From IMG/VR virus record IMGVR_UViG_3300032247_000646, positions 1 to 47,991 of that record: a stretch of DNA of 47,991 nt; one strand, given 5' to 3'. Both the position numbers and the translations under genes were made by a program. Position 1 is the stretch's first letter. Each line of letters starts with the position of its first letter. The stretch comes from a virus. Its lineage: Duplodnaviria; Caudoviricetes. The notes under the pieces were generated by a model, which was not told the origin of the DNA, did no database searches, and saw nothing but the letters and a program-made list of their open reading frames with translations. Of this stretch, positions 1-47,991 are shown in pieces.

Positions 1-304
1 CCCCCTGCCCGAAAGCCCAGCCCCACTGCATCAGCGGGTAACCTAAGAACTGGTAAGCCAGACCCAGAACCCCAATCCAGCCGACAGCAGGACGCCAGCC
101 AGAGACAAACAAACTAGAAGAACCTGCTTCAATCTTATTGACCTCGACCTGAGCCAGATCGGTCGTCTGATCGATGCGTTTTTCCTCAAGGTCAAGTTTG
201 CGGTCCTCCAACGCCATCTGGAGCCGCTCTTTATCCGTCGTGATAAGGTCACCAGCGATTTTGCCGACACCTTCAATTATCCCCCCGATCCCTATCAGGT
301 CCAT
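1..304 (-). CDS. 3-TM holin (GTA_holin_3TM-like), 3' end beyond the window edge
   Basis: Not in the ORF track. Read by hand from the ATG at 304, which overlaps the endolysin stop: MDLIGIGGIIEGVGKIAGDLITTDKERLQMALEDRKLDLEEKRIDQTTDLAQVEVNKIEAGSSSLFVSGWRPAVGWIGVLGLAYQFLGYPLMQW... The 'NKIEA..SLFVSGWRP.VGW' signature fits this holin family, and it lies next to the endolysin. Confidence 0.8.
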   Translation of the reverse strand, partial: MDLIGIGGIIEGVGKIAGDLITTDKERLQMALEDRKLDLEEKRIDQTTDLAQVEVNKIEAGSSSLFVSGWRPAVGWIGVLGLAYQFLGYPLMQWGWAFGQG

Positions 305-813
305 TACTTGAGTCCTTGCAGGGTACGGTTGATCCAGCCGAGGAGGAACTTGGACTGTCCCCGGTCTTTGTTGCAGATGTTGGCGTATCGCTGAATTTTG
401 GCAATCGCGTATGAGGCCATGAAGTTCTTCGGCGTGCAGATATTAAGACGTTCAATAGTCTTAGGACCGATAGCGCCATCTGGAGTCGCCCCCGCTACAA
501 CTTGAGCCAACTTGATCGCAAGTCCAACCCCTGCATTCACTCCGAAGTTGAAGATTGTTTCGGCAATAACTTGCTCTTTAAGTTCGTCACCCCGGATCGG
601 ATTCCAGAAATTGTCTTTGTAAAAGCCTCGGACAAGGGGCGTAGCCGATCCAAAATCTTTCTGGTCAATGTACTGCCAACCGGCCCAGTCGGGGTTTGCG
701 TTTCTGGCGATTCCTGCATACGTTTGCCCTCCCCGGTCGCCCGGTATGTTGGTCAATTGGAACCCACCCTCATCGTGGATCATTTTTTCAAATGCTGGAT
801 CAAAGTCAGCCAT
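304..813 (-). CDS. Endolysin, glycoside hydrolase family 108 with C-terminal peptidoglycan-binding domain
   Basis: EGG...D.GG.T.AGI catalytic motif, 'FNFGVNAG', 'DGAIGPKT' and C-terminal 'KFLLGWINR' are typical of GH108 plus PG_binding_3. Confidence 0.9.
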   Translation of the reverse strand: MADFDPAFEKMIHDEGGFQLTNIPGDRGGQTYAGIARNANPDWAGWQYIDQKDFGSATPLVRGFYKDNFWNPIRGDELKEQVIAETIFNFGVNAGVGLAIKLAQVVAGATPDGAIGPKTIERLNICTPKNFMASYAIAKIQRYANICNKDRGQSKFLLGWINRTLQGLK

Positions 814-967
814 CGTGCGGCTTCTTATTAAAAAGGTCGAACAGCGTCTTCACTTTTTCTTCCAGCACGGCGACCCGCAAGTCCAGCTTGGCCAAAACAA
901 CGATGAGCGTAATCAGTGCAAGGATTGCCGGAGAAACCTTAAGGATGATTTCAAATACTTCCATCAT
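806..967 (-). CDS. Small membrane protein (lysis region)
   Basis: Read by hand, below the track cutoff: (M)MEVFEIILKVSPAILALITLIVVLAKLDLRVAVLEEKVKTLFDLFNKKPHDG. One TM helix plus coiled coil; overlaps both neighbours. Confidence 0.7.
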   Translation of the reverse strand: MMEVFEIILKVSPAILALITLIVVLAKLDLRVAVLEEKVKTLFDLFNKKPHDG

Positions 968-1227
968 TTCGCCTTTTGACGTTCTTCCATCAATTTGACA
1001 CGAACCTGCAGGTCATGGATGTCCCGGTAAATGTCTTCTTTCATGACGTGCCGGCGTTCAGCGCTGATTGGACTGTCCGTTGGCACACCTTCCTTGGTAA
1101 TCAGCGCAGGCATCGACCCCTCAATCTTGGTCAATCGAGTTGAGAACTCTGACACCTGACCGAGCAGCCACGCCAACGAGGCAACAATGATTGGGATGAC
1201 CGCCTTGAGAACATCGCCCCAATTCAT
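964..1227 (-). CDS. Small membrane protein (lysis region)
   Basis: N-terminal hydrophobic helix followed by coiled coil; ATGA-type overlaps with neighbours. Confidence 0.7.
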   Translation of the reverse strand: MNWGDVLKAVIPIIVASLAWLLGQVSEFSTRLTKIEGSMPALITKEGVPTDSPISAERRHVMKEDIYRDIHDLQVRVKLMEERQKAK

Positions 1228-1439
1228 AGCCCGAACACCTTCTTGAAAAATTCAGCCGCCACTCCGGGGCCAAACAGCACCGCCGCAATCACCACATACA
1301 GGATGTGCTCGATCCGCGCCATGCGTTTGGACCCGTCATCAAACCGCCCTTGGATGTTTTCGTATCTTTGGGCGCAGATGGCTTCATGAACACTCAGACG
1401 TTTGTCCGTCTCTGAAGCCAACTCGTGAACGTCAGCCAT
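1224..1439 (-). CDS. Small coiled-coil protein with C-terminal TM helix (holin/XhlA-like)
   Basis: 'RLSVHEAICAQRYENI...RMARIEHILYVVIAAVLFG'; likely start MADVHEL at 1439. Confidence 0.7.
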   Translation of the reverse strand: MADVHELASETDKRLSVHEAICAQRYENIQGRFDDGSKRMARIEHILYVVIAAVLFGPGVAAEFFKKVFGL

Positions 1440-1440
1440 C

Positions 1441-1614
1441 TCAATCAAAGCCTCTCAGAGTTTTGGCCAGCCGCGCACGTTGGCCAAGTTTGCCGGGCGC
1501 CTTGGCTGCCTTGTCCAATTTCTTGGCAGGGATGGGTTTGTCACCCTTTACCCCAAGGGCAGACCGCAGCGCTCCCGGCTTCTTGATTGCAGACTGAATC
1601 CACTTCTCAGCCAT
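1441..1614 (-). CDS. Small basic protein (57 aa), possible DNA-binding virion protein
   Basis: Read by hand: MAEKWIQSAIKKPGALRSALGVKGDKPIPAKKLDKAAKAPGKLGQRARLAKTLRGFD. It fills the gap exactly and is Lys/Arg-rich. Confidence 0.75.
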   Translation of the reverse strand: MAEKWIQSAIKKPGALRSALGVKGDKPIPAKKLDKAAKAPGKLGQRARLAKTLRGFD

Positions 1615-1765
1615 TTTCAGGCTCGACGGGTGCTGGCGGTTTTGACTGAGCCTCCACTTCTTTTTGGATGCCCTTAATCAGCGGGTCCGCTTCCACCCAT
1701 GGACGATTGCCCAAGTACTGGAGGATGGCGTTCAGTAAGGCGACAGATACGGTTGCGTTTTCCAT
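1607..1765 (-). CDS. Small hypothetical protein downstream of tail fibre (52 aa)
   Basis: Read by hand: MENATVSVALLNAILQYLGNRPWVEADPLIKGIQKEVEAQSKPPAPVEPENG; AAGGA RBS upstream. Confidence 0.7.
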   Translation of the reverse strand: MENATVSVALLNAILQYLGNRPWVEADPLIKGIQKEVEAQSKPPAPVEPENG

Positions 1766-1775
1766 GTGTAATCCT

Positions 1776-1994
1776 TTAGGCGGCGGCGTTGCGCAGTGGG
1801 GTGAGGTCTTCCGTAGTCCAGAAGTCCTTGGCGATCATAAGCGTCAGATGCTCTTTGTTGCGCTTGATGCAATCGGCCCATTCAGCATCCGACATGAATG
1901 TTGGCTTGCCACCGTTGATCAGGTTCACTGAATCCATAGCGGCTTTGTAGTGTTGAACGATTTCTTCCGCAGTGGGATCTGGAACAAATTTCAC
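1776..1994 (-). CDS. Small tail-fibre-associated protein
   Basis: 72-aa ORF directly after the fibre gene on the same strand, tightly spaced. Confidence 0.65.
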   Translation of the reverse strand: MKFVPDPTAEEIVQHYKAAMDSVNLINGGKPTFMSDAEWADCIKRNKEHLTLMIAKDFWTTEDLTPLRNAAA

Positions 1995-1996
1995 GA

Positions 1997-4759
1997 TTAG
2001 ACTCCTTTGAGTTGAGATTCAAGACTTGCGACCTTGGCTGAAAGTTCCTTGACGGCATTAACCAGATACCATGTAAGGTTATCTGAGTCCACCGACAGGA
2101 CACCGGTGCTTTCCTGCTTAACGCAGTCTGGCAATACTTGCTGGAGTTCTTGAGCGATAACGCCCAATTGAACTCCGGGTTTTTTGATGGCATCTGTAGG
2201 TTTGAGTTCTGAATCCACCTCTTCTGGGAGCCGATACTCAAAGTTACGGATGCGGATACCTTCGATCTTAGCCAGACCATCGGTATTGTCCATGATGTTC
2301 TTTTTAAGGCGCTGGTCAGAAGTCTGGGACCAAGTGCTTGAATTGTTACCCTGATAAACACCACCGCCAGCCGGCGTGATGAACCCAGTGCTACTGCCCT
2401 TCCCTGCCACGTTAGACCCGGAATTCGTTCCTATTACGATTTCATTACTGTTAGTCGCGCTCGAACAGGACACATTTTGACCGACATAAATATTGTAACT
2501 GCCAGTGGTCACAGAGGTCCCGGCTTGGCCAGCGCCGAAACCGAGGGCTACGTTTCCAACGCCAGTGGTTACAGACCTAAGCGCTGCGTAACCAACCGCG
2601 TGATTGTACGAACCAGTCGTTATACTATAACCAGCCTGACAGCCAAGAAGTACAGAATTGCCAATTGCAGTGCTGGCCGCTCCAGCGTAAGTACCAAGGA
2701 AAACATTTTCGCCACCGTCGTTACCACTGCCGCAAACACCAATGTAAGTATTATCGTTTGAAGAGTTAGTACCTCCAGCACCATTTCCTACAAACGTGCA
2801 GTTTCCTCCTCCGGGTCCAACTGACTGTCTTCCGGCCCCGTAACCAATAGCTACAGTTCCAGAAGCAACGGTATTTCCACGCCCCGCATTTGCTCCGATA
2901 AAAGTATTGGCGTACCCACTGGTGTCATTATAACCCGCACTGTAACCAACGAACGTACAATACCCGCCATTACCAATTGCACTGGTGCTGTAACCCGCGT
3001 TTGATCCTATGGCAACACAACCGCCGCACCCATTACCAGCCGTACTACCTAGGTTATAAAACGCTCGATAACCAATAGCGACAGTCTCACCCGCATACCC
3101 ACTGACCGCAGGAGAGGCCAAATAGAGAGCTTGATACCCGATTGCTACGTTGTATGAAGAGGTAGTATTAGTGTAAAGTGAAGCATCTCCAATAGCGATG
3201 TTTGCAACGCCTGTGGTATTAAGCGATAAAGCGCTTTGACCGACAGCAGTGTTATTAGTTCCAGTTGTGTTTTGTAAAAGTGCGTAATTCCCTAAAGCTG
3301 TGAGACTGGCCCCTGACGTATTATAATAAAGCGTCTGAAATCCCAACGCGACGTTGTTTACGCCGGTTGAGTTAGTGTACATTGCTTGGTACCCAACCGC
3401 TGTATTGCTGTTGGTCGTGGTGCTATTGGCAGCTTGGTACCCTAAACTGGTTGTGTATGGAGCACCGGTGAGCGAACGTCCGTAAACCGTGCCCAACGAT
3501 GTGGGCGTAGCGGCAGATCCAGCCGAAATGGTCGTCCAAGTCGGCACCGCGCTAGAACCATTCGAGGTCAAGACCTGACCGCTGGTGCCGTAGTTCGGGC
3601 CATTGAGACCTAGCGCACCAGAACTGTTGTACACCTCCCGTGGATTCCCATCACCGTCTGAGAGCACGATGTAGTTCGACGCTGTGCGGATGTCGAGGCC
3701 ACCTTGGTTTCCGTTGTAGCCGCCGAGGATGGTGTTTTTTGCACCGGAAGTTACGTAATAACCTGCGTTGTATCCAACGAATGTATTGATTAACGCACTT
3801 GCGCTGTAACCCGCTTGGTAACCAATGTAAGTTGCGCCATCTGTTGCTTGGGTATAGCCAGCCCTAGTTCCCAAGAATGTGTTTACGCCACCAGTCGTGT
3901 TGCTATACCCCGCCTGATAACCAACAGCAGTGTTGTTGGAGGCGGTGGTATTTGAGTAGAGTGCGCCTTCACCAAAAGCGGAGTTCTGATTTCCTGTGGT
4001 ATTGCTAAACAACGTATTTACACCAAAAGCAGCATTACTTGTACCAGTAGTGTTGCTTTTTAATACCTGAGCGCCAACGCCTGTAAGCTGACCGGTGGTG
4101 TTTGTAAGACCCGCAGTCATTCCAATCAAAGTTGAGTATGCGCCAGTCGTGTTGCTGTATCCCGCCTGATAACCAACAGCAGTGTTGTTAGAAGCGGTGG
4201 TGTTGGATTGAAGTGCGGACTGACCTATCGCCACATTTAGAGAACCACTGGTGTTGTAGTACAACGTATTTTTACCAATAGCGGCATTTGATTGTGCTGT
4301 AGTTGTGCTATACATTGACGAACTACCAACAGCAGTGTTATATGCGCCCGTTGTATTAGTAAAAAGAGAATTAGCACCAATAGCGGTGTTTTCTCCAGAA
4401 CCACTATTTGAGCCGACTAAAGCACTAGAACCAACCGCAGTATTTGAAACCACAGCGCCAGCACCACGGCCCACGGTGATGCCGTTAACACCAAGTTGCG
4501 CACCATCAAACGTCAGGACCGACCCACTGACTGCCTGACCAGAGCCGTTGATGTAAACCACCCCGTTGTTGGTGATCGGCGTGATCGCACCACCAGCCAC
4601 CGCAAGAAGCGTGACTACGTTGCTGGGGTTCTTGTAAAACAGCTTTCCGTCCGCGATGTTGATCGCCAACTCGCCATAAACCAGATTTCCGGCTGATGGT
4701 GTGTTGGTCGAAGTCGAACTGTAGTACAGCGAAATCGGGGTGTAATTAGTAGCAGCCAT
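1997..4759 (-). CDS. Tail fibre/receptor-binding protein with 14-aa beta-roll repeats and C-terminal peptidase S74 intramolecular chaperone
   Basis: Likely start MAATNYTP at 4759. N-terminal 'P.AGNLVYGELAINIADGKLFYK' anchor; many NTAVG/NxAIG 14-residue YadA-like repeats; 'TSDQRLKKNI' autocleavage motif, 'GVIAQEL' and a terminal coiled coil. Confidence 0.9.
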   Translation of the reverse strand: MAATNYTPISLYYSSTSTNTPSAGNLVYGELAINIADGKLFYKNPSNVVTLLAVAGGAITPITNNGVVYINGSGQAVSGSVLTFDGAQLGVNGITVGRGAGAVVSNTAVGSSALVGSNSGSGENTAIGANSLFTNTTGAYNTAVGSSSMYSTTTAQSNAAIGKNTLYYNTSGSLNVAIGQSALQSNTTASNNTAVGYQAGYSNTTGAYSTLIGMTAGLTNTTGQLTGVGAQVLKSNTTGTSNAAFGVNTLFSNTTGNQNSAFGEGALYSNTTASNNTAVGYQAGYSNTTGGVNTFLGTRAGYTQATDGATYIGYQAGYSASALINTFVGYNAGYYVTSGAKNTILGGYNGNQGGLDIRTASNYIVLSDGDGNPREVYNSSGALGLNGPNYGTSGQVLTSNGSSAVPTWTTISAGSAATPTSLGTVYGRSLTGAPYTTSLGYQAANSTTTNSNTAVGYQAMYTNSTGVNNVALGFQTLYYNTSGASLTALGNYALLQNTTGTNNTAVGQSALSLNTTGVANIAIGDASLYTNTTSSYNVAIGYQALYLASPAVSGYAGETVAIGYRAFYNLGSTAGNGCGGCVAIGSNAGYSTSAIGNGGYCTFVGYSAGYNDTSGYANTFIGANAGRGNTVASGTVAIGYGAGRQSVGPGGGNCTFVGNGAGGTNSSNDNTYIGVCGSGNDGGENVFLGTYAGAASTAIGNSVLLGCQAGYSITTGSYNHAVGYAALRSVTTGVGNVALGFGAGQAGTSVTTGSYNIYVGQNVSCSSATNSNEIVIGTNSGSNVAGKGSSTGFITPAGGGVYQGNNSSTWSQTSDQRLKKNIMDNTDGLAKIEGIRIRNFEYRLPEEVDSELKPTDAIKKPGVQLGVIAQELQQVLPDCVKQESTGVLSVDSDNLTWYLVNAVKELSAKVASLESQLKGV

Positions 4760-7206
4760 CAGAAAGTGCCTCCAGAAACGCCAGACCAAGTCGGGGCGCT
4801 TGAACCGTTAGATAATAAGACCTGACCCGCCGTCCCAGCCGCAGTATAAGCGTGAGCGGTTCCCGTTCCATAACCAGCACCACCGGCAGTCGGGGTCGCT
4901 GTGGAATTAGTCCCGCCATTCGCTATCGCCAACGTCCCGGCAAGTGTAACCGCCCCAGAAGTGGCTGTATTCGGCGTCAGGCCGGTCGATCCAGCGCTGA
5001 AGGTAGTTACCCCCGTCGCAGGTGCCGCTGACCACGTCGGAACCCCTAAAGCCAGCGTCAGGATGTATCCGTTCGTACCCGCCGTAAGCTTCGACCAAGT
5101 GTTCGTCGCCGAACCGTAAAGCAAATCACCAGTCGCTACCGTCGCTGTGCCGGTGCCTCCGGAAGTCGCAGGAACGGTCAATAACGAAATGACCGTGCCC
5201 GATATGCTGATCGGGGAGGTTCCGGTGTAAATCTGAGATGTACTGAACTGAGCAAATGTAATCGCGGTCGTGCCAAACGTAATCGTACCAATCGTCGAAC
5301 AGACGTATGAACTTCCAGCATTCACCGTCCCATTCTGGACGAAGAAGTAGTCGCCTTCGCTCAGCTGCGTTGTTCCAGGACCATAGGAATTTGTGTCGGT
5401 CGAACGGGTGAGAACCGTACCGCCAGTGGCCCATGTGTAGACGCCGTTGTAGGCTTGGTTTACTTCGTTCTTGACCAGTATCCGATTTGTGTTGAGCAGT
5501 GTATAACCATCTAACACCGTCAAGGCCACCGACAGCGTGATCGTCGCACCGACCCCCGAAGACCCATTGTTGTAAGTGACCGTGCCGCCGGTCTGGGCCG
5601 CAAGACTCTGCGTCGTCGCCACTTGTACTGGCTGGTGGTAAGCGATGCCGGTCGAGACGAGTCCATCTACATACTGCTTGGTGGCCAGCTGCAATGCGGT
5701 GGTCGGATCAGCTGTAACCGCCACTGAAGTTAGTCCGGCCAACGTCGATGCAGTACCACCTAACGAGACTGCGGTCGATCCAATCGTCAGCGACGAGTTG
5801 CTGAGGCTGCCATTGGCAATGTTCGTCAGGGTATTGGTTGACCCATTGATTGACGTGCCAGTAAGGGTCGTGATTGTCCCGCCGAGGCTTACCGCCGTGC
5901 TGCCAATCGTGATCGACGAATTCGTCAGACTACCATTGGCGATATTGGTAAGCGTATTCGACGACCCACTGATCGTTTTATTCGTCAGCGTTTGCGTGCC
6001 AGAAAGCGTGGCCACCGTCGCATCTATGGCGATCGTGATATTCGACGCACCGTTATACGAGGTCCCGCTTAACCCAGTGCCAATAGTGAGCGTGCCGGTT
6101 GACGTCGCAGTGACTGTAGTCGTGCCGCCCAGCGAGACCGTCGACCCATTGATCGTGATCGAGCTATTCGTGAGCGACGCATTTCCGATATTCGACAGTG
6201 TGTTCGATGCACCACTTATGGTCGTGCCAGAAAAGGTCGAGAGCGTGCCACCGAGGGAAACCGAAGTCGAGCCGATCGTGATCGAGCTATTCGTGAGCCC
6301 CGCATTAGGGATCGTGGCCACAGCAGTGAACGCGCTCGTCCCGTTTCCAACCAAATATCCAGTGAGCGTAGTCGCCCCGCTACCACCATTTGCTACATTA
6401 AGAGTGCCGCTGAGAGTAATGGCTCCGGACTGCGCGGAGCTGGGCAGAAGACCCGTCGTGCCGCCGCTGAAAGTGGTAACTCCACCTGCAGTCGAGAACT
6501 GCCTCCAGGAACCAGAAGAGTACCCGTCAAAAGTCTGCGTATCGGTGTTGAACCGAATCTGACCCTGCGACCCTCCCACCTGTTGCGCGGTGGTACCCAA
6601 AGGAATCGTAGCAGAGGCCGTGCCGGGGAGGACGACGTTGTCGCTTATCGAGATCGTCGGGCTACCGCTGATCCCGTTACCATTCGTAACGACGATTTGG
6701 CTCGAAGTGCCCGCGATCTGGGTGCTCGATACCGTACCGCCCGTGCTCAAGGTTACCAACCCGTTTGCACTGGCATTAGCGAACCCGAGGACCTGACCAG
6801 TCAGGGACAGCGTAGGGTTCCCAGAGATCCCGTCGCCATTCGTAATCGAGATCCCATTACTACCGACCGCGATCGAGCGCGAGGTTAGCGCGGTGGAACT
6901 GGTCTTCACCTGCAATCCGGTGCCGGAGCTCACCAAAGACAGCAGAGCGCCAGTGGTCGTGACATTAAGCACACCTTGAGCGCCACCGTCTGTGAGTGTC
7001 AACCCATTCGTCGCGCCGAGCCGACGGCTGTTAGCGAGCGACGGTTCCTGATTTACCGTCAAGAAAGTCTGCGTCTGAGCAGGAGAAGCCGCGATCGCAC
7101 CGGTGGTGGTCTGAACCGTCACCCCGTTTTGCACGATGGGAACAGATTCGGTCCCGGTGATAGCTCCAGCGACCGGCAGTTGCGTGATCGTGACTTGTGC
7201 TGACAT
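4759..7206 (-). CDS. Tail fibre/tail structural protein (Gly/Thr/Ser-rich)
   Basis: Repeats of 'LTNSSITIGSTxVSLGGT', 'GVTTFS.G.TGL.P' and 'ANGG.G'; 'ATKQYVD' and 'RILVKNEV...NGVY' fibre motifs. Confidence 0.8.
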   Translation of the reverse strand: MSAQVTITQLPVAGAITGTESVPIVQNGVTVQTTTGAIAASPAQTQTFLTVNQEPSLANSRRLGATNGLTLTDGGAQGVLNVTTTGALLSLVSSGTGLQVKTSSTALTSRSIAVGSNGISITNGDGISGNPTLSLTGQVLGFANASANGLVTLSTGGTVSSTQIAGTSSQIVVTNGNGISGSPTISISDNVVLPGTASATIPLGTTAQQVGGSQGQIRFNTDTQTFDGYSSGSWRQFSTAGGVTTFSGGTTGLLPSSAQSGAITLSGTLNVANGGSGATTLTGYLVGNGTSAFTAVATIPNAGLTNSSITIGSTSVSLGGTLSTFSGTTISGASNTLSNIGNASLTNSSITINGSTVSLGGTTTVTATSTGTLTIGTGLSGTSYNGASNITIAIDATVATLSGTQTLTNKTISGSSNTLTNIANGSLTNSSITIGSTAVSLGGTITTLTGTSINGSTNTLTNIANGSLSNSSLTIGSTAVSLGGTASTLAGLTSVAVTADPTTALQLATKQYVDGLVSTGIAYHQPVQVATTQSLAAQTGGTVTYNNGSSGVGATITLSVALTVLDGYTLLNTNRILVKNEVNQAYNGVYTWATGGTVLTRSTDTNSYGPGTTQLSEGDYFFVQNGTVNAGSSYVCSTIGTITFGTTAITFAQFSTSQIYTGTSPISISGTVISLLTVPATSGGTGTATVATGDLLYGSATNTWSKLTAGTNGYILTLALGVPTWSAAPATGVTTFSAGSTGLTPNTATSGAVTLAGTLAIANGGTNSTATPTAGGAGYGTGTAHAYTAAGTAGQVLLSNGSSAPTWSGVSGGTF

Positions 7207-7550
7207 TAGATCGGGCTCGGTGCGATGGTGTCGTTATTCCCGTTCGTCTCGGGATTGTCGGTGTTCTGCTGCGTCGAGATGTAGAACTCGTTACCGCCGG
7301 TGGTAATCAAGTAGTCATCATTCGCAGCGACACTCACATCCGGACGAGGGAAACGGAGATTGATTCGCTCGGTTTTCCGAGCGGGTAAACGGTACGGATC
7401 GTACTGGTCACGGCATCCCTGATCGCACACCCGAAGACCGGGAAAATTTGGGTCTGGCCCCAAAGAAACGAACGTGCGCTTCATCTTGCATCGATCGCAC
7501 ACTGCAATCGCAAGACTAGCCAGCCCGTGAGTGTCGAGGAATCGAGGCAT
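7206..7550 (-). CDS. Conserved phage protein with CxxC motifs (tail/neck region)
   Basis: 'AVCDRC...LRVCDQGCRDQYDP...RFPRPD'; translationally coupled to both neighbours. Confidence 0.7.
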   Translation of the reverse strand: MPRFLDTHGLASLAIAVCDRCKMKRTFVSLGPDPNFPGLRVCDQGCRDQYDPYRLPARKTERINLRFPRPDVSVAANDDYLITTGGNEFYISTQQNTDNPETNGNNDTIAPSPI

Positions 7551-8623
7551 TATCGTGTGTACACCGCGATGTTCGGAGCGAGATAAATCGGCGAACGATC
7601 GCGCTCTTCCGATTCAGCTAAGGCGAGATATTTCTCAGCTTGCACTTCAAGATACTGGACTCTGTCAAGCGGCACCGCAGGGAGTTCGAGCGACATGCGG
7701 TGTGATAACATCATCTGCACCGCCTCATACCAACGCTGAGGAATCTCGAGCTCGTCCGTCATCGAGCCAACGTCTTGGATCTGCCGCGAATACCAGATCA
7801 CAATCTGCACGAATGCGTCGGAAGGCACTGGCCAGAGCTGCAACTGAGGCTGCGGGATTGTGCGGTTGAACCAGAACTGATAGGGTTGATTGGCTGTAAA
7901 GTTCTGGTTCGGTATGTTCGTGAAATCGTCGCGGTTGAGTCGCGACATTTGGATGAGCCGCGCATTGTTTCCGATGTAAAACTCACGCAGCGCCAGCGTG
8001 GTGCCGGAATATGCACGGATCCGGTAATAAATCACATTCTGACCTGGATCGATGTCTGTCCAGACCCACTGATTGTCAGTGACCGCGATCGAACCGAGGT
8101 TGTCCAAAGTCAACCAAGTCGTGCCATCGATCGAGTACTCTAATGTAATCGACCAAGTCGCGGATCCGCCACCAGCGATGTACGGCAAAAAGCCGATCGA
8201 CCCGGCATAAATCGGGTTGGCAGTGCCGTAGTTTACCGAGATGTTACCGTTTGCGGAAGTCTGCTGGCAGTAGGTATCTACGTTCCCATCGTACACGTTC
8301 GCCACCACACCACCAGCAGAAGTCGAATACGACCCGACCGGACGGTTCATGGTGCGATACAGCACGTTCAGTGCATCGTTCGACCCAACTGGGAGGTAAT
8401 AAATCTGCTGATCAGGTTTGGTCCCTAGGACGATTTTGTCTACAGCCCAGTACTGGATCCCGATGTTGATCAGGTTCGAAAGCAGAAAGTAAAGACTTTG
8501 TTTCGCGGAAAGAATCTGCTCGTTAGTGAGCTCTTCCGCGAGCTTTCCACAACGTCGCGCCCCGTGATCGATCAGGGTTTGAACATTGATTACAGTCTGA
8601 CCAACAGTGCCGGACGTCGACAT
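7550..8623 (-). CDS. Probable head-tail connector/tail tubular protein with inserted beta-sandwich domain
   Basis: Helical N- and C-termini ('LWPVPS...YSRQIQDVG...EIPQRWYEAV...LELP') typical of podoviral adaptors; located after the capsid genes. Family is inferred. Confidence 0.6.
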   Translation of the reverse strand: MSTSGTVGQTVINVQTLIDHGARRCGKLAEELTNEQILSAKQSLYFLLSNLINIGIQYWAVDKIVLGTKPDQQIYYLPVGSNDALNVLYRTMNRPVGSYSTSAGGVVANVYDGNVDTYCQQTSANGNISVNYGTANPIYAGSIGFLPYIAGGGSATWSITLEYSIDGTTWLTLDNLGSIAVTDNQWVWTDIDPGQNVIYYRIRAYSGTTLALREFYIGNNARLIQMSRLNRDDFTNIPNQNFTANQPYQFWFNRTIPQPQLQLWPVPSDAFVQIVIWYSRQIQDVGSMTDELEIPQRWYEAVQMMLSHRMSLELPAVPLDRVQYLEVQAEKYLALAESEERDRSPIYLAPNIAVYTR

Positions 8624-9148
8624 TTAGCACTTCCATCGAGCTAACGAAGCAGCTTTCCTAGTCGGACGACCTTTGTCGTCTTTCATAGGTCCTGGCATCC
8701 CACTCATCCTAGCGCAGAACGATCTCTTCCTTGGTCCACCTTCAGGCTGAGGAGCTTGGAGGTGATGGCCAGTGGCGTTATTATACTTCGCTCTTCCTTT
8801 TGCAGTGAGACCTGCACCTTGAGAAACAGGCAATTTCTCACCGCGACCGACCGAAAGCACCGGACCACCACTTTTCATCTTTGCAGTCTTAGCAGACTCA
8901 CGGAATGCTTTTGCAGTCGGGGCACCGGGTGCACCGGGTTTGCGCATTTTCTCGCCAGACCCTTCGGCGATACGTTGCTGTTTAGCGTGGATGTTGGCGT
9001 ACAAACCGCCGCCTTTGAACTTCTTGCCTTCGTCAGCTTTGGCAAACTCTTTGCCGACTTTTTGCGAAATGCCGACTTTTTTGGCAAACCCCGGATTGTG
9101 CGCAACCGCCTCCATGAGGCGGTGTTGGGCTGGTGATTTGCTTGGCAT
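8624..9148 (-). CDS. Basic protein of three small modules; C-terminal module DUF6321-like
   Basis: Very Lys/Arg-rich; C-terminal 'GLTAKGRAKYN...RKRSFCARMSGM...SLARWKC'; modules joined by FKGGG and MKSGG. Confidence 0.65.
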   Translation of the reverse strand: MPSKSPAQHRLMEAVAHNPGFAKKVGISQKVGKEFAKADEGKKFKGGGLYANIHAKQQRIAEGSGEKMRKPGAPGAPTAKAFRESAKTAKMKSGGPVLSVGRGEKLPVSQGAGLTAKGRAKYNNATGHHLQAPQPEGGPRKRSFCARMSGMPGPMKDDKGRPTRKAASLARWKC

Positions 9149-9150
9149 GA

Positions 9151-9927
9151 TTAGTCAGGGTTCTTAACAAGAAGAATACTGAAGTTGGCCGTTACATTTG
9201 CACCCGCAGTTGAACTTAACGCACGCACTTCAATGTCAGACTTTTCGCTAAAATAAATTGGATAATTCAGAGGAATTGTAAAAGCACCGCCGTTGGCGCA
9301 ACGTCCTTGGATCGTGTTGTCAAACACCCCACCGTATGGTCTGCCGTACAAACCTATGCTTGAATATGCATTTGCGGTTGTGATCCCAGAAGAAACAAGG
9401 AAATCAAAAATATATCCTGTATAGCCAGCGGGAATGGTGTAAATGCACGCAGTTGACCCGCCATCTGCTGTGTAAGCGCTATATACGTTTGCAGGTTTGC
9501 CTGTTGTTACAGCGCCGGTGCCGGCGTAAATTGTTCCAGCCGCCGCACCGCCAGAACCCGCCGTGTTAACCGTCAAATGCAGTACACGCAAAAACGAATT
9601 GGTTGTGTTAACAGCAGTCTGACCATTCAACGACACAGTCTCGTTTATTTGGTTGTAACTACCGTCAAGTCCGTAAATCGTAACAGTTCTCGCACCAGTC
9701 CCAGCCGAAGTGTCATTTGCGCTAGAACTTGAAATGGTCATAACCGACGCACTTGCAGGGTACGAATAAACCGTGCTTTCGCTCCAAATTGTTTCGTATG
9801 AAGTTCCAACAGTCGCGTTGAAACCAGATACGAATACAGCAGTGTGCCCGTCTACTTGACCGCGCAAAACTTGCAAATCAAACGGTTCAAACGCCCCTTG
9901 CCGAGTCGCTGAAGAATACGTTCCCAT
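9151..9927 (-). CDS. Virion structural protein (beta-rich)
   Basis: Likely start MGTYSS at 9927 after a GGAG RBS; 'SSSANDT.AGTGARTVTIYGLD' and 'EKSDIEVRA' phage structural motifs. Confidence 0.65.
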   Translation of the reverse strand: MGTYSSATRQGAFEPFDLQVLRGQVDGHTAVFVSGFNATVGTSYETIWSESTVYSYPASASVMTISSSSANDTSAGTGARTVTIYGLDGSYNQINETVSLNGQTAVNTTNSFLRVLHLTVNTAGSGGAAAGTIYAGTGAVTTGKPANVYSAYTADGGSTACIYTIPAGYTGYIFDFLVSSGITTANAYSSIGLYGRPYGGVFDNTIQGRCANGGAFTIPLNYPIYFSEKSDIEVRALSSTAGANVTANFSILLVKNPD

Positions 9928-9937
9928 CCTAATCTCC

Positions 9938-9964
9938 AATAAAGACAGGGGCCGAAGCCCCTGT
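9938..9964 (-). terminator. Hairpin with C(UUCG)G tetraloop, probable intrinsic terminator
   Basis: Minus strand ACAGGGGC-TTCG-GCCCCTGT followed by CTTTATT, immediately after the stop at 9967. Confidence 0.65.
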
Positions 9965-9966
9965 TC

Positions 9967-10947
9967 TTAACAAACTTTGCCGCCGCGTTTGAACGTGCCC
10001 GAGAGCTCGGAAATCGCAACCGGGGAGGAAGGTGGCTTACGACCTTGAGGCATTTTCACTGCCGCGCCATCGTCTTGCACCCCGCCGCCCCTAGCAAACT
10101 TTTTTACGGGGGACCCTCCCCGCTTATAGCCGCCAGCGTTTGACTCCATTACACCGCCAGTTTTGAACCCAGCAGCATTGCCCATCTTAACAGCGCCGGT
10201 GCCGTGAGCACGGTCGGGTTTGCCTTGGTCGACGATAGTCTTCGAAGGTTTGCCACGAATGGTCTCGGAAGGAATCGCGCCACCAGTGGCCATTTTCCCG
10301 CCGTAGCACATTGCGCGGCCACCTTTTTTGTAGCCGCCAGCGTTGCTTTCTTTGACAGACCCGGTGCCACTAGCGCGGTCAGATTTGTCGCCGTCGACAA
10401 CCATAGTTTTGGCGAATTTTCCTGCATTGCCCTCGACCGTAGTCTTGGTCATTGCGGAATCAATCGCCGCGCCACCGTCTTTGAGCTTTAGCTTAGTGCC
10501 CTTAGCACCCTTGTGCTCCTGCATGTCGTGCTGTTTGAAGGCTTTTTTGATCATGGCCTTGTCTTGCGACAGGTCCATTTTTCCACCTTTTTTCATCATT
10601 GGCGGACGAGCCATTGCTCCAGCTGGAGTAGCCATCGGCATCGGGGGGCGACCCACAGCTGCAGTTGGTCCCATTGGAGGAGCTGTACGGGCCATACGGC
10701 GTGCTGCCATAGCGCGTGCAGCTGCAGGGTTACCCATAGCTGGCGCCATGGTCCCTAGAGCGCCTCCGTCAGCCTTTTTGACCGCTTTCCCACCCGACTT
10801 GATGCCCTTTGAGCCCATCATGCCGGAAGGCACGCGTCCACCTTCGGCTTTGGCTCGCTCGTGCGTGGCGCTACCACCCCGTTTGAGCTTTAGCTCCACT
10901 GTGGGTTCTGTGGTCATCATTTTGACCATTGGTTTGAACTGACCCAT
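9967..10947 (-). CDS. Low-complexity Lys/Gly/Met-rich protein with about 12 xxGG motifs (probable internal head protein)
   Basis: LKRGG, IKSGG, KADGG, MKKGG, LKDGG, YKKGG, MCYGG, MATGG, FKTGG, YKRGG, FARGG, FKRGG; AGGAGG RBS. Confidence 0.75.
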   Translation of the reverse strand: MGQFKPMVKMMTTEPTVELKLKRGGSATHERAKAEGGRVPSGMMGSKGIKSGGKAVKKADGGALGTMAPAMGNPAAARAMAARRMARTAPPMGPTAAVGRPPMPMATPAGAMARPPMMKKGGKMDLSQDKAMIKKAFKQHDMQEHKGAKGTKLKLKDGGAAIDSAMTKTTVEGNAGKFAKTMVVDGDKSDRASGTGSVKESNAGGYKKGGRAMCYGGKMATGGAIPSETIRGKPSKTIVDQGKPDRAHGTGAVKMGNAAGFKTGGVMESNAGGYKRGGSPVKKFARGGGVQDDGAAVKMPQGRKPPSSPVAISELSGTFKRGGKVC

Positions 10948-10958
10948 TTCAGCCTCCT

Positions 10959-12200
10959 TTAGGCTTGCGTGACGCCCAAAGCGCCAACTCGGGTTGCATT
11001 AGGACCGACTGCGATTGCCGGCAGAGCGAGCGTCACGACTGCGCGTTTGATCCCATCAGCCGCCGAACTCGGAGCAAAAGTTCCACGAACGTCACCGGTG
11101 GTGGTCGTAGCAGTGGCAGTATCGGCGACAGTCAACGTGCCCGACGTGTCGTCAGTGGTACCATTGTTCCAACCATACCGGATCACGTAGGACTTGTCGA
11201 AAAACCGCACGGGGCATCCGAAAACGTCTGCCGTGCCTACCGTCAATGCTGTGCCTGTCGCTGCGCTTACCGAAACCGAAGTAACCAGATAAAACGCTTT
11301 CAGACCGGTGACCGCCGTGCTGACCGCCGCACTTGAGGTGATCGCCTCGCTCATGGCTTGACCGTAATAGTCGTACCCAGAGACTGTGACGGTCACAGGC
11401 GCAACACCCAACGTGTAGGTGAGACCAGTAGGAGTACCCGCCGTGGTAACCACCGCCGCACCCGCCGTCGTAGTCAAGGTAGCTGTGGTAGACGTGACAG
11501 CCGTTAGGATGTAAGTCGTCGGGTTCGTGTAGCCAGTGATTGAGCCTGTACCACCCAGAGTGCCCGAAATCGTCAAACGCTGTCCGGAAACCAATCCAGA
11601 CTGCGACGTAAACGAGATCTGTCCACCAGTGCCGGTGATCGCGACGCCAGCCAACGTGGTGGCCGCAGCCGTGGAAGTCGTGACGCTAACTGCACGCGGA
11701 ACATCCAACGCCAGCGCGGTAACGCCAGCATTAGTCGTGACCGATTTCACCGAGGTGCCAGCGGTCAACGTCAACGCGCCAGCTGCCGCTGGGGTCTGCG
11801 ACGCTGCGATGTTATTCGCAACCAGCGCCTGAGGAATGATATCCCACACGTAGGTTCGGCCAAGAGGACCAACACCAAGATCCATCGGCGACGGATTGTC
11901 GAAATTGATATTGCCGTGAGCGGTAAGAGTCGTCGTGGTTGAAACTGTCGAGGAAGCGCTGAGGGTGTAAGTGCCAACCCCACCAGTGCCTGTACCAAAC
12001 GCAGTGATGTAGGTGCCGTTGGTGACACTCGTACCATCGACGTACATCCCGACCTGCAGCGGTGCGCCTTGCAGGAGCTGGGTGACATTCAAAGTCGTGG
12101 TCGAGATCGTACCTGCGACAGTCGTCGAATACGGGCGAATACCCGTACCCATGTAAGTGATTGCGGGACCTAGGAAAAGGTCATCTGAAAACTGAGGCAT
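10959..12200 (-). CDS. Thr/Ala-rich virion structural protein (possible capsid decoration)
   Basis: First gene after the major capsid; AGGAG RBS; 'LDVPRAVSV', '[13 protein letters not shown]', 'TTGDVRGT'. Confidence 0.65.
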
Positions 12201-12242
12201 CGTCTTCTCCTTGAAAAGCTTGACGAATACGTTGAATAGGCG

Positions 12243-12265
12243 ACGGGGGGCTCGTCGCCCCCCGT
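12243..12265 (-). terminator. GC-rich hairpin immediately after the major capsid stop
   Basis: 9-bp stem ACGGGGGGC / GCCCCCCGT with a 5-nt loop. The U-tract is weak, so it may be a leaky terminator or an mRNA stabiliser. Confidence 0.55.
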
Positions 12266-12269
12266 TCGA

Positions 12270-13184
12270 TTACACCCCTGGGGTGCCGTACATAGCGCGT
12301 GGATCGGTCCAGCCCACTTGATACCGCTCGGTGGCTTTGTAGCGCATCGAATCGGTTTCAAAGTCACCTTCCATGGTTTTCTCGAGAGCGCGACGCATAA
12401 GAAGTTTCATGCCTTCTGGAGCATCAGTCTCGACCCACCATGCGTTGGCATTGGTCAGACGCGAAAGAACCGCAGCACCTTCGTCCAGCAGCCCGATCGA
12501 TTTGACTGGGTTGATGTCGTTGTTTGCGGTACCAGCACGCAGAACTGATTTCAACAACACTTCGGCTTGGAAAATGTTTCCTGGAGCCACCACCAACTGG
12601 CGGGGAACCAAACGGATTTTCTTGCCGTTGTTGTCCACAGCTTGGCGAATCTGAATCAGCATCTGCTCGAGAGACGTCTGGCTCAAGTTCGCGGCGGTGG
12701 TCAACTGGTTGCTGAATGTGCCGTTCACGATCGGATGCGAAGTGTTGATCAGAGAAACGCCATCACCACCAACATACGATGAGTTGAACGCACGGTTCAG
12801 GACGTTCGCGCTAAGAGTCTCTTTGGTCTCGATCAGAGACTGTGCGAGGTGCTTAGCGTAAACCTGACCGATGCGGATATGGTCGCCGTCTTCCACCAAA
12901 ACTTTGGTGAGCGCAAACGCCAAACCATACACTTGGTAGACGTAACGCTGCAGGAAGAGCACGCCGCCTTGCTGGTACGAAACCGGAGTTCCGTCGGGCA
13001 ATGCTGGTGCTGCGCCAAACCCGTACAGGACTGGCTCTTCGTGGTAATTTCTCGGGATACCATTTTCCTCGCGGAAAACCCGCGACCACTCGTCTTTGCG
13101 TTGGTCGTAGACTCCATCGAAGCATTCGTTGAGGATTGGCTCAACGATGCTCCGGAAGTCCGTACTGCGCATTGGGGCTGCCAT
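12270..13184 (-). CDS. Major capsid protein (Mu gpT-like, HK97 fold)
   Basis: 304 aa; 'PRQLVVAP', 'NDINP', 'GDFETDSMRYKATERYQVGWTDPRAMYGTPG' C-terminus; AGGAGG RBS; biased codon use; downstream hairpin. Confidence 0.88.
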   Translation of the reverse strand: MAAPMRSTDFRSIVEPILNECFDGVYDQRKDEWSRVFREENGIPRNYHEEPVLYGFGAAPALPDGTPVSYQQGGVLFLQRYVYQVYGLAFALTKVLVEDGDHIRIGQVYAKHLAQSLIETKETLSANVLNRAFNSSYVGGDGVSLINTSHPIVNGTFSNQLTTAANLSQTSLEQMLIQIRQAVDNNGKKIRLVPRQLVVAPGNIFQAEVLLKSVLRAGTANNDINPVKSIGLLDEGAAVLSRLTNANAWWVETDAPEGMKLLMRRALEKTMEGDFETDSMRYKATERYQVGWTDPRAMYGTPGV

Positions 13185-13197
13185 CGCTTAGCCTCCT

Positions 13198-13797
13198 TTA
13201 GATTGCAACCGGGTAGGCTGCAGTGTTGGCGGCTGTGTAGATCTGTGCGAACTGGAACTTCGCGATCGTGCAGCGTACAACGGTGTAGGTATCTCCCCAT
13301 GCATTGTCAACATAGGGGGCCAAATCGACGATACGCATCTGAGCCTGTGCGTTAGCACCTGCCAGAGTCGTCGAAAGCGTCGCCTGAGACAAACCAGTGG
13401 TCGTGGAACCAGCGGTCGTGTTGCTCAGGTTGGCTTCGTCCCCGATCGAGGTCTGAGCCAAAGATCCGTCAGCCTGAATTTCGTAAACGATGTTGGGATC
13501 GTTGTAGAAAAACGCTGTGCAAGACCCAGTGACGTAGGCGGTGTTTGCAGGCCAGTTGTTGCTGACGCGGAAACGGCCAGTGGTGTCAGTCCATTGCACA
13601 CCAGCAAAACAACCGACGAACGCGTCGCCAGCAGCCGCGACAACGATGTTGCCGTTGGTGTCGTATTTAACGGGTTGACCTTTCAGAATAGCCGTAGCGT
13701 ATCCCGAAGCGATACCGTCGGTGAGCGCCGCTGCGCGGTCCAGACCTGTTGGATGGAACGCAGGACGCATGCCGAACGGAGCATTAGTAGCACTCAT
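13198..13797 (-). CDS. Capsid-associated (cement/decoration-like) protein
   Basis: 'NAPFGMRP', 'GQPVK', 'DPNIVYEIQADG'; directly upstream of the MCP. Confidence 0.65.
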   Translation of the reverse strand: MSATNAPFGMRPAFHPTGLDRAAALTDGIASGYATAILKGQPVKYDTNGNIVVAAAGDAFVGCFAGVQWTDTTGRFRVSNNWPANTAYVTGSCTAFFYNDPNIVYEIQADGSLAQTSIGDEANLSNTTAGSTTTGLSQATLSTTLAGANAQAQMRIVDLAPYVDNAWGDTYTVVRCTIAKFQFAQIYTAANTAAYPVAI

Positions 13798-13828
13798 TGC
13801 TTATAACTCCATAAGATGTTCGAATCCG

Positions 13829-14365
13829 TCAGGTAAAAACCGGAACGGGCATGGGTTTGTTCAAATCATTCATGCCTTCTCCTTCCACCTGCCCCAACCG
13901 ACGGCCATTACTGTCACGGGCACCCTGTAGGTTCTCGGCTTGGACGCGGATTTTGTCCGCTTCGTCCTGAGGAGCCCAGTGGTGCAACTCTTCCATGATG
14001 TTCTGGTAGACGTCTTGTGGTAGCTTGTAAAGCAGCATCTCGTTGCATGCGATGTACCCAACGTGCTCACCAGCTTTGACCTTGTAGGATTCAAAACCGG
14101 GAACATCCTCGGGTAGCACCGGGGTGTACCCCATGCGCAGACGCTTGTGAATTGGGTCGTACCCATTGGTGGATGAAAGCCAACATGTGTGATACCCCGG
14201 AATGGCCGGAGGTTTCGGGAGTGATTCTTGGATCCACTCATTACGGAACATTCTACGACGTTCCTGCGCTGTTTCCAACTCCTCGTCGACACCTTGTCTA
14301 TCCTGCGATGCGCGGGATTCACGGTTTCCGGCGAGTAGATTCTTTTTGAGGCGTTCGTCTCTCAT
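13829..14365 (-). CDS. Conserved head-region hypothetical protein
   Basis: Likely start MRDERLKK at 14365 with a GGAG RBS; 'PPAIPGYHTCWL...RMGYTPV' motif; lies between scaffold and capsid genes. Confidence 0.7.
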   Translation of the reverse strand: MRDERLKKNLLAGNRESRASQDRQGVDEELETAQERRRMFRNEWIQESLPKPPAIPGYHTCWLSSTNGYDPIHKRLRMGYTPVLPEDVPGFESYKVKAGEHVGYIACNEMLLYKLPQDVYQNIMEELHHWAPQDEADKIRVQAENLQGARDSNGRRLGQVEGEGMNDLNKPMPVPVFT

Positions 14366-14369
14366 TTGA

Positions 14370-15344
14370 TTAGCTCCGATTGTTTGACATACGGTCGTAT
14401 TCAGCATAACGCATGATCATTTTCTTGCGCTCAGCCATGTTATCCCAACGACCAGCATCTTTGATGGCTTTCACTCGCTCGGGCGACAGGTAAAACTCGT
14501 TCGACTTGGTCGTCGACCGAGCGTCATTGCCTGAACTTGTAACCACCGATCGGGGCCTCCTAAAGTTGGACTTGTCCTCATTCTTTGCATTATACCTGTG
14601 CGGCAAGTATTTCGTTAAGCGGTTGTCGAGTTCGTCCCAATAATCAGGAGTTTTCGGATCCCAACCTTCGTTGACCAAAGACTCGTCGATCTTTGTGGCG
14701 ATCTGGCTGTCGGTGTCCTTGCCTTCAGGGTCGAACCAATCGTTGCGCGCCATCCAATCCCCGGCGTGCCGCTTGAGCATTGGGTCGGGTGTTTGCGGAA
14801 CGTTCTTTTGCTGAGGCTCGGAGACGACTTTTTTCTTAAGTGCGTCGAGAGCTTCCACCTGCCGCCGAGCTTCGTACCATTGCTCTTGAGCGTCGGCCAG
14901 CGCAGCGCCATTGGCCATCTCGGTGGCTTCTTTGATCTTCAGTTTTGCGTACTGAAGTTTCAAATGACCGTCTTCGATCGCTTTATCGAGCCGCGCAAGG
15001 TCAGAACCCGCCGTGCGTTTTTCAAGCACAGAAAGACGTTCTGCCATCTGCTCATTTTGCCGCCGCAGAGCGGTGATCAGATGGTTGGACTCGCTTGCTT
15101 TTGCCTTGTGAATCTGCTTTTTGAGCTGTCGCTCCTCGCGTCGAGCCAAACGGATTGCTTCGCGTTCCGGGTCAATATCCGGAATGTTATCTGCTCCGTT
15201 GTCGAAGTGCTCAGAGCTCTGCGAGGATTCTTGATTATCTGAATCCACGTTGTTGTTGGGAAATCCAGGTTCGACAACTGAGACGACTGCTGATCCATCG
15301 TTGCCCTCTGAAACTTGGAGATCCAATTTTTCTGATGAGTTCAT
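14370..15344 (-). CDS. Probable capsid scaffolding protein
   Basis: Acidic N-terminus, long coiled coil, 'W.ARNDWF' and 'DYWDELDNRL'; position upstream of the MCP. Confidence 0.65.
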   Translation of the reverse strand: MNSSEKLDLQVSEGNDGSAVVSVVEPGFPNNNVDSDNQESSQSSEHFDNGADNIPDIDPEREAIRLARREERQLKKQIHKAKASESNHLITALRRQNEQMAERLSVLEKRTAGSDLARLDKAIEDGHLKLQYAKLKIKEATEMANGAALADAQEQWYEARRQVEALDALKKKVVSEPQQKNVPQTPDPMLKRHAGDWMARNDWFDPEGKDTDSQIATKIDESLVNEGWDPKTPDYWDELDNRLTKYLPHRYNAKNEDKSNFRRPRSVVTSSGNDARSTTKSNEFYLSPERVKAIKDAGRWDNMAERKKMIMRYAEYDRMSNNRS

Positions 15345-15778
15345 AGGAATGCCTTCACTTTCAAGGGATCACCCGTCACTTTTGCAATGACCTCGTGATC
15401 GTTGAACACGCTGAAAAGTGCCGTTTCCCCGTCTTCAGAGTTCCCGTACGGTACTTCCCACCTGTCGCCGCCCCATTTTGGCATGCGGACGAAATCACCC
15501 ACGTCGACCCAGCTGCCTTCCGGCCACGGTTCGAGCGTGTCGCGTTTTTTGAAAGCCAGCGGACCCATCGCGATGACCTTGGCCACCTGATTGTTCCACT
15601 TTTCGGTTTCTTTTGTCTCTTCGATCAACACGATCCCGGTCGATGTAACGGTTTTCTTAGCAGCTCGCCACTGCACGAGAATCCTTCCACCCACTGGAAC
15701 CGCACCGGGATCAACTGCAGGAAATGCTTCCTGCAACGCTGCTTCATTCGAAGCTGCCCCGCTTTGGCTGTTCATCAT
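15341..15778 (-). CDS. groES: Co-chaperonin GroES-like protein
   Basis: 'PVGGRILVQ...TSTGIVL...AKVIAMGP...VGDFV...KWGG...NDHEVIAKV' matches the Cpn10 pattern. Confidence 0.8.
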   Translation of the reverse strand: MMNSQSGAASNEAALQEAFPAVDPGAVPVGGRILVQWRAAKKTVTSTGIVLIEETKETEKWNNQVAKVIAMGPLAFKKRDTLEPWPEGSWVDVGDFVRMPKWGGDRWEVPYGNSEDGETALFSVFNDHEVIAKVTGDPLKVKAFL

Positions 15779-15953
15779 CGTTTTCTTCCTCTAAGAGGTG
15801 TTTCAAAATTTCCAGAGCTCTCCCGAGCCCTTGGTGCTGCCCTACGATGCGGGTATAAGCGTTGAAGTCTTGGACATACCCCGCTGTCAACCCATCGGAG
15901 AGTTTCTTGCGCTCAGCTTCCACCGCACCGATGAAGTCGCTGACATAACGCAT
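15744..15953 (-). CDS. Small hypothetical protein
   Basis: 69-aa helical ORF coupled to neighbours ('DFNAYTRIVGQHQGL'). Confidence 0.7.
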   Translation of the reverse strand: MRYVSDFIGAVEAERKKLSDGLTAGYVQDFNAYTRIVGQHQGLGRALEILKHLLEEENDDEQPKRGSFE

Positions 15954-16111
15954 TATTTTTTCTTGGCGCTAGCCAAGCCTCCAGCCTTTTTTTCGGTGGG
16001 TTTTGCGCCACCTTTCGGCGCATAAGAAGTGCCGTCGAGCTTTTCGCCCATCGCCATGCGTTTGCGCTGACGAACGAACTGGCTCATTTGCTCTTGATCA
16101 CTGATAGACAT
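15953..16111 (-). CDS. Small basic protein (52 aa) with xxGG motifs
   Basis: Read by hand: MSISDQEQMSQFVRQRKRMAMGEKLDGTSYAPKGGAKPTEKKAGGLASAKKK; AGGAGG RBS within the end of the portal gene. Confidence 0.65.
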   Translation of the reverse strand: MSISDQEQMSQFVRQRKRMAMGEKLDGTSYAPKGGAKPTEKKAGGLASAKKK

Positions 16112-18608
16112 TTTGCCCTCCTAAGGCGGCTTGTGCGCTTTGTTGCGCGGCGAGAGCAGTTTGTTGCTGCTCGTGTTGCAAAACAGCCGCGTCGTGCGTC
16201 AGTTCTGCGGATTTTATGCGCTCTTCGGTCAAACGGTCTGACGCATTGAGCGCGATGTCGATTTGCTGTTGCCGATTCTTCGCCAACATGTCTGCTTTGA
16301 GCTTTTCGGTCTGCAGCGCGATGTCGGCTTGGTCTTTGGCAGCTCGACGTTGAGTCTCAGCCATGGAAGTTTGCAATATGACTTGGTCGCCAGCGTCCAT
16401 CGGAGGCTTAGGAATGAGCTGCTGCATCATCTGCATGATCTGAGCGAGTGCGGGCATGACGTTCGAGAACGATTCTTTCACATCCTCTTTGGTCAATTGG
16501 GAAGCCAGCGCATACAATTTGTCGACTTCGCCCGTAACTCCGGCGATGTCGTAGTCTTTGACAGGCTTGCCGAGCGACTTTTCCACGTATCCATTCATAT
16601 GCCCGAGGTACCAAAGCATCAGATGCTGCTTGAGGTGCTCAAGGAATTTGGGCAAAAACGAAGGAGCAATGATTGGGTTCGCGCCTAAAAGTGGATCGAG
16701 CGCGAAATCCAAGTGCGCTTGCAGGTGTGCGAGCTGATTTTGATGCGGGTAAGCGAACGCGGCACGCCCTATACACATCGCGGCATTCTCTTCGGCTGCG
16801 TTGATCTCGATCGGTTCCGAAACCGAAGGCATCAACTCAGACACATTCGGAATTTTCATCTGTTTCATGATCCGCTGCAGCACCGCTCGCTGATCGAAAT
16901 GCTGCGGGAACTTCTCGCTCAGCGCCAGCACCGCCTGATTCTGAGCCATGCGCTGCGTTTCAGAGAAGATATGCGGGTCGCTAACCGGCACCACGTCGGT
17001 GTTGCGGTTGAAATCCTCACGCTTTATGTCGAGCTCGACGACTACGTCGCCTTTGCGCATGTCGTCCAGGTACCAGCGGTTGATCCGTCCGAGCACTTTC
17101 AGCACTCGTTTCTGGCTCTCATGCAACCGAGCATGGATCGCCGAGAACACCGCCGCCCCCTGCTCGATCAGGGCCTGAGTGGTGCCGACCGGGGAGTTGG
17201 ACGTAACGTCTGCGATCTTTTCCTCAGACGTGGTGACCACACCCTTTGCAGCGGTGGTGAGCCAGCCGAGCAGCTCCATCAGCACCGGGCTAGGCGGGTT
17301 GAACGGCATCGGCATCGCGATCTTGCGGATGTCGTCCACGCCGGGAGCGGCTTCAACCTCGGTCACCTGCGTGACTTCGACCTGCTGCGACTGACCCGAC
17401 ATCTTCGCGCCTTTGAGCTTGATCATCGTCGCCGCATTGTTGATGTGCGCGGTGTCGAGCAGCGCACGCAAGGAGCCTGTCAACGCGGCGGTCAGACCAC
17501 CGATCAGATGCGGCAAACCGATGGCGTACACTCCGCGCCATGGGATGAACTTGAACTCGACAACCCAGTCGAGTTTCGTCATCGCCTCGTCGCCTTCTTC
17601 CCAGTTGCGGTAAATGCCGAGCACCTCGGAATCCAGCTCGTCGATCATCAGGATGTACGGAGCGATCTCGCCTTTGCTGTGCTTGTCGTCGTCAACAGCC
17701 ATGTACACGTACGAGTGATACACTCGGCGCATGCCGTCTTCGTTGTCTGAATAAGACAGCCCTTCGATCTTCTCGTTCGCCTTTTCCGGACCAGTCGGTT
17801 CGGGCTCGCTCGTCGCCCGGATCACACGCACGTCGCGATACAAGCCAGATTCGACGCGGTTGTCGAATTCTTGCTGCGTTATGTCGTGGACTTCCGTGGC
17901 GCGTTGTGCGGTGTAAAAGCTGCCAGCCGAAAACGGAATGAGCATGTTGTCGATCGGGACGAACTCTGCACAGGGGCGACGCAGCCGCTCGTCGTACCAG
18001 AGCTTGAAATATTGCGACCCGCCCAACGGTAGCTGAGTGAGCAACTGCTCCTGCTCGTCCCGGAACTCGACGATCTGGTCTGTGAGCTGCCAGTTCATGA
18101 AGTCGCGTTTGCGTTCTGCACGAGCTTCGGCTTGCTCGTCGTCCTCGCCAAGCACCTGAGTGCGCACTGGACCGTCTGGCGGGAAAAGCTCTTTGATCGC
18201 GCGAGATTCAAAGTCCACGCATGCCTCGGCCATCACCGGGTGCACAACCTTGCTCGCACCCACGAACATTGCGCCGCCGGGTGCGTCATTGCCCAAGCCG
18301 GTGCGCTTCAGACCCTCTTCGTACTGCTTGTCGCGCTCTTTGCGCGACTCGCGGTCTTTGTCGAACATGTCGAGGTAGCGCAACGCGATCTTGCTCAACT
18401 CCCACTCGGGCATTTCCTCGGCCAGATTGGCATAAAAGTCCTGATCCTCTTTGGGACCTTTGAACTCGTCCATGCGGACGATCGCCGACCCGTCGGGTTG
18501 CTCTTCGACCTCCGCGAACTCGTCGTCAAGGTCGAAGACGATGCCGCCCTCGTCTTCGGGTCCAGCTTGGGGCTCTTGCGTCTCGTCGGGGATCGGCATT
18601 TCAGGCAT
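16098..18608 (-). CDS. Portal protein
   Basis: 836 aa; 'GASKVVHPVMAEACVDF.SRAIKELFP..GPV', 'LPLGGS..FKLWYD', 'PVGTTQALIEQG..VFSAIHARLH' and a C-terminal coiled-coil barrel; position in the packaging module. Confidence 0.85.
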   Translation of the reverse strand: MPEMPIPDETQEPQAGPEDEGGIVFDLDDEFAEVEEQPDGSAIVRMDEFKGPKEDQDFYANLAEEMPEWELSKIALRYLDMFDKDRESRKERDKQYEEGLKRTGLGNDAPGGAMFVGASKVVHPVMAEACVDFESRAIKELFPPDGPVRTQVLGEDDEQAEARAERKRDFMNWQLTDQIVEFRDEQEQLLTQLPLGGSQYFKLWYDERLRRPCAEFVPIDNMLIPFSAGSFYTAQRATEVHDITQQEFDNRVESGLYRDVRVIRATSEPEPTGPEKANEKIEGLSYSDNEDGMRRVYHSYVYMAVDDDKHSKGEIAPYILMIDELDSEVLGIYRNWEEGDEAMTKLDWVVEFKFIPWRGVYAIGLPHLIGGLTAALTGSLRALLDTAHINNAATMIKLKGAKMSGQSQQVEVTQVTEVEAAPGVDDIRKIAMPMPFNPPSPVLMELLGWLTTAAKGVVTTSEEKIADVTSNSPVGTTQALIEQGAAVFSAIHARLHESQKRVLKVLGRINRWYLDDMRKGDVVVELDIKREDFNRNTDVVPVSDPHIFSETQRMAQNQAVLALSEKFPQHFDQRAVLQRIMKQMKIPNVSELMPSVSEPIEINAAEENAAMCIGRAAFAYPHQNQLAHLQAHLDFALDPLLGANPIIAPSFLPKFLEHLKQHLMLWYLGHMNGYVEKSLGKPVKDYDIAGVTGEVDKLYALASQLTKEDVKESFSNVMPALAQIMQMMQQLIPKPPMDAGDQVILQTSMAETQRRAAKDQADIALQTEKLKADMLAKNRQQQIDIALNASDRLTEERIKSAELTHDAAVLQHEQQQTALAAQQSAQAALGGQNVYQ

Positions 18609-18620
18609 GGTGTATTCTGG

Positions 18621-21600
18621 TTAAATCAGGTGATCGAACGGATTGGTGGAAACCTTGCCGCCTTTGGCGTAGTTGCCGCCGAACGGCAGCATGGGCGAGT
18701 CGGATTCGCGACCTTTGAGATAACTAGGCAGCACCCCCAGCTCTTCAGCCAGCCGGTAAAACTCACCCATCGTCTGAGGGTTTGCGCGTTTGATTATATC
18801 GTAAGCAGCTGGAGGACGCGGAATGTAATCAATTCCGAGCTTCTTGGCTTGCTTTTCAGCTTTTAAGCTCGGTTCGTACCCAAAGTCGTAAATGCGCTGT
18901 ATGTTCTCAGGCGTGACGTCGCCGTGCACCTGCGCTTCGACGTAACCCATTGGGTCGCGCTGCAGAAGTTTGTTGCGGAAATGAGTTGGGTCGTCGCTGC
19001 CAAGTTGATAAATTTCGGAAGACAACAGTGAAGGCTCGGTCGGGTTATCAAGCATGCGGGGGATTTGCCGAGGGAGTCGGAAGTATCCGCTGCCATCATC
19101 CATGGGTGGCAACCCTTCAGACCTGAGCAGATCAGCGAACGTTGCGGGTTTATTGATTTTGGCAAGCTCTTCAGCGAGTCTTTCTGGTATTTTCCACTGA
19201 GGCGTCCCCTGCGCTTTCAGGTTTTCAACAATACTGGTCGATAGAGCATCGTAATCAGTCACCAAATCATGCAGCACGCTTCCCGGTTCAACGGAATTTT
19301 CGTACGGCATAGACCTCAGGATTTCCTTTGGATAGGTTTTAGAACCTAATGTACGGTCGAGCGAGTCGTCGATCGTGAAAGTCGTGCGACCGCGCAGCTC
19401 CGGGTGCAGCACCAAACCGAACCTTCCATACTCCGGTATCTGGCTGGTCGGCACGATATGGGAAGTCCCTTTGGTAGGGAACCGAGGGCTGAGTTCGCCA
19501 CTCAGCGTGGCAAGCGGGTCGAGTGTAAGGTAACCATACGCTTGACCAAGACCGCCGAACATCTGCGGTTCACGCTCTGCGCGAGCTTGTTTGCTCCTCA
19601 GTGGACCAGACGCCGCACCGGTGCGGTTGGTTTCGTGCACAGATTTGAGTCGCTTGTCTGCACCGGCGAGATCATCCAGCGTTTTGCGACGCGACATCAC
19701 GATTGAATTTTGAATCAGTTCGAGTTCTTCGGGTGTGAAAGTTTCAGTGAGGATCTTTCCTGACTTGGACATTATCCCGGCACGGCCCAATTCAGCCACA
19801 GGAGCCTTGAACAATCGACGTGCGAGGCTGGCGAGACCACCCACCTGCATGTGCACCGCGCCACCTTTGGCGTAGCCTTCGGCTGGTGGCACGCGCCTAA
19901 GCACCGAAGGATCAAGAGCCACGAGCGAAGGCTTTTTGCTCATTGCATCTTGCAGCCGCAGAGAATCGAACCCAAGATTGCGCAGCTCTTCAACAACTTG
20001 AGCTGATTGTGGGAATATTGCGTTCTCGCCTTGCTCCAGGTATTGACCAACTGGAATTTCAGGATCGTAAATTCCTAGCTGACGAGCGACTCGGTAAACA
20101 TCTTCTTCAGTTCCAGCTCTACGGGGTCGCGCCTCAAAAGTGTGCAGCTGAGGAGCATTGGTCGAAGACTGGAACTTCTCAACAACCTCTCGCTCTGGGT
20201 GCGTGAACAAGCCGGGTCGCGGTTCGTTGAACTCAGCACCCGCGTGGTAAACGATTTCTGGTCGCTCGATGAAATCTTTCGCCTGATCCCGAGTCATGAA
20301 TCGAACTGGCGGGGTGCCACCATTCGCTCGAGTTGCCGCAAAGACTTTGTCAGCACCCTCTTCGCCGAACAGTTTTGTTAAACCTCCATAGCTGCTCGGA
20401 TCTCTAAGGTCGAAAATGTTGTAAAGGTTAAGGTCATTGACACGGCCCCACTCGCCCGAATTGAGAAACTTCACTACAGACTCGCTGATTTTCTTTTGAT
20501 ATTCAGGGTCGCGTTTTTTGTACACTTCTGATCGATCGCTGCTGAATGAATTGCCGGGAGGCTTAAGCTCAATAATGTCAGACAAAGGAGTTTGTTTCTT
20601 GGGGATCATGGATTCAGCTTCTGAAGAAAGCTCATTCATTAATCCTTGAATCTCAGCGGGGATTTCTCTAGGGCTACCAAAAGCTTCAAGCTCCACATAA
20701 CGCTGGGCGTCTTCTGGATTTATACCTCTGCGCTCTAGCAGAGTCTGCAAATTACGATAATACTGGTCACCAACAGCTTCCTCTCCGTGTAACACATCAC
20801 CCAGATGCATCTGCGAGTAGTCATAGTTAGAAGTGGAAATCATCGCCTGTGCATGAGGGCGACCTTCAGCGTCAAGCATCGCAACGAGTCGATTATCACC
20901 CGACCCATATTGCCGAGCTGTGCTAGTGTTCATGGTGCACCATCCACCTTGCCGACCAATGCTGGTGCAAAGTTTGGTGCCTTTCTCGTCAACAACCTCT
21001 GGAAGATCGATCCACTTCATACCGGGCTTTTCAACGAACGACAACTGCGCAGTCGGGTCGTCGAGCCTAGAAGCAGCGTTGAGGTTCTCCATCATCCCAG
21101 CTTGCTCAGCTCTTTCAGCCTCAAGAGCTCGCCACTCATTCACCTTAGCCACATGCTCAACAGCGTGGGGCACAGTCATCTTGTCGAGTTCTTTGACAGT
21201 CAGACGCAGATTGGCTGGCAACTCAGAATTTTGGGCAAGAGAGGCGGCCAACTCGTCGACAAGATGGTCAAAACCAGTCAACGACATCTCGCCTGGACGA
21301 GTGTCGTAAATTCTTGTTTCAGGCGGCACGTTGCGCAGCCAAGGATTGTCCTCTAAGTCCCGAGCAGCGGTTTGCGTAGGTCTAGCTAACTCGGCTTGTT
21401 TGATGACAGTTTTTGCAGACTTGCTATTGATCGATTGATCTGCGAGATTCTCCCACTGTTGGCCGAGTGGGGTTTTGGCAAAACCTTCAACCGGCAAACC
21501 AGCTTCATGTCTGCGCCTACGAGTGTCAACATAGGCAGGTTCTTCATCAAACGGAACATGCAACACGCCTTTCTCATCAGCGAGCTTTAGCACAGGGTCG

Positions 21601-22484
21601 TGCGGCGTAGCCATGTCGTTCCTGATGTACTTCCCGAGCTTCTTGTCGATCCAGTTGTTCAAATGAACACTAGGAACGTCTTTGCTCATGAGTGATTGAA
21701 ACTCAGCAGGGTAATTTGTTTCAAACCACTTCCAATAAGTGTCCCCGAAACGCATATCATCGGACTCTTCAAGGGCACGATTGAAGTTCAAATCAACTTC
21801 TGGGAAGTTGCGATAAACAAAATGCGACTCGTCATCTGTTGGGGGCTTGCTTATATCAATCTCAGGGTTTTTAGTTTTCAAACCTTGAAGATGACGATCG
21901 ACCCCCCTGCTTATCCAGTTACCACCTTTCTCTGGCTTGACCGCAAACGTAAGAGGGTTGGGCGCAACGGATTGCGGCAATCCTGGGATCAGCGACTCGC
22001 CCGAAAGCATGCGCTGAGTCATGGCTTCGCCAGCTGCCCGAGCTAAAGGTTTGGCGACTTTGGTTGTAGCAGCGCGAGCCAGCGCCCCAGCTGGCTGAGC
22101 CAAACTCGCCACATCCACAGCGCGTGGGTCAGTGCGGAAAGTCTGCAACGCGGGACCCCAAGTGTTGGGGTTGAGCGTTGCGGGGCTGCCACCATAGAAC
22201 GGCGAAGGAGTGTATGGGCGTTCGGAGGTGTTTTCGCGAGGCGTATGAGACCAATCCTGCAGCGCAGTACCTGCGCTTTGCAGCGGATCGGTGATAAGCA
22301 TCTGAGCGAGGAACGATTTGATCGGGGCGACTTTCTTCGTCTCAGTCAATGGCTCGGCCATCGACTTGCCCAGCGACTCAGCACGCTTGCCGAATGATCC
22401 AATGAACTTCTCGAGCTCGCTCTGTGGAATGGAGCGGATCTCGGAGCCAGCGAGGTCGAAGAACGGATTGTCGTCTTTAGCCAT
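18621..22484 (-). CDS. Large polyvalent protein: PcfJ-like, ART-PolyVal-like and DUF3626-like modules
   Basis: PcfJ-like 'SIGRQGGWCT...Y...LDAEGRPHA'; ART-like 'VYHAG..F...GLFT...GFDSL...VALDPS'; DUF3626-like 'KSVHET...E..MFG..AYGYL...YG..GLVL...RTTFTIDDS...YVEAQVHG.V'. Domain names assigned by eye. Confidence 0.6.
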   Translation of the reverse strand: MAKDDNPFFDLAGSEIRSIPQSELEKFIGSFGKRAESLGKSMAEPLTETKKVAPIKSFLAQMLITDPLQSAGTALQDWSHTPRENTSERPYTPSPFYGGSPATLNPNTWGPALQTFRTDPRAVDVASLAQPAGALARAATTKVAKPLARAAGEAMTQRMLSGESLIPGLPQSVAPNPLTFAVKPEKGGNWISRGVDRHLQGLKTKNPEIDISKPPTDDESHFVYRNFPEVDLNFNRALEESDDMRFGDTYWKWFETNYPAEFQSLMSKDVPSVHLNNWIDKKLGKYIRNDMATPHDPVLKLADEKGVLHVPFDEEPAYVDTRRRRHEAGLPVEGFAKTPLGQQWENLADQSINSKSAKTVIKQAELARPTQTAARDLEDNPWLRNVPPETRIYDTRPGEMSLTGFDHLVDELAASLAQNSELPANLRLTVKELDKMTVPHAVEHVAKVNEWRALEAERAEQAGMMENLNAASRLDDPTAQLSFVEKPGMKWIDLPEVVDEKGTKLCTSIGRQGGWCTMNTSTARQYGSGDNRLVAMLDAEGRPHAQAMISTSNYDYSQMHLGDVLHGEEAVGDQYYRNLQTLLERRGINPEDAQRYVELEAFGSPREIPAEIQGLMNELSSEAESMIPKKQTPLSDIIELKPPGNSFSSDRSEVYKKRDPEYQKKISESVVKFLNSGEWGRVNDLNLYNIFDLRDPSSYGGLTKLFGEEGADKVFAATRANGGTPPVRFMTRDQAKDFIERPEIVYHAGAEFNEPRPGLFTHPEREVVEKFQSSTNAPQLHTFEARPRRAGTEEDVYRVARQLGIYDPEIPVGQYLEQGENAIFPQSAQVVEELRNLGFDSLRLQDAMSKKPSLVALDPSVLRRVPPAEGYAKGGAVHMQVGGLASLARRLFKAPVAELGRAGIMSKSGKILTETFTPEELELIQNSIVMSRRKTLDDLAGADKRLKSVHETNRTGAASGPLRSKQARAEREPQMFGGLGQAYGYLTLDPLATLSGELSPRFPTKGTSHIVPTSQIPEYGRFGLVLHPELRGRTTFTIDDSLDRTLGSKTYPKEILRSMPYENSVEPGSVLHDLVTDYDALSTSIVENLKAQGTPQWKIPERLAEELAKINKPATFADLLRSEGLPPMDDGSGYFRLPRQIPRMLDNPTEPSLLSSEIYQLGSDDPTHFRNKLLQRDPMGYVEAQVHGDVTPENIQRIYDFGYEPSLKAEKQAKKLGIDYIPRPPAAYDIIKRANPQTMGEFYRLAEELGVLPSYLKGRESDSPMLPFGGNYAKGGKVSTNPFDHLI

Positions 22485-23124
22485 TTTTCAATCGGTCGAT
22501 GAGTTTGTCAGCCACCGCGAAGGACGTGTCAACGAGCAACCGCGCCAGCACATCCATCGCGAGTTGCTCGCGGGTGAATGGCTCAGGCTGCTCGACAGGC
22601 TCGGTAAACGACCAGTGATAGAACGCATACACGACCCGCTCGTCAGGCGCGCAAACCAAAGTATCGCGCCAATGTGGATATTTCCTTCCTTCGCACAACC
22701 CACCCTGACCGATGCCCAAATGCGTCGTGCTGTAGCTGCCCGTCCACGGCGTGTGGTCGATGCCGTTCTTCCACTCACCCACCCATGGCACGTTGCTGAT
22801 CTTCAGATCCCACAAAAAGCCACGCTTGTTCTCCAGACTCACGCTCAGTGTGAGGTCCAGGTCGGGGCGATCCGTGTGCACCAGCAGATAGCTCCCATTG
22901 TGGTACGACCGCGTGTACACGCTGTCGAACTTGATGTTGGGATGAACCTGCTTGACGATGCGCGTCACGTGCTCCGCGTGTTTGAGCGAGTCAGGCAGCT
23001 GGTACACTCCGTAGCTGTTGCGGTAGTACGGATCGTTCTTCAGTTCGCCTTCAACGGTCTTGTGCTCGTACGCGTCGAACGCAGCGACGATGTCTGCGCA
23101 TTGCTGAGGTGTGAAGATCTGCAT
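22477..23124 (-). CDS. 2OG-Fe(II) oxygenase
   Basis: HxD motif 'LLVHTDRPDLDLTLSVSL' and distal His in 'YPHWRD'; 'YTRSYHNG' strand typical of phage prolyl-hydroxylase-like enzymes. Confidence 0.8.
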   Translation of the reverse strand: MQIFTPQQCADIVAAFDAYEHKTVEGELKNDPYYRNSYGVYQLPDSLKHAEHVTRIVKQVHPNIKFDSVYTRSYHNGSYLLVHTDRPDLDLTLSVSLENKRGFLWDLKISNVPWVGEWKNGIDHTPWTGSYSTTHLGIGQGGLCEGRKYPHWRDTLVCAPDERVVYAFYHWSFTEPVEQPEPFTREQLAMDVLARLLVDTSFAVADKLIDRLKNG

Positions 23125-23125
23125 C

Positions 23126-24547
23126 TCAGCTGGCGTAGGGATTGACTCTGCGCGGCTTAACGTCAGCGTAGTCTTCGTCGTCAGAGCTGAAAAAGTCCAC
23201 AGTCAGAAATCCCATATCACGCAGCACCCGCAGAGCTTGCGTCAGCGCATCGACCAAGTCGTCGTGGCGAACTTCGGGGAAGGCGCACACCTGAGCGATG
23301 AGCGGGTCGGCCCAATCCCGAGCGCACCCAGGATTGTTCATCGACTCGGGCACATACATCAATCCGCGCCTAATTATAGGCGACACAATGTTAAGACGCT
23401 GCATTTTGTCGGCCGAGCCGGGATTGTACGCACGCACATTCAGCCCGGTGCGCTGCAAGTCTTGAATCAGCGAGATCCCTGCAGACTTGTCCTCGACCAG
23501 AATCAGATCAGCCTTCTTGCCGACACCGAACTCATTCACGTCGCCGTAAACCACGGTGGACTCGTCAATGACGTGGGGGCGCAGGTCGGGGTACTGCATG
23601 TGCTTCTCCCAACAGTCAATGAGCATCGCGCTCATCGGCGCATCCTCGTTGGGTCGGAACACTCCGAGAACCACGCAAGCAGTCGGATCATTCTTGGTCT
23701 TGTCGGAAGTCGCCACGTCGTACGACTGCACCACGTATTCAAACTTCGGCAGTGGTCGGTCGGCGTCCCAGAGTTTGAACCACGTGCGCTTGATCACGCC
23801 AGCCTCTTCGGGGTCGATGATCTCGGCGTAGATCTCTTGGCGACCGATCTTGGTGCCTTCGTACTGCAGGATCTGCTCCATGAACTTCGGAGCCAGATTG
23901 TCCTTGTTGTCGTAAGTCGATGCAATTGTGTACGCCACGTCCATGCCGTCACGGTCGACCAGCTCAATGATCTTGGGCTTGGGACGCGGCGTGGAAGTGC
24001 AAAGCAGCAGTGGGTGCTTGCCGAGTCGCATGCCGAACTGAATCATGTCCCATGCGTCGTCGAGGTAGTCCCACGCAGCGAGCTCGTCCAGCCACCCGCC
24101 ATGAAACTGCGGACCTCGGAACCTGCCCGGCTCAGACGCGGGTATACCCTTGATGATCGACCCGTTGATGAGTGTGATCTCGTGCAGCGAGCTTTTATAA
24201 TCCTGCACAACCTCGGCAGGGATAACGTTCATCAGGCCTGAATCGCCTTCAAAGCACACGTCGCGCACGTCGGCTGAGGTCGGCGCACTGACAAGCCACC
24301 GCGTCTGCGGCGCACGCCACGCTGCCCACCAGATCCATTCCGCTGCGCTGCGCGTCTTCCCAGCGCCACGCCCTGCCAGGAGCAACCAGATGCTCCACCA
24401 GATCTCTTTCGGCGGGAGTTGATGCGGCTTAGCAGTCTTGAGCCAAGACATCCTACGCTCGAGAGCAGCTTGGCTCGGTGCGTCGAGCAGTGGGAAGTTC
24501 TCGCGTGCCGCCGCAATGATCGCTGGATCGACGGCTACCGAGTTCAT
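23126..24547 (-). CDS. terL: Terminase large subunit
   Basis: Walker A 'AGRGAGKT', Walker B 'GWLDE', 'TSTP' coupling motif, RNase H-like 'SYDVA' and 'HDDLVDA'. Confidence 0.95.
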   Translation of the reverse strand: MNSVAVDPAIIAAARENFPLLDAPSQAALERRMSWLKTAKPHQLPPKEIWWSIWLLLAGRGAGKTRSAAEWIWWAAWRAPQTRWLVSAPTSADVRDVCFEGDSGLMNVIPAEVVQDYKSSLHEITLINGSIIKGIPASEPGRFRGPQFHGGWLDELAAWDYLDDAWDMIQFGMRLGKHPLLLCTSTPRPKPKIIELVDRDGMDVAYTIASTYDNKDNLAPKFMEQILQYEGTKIGRQEIYAEIIDPEEAGVIKRTWFKLWDADRPLPKFEYVVQSYDVATSDKTKNDPTACVVLGVFRPNEDAPMSAMLIDCWEKHMQYPDLRPHVIDESTVVYGDVNEFGVGKKADLILVEDKSAGISLIQDLQRTGLNVRAYNPGSADKMQRLNIVSPIIRRGLMYVPESMNNPGCARDWADPLIAQVCAFPEVRHDDLVDALTQALRVLRDMGFLTVDFFSSDDEDYADVKPRRVNPYAS

Positions 24548-24960
24548 TCCTCGCAGTCTTCCTCAACGAGCGTGGTTTGTTGCGCGACGACCTTCCCAGA
24601 CGTGCGCCCATTCGCCAAATCATTGCGCATTGTCACGCCTATTTCGAGCGCGTCAAGCAGCTTGTCGAACACTCGCTGGTCAGCGACTTTGTCAGTTTCA
24701 GTCGTGACGATCTGTTGTTGAATCGCGGTCAACTTCGGATGAATATACGGAGCCAAGTCACGCGCAATTGCACAGGCGGCAATCTTTTCGTCCTTGTCCC
24801 AGAAGTCCTTCATCGTCAGGTACATCACCTCGAGCGGCGTCACGGACATCATCTCGAGCTTGCCCAGCAACCGCTCTCGAGCTTGCCGTTTCAGCGCCAC
24901 CTGCCCCTTCTGACGCCCACCGCGACGCTTCGGTGGTTCGACTGCAGCGGTGTCTTGCAT
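24544..24960 (-). CDS. Probable terminase small subunit
   Basis: Directly upstream of terL with an ATGA overlap; 'GGRQKG', 'TPLEVM', 'LAPYIHPKL' are typical of TerS-like proteins. Confidence 0.7.
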   Translation of the reverse strand: MQDTAAVEPPKRRGGRQKGQVALKRQARERLLGKLEMMSVTPLEVMYLTMKDFWDKDEKIAACAIARDLAPYIHPKLTAIQQQIVTTETDKVADQRVFDKLLDALEIGVTMRNDLANGRTSGKVVAQQTTLVEEDCEE

Positions 24961-24995
24961 TTTTATGCCTGTTTCATAATTAACAACTCAGGCGA

Positions 24996-25025
24996 ATTAT
25001 GCGGCCAACTCATGGTATAAGGCAA
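24996..25025 (-). promoter_or_regulatory. Putative sigma70-type promoter upstream of the packaging/structural operon
   Basis: Minus strand TTGCCT-N18-CATAAT, about 35 bp upstream of terS; the hexamers resemble the early promoters. Confidence 0.45.
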
Positions 25026-25038
25026 CACGCCGGGAAGT

Positions 25039-25299
25039 TCATTCGACCACTGTAAACACAATGCCTTCGAACTCTGCAGTCTTTTCCTCTTTGAGTTTTT
25101 TACGGAACAGTTGATGACGCGCCATCGGCAGTCCGAGCGCCATAAATGCGGCTGCAATCGACCGATACTGTTTGCCCTTGACCATCACTGCGGTGTGTTT
25201 GTTCGCCATGCGTTCCTCCAAGTCTTGAATAGCATGGAAGTATGCCTGAAGTTCCAGGAAATGAAATGCTTTTGGTGGTTCTTTTTTCGGCCTTCCCAT
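25039..25299 (-). CDS. Hypothetical protein, possible DNA-binding
   Basis: GGAG RBS; N-terminal 'GRPKK' and 'KQYRSIAAAFMALGL' helix motif. Confidence 0.65.
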   Translation of the reverse strand: MGRPKKEPPKAFHFLELQAYFHAIQDLEERMANKHTAVMVKGKQYRSIAAAFMALGLPMARHQLFRKKLKEEKTAEFEGIVFTVVE

Positions 25300-25320
25300 A
25301 GCTCCTCCGAGCTCAATTAT

Positions 25321-25580
25321 GTTCCGTCGACCCCCACCGACGGAACTCGGAGGCAGGTGGTCGTTTTTCCTTTAAAAAACAATGACTTCCGAGTTCCGTC
25401 GTTTTTGACCCCCTTAGAGAAGAGAAGACCGACGGAACTCGGGGGGAGAGGAGTTCGCTTACGCTCCTCTCCCACCCCCTACGTTTGATTCGAAACACCC
25501 GACGGACACCGACGGAACATCGACGGATCACCCCGGGAGCCTTGTATTTACTCACTGTATGTTCCGTCGGAGTTCCGTCG
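25321..25580. repeat. Cluster of CGACGGAAC 9-mers in both orientations with a central hairpin
   Basis: Exact copies at 25321(-), 25338(+), 25393(-), 25430(+), 25510(+), 25561(-), 25572(-); variants at 25500 and 25521; 10-bp stem GGGAGAGGAG/CTCCTCTCCC at 25444-25473. Confidence 0.9.
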
Positions 25581-25718
25581 GGCTACTTTTATCATGTATT
25601 CTGCGATCTCAAACGAGAGTTCGGCGGTTGCTTCCGCACCATTCCCAAGGTTACCCCGACCGATCAGCGCATGCATGACGACAGCCGCGTACAGATTGCG
25701 TAGTTCTTCGTAGTTCAT
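25548..25718 (-). CDS. Small hypothetical protein
   Basis: Likely start MNYEELRNLYAAVVMHALIG at 25718 (AAGGAG RBS, ATGA overlap). Confidence 0.6.
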   Translation of the reverse strand: MNYEELRNLYAAVVMHALIGRGNLGNGAEATAELSFEIAEYMIKVARRNSDGTYSE

Positions 25719-25915
25719 CGTTGCTCCTTCGCCGCTCGCCATCCAGCGAAGAATGCGCTGCGCTCGACGTCGGCTTGTTGAGGTGTGTGGGAACGCCCAG
25801 ACCATTCTTGGAATGCGCTCTCTGGGCCAGCCGATATCTGACGCTTGCGCCACATGATGGACTTGCTCAGTTCTTCGAATGCCTCGTCTTCGGGGTCACG
25901 CTGTTTGCTTTCCAT
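25715..25915 (-). CDS. Small hypothetical protein
   Basis: 66 aa; AAGGA RBS; 'DPEDEAFEEL' and 'AFFAGWRAA'. Confidence 0.65.
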   Translation of the reverse strand: MESKQRDPEDEAFEELSKSIMWRKRQISAGPESAFQEWSGRSHTPQQADVERSAFFAGWRAAKEQR

Positions 25916-26060
25916 TTTCAGTCCTTTCCTTTCCGTGAATGAAACCAGCCGGGTTTTGTCGATCGATACAGATTTGGCAGCGCCACTGGCGCTTTCCGTC
26001 AGCTCGTTGAGCGAGCTGTTTGGCGGGTCGCTTTTGACACGCTTGACAAAGTTGACTCAT
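25896..26060 (-). CDS. Small Zn-finger protein (CxxC...CxxC)
   Basis: Read by hand: MSQLCQACQKRPAKQLAQRADGKRQWRCQICIDRQNPAGFIHGKERTENGKQTA; AGGAG RBS upstream. Confidence 0.65.
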   Translation of the reverse strand: MSQLCQACQKRPAKQLAQRADGKRQWRCQICIDRQNPAGFIHGKERTENGKQTA

Positions 26061-26196
26061 TCGCATTCGCTCCTATGATTTCAAATGGGTGTGGGGTGTA
26101 TTGAGTTTCTTTCAATCGGTTGATCCAGTTGTTAATGTATTTGAGTTTCTCACGCGCAGAGCCGCCTTCGACGAAGCCATTGTGAAACCTAGTCAT
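25999..26196 (-). CDS. Small hypothetical protein
   Basis: ATGA overlap with the upstream gene; its 3' end overlaps the Zn-finger ORF. Confidence 0.45.
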   Translation of the reverse strand: MTRFHNGFVEGGSAREKLKYINNWINRLKETQYTPHPFEIIGANANESTLSSVSKATRQTARSTS

Positions 26197-26441
26197 GTGT
26201 TTTTCTCCCGCAATACGTTTTCGAGCGCCTCGACAAATTTGTAAATGTCGCCTTCAAACACGTGTATGCCTGTGTCGACAACCGCTTTGTGGATCTCTTG
26301 ATGAGTTAGCCCAGACCAGAATCTGCAGGTGCAGAGTCCTTGGCACTTGGGGCAGTCGCATTCGCCGTGAGATGCTTCTGAGCACCTGTGGCTCGCGAAG
26401 AACTTCTCGCAAGCCGGGCAAGGGATGAATTTACTTGTCAT
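26193..26441 (-). CDS. Cys-rich small protein with C-terminal 'W.GLT...LREKNT' module
   Basis: Likely start MTSKFIPCPAC at 26441 (ATGA overlap); eight Cys in the N-terminal half. Confidence 0.65.
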   Translation of the reverse strand: MTSKFIPCPACEKFFASHRCSEASHGECDCPKCQGLCTCRFWSGLTHQEIHKAVVDTGIHVFEGDIYKFVEALENVLREKNT

Positions 26442-26707
26442 GTGTTCTTCTCCCGCAGTTTTGCCTCGATCAGAATGTAAAACGCCAGCAGACCTCCATC
26501 GCCCAGTTTGGCGAGGATCTCTTGATACTCGGCATCGTCCAGAGTCTGCCACTTGCGCTGCTCGATGTATTGACGCAACTCTTCAATCTCTTCTTGCAGC
26601 CGCCGTTCGATCATTCTGTACGAAATCATCCCGGTCTGGTGATCCGGGTGTTTGTCACACCGCTCGTAGAAGTCCGGGATGTCTCTGTAAGTCACCTTGT
26701 ATTTCAT
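26438..26707 (-). CDS. Small protein with C-terminal 'W.TL...LREKNT' module
   Basis: 89 aa, coupled by ATGA overlaps. Confidence 0.65.
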   Translation of the reverse strand: MKYKVTYRDIPDFYERCDKHPDHQTGMISYRMIERRLQEEIEELRQYIEQRKWQTLDDAEYQEILAKLGDGGLLAFYILIEAKLREKNT

Positions 26708-26919
26708 ACTCCACCCCAGCTTTTCACGCCCTGCCGAGCCATTGCCTCTTCATACACCACCAGCGCCTCATGATCCAGCTTGCGCAGTGGCAGTTCTTGA
26801 AACCGTTTCCATTTCTCCTGATAGTGCGGGAGTTCGCTCGGCGGGACCCACCCATGATGAATGCGCCACCGCACGGCGATGTCTGTGCCGGCCGAAGTCC
26901 ATATGTATTCATTGCTCAT
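26704..26919 (-). CDS. Small hypothetical protein
   Basis: GGAG RBS; 'WTSAGTDIAVRWRIHHGWVPPSE'. Confidence 0.65.
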   Translation of the reverse strand: MSNEYIWTSAGTDIAVRWRIHHGWVPPSELPHYQEKWKRFQELPLRKLDHEALVVYEEAMARQGVKSWGGV

Positions 26920-26933
26920 CGCTGTTGCTCCAG

Positions 26934-29021
26934 TTAAAAGTTAGCGTCTTCCCATTGCTTGTTGACTCGCAACTGCTGCTTGCGTTTTCCTTCGCTAACA
27001 GTTTCGAGTCTCCCTTGCTCCAGCCACTCCCTGATCTTGGGTTTGGCCCGAGTTCTTCCTACGTGTTGACCGGCGATGTCGTACCCATATGTTGACAGAG
27101 TATCCACGGAGCACGCTTCGCCGCTCTTGCGCAGTGTGTCTATTGCTCGTTTGACCGCTTCCCAGAGCGCGTCGTCGAACTCCCCGCCATCGTCTTCCTC
27201 GGGGTTGTACGTAATGAATGTGTTGTTTTCCACCGCCATGATGTGCACGGGTGGCTGCGGCGCTGCGTAGGACGCTTTGTCGAACGAGAGCTGCAGGTAT
27301 CGCGTCTTGGTGCCCTGATCGTAGGGTCTGAAGTTCACGAGGTTCCAGTGCGCTCGGGTCAGGTCGCCGAATGCTGCTGCGCCACGGGTGGTGTGCATAT
27401 CGGCTTCCCCACTCCTTGCGCCAGCCTTGGTCGTGTGCGTGACGTACGTCACGGCGCAGTTGAGTTGGTCGGCCAGTATGCCCGACGCCTTCATCATGGC
27501 TGAAGCACTGTCGTTCCCGCCAGCTTCGTCGAAGCCGAACAGAGTCATCGGGTCGAAGATCACCCACGAGATCCCCGCTCCCCGGTATGCTTTGATAATC
27601 TCCTGCACTGTCGCAGTGATGTCGTAGTGGTTGGTGCGCTGCACCTGCGAGGACAACGCAATGGTGTCGGTTTCAAAGTCCACAAACGCTACGTTCTCGA
27701 ATGCCAAATGCTTCTGTTCGTCGCTGTCCCAGTCCATGCAATTGGCCAGCATGATCAACCGGCGCTGCAGCTGCCGCTTGGGGTCCTCGGCATTCATCAC
27801 CAGCACTCGCCCTGGACGCTTGACTTCGTACCGGTCGAACATCTTCCGACCGCTCGCCACGTGCAGCGCCATCCAGAGCGTCATCTGTGTCTTGCCGGTG
27901 CCGCCCGGTGCAGCAAAGGTCGTGCGGTGCTTGGGCAGGATGTCCTCGACGATGAACTCCATCGGGGGCGGCGGGTTGGCGAACAGGTCTGCAGCAGAAT
28001 GCGCGTTGTTCTCCCAGCCGAACATGCGCTTGATCTTCTTCTCCTCCTCTGTAGGAGGCAGATCGTCGAAAGCGTTCACGAACAGTTTCAACTGCACCCC
28101 GACCTGAGCAGCCTGCATGATCATGGTGTCGAGCGTGTACTTGCTCTTGGTCGGTAGCAACGCCTGTCGGTGAAACAGGTCGTGCATGGTCCGCTCGTCG
28201 CTCCGGGCATTGTAGTTGGGGGAAGCTCTGGACCACTTGGCGTACTCCTCGTATACGCCTTTATCGCCCGGGAATGCACGTCCCAACGCCAGCCCCACCT
28301 TGAACCATTGGTCGCGCTCGTCGGGCGAAAACACCTGCAGCAACGTCCGGACCTGCGTGAGGGTGTCGCCTTCAACCTGCCCCTTGAGGTAGTTGAGTTC
28401 CTCTTCGGAGGCCAGCGCCGAGGCCAGCGAGTTGACGCCGCTCTCCTCGCACCGCCGCTGGTACTCAATCAGTGCCTCTTCGGCAAACTCGGTTATGTCG
28501 GTGACGCTGTCGGGGCAGGTCGTGTTGCCCAGCAACTGCCCAGTGATGGCGACGAACCGCTTGTCGGGGTAGACCTCGATGTTGACGCCTTTGGAACCCG
28601 CTTTCCGAGCGTGCCCCCGACCGATTATGTGTATGCCGGTGCCGGAGTGCGACACCTCGACGAATGCCCCGGAGGCAATCGCCTTGTAGGTGAACTTCTC
28701 AGCCCAATCGTCGATGAACTTGCCGTCTGCGCCGAGCACGTCGTCCAAGTCGAGCAGGAGGTTGCCATGCGTGATTGCGTAGCCCAACCCGGTGTAGTGC
28801 GGCGTGTGATGCTTGAGCGCGTCCATGGCGTCGGAGTGCGCTCCCATAGCAGCGTAGTCCTGCGCGGTTTCCATGGTCCCCGAGCGCCTTCTATGGGTCG
28901 TCGGGTAGTATGGCACCTTCCGGCCATCTTCGTCGCGCCACACGAGCCACCGCTTTTCCTCCAGCATGTCGTCGGGCAAATGCAACTGCTTGGTTTGGCG
29001 CTCGAATTGGATGACTTTCAT
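26934..29021 (-). CDS. Primase-helicase (AEP-type prim-pol, PriCT-2, RecA-family AAA_25 helicase)
   Basis: 'RWLVWR...KVPY', 'LDLDD', 'EVSHSGTGIHII', 'EVYPDKRFVAITG'; PriCT-2 'WFKVGLAL...WSRASPNY'; Walker A 'APGGTGKT' and Walker B 'VIFDP'. Likely start MKVIQF at 29021. Confidence 0.88.
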   Translation of the reverse strand: MKVIQFERQTKQLHLPDDMLEEKRWLVWRDEDGRKVPYYPTTHRRRSGTMETAQDYAAMGAHSDAMDALKHHTPHYTGLGYAITHGNLLLDLDDVLGADGKFIDDWAEKFTYKAIASGAFVEVSHSGTGIHIIGRGHARKAGSKGVNIEVYPDKRFVAITGQLLGNTTCPDSVTDITEFAEEALIEYQRRCEESGVNSLASALASEEELNYLKGQVEGDTLTQVRTLLQVFSPDERDQWFKVGLALGRAFPGDKGVYEEYAKWSRASPNYNARSDERTMHDLFHRQALLPTKSKYTLDTMIMQAAQVGVQLKLFVNAFDDLPPTEEEKKIKRMFGWENNAHSAADLFANPPPPMEFIVEDILPKHRTTFAAPGGTGKTQMTLWMALHVASGRKMFDRYEVKRPGRVLVMNAEDPKRQLQRRLIMLANCMDWDSDEQKHLAFENVAFVDFETDTIALSSQVQRTNHYDITATVQEIIKAYRGAGISWVIFDPMTLFGFDEAGGNDSASAMMKASGILADQLNCAVTYVTHTTKAGARSGEADMHTTRGAAAFGDLTRAHWNLVNFRPYDQGTKTRYLQLSFDKASYAAPQPPVHIMAVENNTFITYNPEEDDGGEFDDALWEAVKRAIDTLRKSGEACSVDTLSTYGYDIAGQHVGRTRAKPKIREWLEQGRLETVSEGKRKQQLRVNKQWEDANF

Positions 29022-29042
29022 CGTTGTCAGTTTCTGATGGTC

Positions 29043-29075
29043 AAAAAAAGGGGTGTTGAGTTGCCCCAACACCCC
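29043..29075 (-). terminator. Intrinsic terminator after the SSB gene
   Basis: Minus strand GGGGTGTTGGG-GCAA-CTCAACACCCC followed by T7. Confidence 0.75.
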
Positions 29076-29091
29076 GCCGCTCTGCCCTGTC

Positions 29092-29640
29092 TTAGAACTC
29101 GTCGTCCTCTTTCAGGTCGCCGAACGCACCGATGTCCGGCTTGCCGCCCGAGAGCGCCTCGCCGTCCTTGACCTTCTGGTAGGCTCGCAGCCCGAACGAC
29201 ACGCCTTGGTTGCCGGAGGCGTCGTAAGCATACGTCGTCCACTGCACTCGGCCCATCTGCCCAGCGTAAACTTCAGCCGCGTCGAGGATCTCTTGCTTCG
29301 AGCGATCGATCACGACGGGTTGATACTTGCTGCTGAACGTGATCATCACTGCGCCTTCCGGAGCCCAGCCGAACCAGTCGGGCTTGGTTTCGCACAGCGT
29401 GATCGGATACCCACTCTTGGGCTCGAGCGACTTGCGCTTGACCCCGGCAGGGACCTTCGCGCCGAACCGCTCGGACGCAGCATTCTGCACTGCGGCTTCC
29501 ATGGCTTTGAACTCGTCGGAGGCTTGCGCCTTTTTGTCGAAGATCACCACCACCGACCATACATTCTCGCCGCGATCGTTTTGCTGCGGCTTGAACAGGT
29601 GGGGGAAGGAAATGCGACCAACGGGTGAAATGTTACTCAT
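29092..29640 (-). CDS. Single-stranded DNA-binding protein (DUF2815/T7 gp2.5-like)
   Basis: 'RISFPHLFKP', 'EVYAG', 'AYDASGNQGVSFGL..YQKVKDGEALSGG' and an acidic tail ending in Phe. Confidence 0.88.
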   Translation of the reverse strand: MSNISPVGRISFPHLFKPQQNDRGENVWSVVVIFDKKAQASDEFKAMEAAVQNAASERFGAKVPAGVKRKSLEPKSGYPITLCETKPDWFGWAPEGAVMITFSSKYQPVVIDRSKQEILDAAEVYAGQMGRVQWTTYAYDASGNQGVSFGLRAYQKVKDGEALSGGKPDIGAFGDLKEDDEF

Positions 29641-29722
29641 GATAAGTTACTCCAATTACACAAACAAGGCTGGGATAAAGGCACCCGTACTTTACAGCCA
29701 TACGGCACGGATGTTTTCGAGA

Positions 29723-30691
29723 TCATAAGTCGGGGAACGAACTTGTGTCGACGTCCTTGCGCACCAGCGTCAGCGGACCCGGCTTTTTGACTGTGAGTTC
29801 GTCCAAAGGATAACCCGCCTTCTCTGCCTCGGCGAGCGTCATCGCCTTCAGCACGAGCGGGACCTCGACGTCTGTGCGCCACACGCGTCTGCCCTGACTT
29901 TGGACAGCCACGTAGCCTCGTGGTGGCTTAGCGATAGCAGCCTCAACGAGCTTGTCGAACCAATCCACGATGCGCTTGCGGTTCTCAATGGCCCACAACA
30001 CGGTGTCTTCGTCCAGCTCGTCCACAGGCCGGAAAGCAATCTCGGCTGCTCGGTGCGCTTCGGCCTTGCGCTCGGGGCAAATAGTCGCTGCTGGGCAGTA
30101 CTGACAGTGCTCACCCGCCTTGCGCGGTGCGTCGGGGTTCTTCAACAACGCCGCAGCTGCCTCAACGATTGAGTTCACCAGTGCGTCGAATGTCTTGCGC
30201 GGCATCTCGGCTGACCGGATCCCACCTGCGCGGGGTTGCACGATATGCAACACCACCTTACGCGGGTTGAGCCCGTACGTCTTGATCGCCCCCGCTGCGT
30301 AGATCATCAACTGCGTGTTGCCGCGTGCTTCAACCTTGTTGTATCCGTACTTCAGGTCGAACACTTCGAGCGTGCTCTTGTACGAGACAACCGCATCCGG
30401 GGTGCCATGGATGTCGTCGTTGACGTACACGCGCTGCTCGATCCACAGCTTGGCTTCCTTGCGGTCTGCCGAAGCACGCACCCGGTTGACGTACATCTCG
30501 ACATCACGGTACGGATTCTCCCGGTCTGCCGCGTTGAGCAGAATCTTCGCGGCCCACTCGTGAGCGTCGGTGCCCTCGTCAGCTGCAGCCGAAGACGCCT
30601 GACGCGGAGCTTGCTCGGTGAGCCATACACTGCCGGGGCACGCCAGCCAACGCGAGCTACCAGAGGGAGAGAGTTTTGCGTGCGTGCTCAC
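29723..30691 (-). CDS. DUF2800 family PD-(D/E)XK (Cas4-like) exonuclease
   Basis: 'HAKLSPS...RWLACPGS', 'ADEGT.AH', 'GTPD', 'DLKYG', 'QLMIYA', 'IVQPR', 'HCQYCPA..CP'. Likely GTG start at 30691. Confidence 0.88.
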   Translation of the reverse strand: MSTHAKLSPSGSSRWLACPGSVWLTEQAPRQASSAAADEGTDAHEWAAKILLNAADRENPYRDVEMYVNRVRASADRKEAKLWIEQRVYVNDDIHGTPDAVVSYKSTLEVFDLKYGYNKVEARGNTQLMIYAAGAIKTYGLNPRKVVLHIVQPRAGGIRSAEMPRKTFDALVNSIVEAAAALLKNPDAPRKAGEHCQYCPAATICPERKAEAHRAAEIAFRPVDELDEDTVLWAIENRKRIVDWFDKLVEAAIAKPPRGYVAVQSQGRRVWRTDVEVPLVLKAMTLAEAEKAGYPLDELTVKKPGPLTLVRKDVDTSSFPDL

Positions 30692-31023
30692 AGTTCGATC
30701 ACTCCTAGTACGTACTTCATATGGATCTTGTCCCAAACTAGAGTTTGGATCGAGTCCATCCCCTTGTCACCGAGGATCATACCCGTTGCCAGCGTAGCGA
30801 TGGGCGACCCATTGGGCAGCACATAATCCTCGTCGGGGTCGAAGTCTTTCAGTCGGTACGCTGCTTGGCGCACGTCGTCGACTTCGGTGGGTTCCATCTC
30901 ATGGTCGAACACCGGGCTGAGCGACCCCCACTTTTCAGCGGGTCGCAGATCGACAATCGGTTTGAGCATGCCGGTTGCGTGGTCTTTCCGCATCCGGTTG
31001 CTCGTGACAAAAACTCTTGACAT
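30688..31023 (-). CDS. Hypothetical protein
   Basis: Likely start MSRVFVT at 31023 after AGGAG; 'DLRPAEKWG', 'DYVLPNGSP', 'LVWDK'. Confidence 0.7.
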   Translation of the reverse strand: MSRVFVTSNRMRKDHATGMLKPIVDLRPAEKWGSLSPVFDHEMEPTEVDDVRQAAYRLKDFDPDEDYVLPNGSPIATLATGMILGDKGMDSIQTLVWDKIHMKYVLGVIEL

Positions 31024-31024
31024 T

Positions 31025-32311
31025 TCAAAGCACTCCTGTGGACATGATTTCGTTGAGCAGGTCGGTTTTGTTTTCCAGGGCAGTGAGCACACGCTCGTCG
31101 ATGGTGTCGGCGGTGACGTAATCCACAACGATCGTTTTTTCGGTTTGGCCAGCTCGGTAGTTCCGCGCCAGCGCCTGTTCGCGCTCGATCAGGGACCAAG
31201 AGCGAGAGAGCCACAACTGGTACTTGGCGCACTGCAGGTTCAACCCGGTGCCGAACATCTTGGGCGAACCCAGCAGGATCTCGTAGTCGCCTTCGATAAA
31301 CTCTTGCGGGTCGAGCGTAACTCGGTAGCCAGCTTCACACAGCACGTCCATTGCGTCGTTGCGCTCTTGCACCCAAACACTCCAGACGATGACTTTGCCA
31401 GCCGCCACGTATGCACCGATGTCGTCGTACAGCTCCCACAACTTGGGATTCTCGTACGACAATTTCATATCCGCGTGCCCCAACCCGCTCGACATGCGCG
31501 TGAGTCGGCCAGCCAGCACCGCTGCATTTTGAGCCGTGATCTCTTCAGTCTTGAACTGAGCTGCGTAGTTTTTCTCAAACTCTTTGTACGTCTTCATGAG
31601 TCCTGCGGAACCCTTGCACACCCGGCGCAGGAAAGTGCGCTCAGGCAACTCCACCACGTCTTGCAGCTGCACAGTGCACCCGTACTCAAGAACTCGCTGC
31701 TTGAGCTTCCCAATATTCTTCGTCATGAGCTTGCCGTAGCTGTCCTTGCGCGGGATGAATGGGTTGCCCGGTATGCGCTTCACCAGCGGGTGATCGGGCG
31801 GCAGTGCGTGGATGTACTCGGCTTGGAAATCTTTGTACGACTCCAACCGACGCTCAGGCCACAAGAACTTGAACTGTGTCCAGAGATCCGCTGGCGAGTT
31901 GGATGTCGGGGTGCCGGTGAGCGCCAGTCGATAGGCCACAATCTTCGAGAGCTTCAGGACTGCTTTGGTTGTGACAGTGCTTGGGTTCTTGATGCGGTGA
32001 CTTTCATCAAGGATCAAGGTACAAACCTGGGTGCGCAAATAATGCTCGATCTCTTGGAAGAACTTCGCATTGCGCAACTGCTCGTAGTGATACACCTTGA
32101 TGAACAGTCCGACTCGGTGACCTTCCTTGACCCACTGCGACTTTACGGACAACGGGCAGATGACCACAGCGCTGTCGGTCCACTGAGCTGCAATGCGCAA
32201 CGCGCAATAGGTCTTGCCGGTGCCGGGGTCGCTGAAAAGTCCGTATGAATTGCGGTCACGCGCCGCTGTCAGAGCGCGTTGCTGCCATGCAAATAAGGGT
32301 AGATTGTCCAT
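31025..32311 (-). CDS. SNF2-family (SF2) DNA helicase
   Basis: 'DPGTGKT', 'ILDESHRIKN', 'LALTGTP', 'GTGLNLQ', 'QALARNYRAGQ'. Confidence 0.9.
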   Translation of the reverse strand: MDNLPLFAWQQRALTAARDRNSYGLFSDPGTGKTYCALRIAAQWTDSAVVICPLSVKSQWVKEGHRVGLFIKVYHYEQLRNAKFFQEIEHYLRTQVCTLILDESHRIKNPSTVTTKAVLKLSKIVAYRLALTGTPTSNSPADLWTQFKFLWPERRLESYKDFQAEYIHALPPDHPLVKRIPGNPFIPRKDSYGKLMTKNIGKLKQRVLEYGCTVQLQDVVELPERTFLRRVCKGSAGLMKTYKEFEKNYAAQFKTEEITAQNAAVLAGRLTRMSSGLGHADMKLSYENPKLWELYDDIGAYVAAGKVIVWSVWVQERNDAMDVLCEAGYRVTLDPQEFIEGDYEILLGSPKMFGTGLNLQCAKYQLWLSRSWSLIEREQALARNYRAGQTEKTIVVDYVTADTIDERVLTALENKTDLLNEIMSTGVL

Positions 32312-32729
32312 GTTGATCCAGTTTCTCCAGTAGGTTGGTCCAGCGGTTGCGTGGAGTGGGGCTACCCACCCACAACGCTCGGTCTAGAACCGAGTCGAGA
32401 GGTTCGCCCAAGAGCGGCTTTACATCTCGACCTGCAACAAGTATCGCTCGGTTTTGGTGGTAAAGCAACAGATTTGTGAAAATATTCTGCGCAGACGCTT
32501 GCTGAGCCCAAAGCACCTGCAGTGGTCTCAGCTGCCCGTGCCCGGTGCCTTGAGCGATCGGGGCGCGACGCTCGTCGGGCACAACCTTGAGCTCGATCCA
32601 GCCGGTCACCCCGTTGCCCAGAGCGAAGTACACGTCCGGCATGCCCGGACTGCCGGGCGACTCTACCCGCACCGCAAAGGGCAGCACCCCTGCACCTTTC
32701 AGCGACGCCCAGAGCGCGGATTCTTTCAT
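32256..32729 (-). CDS. VRR-NUC/Holliday-junction-resolvase-like PD-(D/E)XK nuclease
   Basis: 'RVESP..PGMPDV...WIELKV...LRPLQVLW'. Confidence 0.8.
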   Translation of the reverse strand: MKESALWASLKGAGVLPFAVRVESPGSPGMPDVYFALGNGVTGWIELKVVPDERRAPIAQGTGHGQLRPLQVLWAQQASAQNIFTNLLLYHQNRAILVAGRDVKPLLGEPLDSVLDRALWVGSPTPRNRWTNLLEKLDQHGQSTLICMAATRSDSGA

Positions 32730-32753
32730 GTGAAAAATATTTTCATAAAGTTG

Positions 32754-32782
32754 TTGCTTTCGTCGAAAAGTTGCTGCATACT
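32754..32782 (+). promoter_or_regulatory. Early promoter P1 (sigma70-type)
   Basis: TTGCTT-N17-CATACT with an A/T-rich upstream element; shares AGTTGTTGC with P2 and P3. Confidence 0.7.
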
Positions 32783-32830
32783 TCGTTCACCGGTTGCGAG
32801 TTGCAGCCGATCCCAACAGGAGAAACTGAA

Positions 32831-33076
32831 ATGATCAAAAACATCCAAGTCAGCGAAGTCCGGTTCCGCAACGAAGTTGTAGGTTTCAGCGTGAGTGCAA
32901 TAGTTCGCGACTGCTCTGATTCGCTTTGGGATCCGATCACGCATCAAGCGATCTTCCGCACCCGCGAACGCGCCGAGCGTTTCTTGGCCAAAGTTTGCAA
33001 GACTCGTTCTTGGGATTTCAAAATGGCAAACTGGAATATCGGTCATTCTTTCAACGGCTGCTACAGCGTTATCTAA
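32831..33076 (+). CDS. Early hypothetical protein
   Basis: Start MIKNIQV after the conserved leader CAACAGGAGAAACTGAAATG. Confidence 0.7.
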   Translation: MIKNIQVSEVRFRNEVVGFSVSAIVRDCSDSLWDPITHQAIFRTRERAERFLAKVCKTRSWDFKMANWNIGHSFNGCYSVI

Positions 33077-33082
33077 TCAAAC

Positions 33083-33100
33083 CGGGGACTTCGGTCCCCG
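33083..33100 (+). other. Stable RNA hairpin with C(UUCG)G loop and no U-tract
   Basis: CGGGGAC-TTCG-GTCCCCG between two early genes, just before the next RBS. Confidence 0.65.
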
Positions 33101-33120
33101 ACACCAACAGGAGCAACTGA

Positions 33121-33369
33121 ATGAGCAAAGCTGTTAAAGTTATCGCCAACACTCTTGACCTCTCGTACGACACCGAGAAAGAGTTCAAGAACGAGTATCA
33201 GTACCAGCCCACGCGCACCGCACAGCCGATCTTCACCAATGGCACCGACTACTTCGCGATCGGCGCAAAACAGCCCAAGGACGAAGTCGGTCAACCGTGG
33301 AAGTTGCACAGTGACCAGTTCTGGGCTGAAAAGAACGAAACCAAGCTCTGGATCTCCGAGAAAATTTAA
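33121..33369 (+). CDS. Early hypothetical protein
   Basis: AGGAG RBS leader; biased codon usage. Confidence 0.75.
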   Translation: MSKAVKVIANTLDLSYDTEKEFKNEYQYQPTRTAQPIFTNGTDYFAIGAKQPKDEVGQPWKLHSDQFWAEKNETKLWISEKI

Positions 33370-33387
33370 CCAACAGGATCAACAGTC

Positions 33388-33891
33388 ATGAACATCTTCG
33401 TACTTCACCAATCTGCCCCACTCGCTGCTGCATTCCACTCCGACGTGCACGTCGTCAAGATGACGCTCGAAACTGCCCAGATCCTCGCTACCGTGCACCA
33501 CATTCACGGCAACGGCGACGCTGTTACGTACAAGCCCACCCACCAGAACCACCCTTGCGTGCAGTGGGCCGCTGCTTCGTTCGCTAATTATCGCTGGCTT
33601 CTTCAGCTCGGGCAATCGCTCGCCAAGCAGTACCGCATGCGCTACGGCAAAGAACACGCCTGCACCGCCCTTTTCTCGGGCGAGCTCAGCAAGGTACCAC
33701 CCAAGCTCACGCGTGCGCCTAGCGTCCCATTTGCACTGTGTATGCCCGATGATTGCAAAGACGCCGACCCTGTTGAGGCGTACCGCAAGTACTACCAGCA
33801 AAAGTACGAACAGAATGACTGGATGACCTGGGACCGTTCGACCTACGGCATGCCCGGCTGGATGCACTCAAAAAAAGTTTGCGAAATATGA
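33388..33891 (+). CDS. Pyrimidine-dimer DNA glycosylase/endonuclease V-like protein
   Basis: 'MNIFVL...H.D.HVVKMTLETAQIL.T', 'YKPTHQNHPCVQW', 'NYRWL', 'Y..RYGK.H', 'DPVEAYRKYY'. Confidence 0.8.
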   Translation: MNIFVLHQSAPLAAAFHSDVHVVKMTLETAQILATVHHIHGNGDAVTYKPTHQNHPCVQWAAASFANYRWLLQLGQSLAKQYRMRYGKEHACTALFSGELSKVPPKLTRAPSVPFALCMPDDCKDADPVEAYRKYYQQKYEQNDWMTWDRSTYGMPGWMHSKKVCEI

Positions 33892-33929
33892 AAATAGTTG
33901 TTGCTTTCTGAAAATTGCTGAGGCATACT
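33888..33929 (+). promoter_or_regulatory. Early promoter P2 (sigma70-type)
   Basis: ATGAAAATAGTTG then TTGCTT(33901)-N17-CATACT(33924). Confidence 0.72.
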
Positions 33930-33984
33930 TCTCTCACTGCGAACGAAAACGCAGTACCAACCGACCCCAACTGGAGAAACCGAA

Positions 33985-34326
33985 ATGAATGCAGTCACCA
34001 ACTTCGAAGTCGACGCCCTGATCAGCTCGCTGACCAACGACATCGACGCTCTGTACATCCTCGACCAGCAAGCCAAGGCGATGGCCGAGCGCGTCAAGAA
34101 GATGAAAGACGACATCGCCAACAAGTACGGCGAGTCCGCTAAGGACATCAACGGCAAGTACATCCCCTTCAAGGGCGAGCTGCACGAAGTCACCGTCCAG
34201 CTCGTAGCTGTCAAGGGCACCGTTGACTACGGCAAGCTCTGCGTCAAGTACGGCATCACCGACGACGTGCTCGACACCTTCCGCAAAGACGGTCGCGCCG
34301 ACATCAAGGTGGTCCCCGCCAAGTAA
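33985..34326 (+). CDS. Early hypothetical protein (coiled-coil)
   Basis: Conserved RBS leader; strongly biased codons. Confidence 0.78.
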   Translation: MNAVTNFEVDALISSLTNDIDALYILDQQAKAMAERVKKMKDDIANKYGESAKDINGKYIPFKGELHEVTVQLVAVKGTVDYGKLCVKYGITDDVLDTFRKDGRADIKVVPAK

Positions 34327-34353
34327 ACCAAGGGTTTCCACGGGGCAATAATT

Positions 34354-34395
34354 ATGAAAATAGTTGTTGCCTTGTGGAACTTTCCGAGAGATAAT
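34354..34395 (+). promoter_or_regulatory. Early promoter P3 (sigma70-type)
   Basis: ATGAAAATAGTTG then TTGCCT(34367)-N17-GATAAT(34390). Confidence 0.72.
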
Positions 34396-34434
34396 GACCT
34401 GACTGACAAACAGTAACCAACCGGAGAAACCGAA

Positions 34435-34710
34435 ATGTTCAAAATCAAGACAATCAGCTTCGCAGCCGCTCAGTGGGCCTACGACAACATGGCCGAGCCA
34501 GAAGTCGACGAGGACTTCGAGCCAGCGATGGACGACACCGCCTTCAACCGCACTCGGTTGGTTGAGCAGTTCGTGACTCACGCAAACGCCAAAGCTCTTG
34601 AGGCTTACGGTTTCCACCGCTCCACCGAGTGGGTCGCCAAGCTCATCGACGAGCCTGAGCACTCTTGGGCTAACGAGTTCGTTGCTGACGAACTCGGCTG
34701 GCTGGTCTAA
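34435..34710 (+). CDS. Early acidic hypothetical protein
   Basis: Conserved RBS leader; 'AAQWAYDNMAEPE'. Confidence 0.75.
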   Translation: MFKIKTISFAAAQWAYDNMAEPEVDEDFEPAMDDTAFNRTRLVEQFVTHANAKALEAYGFHRSTEWVAKLIDEPEHSWANEFVADELGWLV

Positions 34711-34737
34711 CGCAACTTATCAACTGGAGAAACTGAA

Positions 34738-34917
34738 ATGCAACGCCAAAACAAAAAACAACATCTGAACTTCCGCAAAGCAGAAAAGGTTCAGGTTCTG
34801 AAGAGCAACGAGTGGTTCGACTTTAGCAGAGCTTGCGGTTCTAAGCAGGTCGTAGAGTTCGCACTCCTCGCTGAAAAAATGTATGGCTTCGGCAACGTCC
34901 GCATCGTCAAAATTTAA
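34738..34917 (+). CDS. Early hypothetical protein (59 aa)
   Basis: Read by hand: MQRQNKKQHLNFRKAEKVQVLKSNEWFDFSRACGSKQVVEFALLAEKMYGFGNVRIVKI, after CAACTGGAGAAACTGAAATG. Confidence 0.72.
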   Translation: MQRQNKKQHLNFRKAEKVQVLKSNEWFDFSRACGSKQVVEFALLAEKMYGFGNVRIVKI

Positions 34918-34931
34918 CTGGAGCAACTGAA

Positions 34932-35141
34932 ATGACAACCACAACCAATACTCTCATCAACACCGACCAAGGCATCCGAGTTTCGGTGCAGGACTGGCAA
35001 GGCGACAAAGGTGCGTGGCTGCACCTGATTCAAAACGGCTGGTCTGCTGGCTTTTACTTCTCTCGTTCGGAAACCAAACTCTTGATCGCCGCCCTGCAAT
35101 ACACCCTCAATCAGCAAACCAAGGAAGACGAAAATGCCTAA
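34932..35141 (+). CDS. Early hypothetical protein
   Basis: Conserved RBS leader. Confidence 0.7.
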   Translation: MTTTTNTLINTDQGIRVSVQDWQGDKGAWLHLIQNGWSAGFYFSRSETKLLIAALQYTLNQQTKEDENA

Positions 35142-35448
35142 GATCACCCGTGAGCGGACCATCCGCGAGCTTTTGCAAAAAGGAAACCTGACCATGCGGC
35201 AGATTGCTCGTCTGGCTGACTGTTCAACTCCGTACGTTTACCAGATCCGGAGCAAAGTTGAGCGCGAGAAATTACTCGCTGCTGAGGAGGCTCCCAAGGC
35301 GATGGTCAAGGTCAGCGACCTGATGAACCGCCCGTATCCTGTACAGAAGCAAAAGGATCCGAGCGAGATGCACATGCGCATCATGGCGATCCTTGCCTTT
35401 GCTGTTGTTTGGTTTTTAGCTGTTGTAATCTTTTCTTTCAAGGGGTAA
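35134..35448 (+). CDS. HTH-domain protein with C-terminal TM helix
   Basis: 'LTMRQIARLADCSTPYVYQIR' HTH; hydrophobic 'IMAILAFAVVWFLAVVIF'. Confidence 0.7.
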   Translation: MPKITRERTIRELLQKGNLTMRQIARLADCSTPYVYQIRSKVEREKLLAAEEAPKAMVKVSDLMNRPYPVQKQKDPSEMHMRIMAILAFAVVWFLAVVIFSFKG

Positions 35449-35453
35449 CCAAA

Positions 35454-36191
35454 ATGTCTGAGCTCATTCTTCCACCAGCCGCCACCGACGGTGTTAAGTT
35501 CGGCAAGCTGTCGAGCAAGTACGACCTGATCAGCACCGAGTCAGTTGTGAATCTCATGCGCGACGAGGGGTTCATCGTCACTGCCACCAACTCGCTCAAG
35601 CCACGGGTGCGCGACCCCCGCATGGTGCGGCACTTTGTGCGTATGCGCCACGAGCAGCACTTGGGCGAAGTCAACGGTTCTGTGCCCGAGATCCTCGTGA
35701 TCAATGCCAATGACGGTTCATCTTCATTGCGTATGGAAGCTGGCCTGTTCCGCATGGTGTGCTCGAACGGTCTGATCGTCAAGTCGCAAGACATCAGCTC
35801 GGCACGGATCCGGCACGTCGAAGTCACCGCCGACCGGGTGCTTGAGGAGGCCAATCGAGTTATTCAGGGAGCCAAAGAGGCTGCTCGCCGCGTGGACATC
35901 TTCAAGGACCGCATACTCAACCAATCTGAAAAGATGCAGTTCTCAGTGTTGGCTTCCGCATTCTGGGGTGGCCGGGTTATGCCTCACTCGCTGCTGGAGT
36001 CCCGCCGCCCCGAGGACAGCGGTGACGATCTGTGGTGCGTGTTCAACCGCATCCAGGAAAACATGATCAAGGGCGGCGTGGTCGGCCGGTCTGCCACCGG
36101 ACGCAACACCCGCACACACGGCATCCGCGCCATGGACAATAGCGTCAAAGTCAACATGAAGCTGTGGGAAATCGCCGAGGAGTTCGTATGA
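35454..36191 (+). CDS. DUF932 family protein
   Basis: 'SSKY..IST', 'H.VRMR', 'INANDGSSS..M.AGLFRMVCSNGLIV', 'R.ED.GDDLW.VFNRIQEN'; start at 35454. Confidence 0.85.
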   Translation: MSELILPPAATDGVKFGKLSSKYDLISTESVVNLMRDEGFIVTATNSLKPRVRDPRMVRHFVRMRHEQHLGEVNGSVPEILVINANDGSSSLRMEAGLFRMVCSNGLIVKSQDISSARIRHVEVTADRVLEEANRVIQGAKEAARRVDIFKDRILNQSEKMQFSVLASAFWGGRVMPHSLLESRRPEDSGDDLWCVFNRIQENMIKGGVVGRSATGRNTRTHGIRAMDNSVKVNMKLWEIAEEFV

Positions 36192-37102
36192 TCATATTGG
36201 GCGCTGGCCTGAGTGGGTTGATCGCTGCGGCGCTCAACCCGCAAGCAAAGGTCTTCGAGGCGGCGTCGCAAGACGCCCAGTCGCACCGGGCAGTGCTCCG
36301 GTTCCGTAGCTCGGCGGTGGGGGATGCGGTGGGCATCCCGTTCCGCAAGATCCGCGTGAACAAGGGCATCTGGTACCAAGGACAGTACTGCTTCCCCGAC
36401 ATCCAGTTGTCGAACATGTATTCGTACAAAGTCACTGGCGGGTACTTCGATCGGTCGATCTGGAAAACGGAGGCGGTGGACAGGTTCATCGCGCCGGAGG
36501 ACTTTATCCTGCGGCTGATCGAGCAAGTCGGTGACCGCGTGTCGTGGAACACACCCGTCACGGAACTGCCCGAGACGCGTCCGATCATCAGCACAATCCC
36601 GATGAACCGGGTCATGAGCCTGGTCAAGTTCGACAACCCCGACCACACTCAGTTCAAGTTCTCGCCGATCCGCGTGCAACGGTTCCGGATCCCACGCGCC
36701 GACGTGTTCCAGACGATCTACTATCCTTCGTCACACACTGCGGCTTATCGGGCTTCGATCACCGGCGACCTTTTGATCGTGGAATCAGTTGATGACCCAT
36801 CTTACCCAGACGTCAACATGGAGCATGTGTTGGCTTCGTTCGGGATCCTGGACAAGCACGAGCCAGTCGTGCCGATCGACGCAACTCACAAGCAAAGCTA
36901 CGGCAAGATCGCCCCAATCGACGAACGGTTCCGACGGTTCGTGGTGGAGCGGTTGTCTCAGAAACATTCAATTTACTCTTTAGGAAGATTCGCAACATGG
37001 CGCAACATACTCTTGGACGACGTCCTGCAAGACCTGAATGTGATCAAGAAGCTGATGAACGCGGATTCTTACACGAGGAAGATTGCCGCTTCCAGGGCAT
37101 AG
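36188..37102 (+). CDS. FAD-dependent oxidoreductase, UDP-galactopyranose mutase (Glf)-like
   Basis: N-terminal Rossmann 'IILGAGLSGLIAA...VFE', 'IISTIP', and C-terminal 'SLGRFATWR..LLDDV'; start at 36188 (ATGA overlap). Confidence 0.72.
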   Translation: MIILGAGLSGLIAAALNPQAKVFEAASQDAQSHRAVLRFRSSAVGDAVGIPFRKIRVNKGIWYQGQYCFPDIQLSNMYSYKVTGGYFDRSIWKTEAVDRFIAPEDFILRLIEQVGDRVSWNTPVTELPETRPIISTIPMNRVMSLVKFDNPDHTQFKFSPIRVQRFRIPRADVFQTIYYPSSHTAAYRASITGDLLIVESVDDPSYPDVNMEHVLASFGILDKHEPVVPIDATHKQSYGKIAPIDERFRRFVVERLSQKHSIYSLGRFATWRNILLDDVLQDLNVIKKLMNADSYTRKIAASRA

Positions 37103-37228
37103 ACTGCTTCGATCGCGGCGTGAACTTCGCATGCACAGTCATCGACGAATACATCAGGACGAACAACTTCAACGCAGAGCAGATCCTGCAGATAACCGCA
37201 ACCTTACAAAAGAAAGTGAGCAGACATT

Positions 37229-37966
37229 ATGAAAGTTGAACTAATCGATTTCACCGGCATCGGTCGCGAGGACGAGACGTGGCACGCCGCTGACGTTATG
37301 ATCTTCACCAAACAGACCCGGCTGAACTTGACGTCTGGTCTTATGAAAGAGGTCAAGGCGTGGGACGCCGCCAAGAAACAGCAAGAGCTGGATTACATGG
37401 CTAAAACCATCAAGAGCTCGTGGGAGTTCGTGGACGTGACTTTCCTACTCAGCGGGGTTAGTCGCGCCGTAGCGCAGCAAATAACCCGCACCCGCACTGC
37501 TTCCTACGCAATGCAGTCGATGCGGGTGACCGATGCGTCCAGTTTCGGCGTGGTGGAAGGCGAAAAGCTGGACGAACAGCAGCGCATGGCATACAGAGCG
37601 GCGGTGGATTCGTCCAAGTTCTTTTACACCGAGCTGGTCAAAATGGGCGTGGCGCTGGAGGACGCTCGTGGTATACTGCCGCTGAACACCGAGTGCAACA
37701 TCGTGTGCAAGTACAATTTCCGCACCCTCACCGACTTGGTTAAGGCACGCAAGTCTCTGCGCGCTCAAGGCGAGTACGGACAGATCGTGCGAGAGATGGA
37801 GCGACTCACCGTTGAAGCGTGGCCTTGGTCCAAACCGTTTTTCGAGTCTGACAAAGACGTCGCCATCAATATGCTCGAAGACATCGTCAAATCCATCGGA
37901 TTAACCACCGGCAAGGGTATGGGCTGGGAGATTGCAAAAGCCATCGACCTAATCAGGAAGGATTGA
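37229..37966 (+). CDS. thyX: Flavin-dependent thymidylate synthase (ThyX)-like protein with divergent signature
   Basis: 'SSWEFVDVTF..GVSRA..QQITRTRTASYAMQSMR', 'EDARGILP', 'NFRTL', 'RAQGE'; the canonical RHR is RTR here. Confidence 0.8.
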   Translation: MKVELIDFTGIGREDETWHAADVMIFTKQTRLNLTSGLMKEVKAWDAAKKQQELDYMAKTIKSSWEFVDVTFLLSGVSRAVAQQITRTRTASYAMQSMRVTDASSFGVVEGEKLDEQQRMAYRAAVDSSKFFYTELVKMGVALEDARGILPLNTECNIVCKYNFRTLTDLVKARKSLRAQGEYGQIVREMERLTVEAWPWSKPFFESDKDVAINMLEDIVKSIGLTTGKGMGWEIAKAIDLIRKD

Positions 37967-38199
37967 TTATGAACAACATAGTATTGATAGACAAAGACTC
38001 GAAGCATGTCATCGGGGTGAAAAGCGATGGCGAAGCAATAATGTTTTCCTGCAACCAGGGGTCCGGAACCCTGCTGACAAACGAACTGGTGACAGATGAC
38101 GGTAGAACAGTCGGCGAGCGCAACCGCTTACTGCTTCTGACGATGCTCAATGAGTGGCTCGACGCAACAATGAAGGCTAAACATGAAACCATCAATTAG
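37963..38199 (+). CDS. Hypothetical protein
   Basis: About 78-aa ORF filling the gap between the ThyX-like and HAD genes. Confidence 0.6.
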   Translation: MIMNNIVLIDKDSKHVIGVKSDGEAIMFSCNQGSGTLLTNELVTDDGRTVGERNRLLLLTMLNEWLDATMKAKHETIN

Positions 38200-38611
38200 A
38201 ATCGTCGACCTCGACCGCACGATCACCGACGATCGGTGGCGCTACTGGCTCATCAACCCACGCCTCCCGGACACCGACCCGACAAAGTACTATGCGTACC
38301 ACAATCATTGCGGCGGCGACGAAGTGATAAACCGCCATATCGTTGACGAGTCTCCGGTGGACGTGTTCTTCCTGACTGCGCGGCATGAATACGTGCGGTG
38401 GCAGACGATGAATTGGTTGCACAAAAACGGGTTCGACTACCAAGCACTGCTCATGCGCGAAGACGACAATCATGAGCCTTCTGCTAAGATGAAACAGAAG
38501 AAAGTAGCGGAGCTGATGAAGACGTACACCATTGAAGGTGCTTACGACGATCGATTGGAAATTCTCAATGCATACACCCAGTTGGGTATAAAAGGAGTGT
38601 GGGTACGATGA
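38183..38611 (+). CDS. HAD-family phosphatase (T4 PNK 3'-phosphatase-like)
   Basis: Motif I 'IVDLDRTI', motif II 'FLTAR', 'LLMREDD...SAKMK', motif IV 'AYDDR'. Confidence 0.8.
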   Translation: MKPSIRIVDLDRTITDDRWRYWLINPRLPDTDPTKYYAYHNHCGGDEVINRHIVDESPVDVFFLTARHEYVRWQTMNWLHKNGFDYQALLMREDDNHEPSAKMKQKKVAELMKTYTIEGAYDDRLEILNAYTQLGIKGVWVR

Positions 38612-38901
38612 AAACGGTTCCAGAAATCCTGCGCGAGTGCGCTGAAACGTACGAAGAGCGAAACAAAGTCTACGGCAACAACTACAAAAAGTTCGGTGCT
38701 GTGATGGCGGCGGTTTTCCCCAACGGGTTGTGCTTGTACACTGTGGAAGACTTCAACAGGCTCGGAGTGTTCATTCAATGCGTTAGCAAGGTCACGCGTT
38801 ATTCAGAAACCCTCACGCGTGGCGGCCACCAAGACTCTGCGCACGACTTGTCGGTGTATGCCGCTATGTTGGAGGAGTTGACGGATGCTAATCCTTCTTG
38901 A
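38608..38901 (+). CDS. DUF6378/MazG-like all-alpha putative dNTP pyrophosphohydrolase
   Basis: 'ER..VYG', 'SKVTRY', 'HQDSAHDLSVYAAML' pattern; start MKTVPE at 38608. The function is inferred. Confidence 0.6.
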   Translation: MKTVPEILRECAETYEERNKVYGNNYKKFGAVMAAVFPNGLCLYTVEDFNRLGVFIQCVSKVTRYSETLTRGGHQDSAHDLSVYAAMLEELTDANPS

Positions 38902-39415
38902 CTTCGAAACCACCGGCCTGACTCTGCCTAGCTCGTCAGACCTTGAACTGCAGCCGAGGATTATCGAGATCGGCGCAATTAAGGTCTCCGACCGAGGCAG
39001 CATTGTCGCGGAGTTGAGCGAGCTCATCGACCCGAAACAGGAGATCTCGGCTGAGATCACCAAGATCACCGGGATCAAGCCTGATCAACTGCGCGGCAAA
39101 CGGTGCATCGAGGAAGTCATCCCTGAGCTCGCGGACTTCTTCCTCGGAGCGCACACGCTCGTGGCGCACAATCTCGCTTTCGACCGCGATGTGTTGTACT
39201 TCGAGCTCCTGCGCACCGGGTGGGAGCGGCGGTTCCCGTTCCCGCCCAACCAGATCTGCACCGTGGATTCGACAATGCACATAAAGGGCAGACGCATGAA
39301 ACTCACCGAGCTCTACGAGCACACGCAAGGCGCACCACTCGCCCAGACGCACCGCGCACTCGACGACGTCAAAGCACTGCACGAATGCTACAAGGCGATC
39401 GCCCATGCTCACTAG
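38885..39415 (+). CDS. DEDDh 3'-5' exonuclease (DnaQ/epsilon-like)
   Basis: 'LDFETTG', 'IEIGA', 'VAHNLAFD', 'HRALDD'. Confidence 0.9.
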   Translation: MLILLDFETTGLTLPSSSDLELQPRIIEIGAIKVSDRGSIVAELSELIDPKQEISAEITKITGIKPDQLRGKRCIEEVIPELADFFLGAHTLVAHNLAFDRDVLYFELLRTGWERRFPFPPNQICTVDSTMHIKGRRMKLTELYEHTQGAPLAQTHRALDDVKALHECYKAIAHAH

Positions 39416-42131
39416 AACCGAGTTCACGTTCGGCAATTGTTTCGGCCCAATCAACAGGGTCGTGGAGCGAGCCACCAAGCTCGGGTTCAACAAACCCGCG
39501 ATCTGCGATGTCGGCACTTGGGGGCACGTGCCGTTCTTCAAGGCGGCTGAAAAGGCGGGGCTCCAGCCGGTGCTCGGCGCAGAACTCAAAGTCGGCGACG
39601 AGGAACGGTCGATCAAGGTTCTCGCCAAGAACCAAGAAGGAGTGCGGGAGCTGTATCGGCTGAGCGCGGGGATCACGTATGACTCCGAGTTCTCTGACAA
39701 CCTACTGGTGCTGCCGTTCACTGCCGACCCCGCTCTCGTGCAAGCCGCAGACATGGTGTTCGATCTGCACCCGCTGAACCCACTGCTCAACGAACAAAAC
39801 CGCGCTCTGGCCAAAAGGATGGCCAAGCCGCTACTGTTCGTTTCCGACGTGCGCTACCCTGCGCCGACCGACCGCAAGTATGCAGAGCTGCTCGGGGTGC
39901 GGCTTGGAGCGCACTCGCAACACTGGTGGTCGCCAGCGGAAATGGAGCAGCACTTTCCAGAATCCATGCTGTGGGGCGAATTCGCCGAGCGGTTCGAGAA
40001 AGTCAAGCTCCCGGTGGCCGAAAATATGGTCGTAGAGGGCGACTTAGAAGCCGAGGCAAGGAAAGGTATTCCCTGGCGCTTTCCACGCGGTTTCGGTGAG
40101 GAATACGAGGCTCGGCTTCAGCGCGAGTTGGGGGTGATCCGGGAGAAACAGTTTGAGTCGTACTTCCTGATGGTCTACGATTTGATCCGTTGGGCGCGAG
40201 AGCGCATGCTGGTGGGTCCGGGTCGCGGGTCATCGTCAGGTTCGATAATCTGTTACCTGCTCGGAATCACCGAACTCGACCCAATTGAGCATGGGTTGCT
40301 GTTCGAGCGGTTCGTCGACGTGACCCGGATCGACCTGCCCGATATCGACATGGACTTCCCAGGGGATCGCCGGGACGAACTGTTCACGTATCTGCAAGGC
40401 AAGTACGGTGCGCAAAGCATCGCTCGGCTCGGAAACGTCAACCGACTGAAGCCCAAATCGATCCTTGTCAATGTGGGCAAGCGCATGCGGATTCCGTCTT
40501 GGGAAACAGCAGAGATCCGCGACAACATGATTGAGCGATCCTCGGGTGATTCGCGTGCGGCGTTTTGTCTCGAGGACACGATGGGTGCGCTCAAGGCTGG
40601 GCGCGAACTGCTCGATAAACACCCCGGTTTCCGCAATGCCGGGGCCTTAGAAGGCCACGCATCTCACGCTGGGGTGCACGCTGCAGGGGTGATCATCTGC
40701 AACACGCCTGTGGCCGATTACTGCTCAGTCACTGCGGAGGGCATCTCGCAAATCGACAAGTATCAGGCCGAGTCGCTCAACTTGATGAAGCTCGACGCAC
40801 TCGGGCTGAAGACGCTGGACGTCGTGCAGGAAACACTCGACAAAGTCGGCAAGAAGATCACCGACATCGACGTGCACGACCAGAAGATCTACGACCTGTT
40901 GAATAGCCAGAAGATCACCGGTGTGTTCCAGCTGGAAGGCGACGCCGCCCGGCAGTTGCTACGGCAGTTTCAGGTCAAGAACTTCAACGACATCGTCGCA
41001 CTGACTTCGTTGGCTCGCCCCGGACCGTTGCAGTCGGGCGGTGCAAAGAAGTTCATGGAGGTGCGTCGGGGCACGGACACCCCGACCTATTACCACGACA
41101 TTCACCGCAAGTGGACCGAGCAGACCGAAGGTGTGGTGGTCTATCAGGAGCAGATCCTGTTCTTGGGCCGGGACATTGGGCTGCTCGGGTGGCCGGAGCT
41201 CACTGCGTTGCGCCGGGCAATGTCAAAGTCGCTCGGCAAGGAGTACTTCGATCAGTTCCGGGACAAGTTCTTGGAAGGTGCCGAGAAGCAGGACATCAAC
41301 CGCGAAGCCGCACTCGAAGTGTGGAACTCAATGATGCACGCAGGGTCTTACGCCTTCGTGAAGGCACACGCCGCTGCATACTCCGTCATCTCCGCGTGGA
41401 CAGCTTGGCTTAAATATTACCACCCACTCGAATTCTGCGCTGCTTCCTTGCGCCACACCTCGGACGACGAGGCAGTCCTCAAACTCCTGCGGGAGATCAC
41501 CGCCGAAGGTTTCAAGTATGTGGCTTTCGACAAATCTCGATCTGAAGCCAGTTGGGCAGCAAAAGGAGACGCAATTTACGGTGGGTTGACCGCCGTACAC
41601 GGTATCGGTCCAAAAATGGCTCAAAAGGTGCTCGATTCTCGTGAAACAGGGAAGCCGCTGCCTCCGAGTATAACTGCTAAGCTCGACAATCCCAAGCTCA
41701 AATGGCCCGACCCGTACCCATTCACGCTTCTGTATGGCGATTGGTACGTCAACCCGCGTAAGCACGGGCTCAAAGAGGGTTCAACGCTAACCAAATGCAA
41801 CGAACTCGAAGCCGACTCCACCGAGCGGGTGGTGCTTGGTGTGTTGGCAGAGAAGAACTTGCGCGACGCGCTAGAGACCGGTAATGTCATGAAACGCGGC
41901 GGCGTCATCACTGATTATGATCGGCAATACCGGTATTGGCTCAATATCACGCTCAAGGACGACACCGGGTTGGCGATCGCCACCATCCGGAGGAAGGATT
42001 ATGAGAAAATGGGAAAAGAGATTCTCGAGTCCGTTCCAATTGGGGCTGTAATGCTCTTGCGCGGGAAGATGGGTGGAAACGGGATCCGAATGCTTCAGAT
42101 CGAAAAGTGGAAGGTAATTCAAGGCGTTTGA
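39405..42131 (+). CDS. dnaE: DNA polymerase III alpha subunit (family C, DnaE-type)
   Basis: Degenerate PHP N-terminus; 'VGPGRGS..GS...YLLGIT..DPI...LLFERF', catalytic 'PDIDMDF' and 'KLDALGL', 'GVFQLE', 'VYQEQ', 'YAFVKAHAAAYS', HhH 'HGIGPK'. Confidence 0.95.
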   Translation: MLTRTEFTFGNCFGPINRVVERATKLGFNKPAICDVGTWGHVPFFKAAEKAGLQPVLGAELKVGDEERSIKVLAKNQEGVRELYRLSAGITYDSEFSDNLLVLPFTADPALVQAADMVFDLHPLNPLLNEQNRALAKRMAKPLLFVSDVRYPAPTDRKYAELLGVRLGAHSQHWWSPAEMEQHFPESMLWGEFAERFEKVKLPVAENMVVEGDLEAEARKGIPWRFPRGFGEEYEARLQRELGVIREKQFESYFLMVYDLIRWARERMLVGPGRGSSSGSIICYLLGITELDPIEHGLLFERFVDVTRIDLPDIDMDFPGDRRDELFTYLQGKYGAQSIARLGNVNRLKPKSILVNVGKRMRIPSWETAEIRDNMIERSSGDSRAAFCLEDTMGALKAGRELLDKHPGFRNAGALEGHASHAGVHAAGVIICNTPVADYCSVTAEGISQIDKYQAESLNLMKLDALGLKTLDVVQETLDKVGKKITDIDVHDQKIYDLLNSQKITGVFQLEGDAARQLLRQFQVKNFNDIVALTSLARPGPLQSGGAKKFMEVRRGTDTPTYYHDIHRKWTEQTEGVVVYQEQILFLGRDIGLLGWPELTALRRAMSKSLGKEYFDQFRDKFLEGAEKQDINREAALEVWNSMMHAGSYAFVKAHAAAYSVISAWTAWLKYYHPLEFCAASLRHTSDDEAVLKLLREITAEGFKYVAFDKSRSEASWAAKGDAIYGGLTAVHGIGPKMAQKVLDSRETGKPLPPSITAKLDNPKLKWPDPYPFTLLYGDWYVNPRKHGLKEGSTLTKCNELEADSTERVVLGVLAEKNLRDALETGNVMKRGGVITDYDRQYRYWLNITLKDDTGLAIATIRRKDYEKMGKEILESVPIGAVMLLRGKMGGNGIRMLQIEKWKVIQGV

Positions 42132-42132
42132 C

Positions 42133-44244
42133 TCATTGCTCAATCGGGATTTGACGCTGCATCTGTTGCAATGGCGGCTGACCTTCGTCTTCCGGGTATT
42201 GCGCGGTTGGTTCGCGAGCCGCAGCCAGACCACCCGCCACTGTGGCTTGCGTTTGACCCCGACGAGCAGAACCCGCCAATGCAGCTTCTTCCTGTTGCAA
42301 ACTGTTCAAAATACCAGCGATCGTTCTCTCGATCGGGTCTGGACCCAAGTTGGTGCTAGGCGCAGACGGCGTGAGGAGCTTGGAAACAGCGGATTGAGCT
42401 GTTGCGGGAGCCATCCCCGCGACTGAAGGCATAGCATTCTGAGCAGCCTCGAAAGCAGCCCGGACAGGTCTCCCGGTTGCAAGTGTTCCAACCGGCCCCA
42501 GACCGCCTTGGTCTGACTGAGTTGGGTCCATTGGATTCCTACGCAAACCCGCAGTTTCTGTCCTTAGCATGGTTCGCTCTTCGAGCAACCGATTGCGGAA
42601 CTCTTCGAATGCTTGATCGTCTCGGAATGCGCCACGGATGCGCTGCTCCGAACCACGAGGGAAAACGAGTTGCAACGGGTCGGCATTTGGACCACCAACA
42701 CGAACCCGCTCGAGCATCGATTGAGCGATCCCTGCACGGAATGCGTCATATTCGGACGGATTTTTGCTAAACCGTTGCATAAATTTTCGCAGATCAAGCT
42801 CAGGCAATGTGTAGATGTTTCGCCCTTGGTTCATGGCTTCCAGCATCTCGCTGTCGCCAGCGTACGCCTGACGAGCAATCTTGTACGGACCAGACGCGTT
42901 GTCCATGTCTTCAAGCAGTTTCTTTTTCATTTCGATAAGAATCCCTGCTTGGTTCGTATGACCTTCTTTCATGTTGTTCGTGATCATGTCGTCCAGAGCT
43001 ATTTTGGTTTCGTGCAAAGCTCGGAAGATATTTTCCGGCGAGTTCAAAGGCAAGCCTCTGTCACGCATTCTACCCAAACCTTTATCCATCGCCTTTTTGA
43101 ATGACGGATAGTCACGCATCCCCCATATATTCGGAGAATTTTGCGGCGTGATCACTGGCGCATTCGCCCAAGCAGCTCTATAAAGAGGGTCAGCGTCGGC
43201 GCGACGTTTAGCCATCAAATCAGTGATGTCGGTGTAGAAATCTTGCGACCCAGACATAAGTGTGCGCAAGTCGTCGCTAATGCGTGGGGCACGCTCTTCT
43301 GCACGTTGCGAGAGAGCGGTTTGCGTTTCCTGACGAGCTTGACCCGGCGCTGCGCTAGCCCGGCGCAATAAAGCCGCAGTATTCTCGCCCACGTCTGCTA
43401 GAGTGGCTTCGCCGCGTTGCATGCCCTGCAATCTAGCCAGAGCTTGGTTCGGGTCGACACCGTCTTTGCGCAACGCGTCAACGATCAGCCGGTCGGCCAT
43501 CTGATTCGCGTCGTCGAACCCCATCATGCGTTTGATCTGACGGTATGCAGGCATCGCAACGTATTGCCCAAGCATCCCTAGCGCACCCGCCGTTGCGCCA
43601 CCCGTTACAGCACCCAATGCAGCTTCGCCGGGAGCTTCTGAGATTGGCTTTTCGGAAGTGCCAACAGCACTAACTGCGCCTGTACCTGCACCGGTTGCAG
43701 CCATTCGACCTACGCTAGGCGTTTCACCAAACAGCATCCGAGCGAGCCTTGGACCTACGGTACGGCTAACTGCAGGCACCGCTCCTGCGCCGCCTGTAAA
43801 TACCGCCGGTGCGAATGCGCCGCCCAGATTCGCAACAGTCGACGTGATTGGGTTTTGCTCTTGATACTTGCGCATCCCTTCGCGTTCAGCTCTGAGATAA
43901 TCCTCGTAGCTGCCCGGCGAAGGCTGGCCAGTGACAAGTTCTGACAGACCTTTTTTCTGTCTCGGATCCAGACCCGCACGCAACGCGGCGATTGCTTCGT
44001 CGGAAAACCCTAGGGTTGCACCCTGCAGAGCTTCGTTAACGATTCCGGGCAGCAAGGGTCCAGGGCGAGACTCTCTGCTGCGCATTGCGGCTTGCGCCTG
44101 AGCGCGAGCTTCCATCGGGTTCGGCATCGTAGCCATCCCGTCAGGAGACCCACCAGACTTCTGCGCTATGATGCGATTGATAACCGCTTGCGGAGTGCCG
44201 TCAGGGAACTCTAGCCTCTCACCATTCACGATTTTGGTGATCAC
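42133..44244 (-). CDS. Probable internal virion/DNA ejection protein
   Basis: 'EFPDGTP..VI' N-terminal motif, 'QGATLGFSDE', Gly/Ala-rich hydrophobic stretch and a helical body. Confidence 0.6.
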   Translation of the reverse strand: MITKIVNGERLEFPDGTPQAVINRIIAQKSGGSPDGMATMPNPMEARAQAQAAMRSRESRPGPLLPGIVNEALQGATLGFSDEAIAALRAGLDPRQKKGLSELVTGQPSPGSYEDYLRAEREGMRKYQEQNPITSTVANLGGAFAPAVFTGGAGAVPAVSRTVGPRLARMLFGETPSVGRMAATGAGTGAVSAVGTSEKPISEAPGEAALGAVTGGATAGALGMLGQYVAMPAYRQIKRMMGFDDANQMADRLIVDALRKDGVDPNQALARLQGMQRGEATLADVGENTAALLRRASAAPGQARQETQTALSQRAEERAPRISDDLRTLMSGSQDFYTDITDLMAKRRADADPLYRAAWANAPVITPQNSPNIWGMRDYPSFKKAMDKGLGRMRDRGLPLNSPENIFRALHETKIALDDMITNNMKEGHTNQAGILIEMKKKLLEDMDNASGPYKIARQAYAGDSEMLEAMNQGRNIYTLPELDLRKFMQRFSKNPSEYDAFRAGIAQSMLERVRVGGPNADPLQLVFPRGSEQRIRGAFRDDQAFEEFRNRLLEERTMLRTETAGLRRNPMDPTQSDQGGLGPVGTLATGRPVRAAFEAAQNAMPSVAGMAPATAQSAVSKLLTPSAPSTNLGPDPIERTIAGILNSLQQEEAALAGSARRGQTQATVAGGLAAAREPTAQYPEDEGQPPLQQMQRQIPIEQ

Positions 44245-46163
44245 TGGATTGGCCTCCCATTTGCATCGTAGCGAGTCACAGGCATGGAGTAGAACTGCTC
44301 TGAAGTTACCCGGTTCGGGTTCAGAATGATGGCGCCTTTGCTATCACGCACGGTGATTGGGTTGGCGTCGACGTAATCTCGCCAAGCTCGGTTTGCAGTG
44401 GGGCCGAGCTTCCCGTTCACTGCAGCGTAGTTGCTCATGAACCGATAGTAGTCTTTGTCGCGCCTACGCTGCTCGAGCATGAAATTGATGATTGTGTCGT
44501 TGGATGAGCGCTCTTTCTCAGAACCAAACACACCCTGCTGCATGAATCTCAAGTCAGCGTTAGACACACTCGGATTGTTGGGGATTTTGTTCTGAGCAGC
44601 GGCTTTGGAAGCCAGCGCGTCAAACTCTTCGTACTCAGCCTTTTTGCCTGTTCTGGCTTTGGCAAGTGTTGAAATTCCAGGGATCTGGAAAGACAAACTA
44701 CCCACGTCGGTCAGCTTTTGATTCAACGCTTTTGCGCGCTCTAGATCCGTGATGTCCTGGTCAATTGTGTTGACGTAAGGTGAGATGTTCTCTGTTATGT
44801 ATTTGTTTGCCTCTTCCCGTTGCTTTGTGAGCATCGCTGCAAATTCTTTTTGCGTGGTGCCGGGAGGAAGATTCAACGGTTCGAAAGGCACCCCCGCGCG
44901 TTGCGCTGCTGCGGCAATCCCCGCCACGTTTCCAACGCGAGCGTTTTCGTTGACCTCCTGACCGAGCCTAGCAGCTTGCAGCTTTGCAGTTTTGATGGTC
45001 TGCGTTTTGGATTCGCGCTCCAGAGCCAGATCGTCTTTGAGCATCTGTGCCGCTCTGCGCAGGTCCTCTGGTTTATTCGGGTCTCCGTTGAACGAGAGCA
45101 AGTACTTTTTCAAATCCCCCTTGCTTTCCATTGCTCGTTCAGAAGTGAGCATGGTCTGGGCTTTTTGCAGATCTGCAGGTTTGAGCGGGTCGCCGCCAAA
45201 AGTCGCGAGTGCTTTAGCAACCTCAGGGTTCGTTTTGATGAACTCGGCGCGTTGCATTTCTGCACGAACTTTCGCTGCATCGTCAGGATTGTCGACATTC
45301 AGCCCCATCCGTGCAGCGACTGGGATCAAGTCTTTGTTGTTTTTGTATGCGCTGAACTTGGTTGCAAAACTCGGGTCAGACAAACTCAAACCAGACATCG
45401 CTGCGAACTCTTTCATCTCCTGCGTAGCTTGAGACTCTAACCGTTTCTGTTGCGCATAAGCACCGTAGCCTGATGGTGCAACTGGCGGCGCACCGGATGG
45501 CGCAGGTGCGCCCATTTCTGCAGGAGCCGTTGGTGCGCCAGACGGTGGCATTGCGACACCTTCAGGCAACCTACCTGTTGAGTAGAAGTACTCTTTAACG
45601 TCAGGAGTAGCAGTTTCAAGAAACTGCAGCAGCACGAGTCGCTGCCGTCCCTGGACAGAATTGGGATCCAATCCCTCGGCCATCACTTGCTGCTGAAGTT
45701 TGGTCAGTTTTGGCGTCAAACTCTTAACAGCCGACAGACCCAATTTGGCCATCGTCTCTTCGTCAGCCAAACCGCTCTTGGCGAGTTCGTACCGCATTTT
45801 TGCAGCCCCCGCCGCACCGGCAGACTCTTGTTCTTGAGCCTTGCTGAGATTGCCTAGTGCAAGTCCAAGATTCTCACCGAATGTGCCCGTTTTGGTAGGG
45901 GCGAAGAATCCAGCAGCCAACGCCAAAGCACCGGGGTCGATACGATTTTTGCGCGACTCAAGCGTGGCAATCATCGCATTCTGAGCGTCGTTGACTTCGG
46001 CTAGTTTTTTCTTGTACTCCGCTGACTCTGACCCTACGATCTGCCGCCCAAGACCGGAAAGACTAATATTGCCAACCGTTTCAGGGCTGACATTGAGCAT
46101 TTTGGCTAGCAGTGGGCTGTACCCACCTTCGGATTCAGAGCTGGATGAGGTTTCTTCAGCCAT
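44241..46163 (-). CDS. Probable internal virion/DNA ejection protein
   Basis: 'LALAAGFFAPTKTGTFGE.LG', helical repeats and 'SVSNADLRF'; in a series of three ejection-like genes. Confidence 0.55.
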   Translation of the reverse strand: MAEETSSSSESEGGYSPLLAKMLNVSPETVGNISLSGLGRQIVGSESAEYKKKLAEVNDAQNAMIATLESRKNRIDPGALALAAGFFAPTKTGTFGENLGLALGNLSKAQEQESAGAAGAAKMRYELAKSGLADEETMAKLGLSAVKSLTPKLTKLQQQVMAEGLDPNSVQGRQRLVLLQFLETATPDVKEYFYSTGRLPEGVAMPPSGAPTAPAEMGAPAPSGAPPVAPSGYGAYAQQKRLESQATQEMKEFAAMSGLSLSDPSFATKFSAYKNNKDLIPVAARMGLNVDNPDDAAKVRAEMQRAEFIKTNPEVAKALATFGGDPLKPADLQKAQTMLTSERAMESKGDLKKYLLSFNGDPNKPEDLRRAAQMLKDDLALERESKTQTIKTAKLQAARLGQEVNENARVGNVAGIAAAAQRAGVPFEPLNLPPGTTQKEFAAMLTKQREEANKYITENISPYVNTIDQDITDLERAKALNQKLTDVGSLSFQIPGISTLAKARTGKKAEYEEFDALASKAAAQNKIPNNPSVSNADLRFMQQGVFGSEKERSSNDTIINFMLEQRRRDKDYYRFMSNYAAVNGKLGPTANRAWRDYVDANPITVRDSKGAIILNPNRVTSEQFYSMPVTRYDANGRPIQ

Positions 46164-46165
46164 AA

Positions 46166-47146
46166 TTAATCACCCCCACCAAATGGGCTTGTCGTCGAGG
46201 TGTTGAAATTGCTGTTGTACCAAGACCTCAAATCACCCAAAACTCCCCCCGTGCTACCTGTTTGATTTGCAGGTGGAGTACCAAACAGCCAATTCGTCAA
46301 CCCGGTAACTGGACTCGTGCCGCCTGTGGGTGAAGTGAACAGAGAACCCAAACCCGTCACTTGAGATAGTAGCGGCGTAGAATACGCACCTGGAATCGGC
46401 GCATTGGCTGTTTCAGAAACAGTGCTCGGGACTTTGAGGTTAGCGAACACGTTTCCAGCAGTGGTCGCGGCTGAGAGTGGCGCAAGGATCTTTTGTTGAG
46501 CGAGTTTTTGCGCGTTTTCGCCGTACCCGTATTGCGCAGCCAGCTGTTTGATTGCGCTGTCGAGGTCTGATGTGGCAACACCCTTTTCAGTTTCAGCCCC
46601 TTGCCTGAGAAGGTCGGATTGTTTTCCAGCAGTGGAGACTGCACTGCCATACGCATCCGCTAAAGACTTATTGATAGCACCAGTCAGGTTCTGGTTTACG
46701 TCAGCGGTCATCTGCCCAAGAGCGCCGAGCTGACGCTGACTGCCTGTACCTCCAGTTCCGACAAACTGACCTGTCAGAGCAGGCATCATGTTGCGTTGGA
46801 AGTTCTGATTCGACTGACGAGCCATCTCCTGGGTGACGCTTGTCTCGTACGGATTCATGAACCGCTGGATCGACTCAGGGGTAATCCCTTTTGCAGCCTC
46901 TTCAGCAGTGGTGCCAGCCTTAGTCATTAGCGGATCGTAACCAGCCAATGCGCCCTTGGCAGTATCGAGCACATTTTGCTGCAGCGGATCAAAACCCGCC
47001 ACCATCTGATCCGGCGTGAGCTTAAGTAAGTCGGTGCCTGGTGTGGCAAGACTTTTCAGATAATCATTGTACCAATCCGGTCCTTGCGTCCCTGTGGTTT
47101 TGGTAGTCGTGATATTCGGTAATGGATCACCTACGGTCAAGCCCAT
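46166..47146 (-). CDS. Probable DNA pilot/ejection protein
   Basis: Gln/Gly/Ala-rich; 'VAGFDPLQQ', 'QRFMNPY', 'GGTGSQRQ'. Confidence 0.6.
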   Translation of the reverse strand: MGLTVGDPLPNITTTKTTGTQGPDWYNDYLKSLATPGTDLLKLTPDQMVAGFDPLQQNVLDTAKGALAGYDPLMTKAGTTAEEAAKGITPESIQRFMNPYETSVTQEMARQSNQNFQRNMMPALTGQFVGTGGTGSQRQLGALGQMTADVNQNLTGAINKSLADAYGSAVSTAGKQSDLLRQGAETEKGVATSDLDSAIKQLAAQYGYGENAQKLAQQKILAPLSAATTAGNVFANLKVPSTVSETANAPIPGAYSTPLLSQVTGLGSLFTSPTGGTSPVTGLTNWLFGTPPANQTGSTGGVLGDLRSWYNSNFNTSTTSPFGGGD

Positions 47147-47991
47147 TATTTGATTCCTTTCAGATAGGCCAATGGCGACTTGGCTTTAGGAGGTATTGTG
47201 TTCAATGGCCCTGAGCGTTTGTGCTTCCTGATGGCCTCTCGCATTGCGTCGAGTTTTCTGGCACCTTCTTTGTTCGAACCATCACCGAGCGCCGCAACGA
47301 TCTCAGCATCGAACACGTATTCCCCGTCCGCTAGCCGCGCTGGAATCAGATCGTCCTGACCGCCACCTGCACCTTGCACATAATGCGAACCCTTGTGTGG
47401 TACACCGCCATAGGCAGCCATCAGCGGCGAAGTCATCGCTGAGGCCACATCACCACCTTTGGCTAAACGAGTCGTGACGACGTTAACGGTTGGTTCCGTT
47501 CCGTAGGTGTAGTACGAATAAGTCGGGTCGGGCGGTGCTTCCGAAGCTAGTTTCGCGGCTTGTTCCGCAGTCAGCGTTGGACCCGAATCCTTGACGGCTT
47601 CGATCAATGATTGCAACTGGTCAGAATACGGTGAACCCGCTGCAAGAAGGTATTCAAAACCTTTCAAAGGATTAAGTCCTTTTTTGAATTTACCGCCAAG
47701 CCAGAACTCGTCCATCGAGGCTGTTTTTGCTTGACCGCCTGATGGCGCTGATGTTGCGATTATACCCCCAGAACGTGGTGTAGGAGTTGGCGTCGGAGTT
47801 GGGGTTGGAGTCGTCGGGGTCGGAGTTGGAGTCGTCGGGGTCGGGGTTGGAGTCGTCGGTGTGGGTGTTTCGGGCGGTGTCGGAGGCGTAGGTGGCGTCG
47901 GAGGTGTGGGCGGCGTCGGAGGCGTCGGAGGCGTCGGAGGCGTCGGAGGCGTCGGAGGTGTCGGAGGTGTCGGAGGCGTCGGAGGTGTCGG
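47146..47991 (-). CDS. C-terminal part of an internal virion protein with Pro-Thr linker (5' end beyond the window)
   Basis: The frame of track ORF 47146..47715 stays open to 47991 and reads (PTP)n...SGGIIATSAPSGGQAKTASMDEF... The C-terminal domain is 'GAGGGQDDLIPARLADGEYVFDAE.V.ALGDGS'. Confidence 0.75.
   Translation of the reverse strand, partial: PTPPTPPTPPTPPTPPTPPTPPTPPTPPTPPTPPTPPTPPETPTPTTPTPTPTTPTPTPTTPTPTPTPTPTPRSGGIIATSAPSGGQAKTASMDEFWLGGKFKKGLNPLKGFEYLLAAGSPYSDQLQSLIEAVKDSGPTLTAEQAAKLASEAPPDPTYSYYTYGTEPTVNVVTTRLAKGGDVASAMTSPLMAAYGGVPHKGSHYVQGAGGGQDDLIPARLADGEYVFDAEIVAALGDGSNKEGARKLDAMREAIRKHKRSGPLNTIPPKAKSPLAYLKGIK
47776..47991. repeat. Tandem repeat (9-bp GGAGGYGTC units plus degenerate 6-bp units) encoding (Pro-Thr-Pro)n/(Pro-Thr)n
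   Basis: Visible directly, e.g. ggaggcgtc ggaggcgtc ggaggtgtc continuing to the window end. Confidence 0.9.

Follow-up and report, generated by a model that had tools for sequence, protein, structure and literature searches.

Pre-replicative base replacement by ThyA homologues is known from phages T4 (hmC) and SPO1 (hmU). The 5-hydroxy-dC of RB69 is likewise made before replication by a ThyA homologue (PMC13326640). With regard to Pbunaviruses, modified thymidines of 362 Da (phage F8) and 390 Da (phage 14-1) have been described, i.e., one novel peak per phage (bioRxiv 10.1101/2025.03.31.646159). According to that preprint, the modified base replaces about one quarter of T, resides in TG context as derived from 10 restriction enzymes, and is tied to restriction resistance as well as to targeting by END nucleases. 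Its authors read the MS/MS data as tetritol and cyclic aldopentose derivatives; the accessible text names no biosynthetic genes for the base.

Here, we describe a gene cassette within a 47,991-nt stretch of phage DNA (the window, i.e., the whole stretch analysed) that is shared with both phages and very probably makes a modified thymidine, whatever the chemistry. The initial annotation had proposed a modified pyrimidine, which agrees with what the preprint reports for the cassette-bearing F8 and 14-1, i.e., for the DNA of relatives and not of the window phage.

Gene order and distribution of the cassette

The conserved order is UGM-fold flavoprotein, variant ThyX, HAD phosphatase, DUF6378 protein, epsilon exonuclease and DnaE. 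In the window, these are encoded on the + strand by the UGM (Glf)-fold FAD protein gene at 36188..37102 (304 aa), variant ThyX at 37229..37966 (245 aa), the HAD phosphatase at 38183..38611, the DUF6378 protein (probably all-alpha) at 38608..38901, the epsilon-type DEDDh 3'-5' exonuclease at 38885..39415 and the DnaE family C polymerase at 39405..42131 (908 aa). Adjacent cassette genes overlap by 4-17 bp. The 126-bp gap between flavoprotein and ThyX is spanned by a doubtful 80-aa ORF (36997..37239, +) that overlaps the flavoprotein gene by 106 bp and is found in near relatives only, while a 78-aa ORF after ThyX (37963..38199, +) is not conserved in other cassette loci. A DUF932 gene (35409..36191, +) adjoins the cassette upstream in some loci and is not part of the core. 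The seven co-oriented, mostly overlapping genes listed initially were all recovered as ORFs on the + strand. As had also been noted, neither glycosyltransferase nor nucleotide-kinase families were detected when the 44 window ORFs were compared with Pfam and PHROG.

Co-occurrence of these genes elsewhere was assessed by a neighbourhood check. Among the 48 related loci with enough flank (counted without de-duplication), 44 keep all six genes in the same order and on the same strand, such that the arrangement is not due to chance. That is, the cassette genes are real and conserved as a unit. Flavoprotein and variant ThyX are reciprocally linked in 44/44 loci, and in a comparison of 13 cassette-bearing genomes, the only families shared by all are those of flavoprotein, ThyX, epsilon and DnaE. 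The RHph_TM30 locus shows that DnaE is not obligatory to the cassette, i.e., flavoprotein, ThyX and DUF6378 are present and no DnaE lies within 10 kb. Overall, a flavoprotein homologue occurs in 362 of the 50,697 annotated phage records scanned, and its relatives form 1,012 clusters (50% identity, E<=1e-10).

F8 and 14-1 carry all six genes in the same order with 27-41% identity to those of the window, which bears out the earlier suggestion of a similar set in PB1-like phages. These Pbunaviruses are 66-kb phages in which the HAD and DUF6378 domains are fused (ORF57), and they have only the cassette, an SNF2 helicase and an ORF77-like domain in common with the window. The latter is found in an 86-aa window ORF (25039..25299, -) that resembles the C-terminal domain of Pbunavirus ORF77 (PHROG 4730), whose family is often inserted between flavoprotein and ThyX. 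As a mere lead, this domain is possibly NUMOD-like and DNA-binding.

The cassette had furthermore been suggested to be a mobile module. This is supported since, among 17 near-complete relatives by capsid or terminase, 15 have neither flavoprotein nor DnaE. In the lineage of the window phage, the replication arm swaps as a whole, beyond the six cassette genes. A cellular role was rejected: a scan of prokaryote genomes yielded 6 loci, each of them on a MAG contig and followed downstream by the variant ThyX. One 98%-identical match comes from a contig of 3 kb assigned to a Microbacteriaceae bin, which was not counted as host evidence.

Active sites of the cassette enzymes

For the flavoprotein, no Pfam match was obtained at E<=0.05 (GLF family included), no match was found in a sequence search of the PDB, and alignments to E. 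coli Glf stayed below significance, giving no usable register for the histidine loop and the UDP-binding arginines. It belongs to PHROG 4828, a family of unknown function. The best Foldseek match of its AlphaFold model (pLDDT 87.5) is UDP-galactopyranose mutase (UGM; E 9e-10, TM 0.65), which is also reflected in the VIA comparison (Z 20.3, rmsd 3.4, 292 aligned residues; runner-up family Z 17.4). The Glf-like flavoenzyme named initially is thus recovered on the level of structure. The protein shares with UGM the fold and the GxGxxG motif of the FAD Rossmann domain, but is shorter than E. coli Glf (304 vs 367 aa), and identity is only 11-18%. UGM forms a flavin N5-sugar adduct. Going by its fold, the flavoprotein likely activates or opens a sugar donor.

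The ThyX protein matches PF02511 (Thy1, E 5e-31) and T. maritima ThyX (Foldseek E 9e-11, TM 0.70). By alignment (T. maritima numbers), the window protein retains E58, R78, R80, R90, R147 and R174 and has the substitutions H53->I, H79->T and Y91->V. RHR is a ThyX motif. In all 71 variant sequences its histidine (His79) is T, S or N, His53 is I or L, and Tyr91 is V, T, I or A, while the FAD/dUMP arginines R78, R80, R90 and R174 are kept in 71/71. That is, the active site is systematically changed, as the term variant had implied, with TI[PK]SSWEF ... R[TSN]R as signature of the subfamily. Six conventional viral ThyX used as controls show RHR in 6/6, His53 in 5/6 and Tyr91 in 5/6. In ThyX, the folate stacks on His53, and methylation depends critically on Tyr91 (PMC11940539, PMC8316439); the enzyme can also accept a free aldehyde (formaldehyde) via a flavin-N5 adduct. 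The tree support of the variant clade is only 81/92, which weakens the explanation we prefer.

These observations bear on whether the cassette is an ordinary nucleotide-supply operon, with ThyX as a source of dTMP and with other genes behind the Pbunavirus modification. The intact fold and FAD/dUMP arginines speak for it, as do the databases, which label the variant a thymidylate synthase. It is nevertheless very improbable given the fixed loss of His53 and Tyr91, the obligate UGM-fold partner (44/44, and present in the actinophage sister clade too) and the tailoring genes inserted within the block. A reading of that actinophage clade as having no flavoprotein was dropped because a remote homologue was found in both genomes.

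The HAD phosphatase matches HAD_PNKP (E 2e-7), has the residues D9-x-D11, T65, K104 and D122-D123, and likely takes a phosphate off the sugar tail. The DUF6378 match (E 1e-3) is under the curated cut-off. Conserved in this protein are E17, K61, R64, D76 and D80, among which E17, D76 and D80 are candidate acidic metal ligands; by family link, it may be a MazG-like dNTP pyrophosphatase, and its Atlas neighbour bears the name "nucleotide-modification-associated domain". The exonuclease (RNase_T, E 7e-24) has intact motifs, and DnaE (DNA_pol3_alpha, E 1e-63) shows PDIDMD and KLDALG. On locus comparison, the cassette encodes together an altered synthase, a putative nucleotide hydrolase and its own polymerase.

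Candidate routes to the modified thymidine

Our preferred reading, whose chances of being right or wrong we judge about equal, is that the six-gene module makes a sugar-tailed thymidine before replication, with ThyX adding a pentose-derived chain at C5 of dUMP and DnaE inserting the product. Going by its fold, the flavoprotein would activate or ring-open a pentose donor. ThyX would carry the aldehyde carbon on flavin N5, i.e., a pentose-derived chain would replace the folate methylene, and attack by dUMP C5 on this adduct followed by reduction with the flavin hydride would give 5-(2,3,4,5-tetrahydroxypentyl)-dUMP. The respective nucleoside, 5-(tetrahydroxypentyl)-dU, would have 362 Da and be akin to the dihydroxypentyluracil of SP-15. 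The HAD protein would remove the tail phosphate, the DUF6378 protein would trim the dNTP pool (in the simplest case dUTP to dUMP), and host kinases may supply the triphosphate, none being detected in the window. DnaE and epsilon would retain this bulky base for the most part where TG occurs, which is the weakest step. The tail could be tailored by optional genes for SDR, glyoxalase-like and methyltransferase enzymes; the window has none of them, and therefore an F8-type 362-Da nucleoside is predicted for its phage. Protection against restriction enzymes is the likely purpose.

In a wider and more tentative form, a folate-independent ThyX subfamily might link uracil C5 through a C-C bond to a ring-opened pentose received from the UGM-fold flavoenzyme. 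This could be the root of the polyhydroxypentyl-uracil bases of SP-15, YerA41, Carin-5, Pbunaviruses and actinophage clusters, which SDR, glyoxalase-like and methyltransferase enzymes would tailor, and the TG context would be set by the family C polymerase and its exonuclease rather than by a DNA-modifying enzyme. In support of our preferred reading, the mass series T+88 (SP-15, Carin-5), T+104 (YerA41) and T+120 (F8) agrees with a chain of five carbons that bears 2, 3 and 4 hydroxyls. The gap between the two Pbunavirus masses (390-362 = 28) equals 2 x CH2, and a methyltransferase gene is present in 14-1 and absent from F8. It shares 41% identity (E 7e-49) with a methyltransferase encoded within a cassette, and homologues lie between DUF6378 and DnaE in 5/48 loci. 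As part of the tentative joint reading, the 14-1 base may be the dimethylated F8 base, for which C16H26N2O9 (390.164) would be expected. Between F8 and 14-1, ORF57, 58, 60 and 61 diverge as well (78-82% identity), such that these differences could account for the mass shift without the methyltransferase. Phage LMA2 has ORF57-59 of the 14-1 type (98% identity) and lacks the methyltransferase.

The formula C14H22N2O9 fits an O-linked hmdU-tetritol equally well, which counts against C-linkage. Here, the exocyclic methylene of ThyX (from folate or formaldehyde) would be trapped by a polyol that the flavoprotein supplies, resulting in hydroxymethyl-dU ethers with tetritol in F8 and pentose in 14-1 (C15H22N2O10, 390.127, for the latter). 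Both masses and the wording of the preprint agree with this, the methylene is an already known ThyX intermediate, and a furanose could come from a UGM-like enzyme. We still regard the ether route as unlikely, since the folate-stacking His53 and Tyr91 are lost in 71/71 and the split of 14-1 and F8 by a cassette-linked methyltransferase is left unexplained.

TG context is typical of post-replicative hmdU pathways and counts against the preferred reading. The alpha-dapT base favours TG, too (PMC13458397). This context favours a step on DNA. The cassette might make and incorporate a simple precursor or plain T, to which the flavoprotein or an unrecognised gene would add the sugar at TG. The reported substitution is about 25%; the share of TG among T dinucleotides is 27-28% in F8 and 14-1; the flavoprotein family has many invariant Arg/Lys; and the possibly DNA-binding ORF77-like domain accompanies the cassette in 9/13 genomes. 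On the other hand, no family of hmdU kinase, aGPT-PPlase, TET/JBP or glycosyltransferase was found in 55 ORFs of 14-1 (most structural ORFs left out) or the 44 of the window, the preprint reports only one new peak for each phage, the polymerase is tightly linked, and the accessory proteins (SDR, glyoxalase-like, HAD) resemble small-molecule enzymes. A two-stage route appears improbable to us, about as much as the ether.

A restriction-site signature of the modification was discarded as uninformative. In the window, 6-bp palindromes with TG are less avoided than others (0.96 vs 0.80 and 0.20), and so they are in F8 and 14-1. Comparing 6 cassette-positive with 15 negative genomes gave p=0.34 for the ratio and p=0.066 for TG observed/expected. 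The test says nothing on modification because cassette-negative relatives share the palindrome bias.

A literature search, mostly outside subscription journals, revealed no paper tying cassette genes to a modified base. The thymidine modification of Pbunaviruses, phages in therapeutic use, had lacked an explanation, and our analysis provides candidate genes for it. Modified DNA is predicted for some 360 phage records in databases (Pbunavirus, Wifcevirus, Serratia, Xanthomonas, Vibrio, Ralstonia and Rhizobium phages) and about 500 IMG/VR stretches. The prediction probably extends to cluster D-type actinophages, whose gene bears the plain annotation thymidylate synthase. For a Wifcevirus, which has SDR and glyoxalase-like genes, and for a cluster D mycobacteriophage, we predict a tail with fewer hydroxyls (346 or 330 Da, methylated or not). 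If true, the preferred pre-replicative route would provide a ThyX-family enzyme that uses new flavin chemistry to make a DNA base different from T, as well as a testable route to a question of the 1970s, the origin of the SP-15 pentyl-uracil. With about 6 kb, the cassette has a size that suits expression.

Comparison with known base-modification systems

The canonical UGM of the glycosyl-cytosine phage RL38J1 feeds glycosyltransferases, none of which was detected in the window. Post-replicative hmdU hypermodification (M6, ViI, phiW-14, alpha-dapT; PMC13458397) is alike in TG context and partial substitution; for ThyA-type hmdUMP synthase, DNA kinase and aGPT-PPlase-type transferase, no Pfam/PHROG family was found in the 44 window or 55 14-1 ORFs, a comparison that may miss remote homologues.

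Bacillus phage SP-15 (PMC5977210) makes 5-(4,5-dihydroxypentyl)uracil, i.e., a C5-linked polyhydroxy-pentyl chain, before DNA synthesis. There, a second, divergent Thy1 gene adjoins an SDR gene and T is partly substituted, as in F8 and 14-1, but SP-15 uses a family A polymerase and added glycosylation. It serves only as an analogy because our searches detected no flavoprotein homologue, its gp130 matches the variant ThyX profile at E 0.005 only, and the profile of the cassette SDR gave no match to the SP-15 SDR. The linkers of Carin-5 and YerA41 are related C5 chains (PMC12686479); neither phage is among the matches listed in the flavoprotein homologue searches.

Measured against full pre-replicative replacement, the canonical nucleotide is not fully excluded in F8 and 14-1. 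The proposed depletion of the normal nucleotide is not supported because about three quarters of T remain, judging by the preprint. The cassette resembles replacement of the T4, SPO1 and RB69 type in that a repurposed thymidylate synthase is accompanied by a nucleotide hydrolase and by the phage's own polymerase, but it relies on the unrelated ThyX, together with another flavoenzyme and a polymerase of family C.

Composition and conservation of the cassette

The cassette genes stand as the initial annotation described them, i.e., on one strand (36188-42131, plus) with overlaps of 4-17 bp between neighbours. Pfam matches were obtained for Thy1, HAD, the DEDDh (epsilon) exonuclease and DnaE, and below threshold for DUF6378. 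The flavoprotein that comes first (304 aa) has neither a Pfam match nor a PDB sequence match. For its structure model (alignment of 105 sequences, pLDDT 87.5), UDP-galactopyranose mutase (UGM) is the best match in both structure searches, i.e., Foldseek (E 9e-10) and VIA (Z 20.3 compared to Z 17.4 for protoporphyrinogen oxidase). A UGM fold is thus predicted, where the common fold alone is no proof of mutase activity.

Homologues of the flavoprotein occur in 362 of 50,697 annotated phage records (292 from Pseudomonas phages) and in 515 IMG/VR stretches; the family comprises 1,012 clusters (50% identity, E<=1e-10). Among the best 80 IMG/VR loci, 48 have sufficient downstream DNA. Here, with near-copies left in, the flavoprotein is followed by ThyX in 48, DUF6378 in 47, HAD in 46 and the epsilon exonuclease and DnaE in 45 loci each, and 44/48 carry the complete set in order. 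In the reverse search from ThyX (80 loci fetched), the flavoprotein is present in 44/44 loci whose upstream stretch reaches 5 kb or more. That is, the six-gene block is a conserved unit. A comparison covered 13 genomes with the cassette, namely the window, two of its relatives, the Pbunavirus phages F8 and 14-1, and 8 selected out of 37. All of them have flavoprotein, ThyX, epsilon exonuclease and DnaE, and no other family is shared by all; HAD/DUF6378 and SNF2 are found in 11/13 and an ORF77-like family in 9/13.

The 48 loci also carry genes for an SDR (27/48), a glyoxalase-like protein (25/48; labelled after GenBank annotations, no Pfam match) and a methyltransferase (5/48), mostly inside the block; none of these inserts is present in the window. 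In 21 of the clustered loci (e.g., L014:10369-10731), the cassette contains or neighbours a gene for a pyrimidine-dimer DNA glycosylase (PF03013). In Vibrio phage VA-RY-3, the cassette includes a gene with a sulfotransferase fold (L003:12178-12933), possibly a further tailoring enzyme or kinase. A flavoprotein 98% identical to ours is on a 3-kb contig from a Microbacteriaceae MAG bin (L172), probably mis-binned phage DNA.

We mapped the residues of 71 variant ThyX via alignment on the T. maritima protein. E58, Q75, R78, R80, R90, R147 and R174 are invariant, His53 is replaced by I/L, His79 by T/S/N and Tyr91 by V/T/I/A, and position Ser88 holds T (50), S (15) or A (6). In ThyX, the pteridine of the folate is stacked by His53, which pairs with Tyr91 (PMC11940539), and methylation critically needs Tyr91 and Ser88 (PMC8316439). 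The variant is thus changed at the binding site of the one-carbon donor. An ordinary dTMP supply is a very improbable role. For 8 other viral ThyX, chosen among 60 matches listed, the RHR motif is kept in 6; His53 and Tyr91 are retained as well in five of the 6, while STSV1 has Tyr and Phe. The two actinophage sequences among the 8 show the same losses as the variants and are their sister (tree support 97/92); 18 variant ThyX form one side of a single branch with weaker support (81/92).

Genome setting and mobility

The window record is a linear IMG/VR virus entry of 47,991 bp (completeness 85%). Pfam and PHROG matches define a replication arm (SNF2, DUF2800, Enc34-SSB, primase) and virion genes (terminase, portal, capsid, tail-spike), and no sheath or long-tail family was found among the 44 ORFs scanned; we read the phage as podovirus-like. 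A GroES-like co-chaperonin (15341-15778, minus) lies amid the head genes and is kept in 18/18 relatives compared, while the 215-aa ORF after the terminase (22477-23124, minus; weak PHROG 'ferrochelatase' match) has a homologue in 0/18. A 167-aa ORF (33388-33891, plus) matches PHROG 624 (DNA binding protein) and recurs in two cassette-positive and two cassette-negative relatives. The small ORF77-like domain at 25039-25299 (minus; weak NUMOD-like matches) is often found between the flavoprotein and ThyX genes of other loci. Across the whole window, 6-bp palindromes made of G and C alone are far rarer than expected (19 observed, 95 expected), similarly so in several cassette-negative relatives; palindrome avoidance as a test of modification failed the control with such relatives and was dropped.

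Among 31 records chosen for a close capsid or terminase, the flavoprotein is found in 2 and DnaE in 3; 2/17 near-complete ones (>=90%) have both, a scarcity that bears out the suggested mobility of the cassette. The entire replication arm swaps together with it. In four relatives with capsids 93-96% identical (G002, G004, G005, G006), PurZ-like (adenylosuccinate-synthetase-like) and PolA genes, adjoining each other (e.g., L361:13102-16072), replace the cassette; it appears that base-replacement modules of different kinds can be combined with a single virion module. In the jumbo phage RHph_TM30, DUF6378 accompanies the flavoprotein and the variant ThyX, but DnaE is not nearby.

Modified thymidine in Pbunavirus and a candidate pathway

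The suggested presence of a similar gene set in PB1-like Pseudomonas phages proved right: all six genes are present in F8 and 14-1. A preprint on END nucleases reports novel nucleosides of 362 Da (F8) and 390 Da (14-1) that replace about one quarter of T; its authors interpret the bases as a tetritol and a cyclic aldopentose derivative, deduced from digestion with ten restriction enzymes that the modified T lies in a TG context and, in the part of the text available, name no biosynthetic genes (10.1101/2025.03.31.646159). With about three quarters of T unmodified, the expected depletion of the normal nucleotide is not borne out, i.e., full dTTP depletion is unlikely. DUF6378 need not be the pool-trimming enzyme, since Pbunavirus has a separate MazG-like gene (ORF49).

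By mass arithmetic, 362 Da corresponds to C14H22N2O9, which fits either dU + C5H10O4 (a C-linked tetrahydroxypentyl) or hmdU + tetritol; an O-linked ether formed at the nucleotide level we consider rather unlikely. A carbinolamine at flavin N5 lets ThyX use free formaldehyde, and in UGM the sugar is bound as an adduct at N5 (PMC8316439). Genes, folds, residue changes, linkage and mobility are observed, as is the cassette's presence in phages with modified T, whereas we infer all catalytic steps of a pathway: the flavoprotein would supply a pentose donor to the variant ThyX, which would join the pentose chain to dUMP by a C-C bond; HAD would dephosphorylate the product and DnaE would put the modified nucleotide into DNA. 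This is our preferred reading, with evenly balanced confidence. Alternatively, the base could be completed on DNA, at TG sites. This would match the context seen in post-replicative systems (PMC13458397), whereas post-replicative enzyme families were not detected in the window or the 14-1 ORFs scanned; we regard it as rather unlikely.

The 28 Da between the two nucleosides equal two CH2, though the masses stem from a triple quadrupole instrument (10.1101/2025.03.31.646159), which presumably cannot separate 390.164 from 390.127. Two of the 60 14-1 ORFs compared are unmatched in F8, one being ORF12.1, a PHROG methyltransferase (L091:6707-7207) 41% identical over its length (E 7e-49) to one inside another cassette (L059). 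It occurs in 58 Pseudomonas phage records, compared to 292 with the flavoprotein, and has no counterpart in the F8 or LMA2 genomes. This methyltransferase may cause the mass difference, i.e., a cassette-associated gene is tied to the chemistry by correlation in one phage pair. Local divergence is a competing explanation: ORF57, 58, 60 and 61 of F8 and 14-1 are 78-82% identical, in contrast to 94-99% for ORF55, 56, 59, 65, 67 and 68. The LMA2 genotype (14-1-type ORF57-59 without the methyltransferase) would tell both apart.

Relation to actinophage and SP-15 systems

Mycobacterium phage WaldoWhy and Gordonia phage DumpTruck group genes for an oxidoreductase, HAD, methyltransferase, SDR, DnaE and a ThyX-like protein. 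The oxidoreductase of both phages is a remote match to the flavoprotein (E 3e-4, probability 40%). Among five genomes tested, it is present in 2, i.e., both His53-less sister-clade genomes, and was not found in two conventional-ThyX phages or SP-15. A remote version of the cassette with a His53-less ThyX is seen in cluster D mycobacteriophages, Gordonia Lamboviruses, Onyinye and Streptomyces phage Rooney (L422:5469-13682, L423:4734-14579, L179, L182). We predict modified T in the DNA of such actinophages.

Both the Pbunavirus base and the repurposing of thymidylate synthases were already known; our literature search returned no assignment of the cassette to the base and no ThyX with a changed donor, and later or subscription papers may report the pathway. 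Ribose is reportedly the precursor of the SP-15 pentyl-uracil, going by a reference title. In SP-15, the second Thy1 gene adjoins an SDR (L086:35026-36911; gp129, SDR, next to gp130, a 413-aa divergent Thy1), and both are candidates for dihydroxypentyluracil rather than hmdUMP synthesis. The likeness is one of analogy, because the SP-15 enzymes are no close homologues of the cassette's. SP-15 makes a C-linked 4,5-dihydroxypentyl uracil before DNA synthesis and has a second Thy1 gene (PMC5977210), and linkers of T+88 and T+104 are described for Carin-5 and YerA41 (PMC12686479). By our own arithmetic, which is not those authors' reading, T+88, T+104 and the T+120 of F8 form a series with two, three and four hydroxyls.
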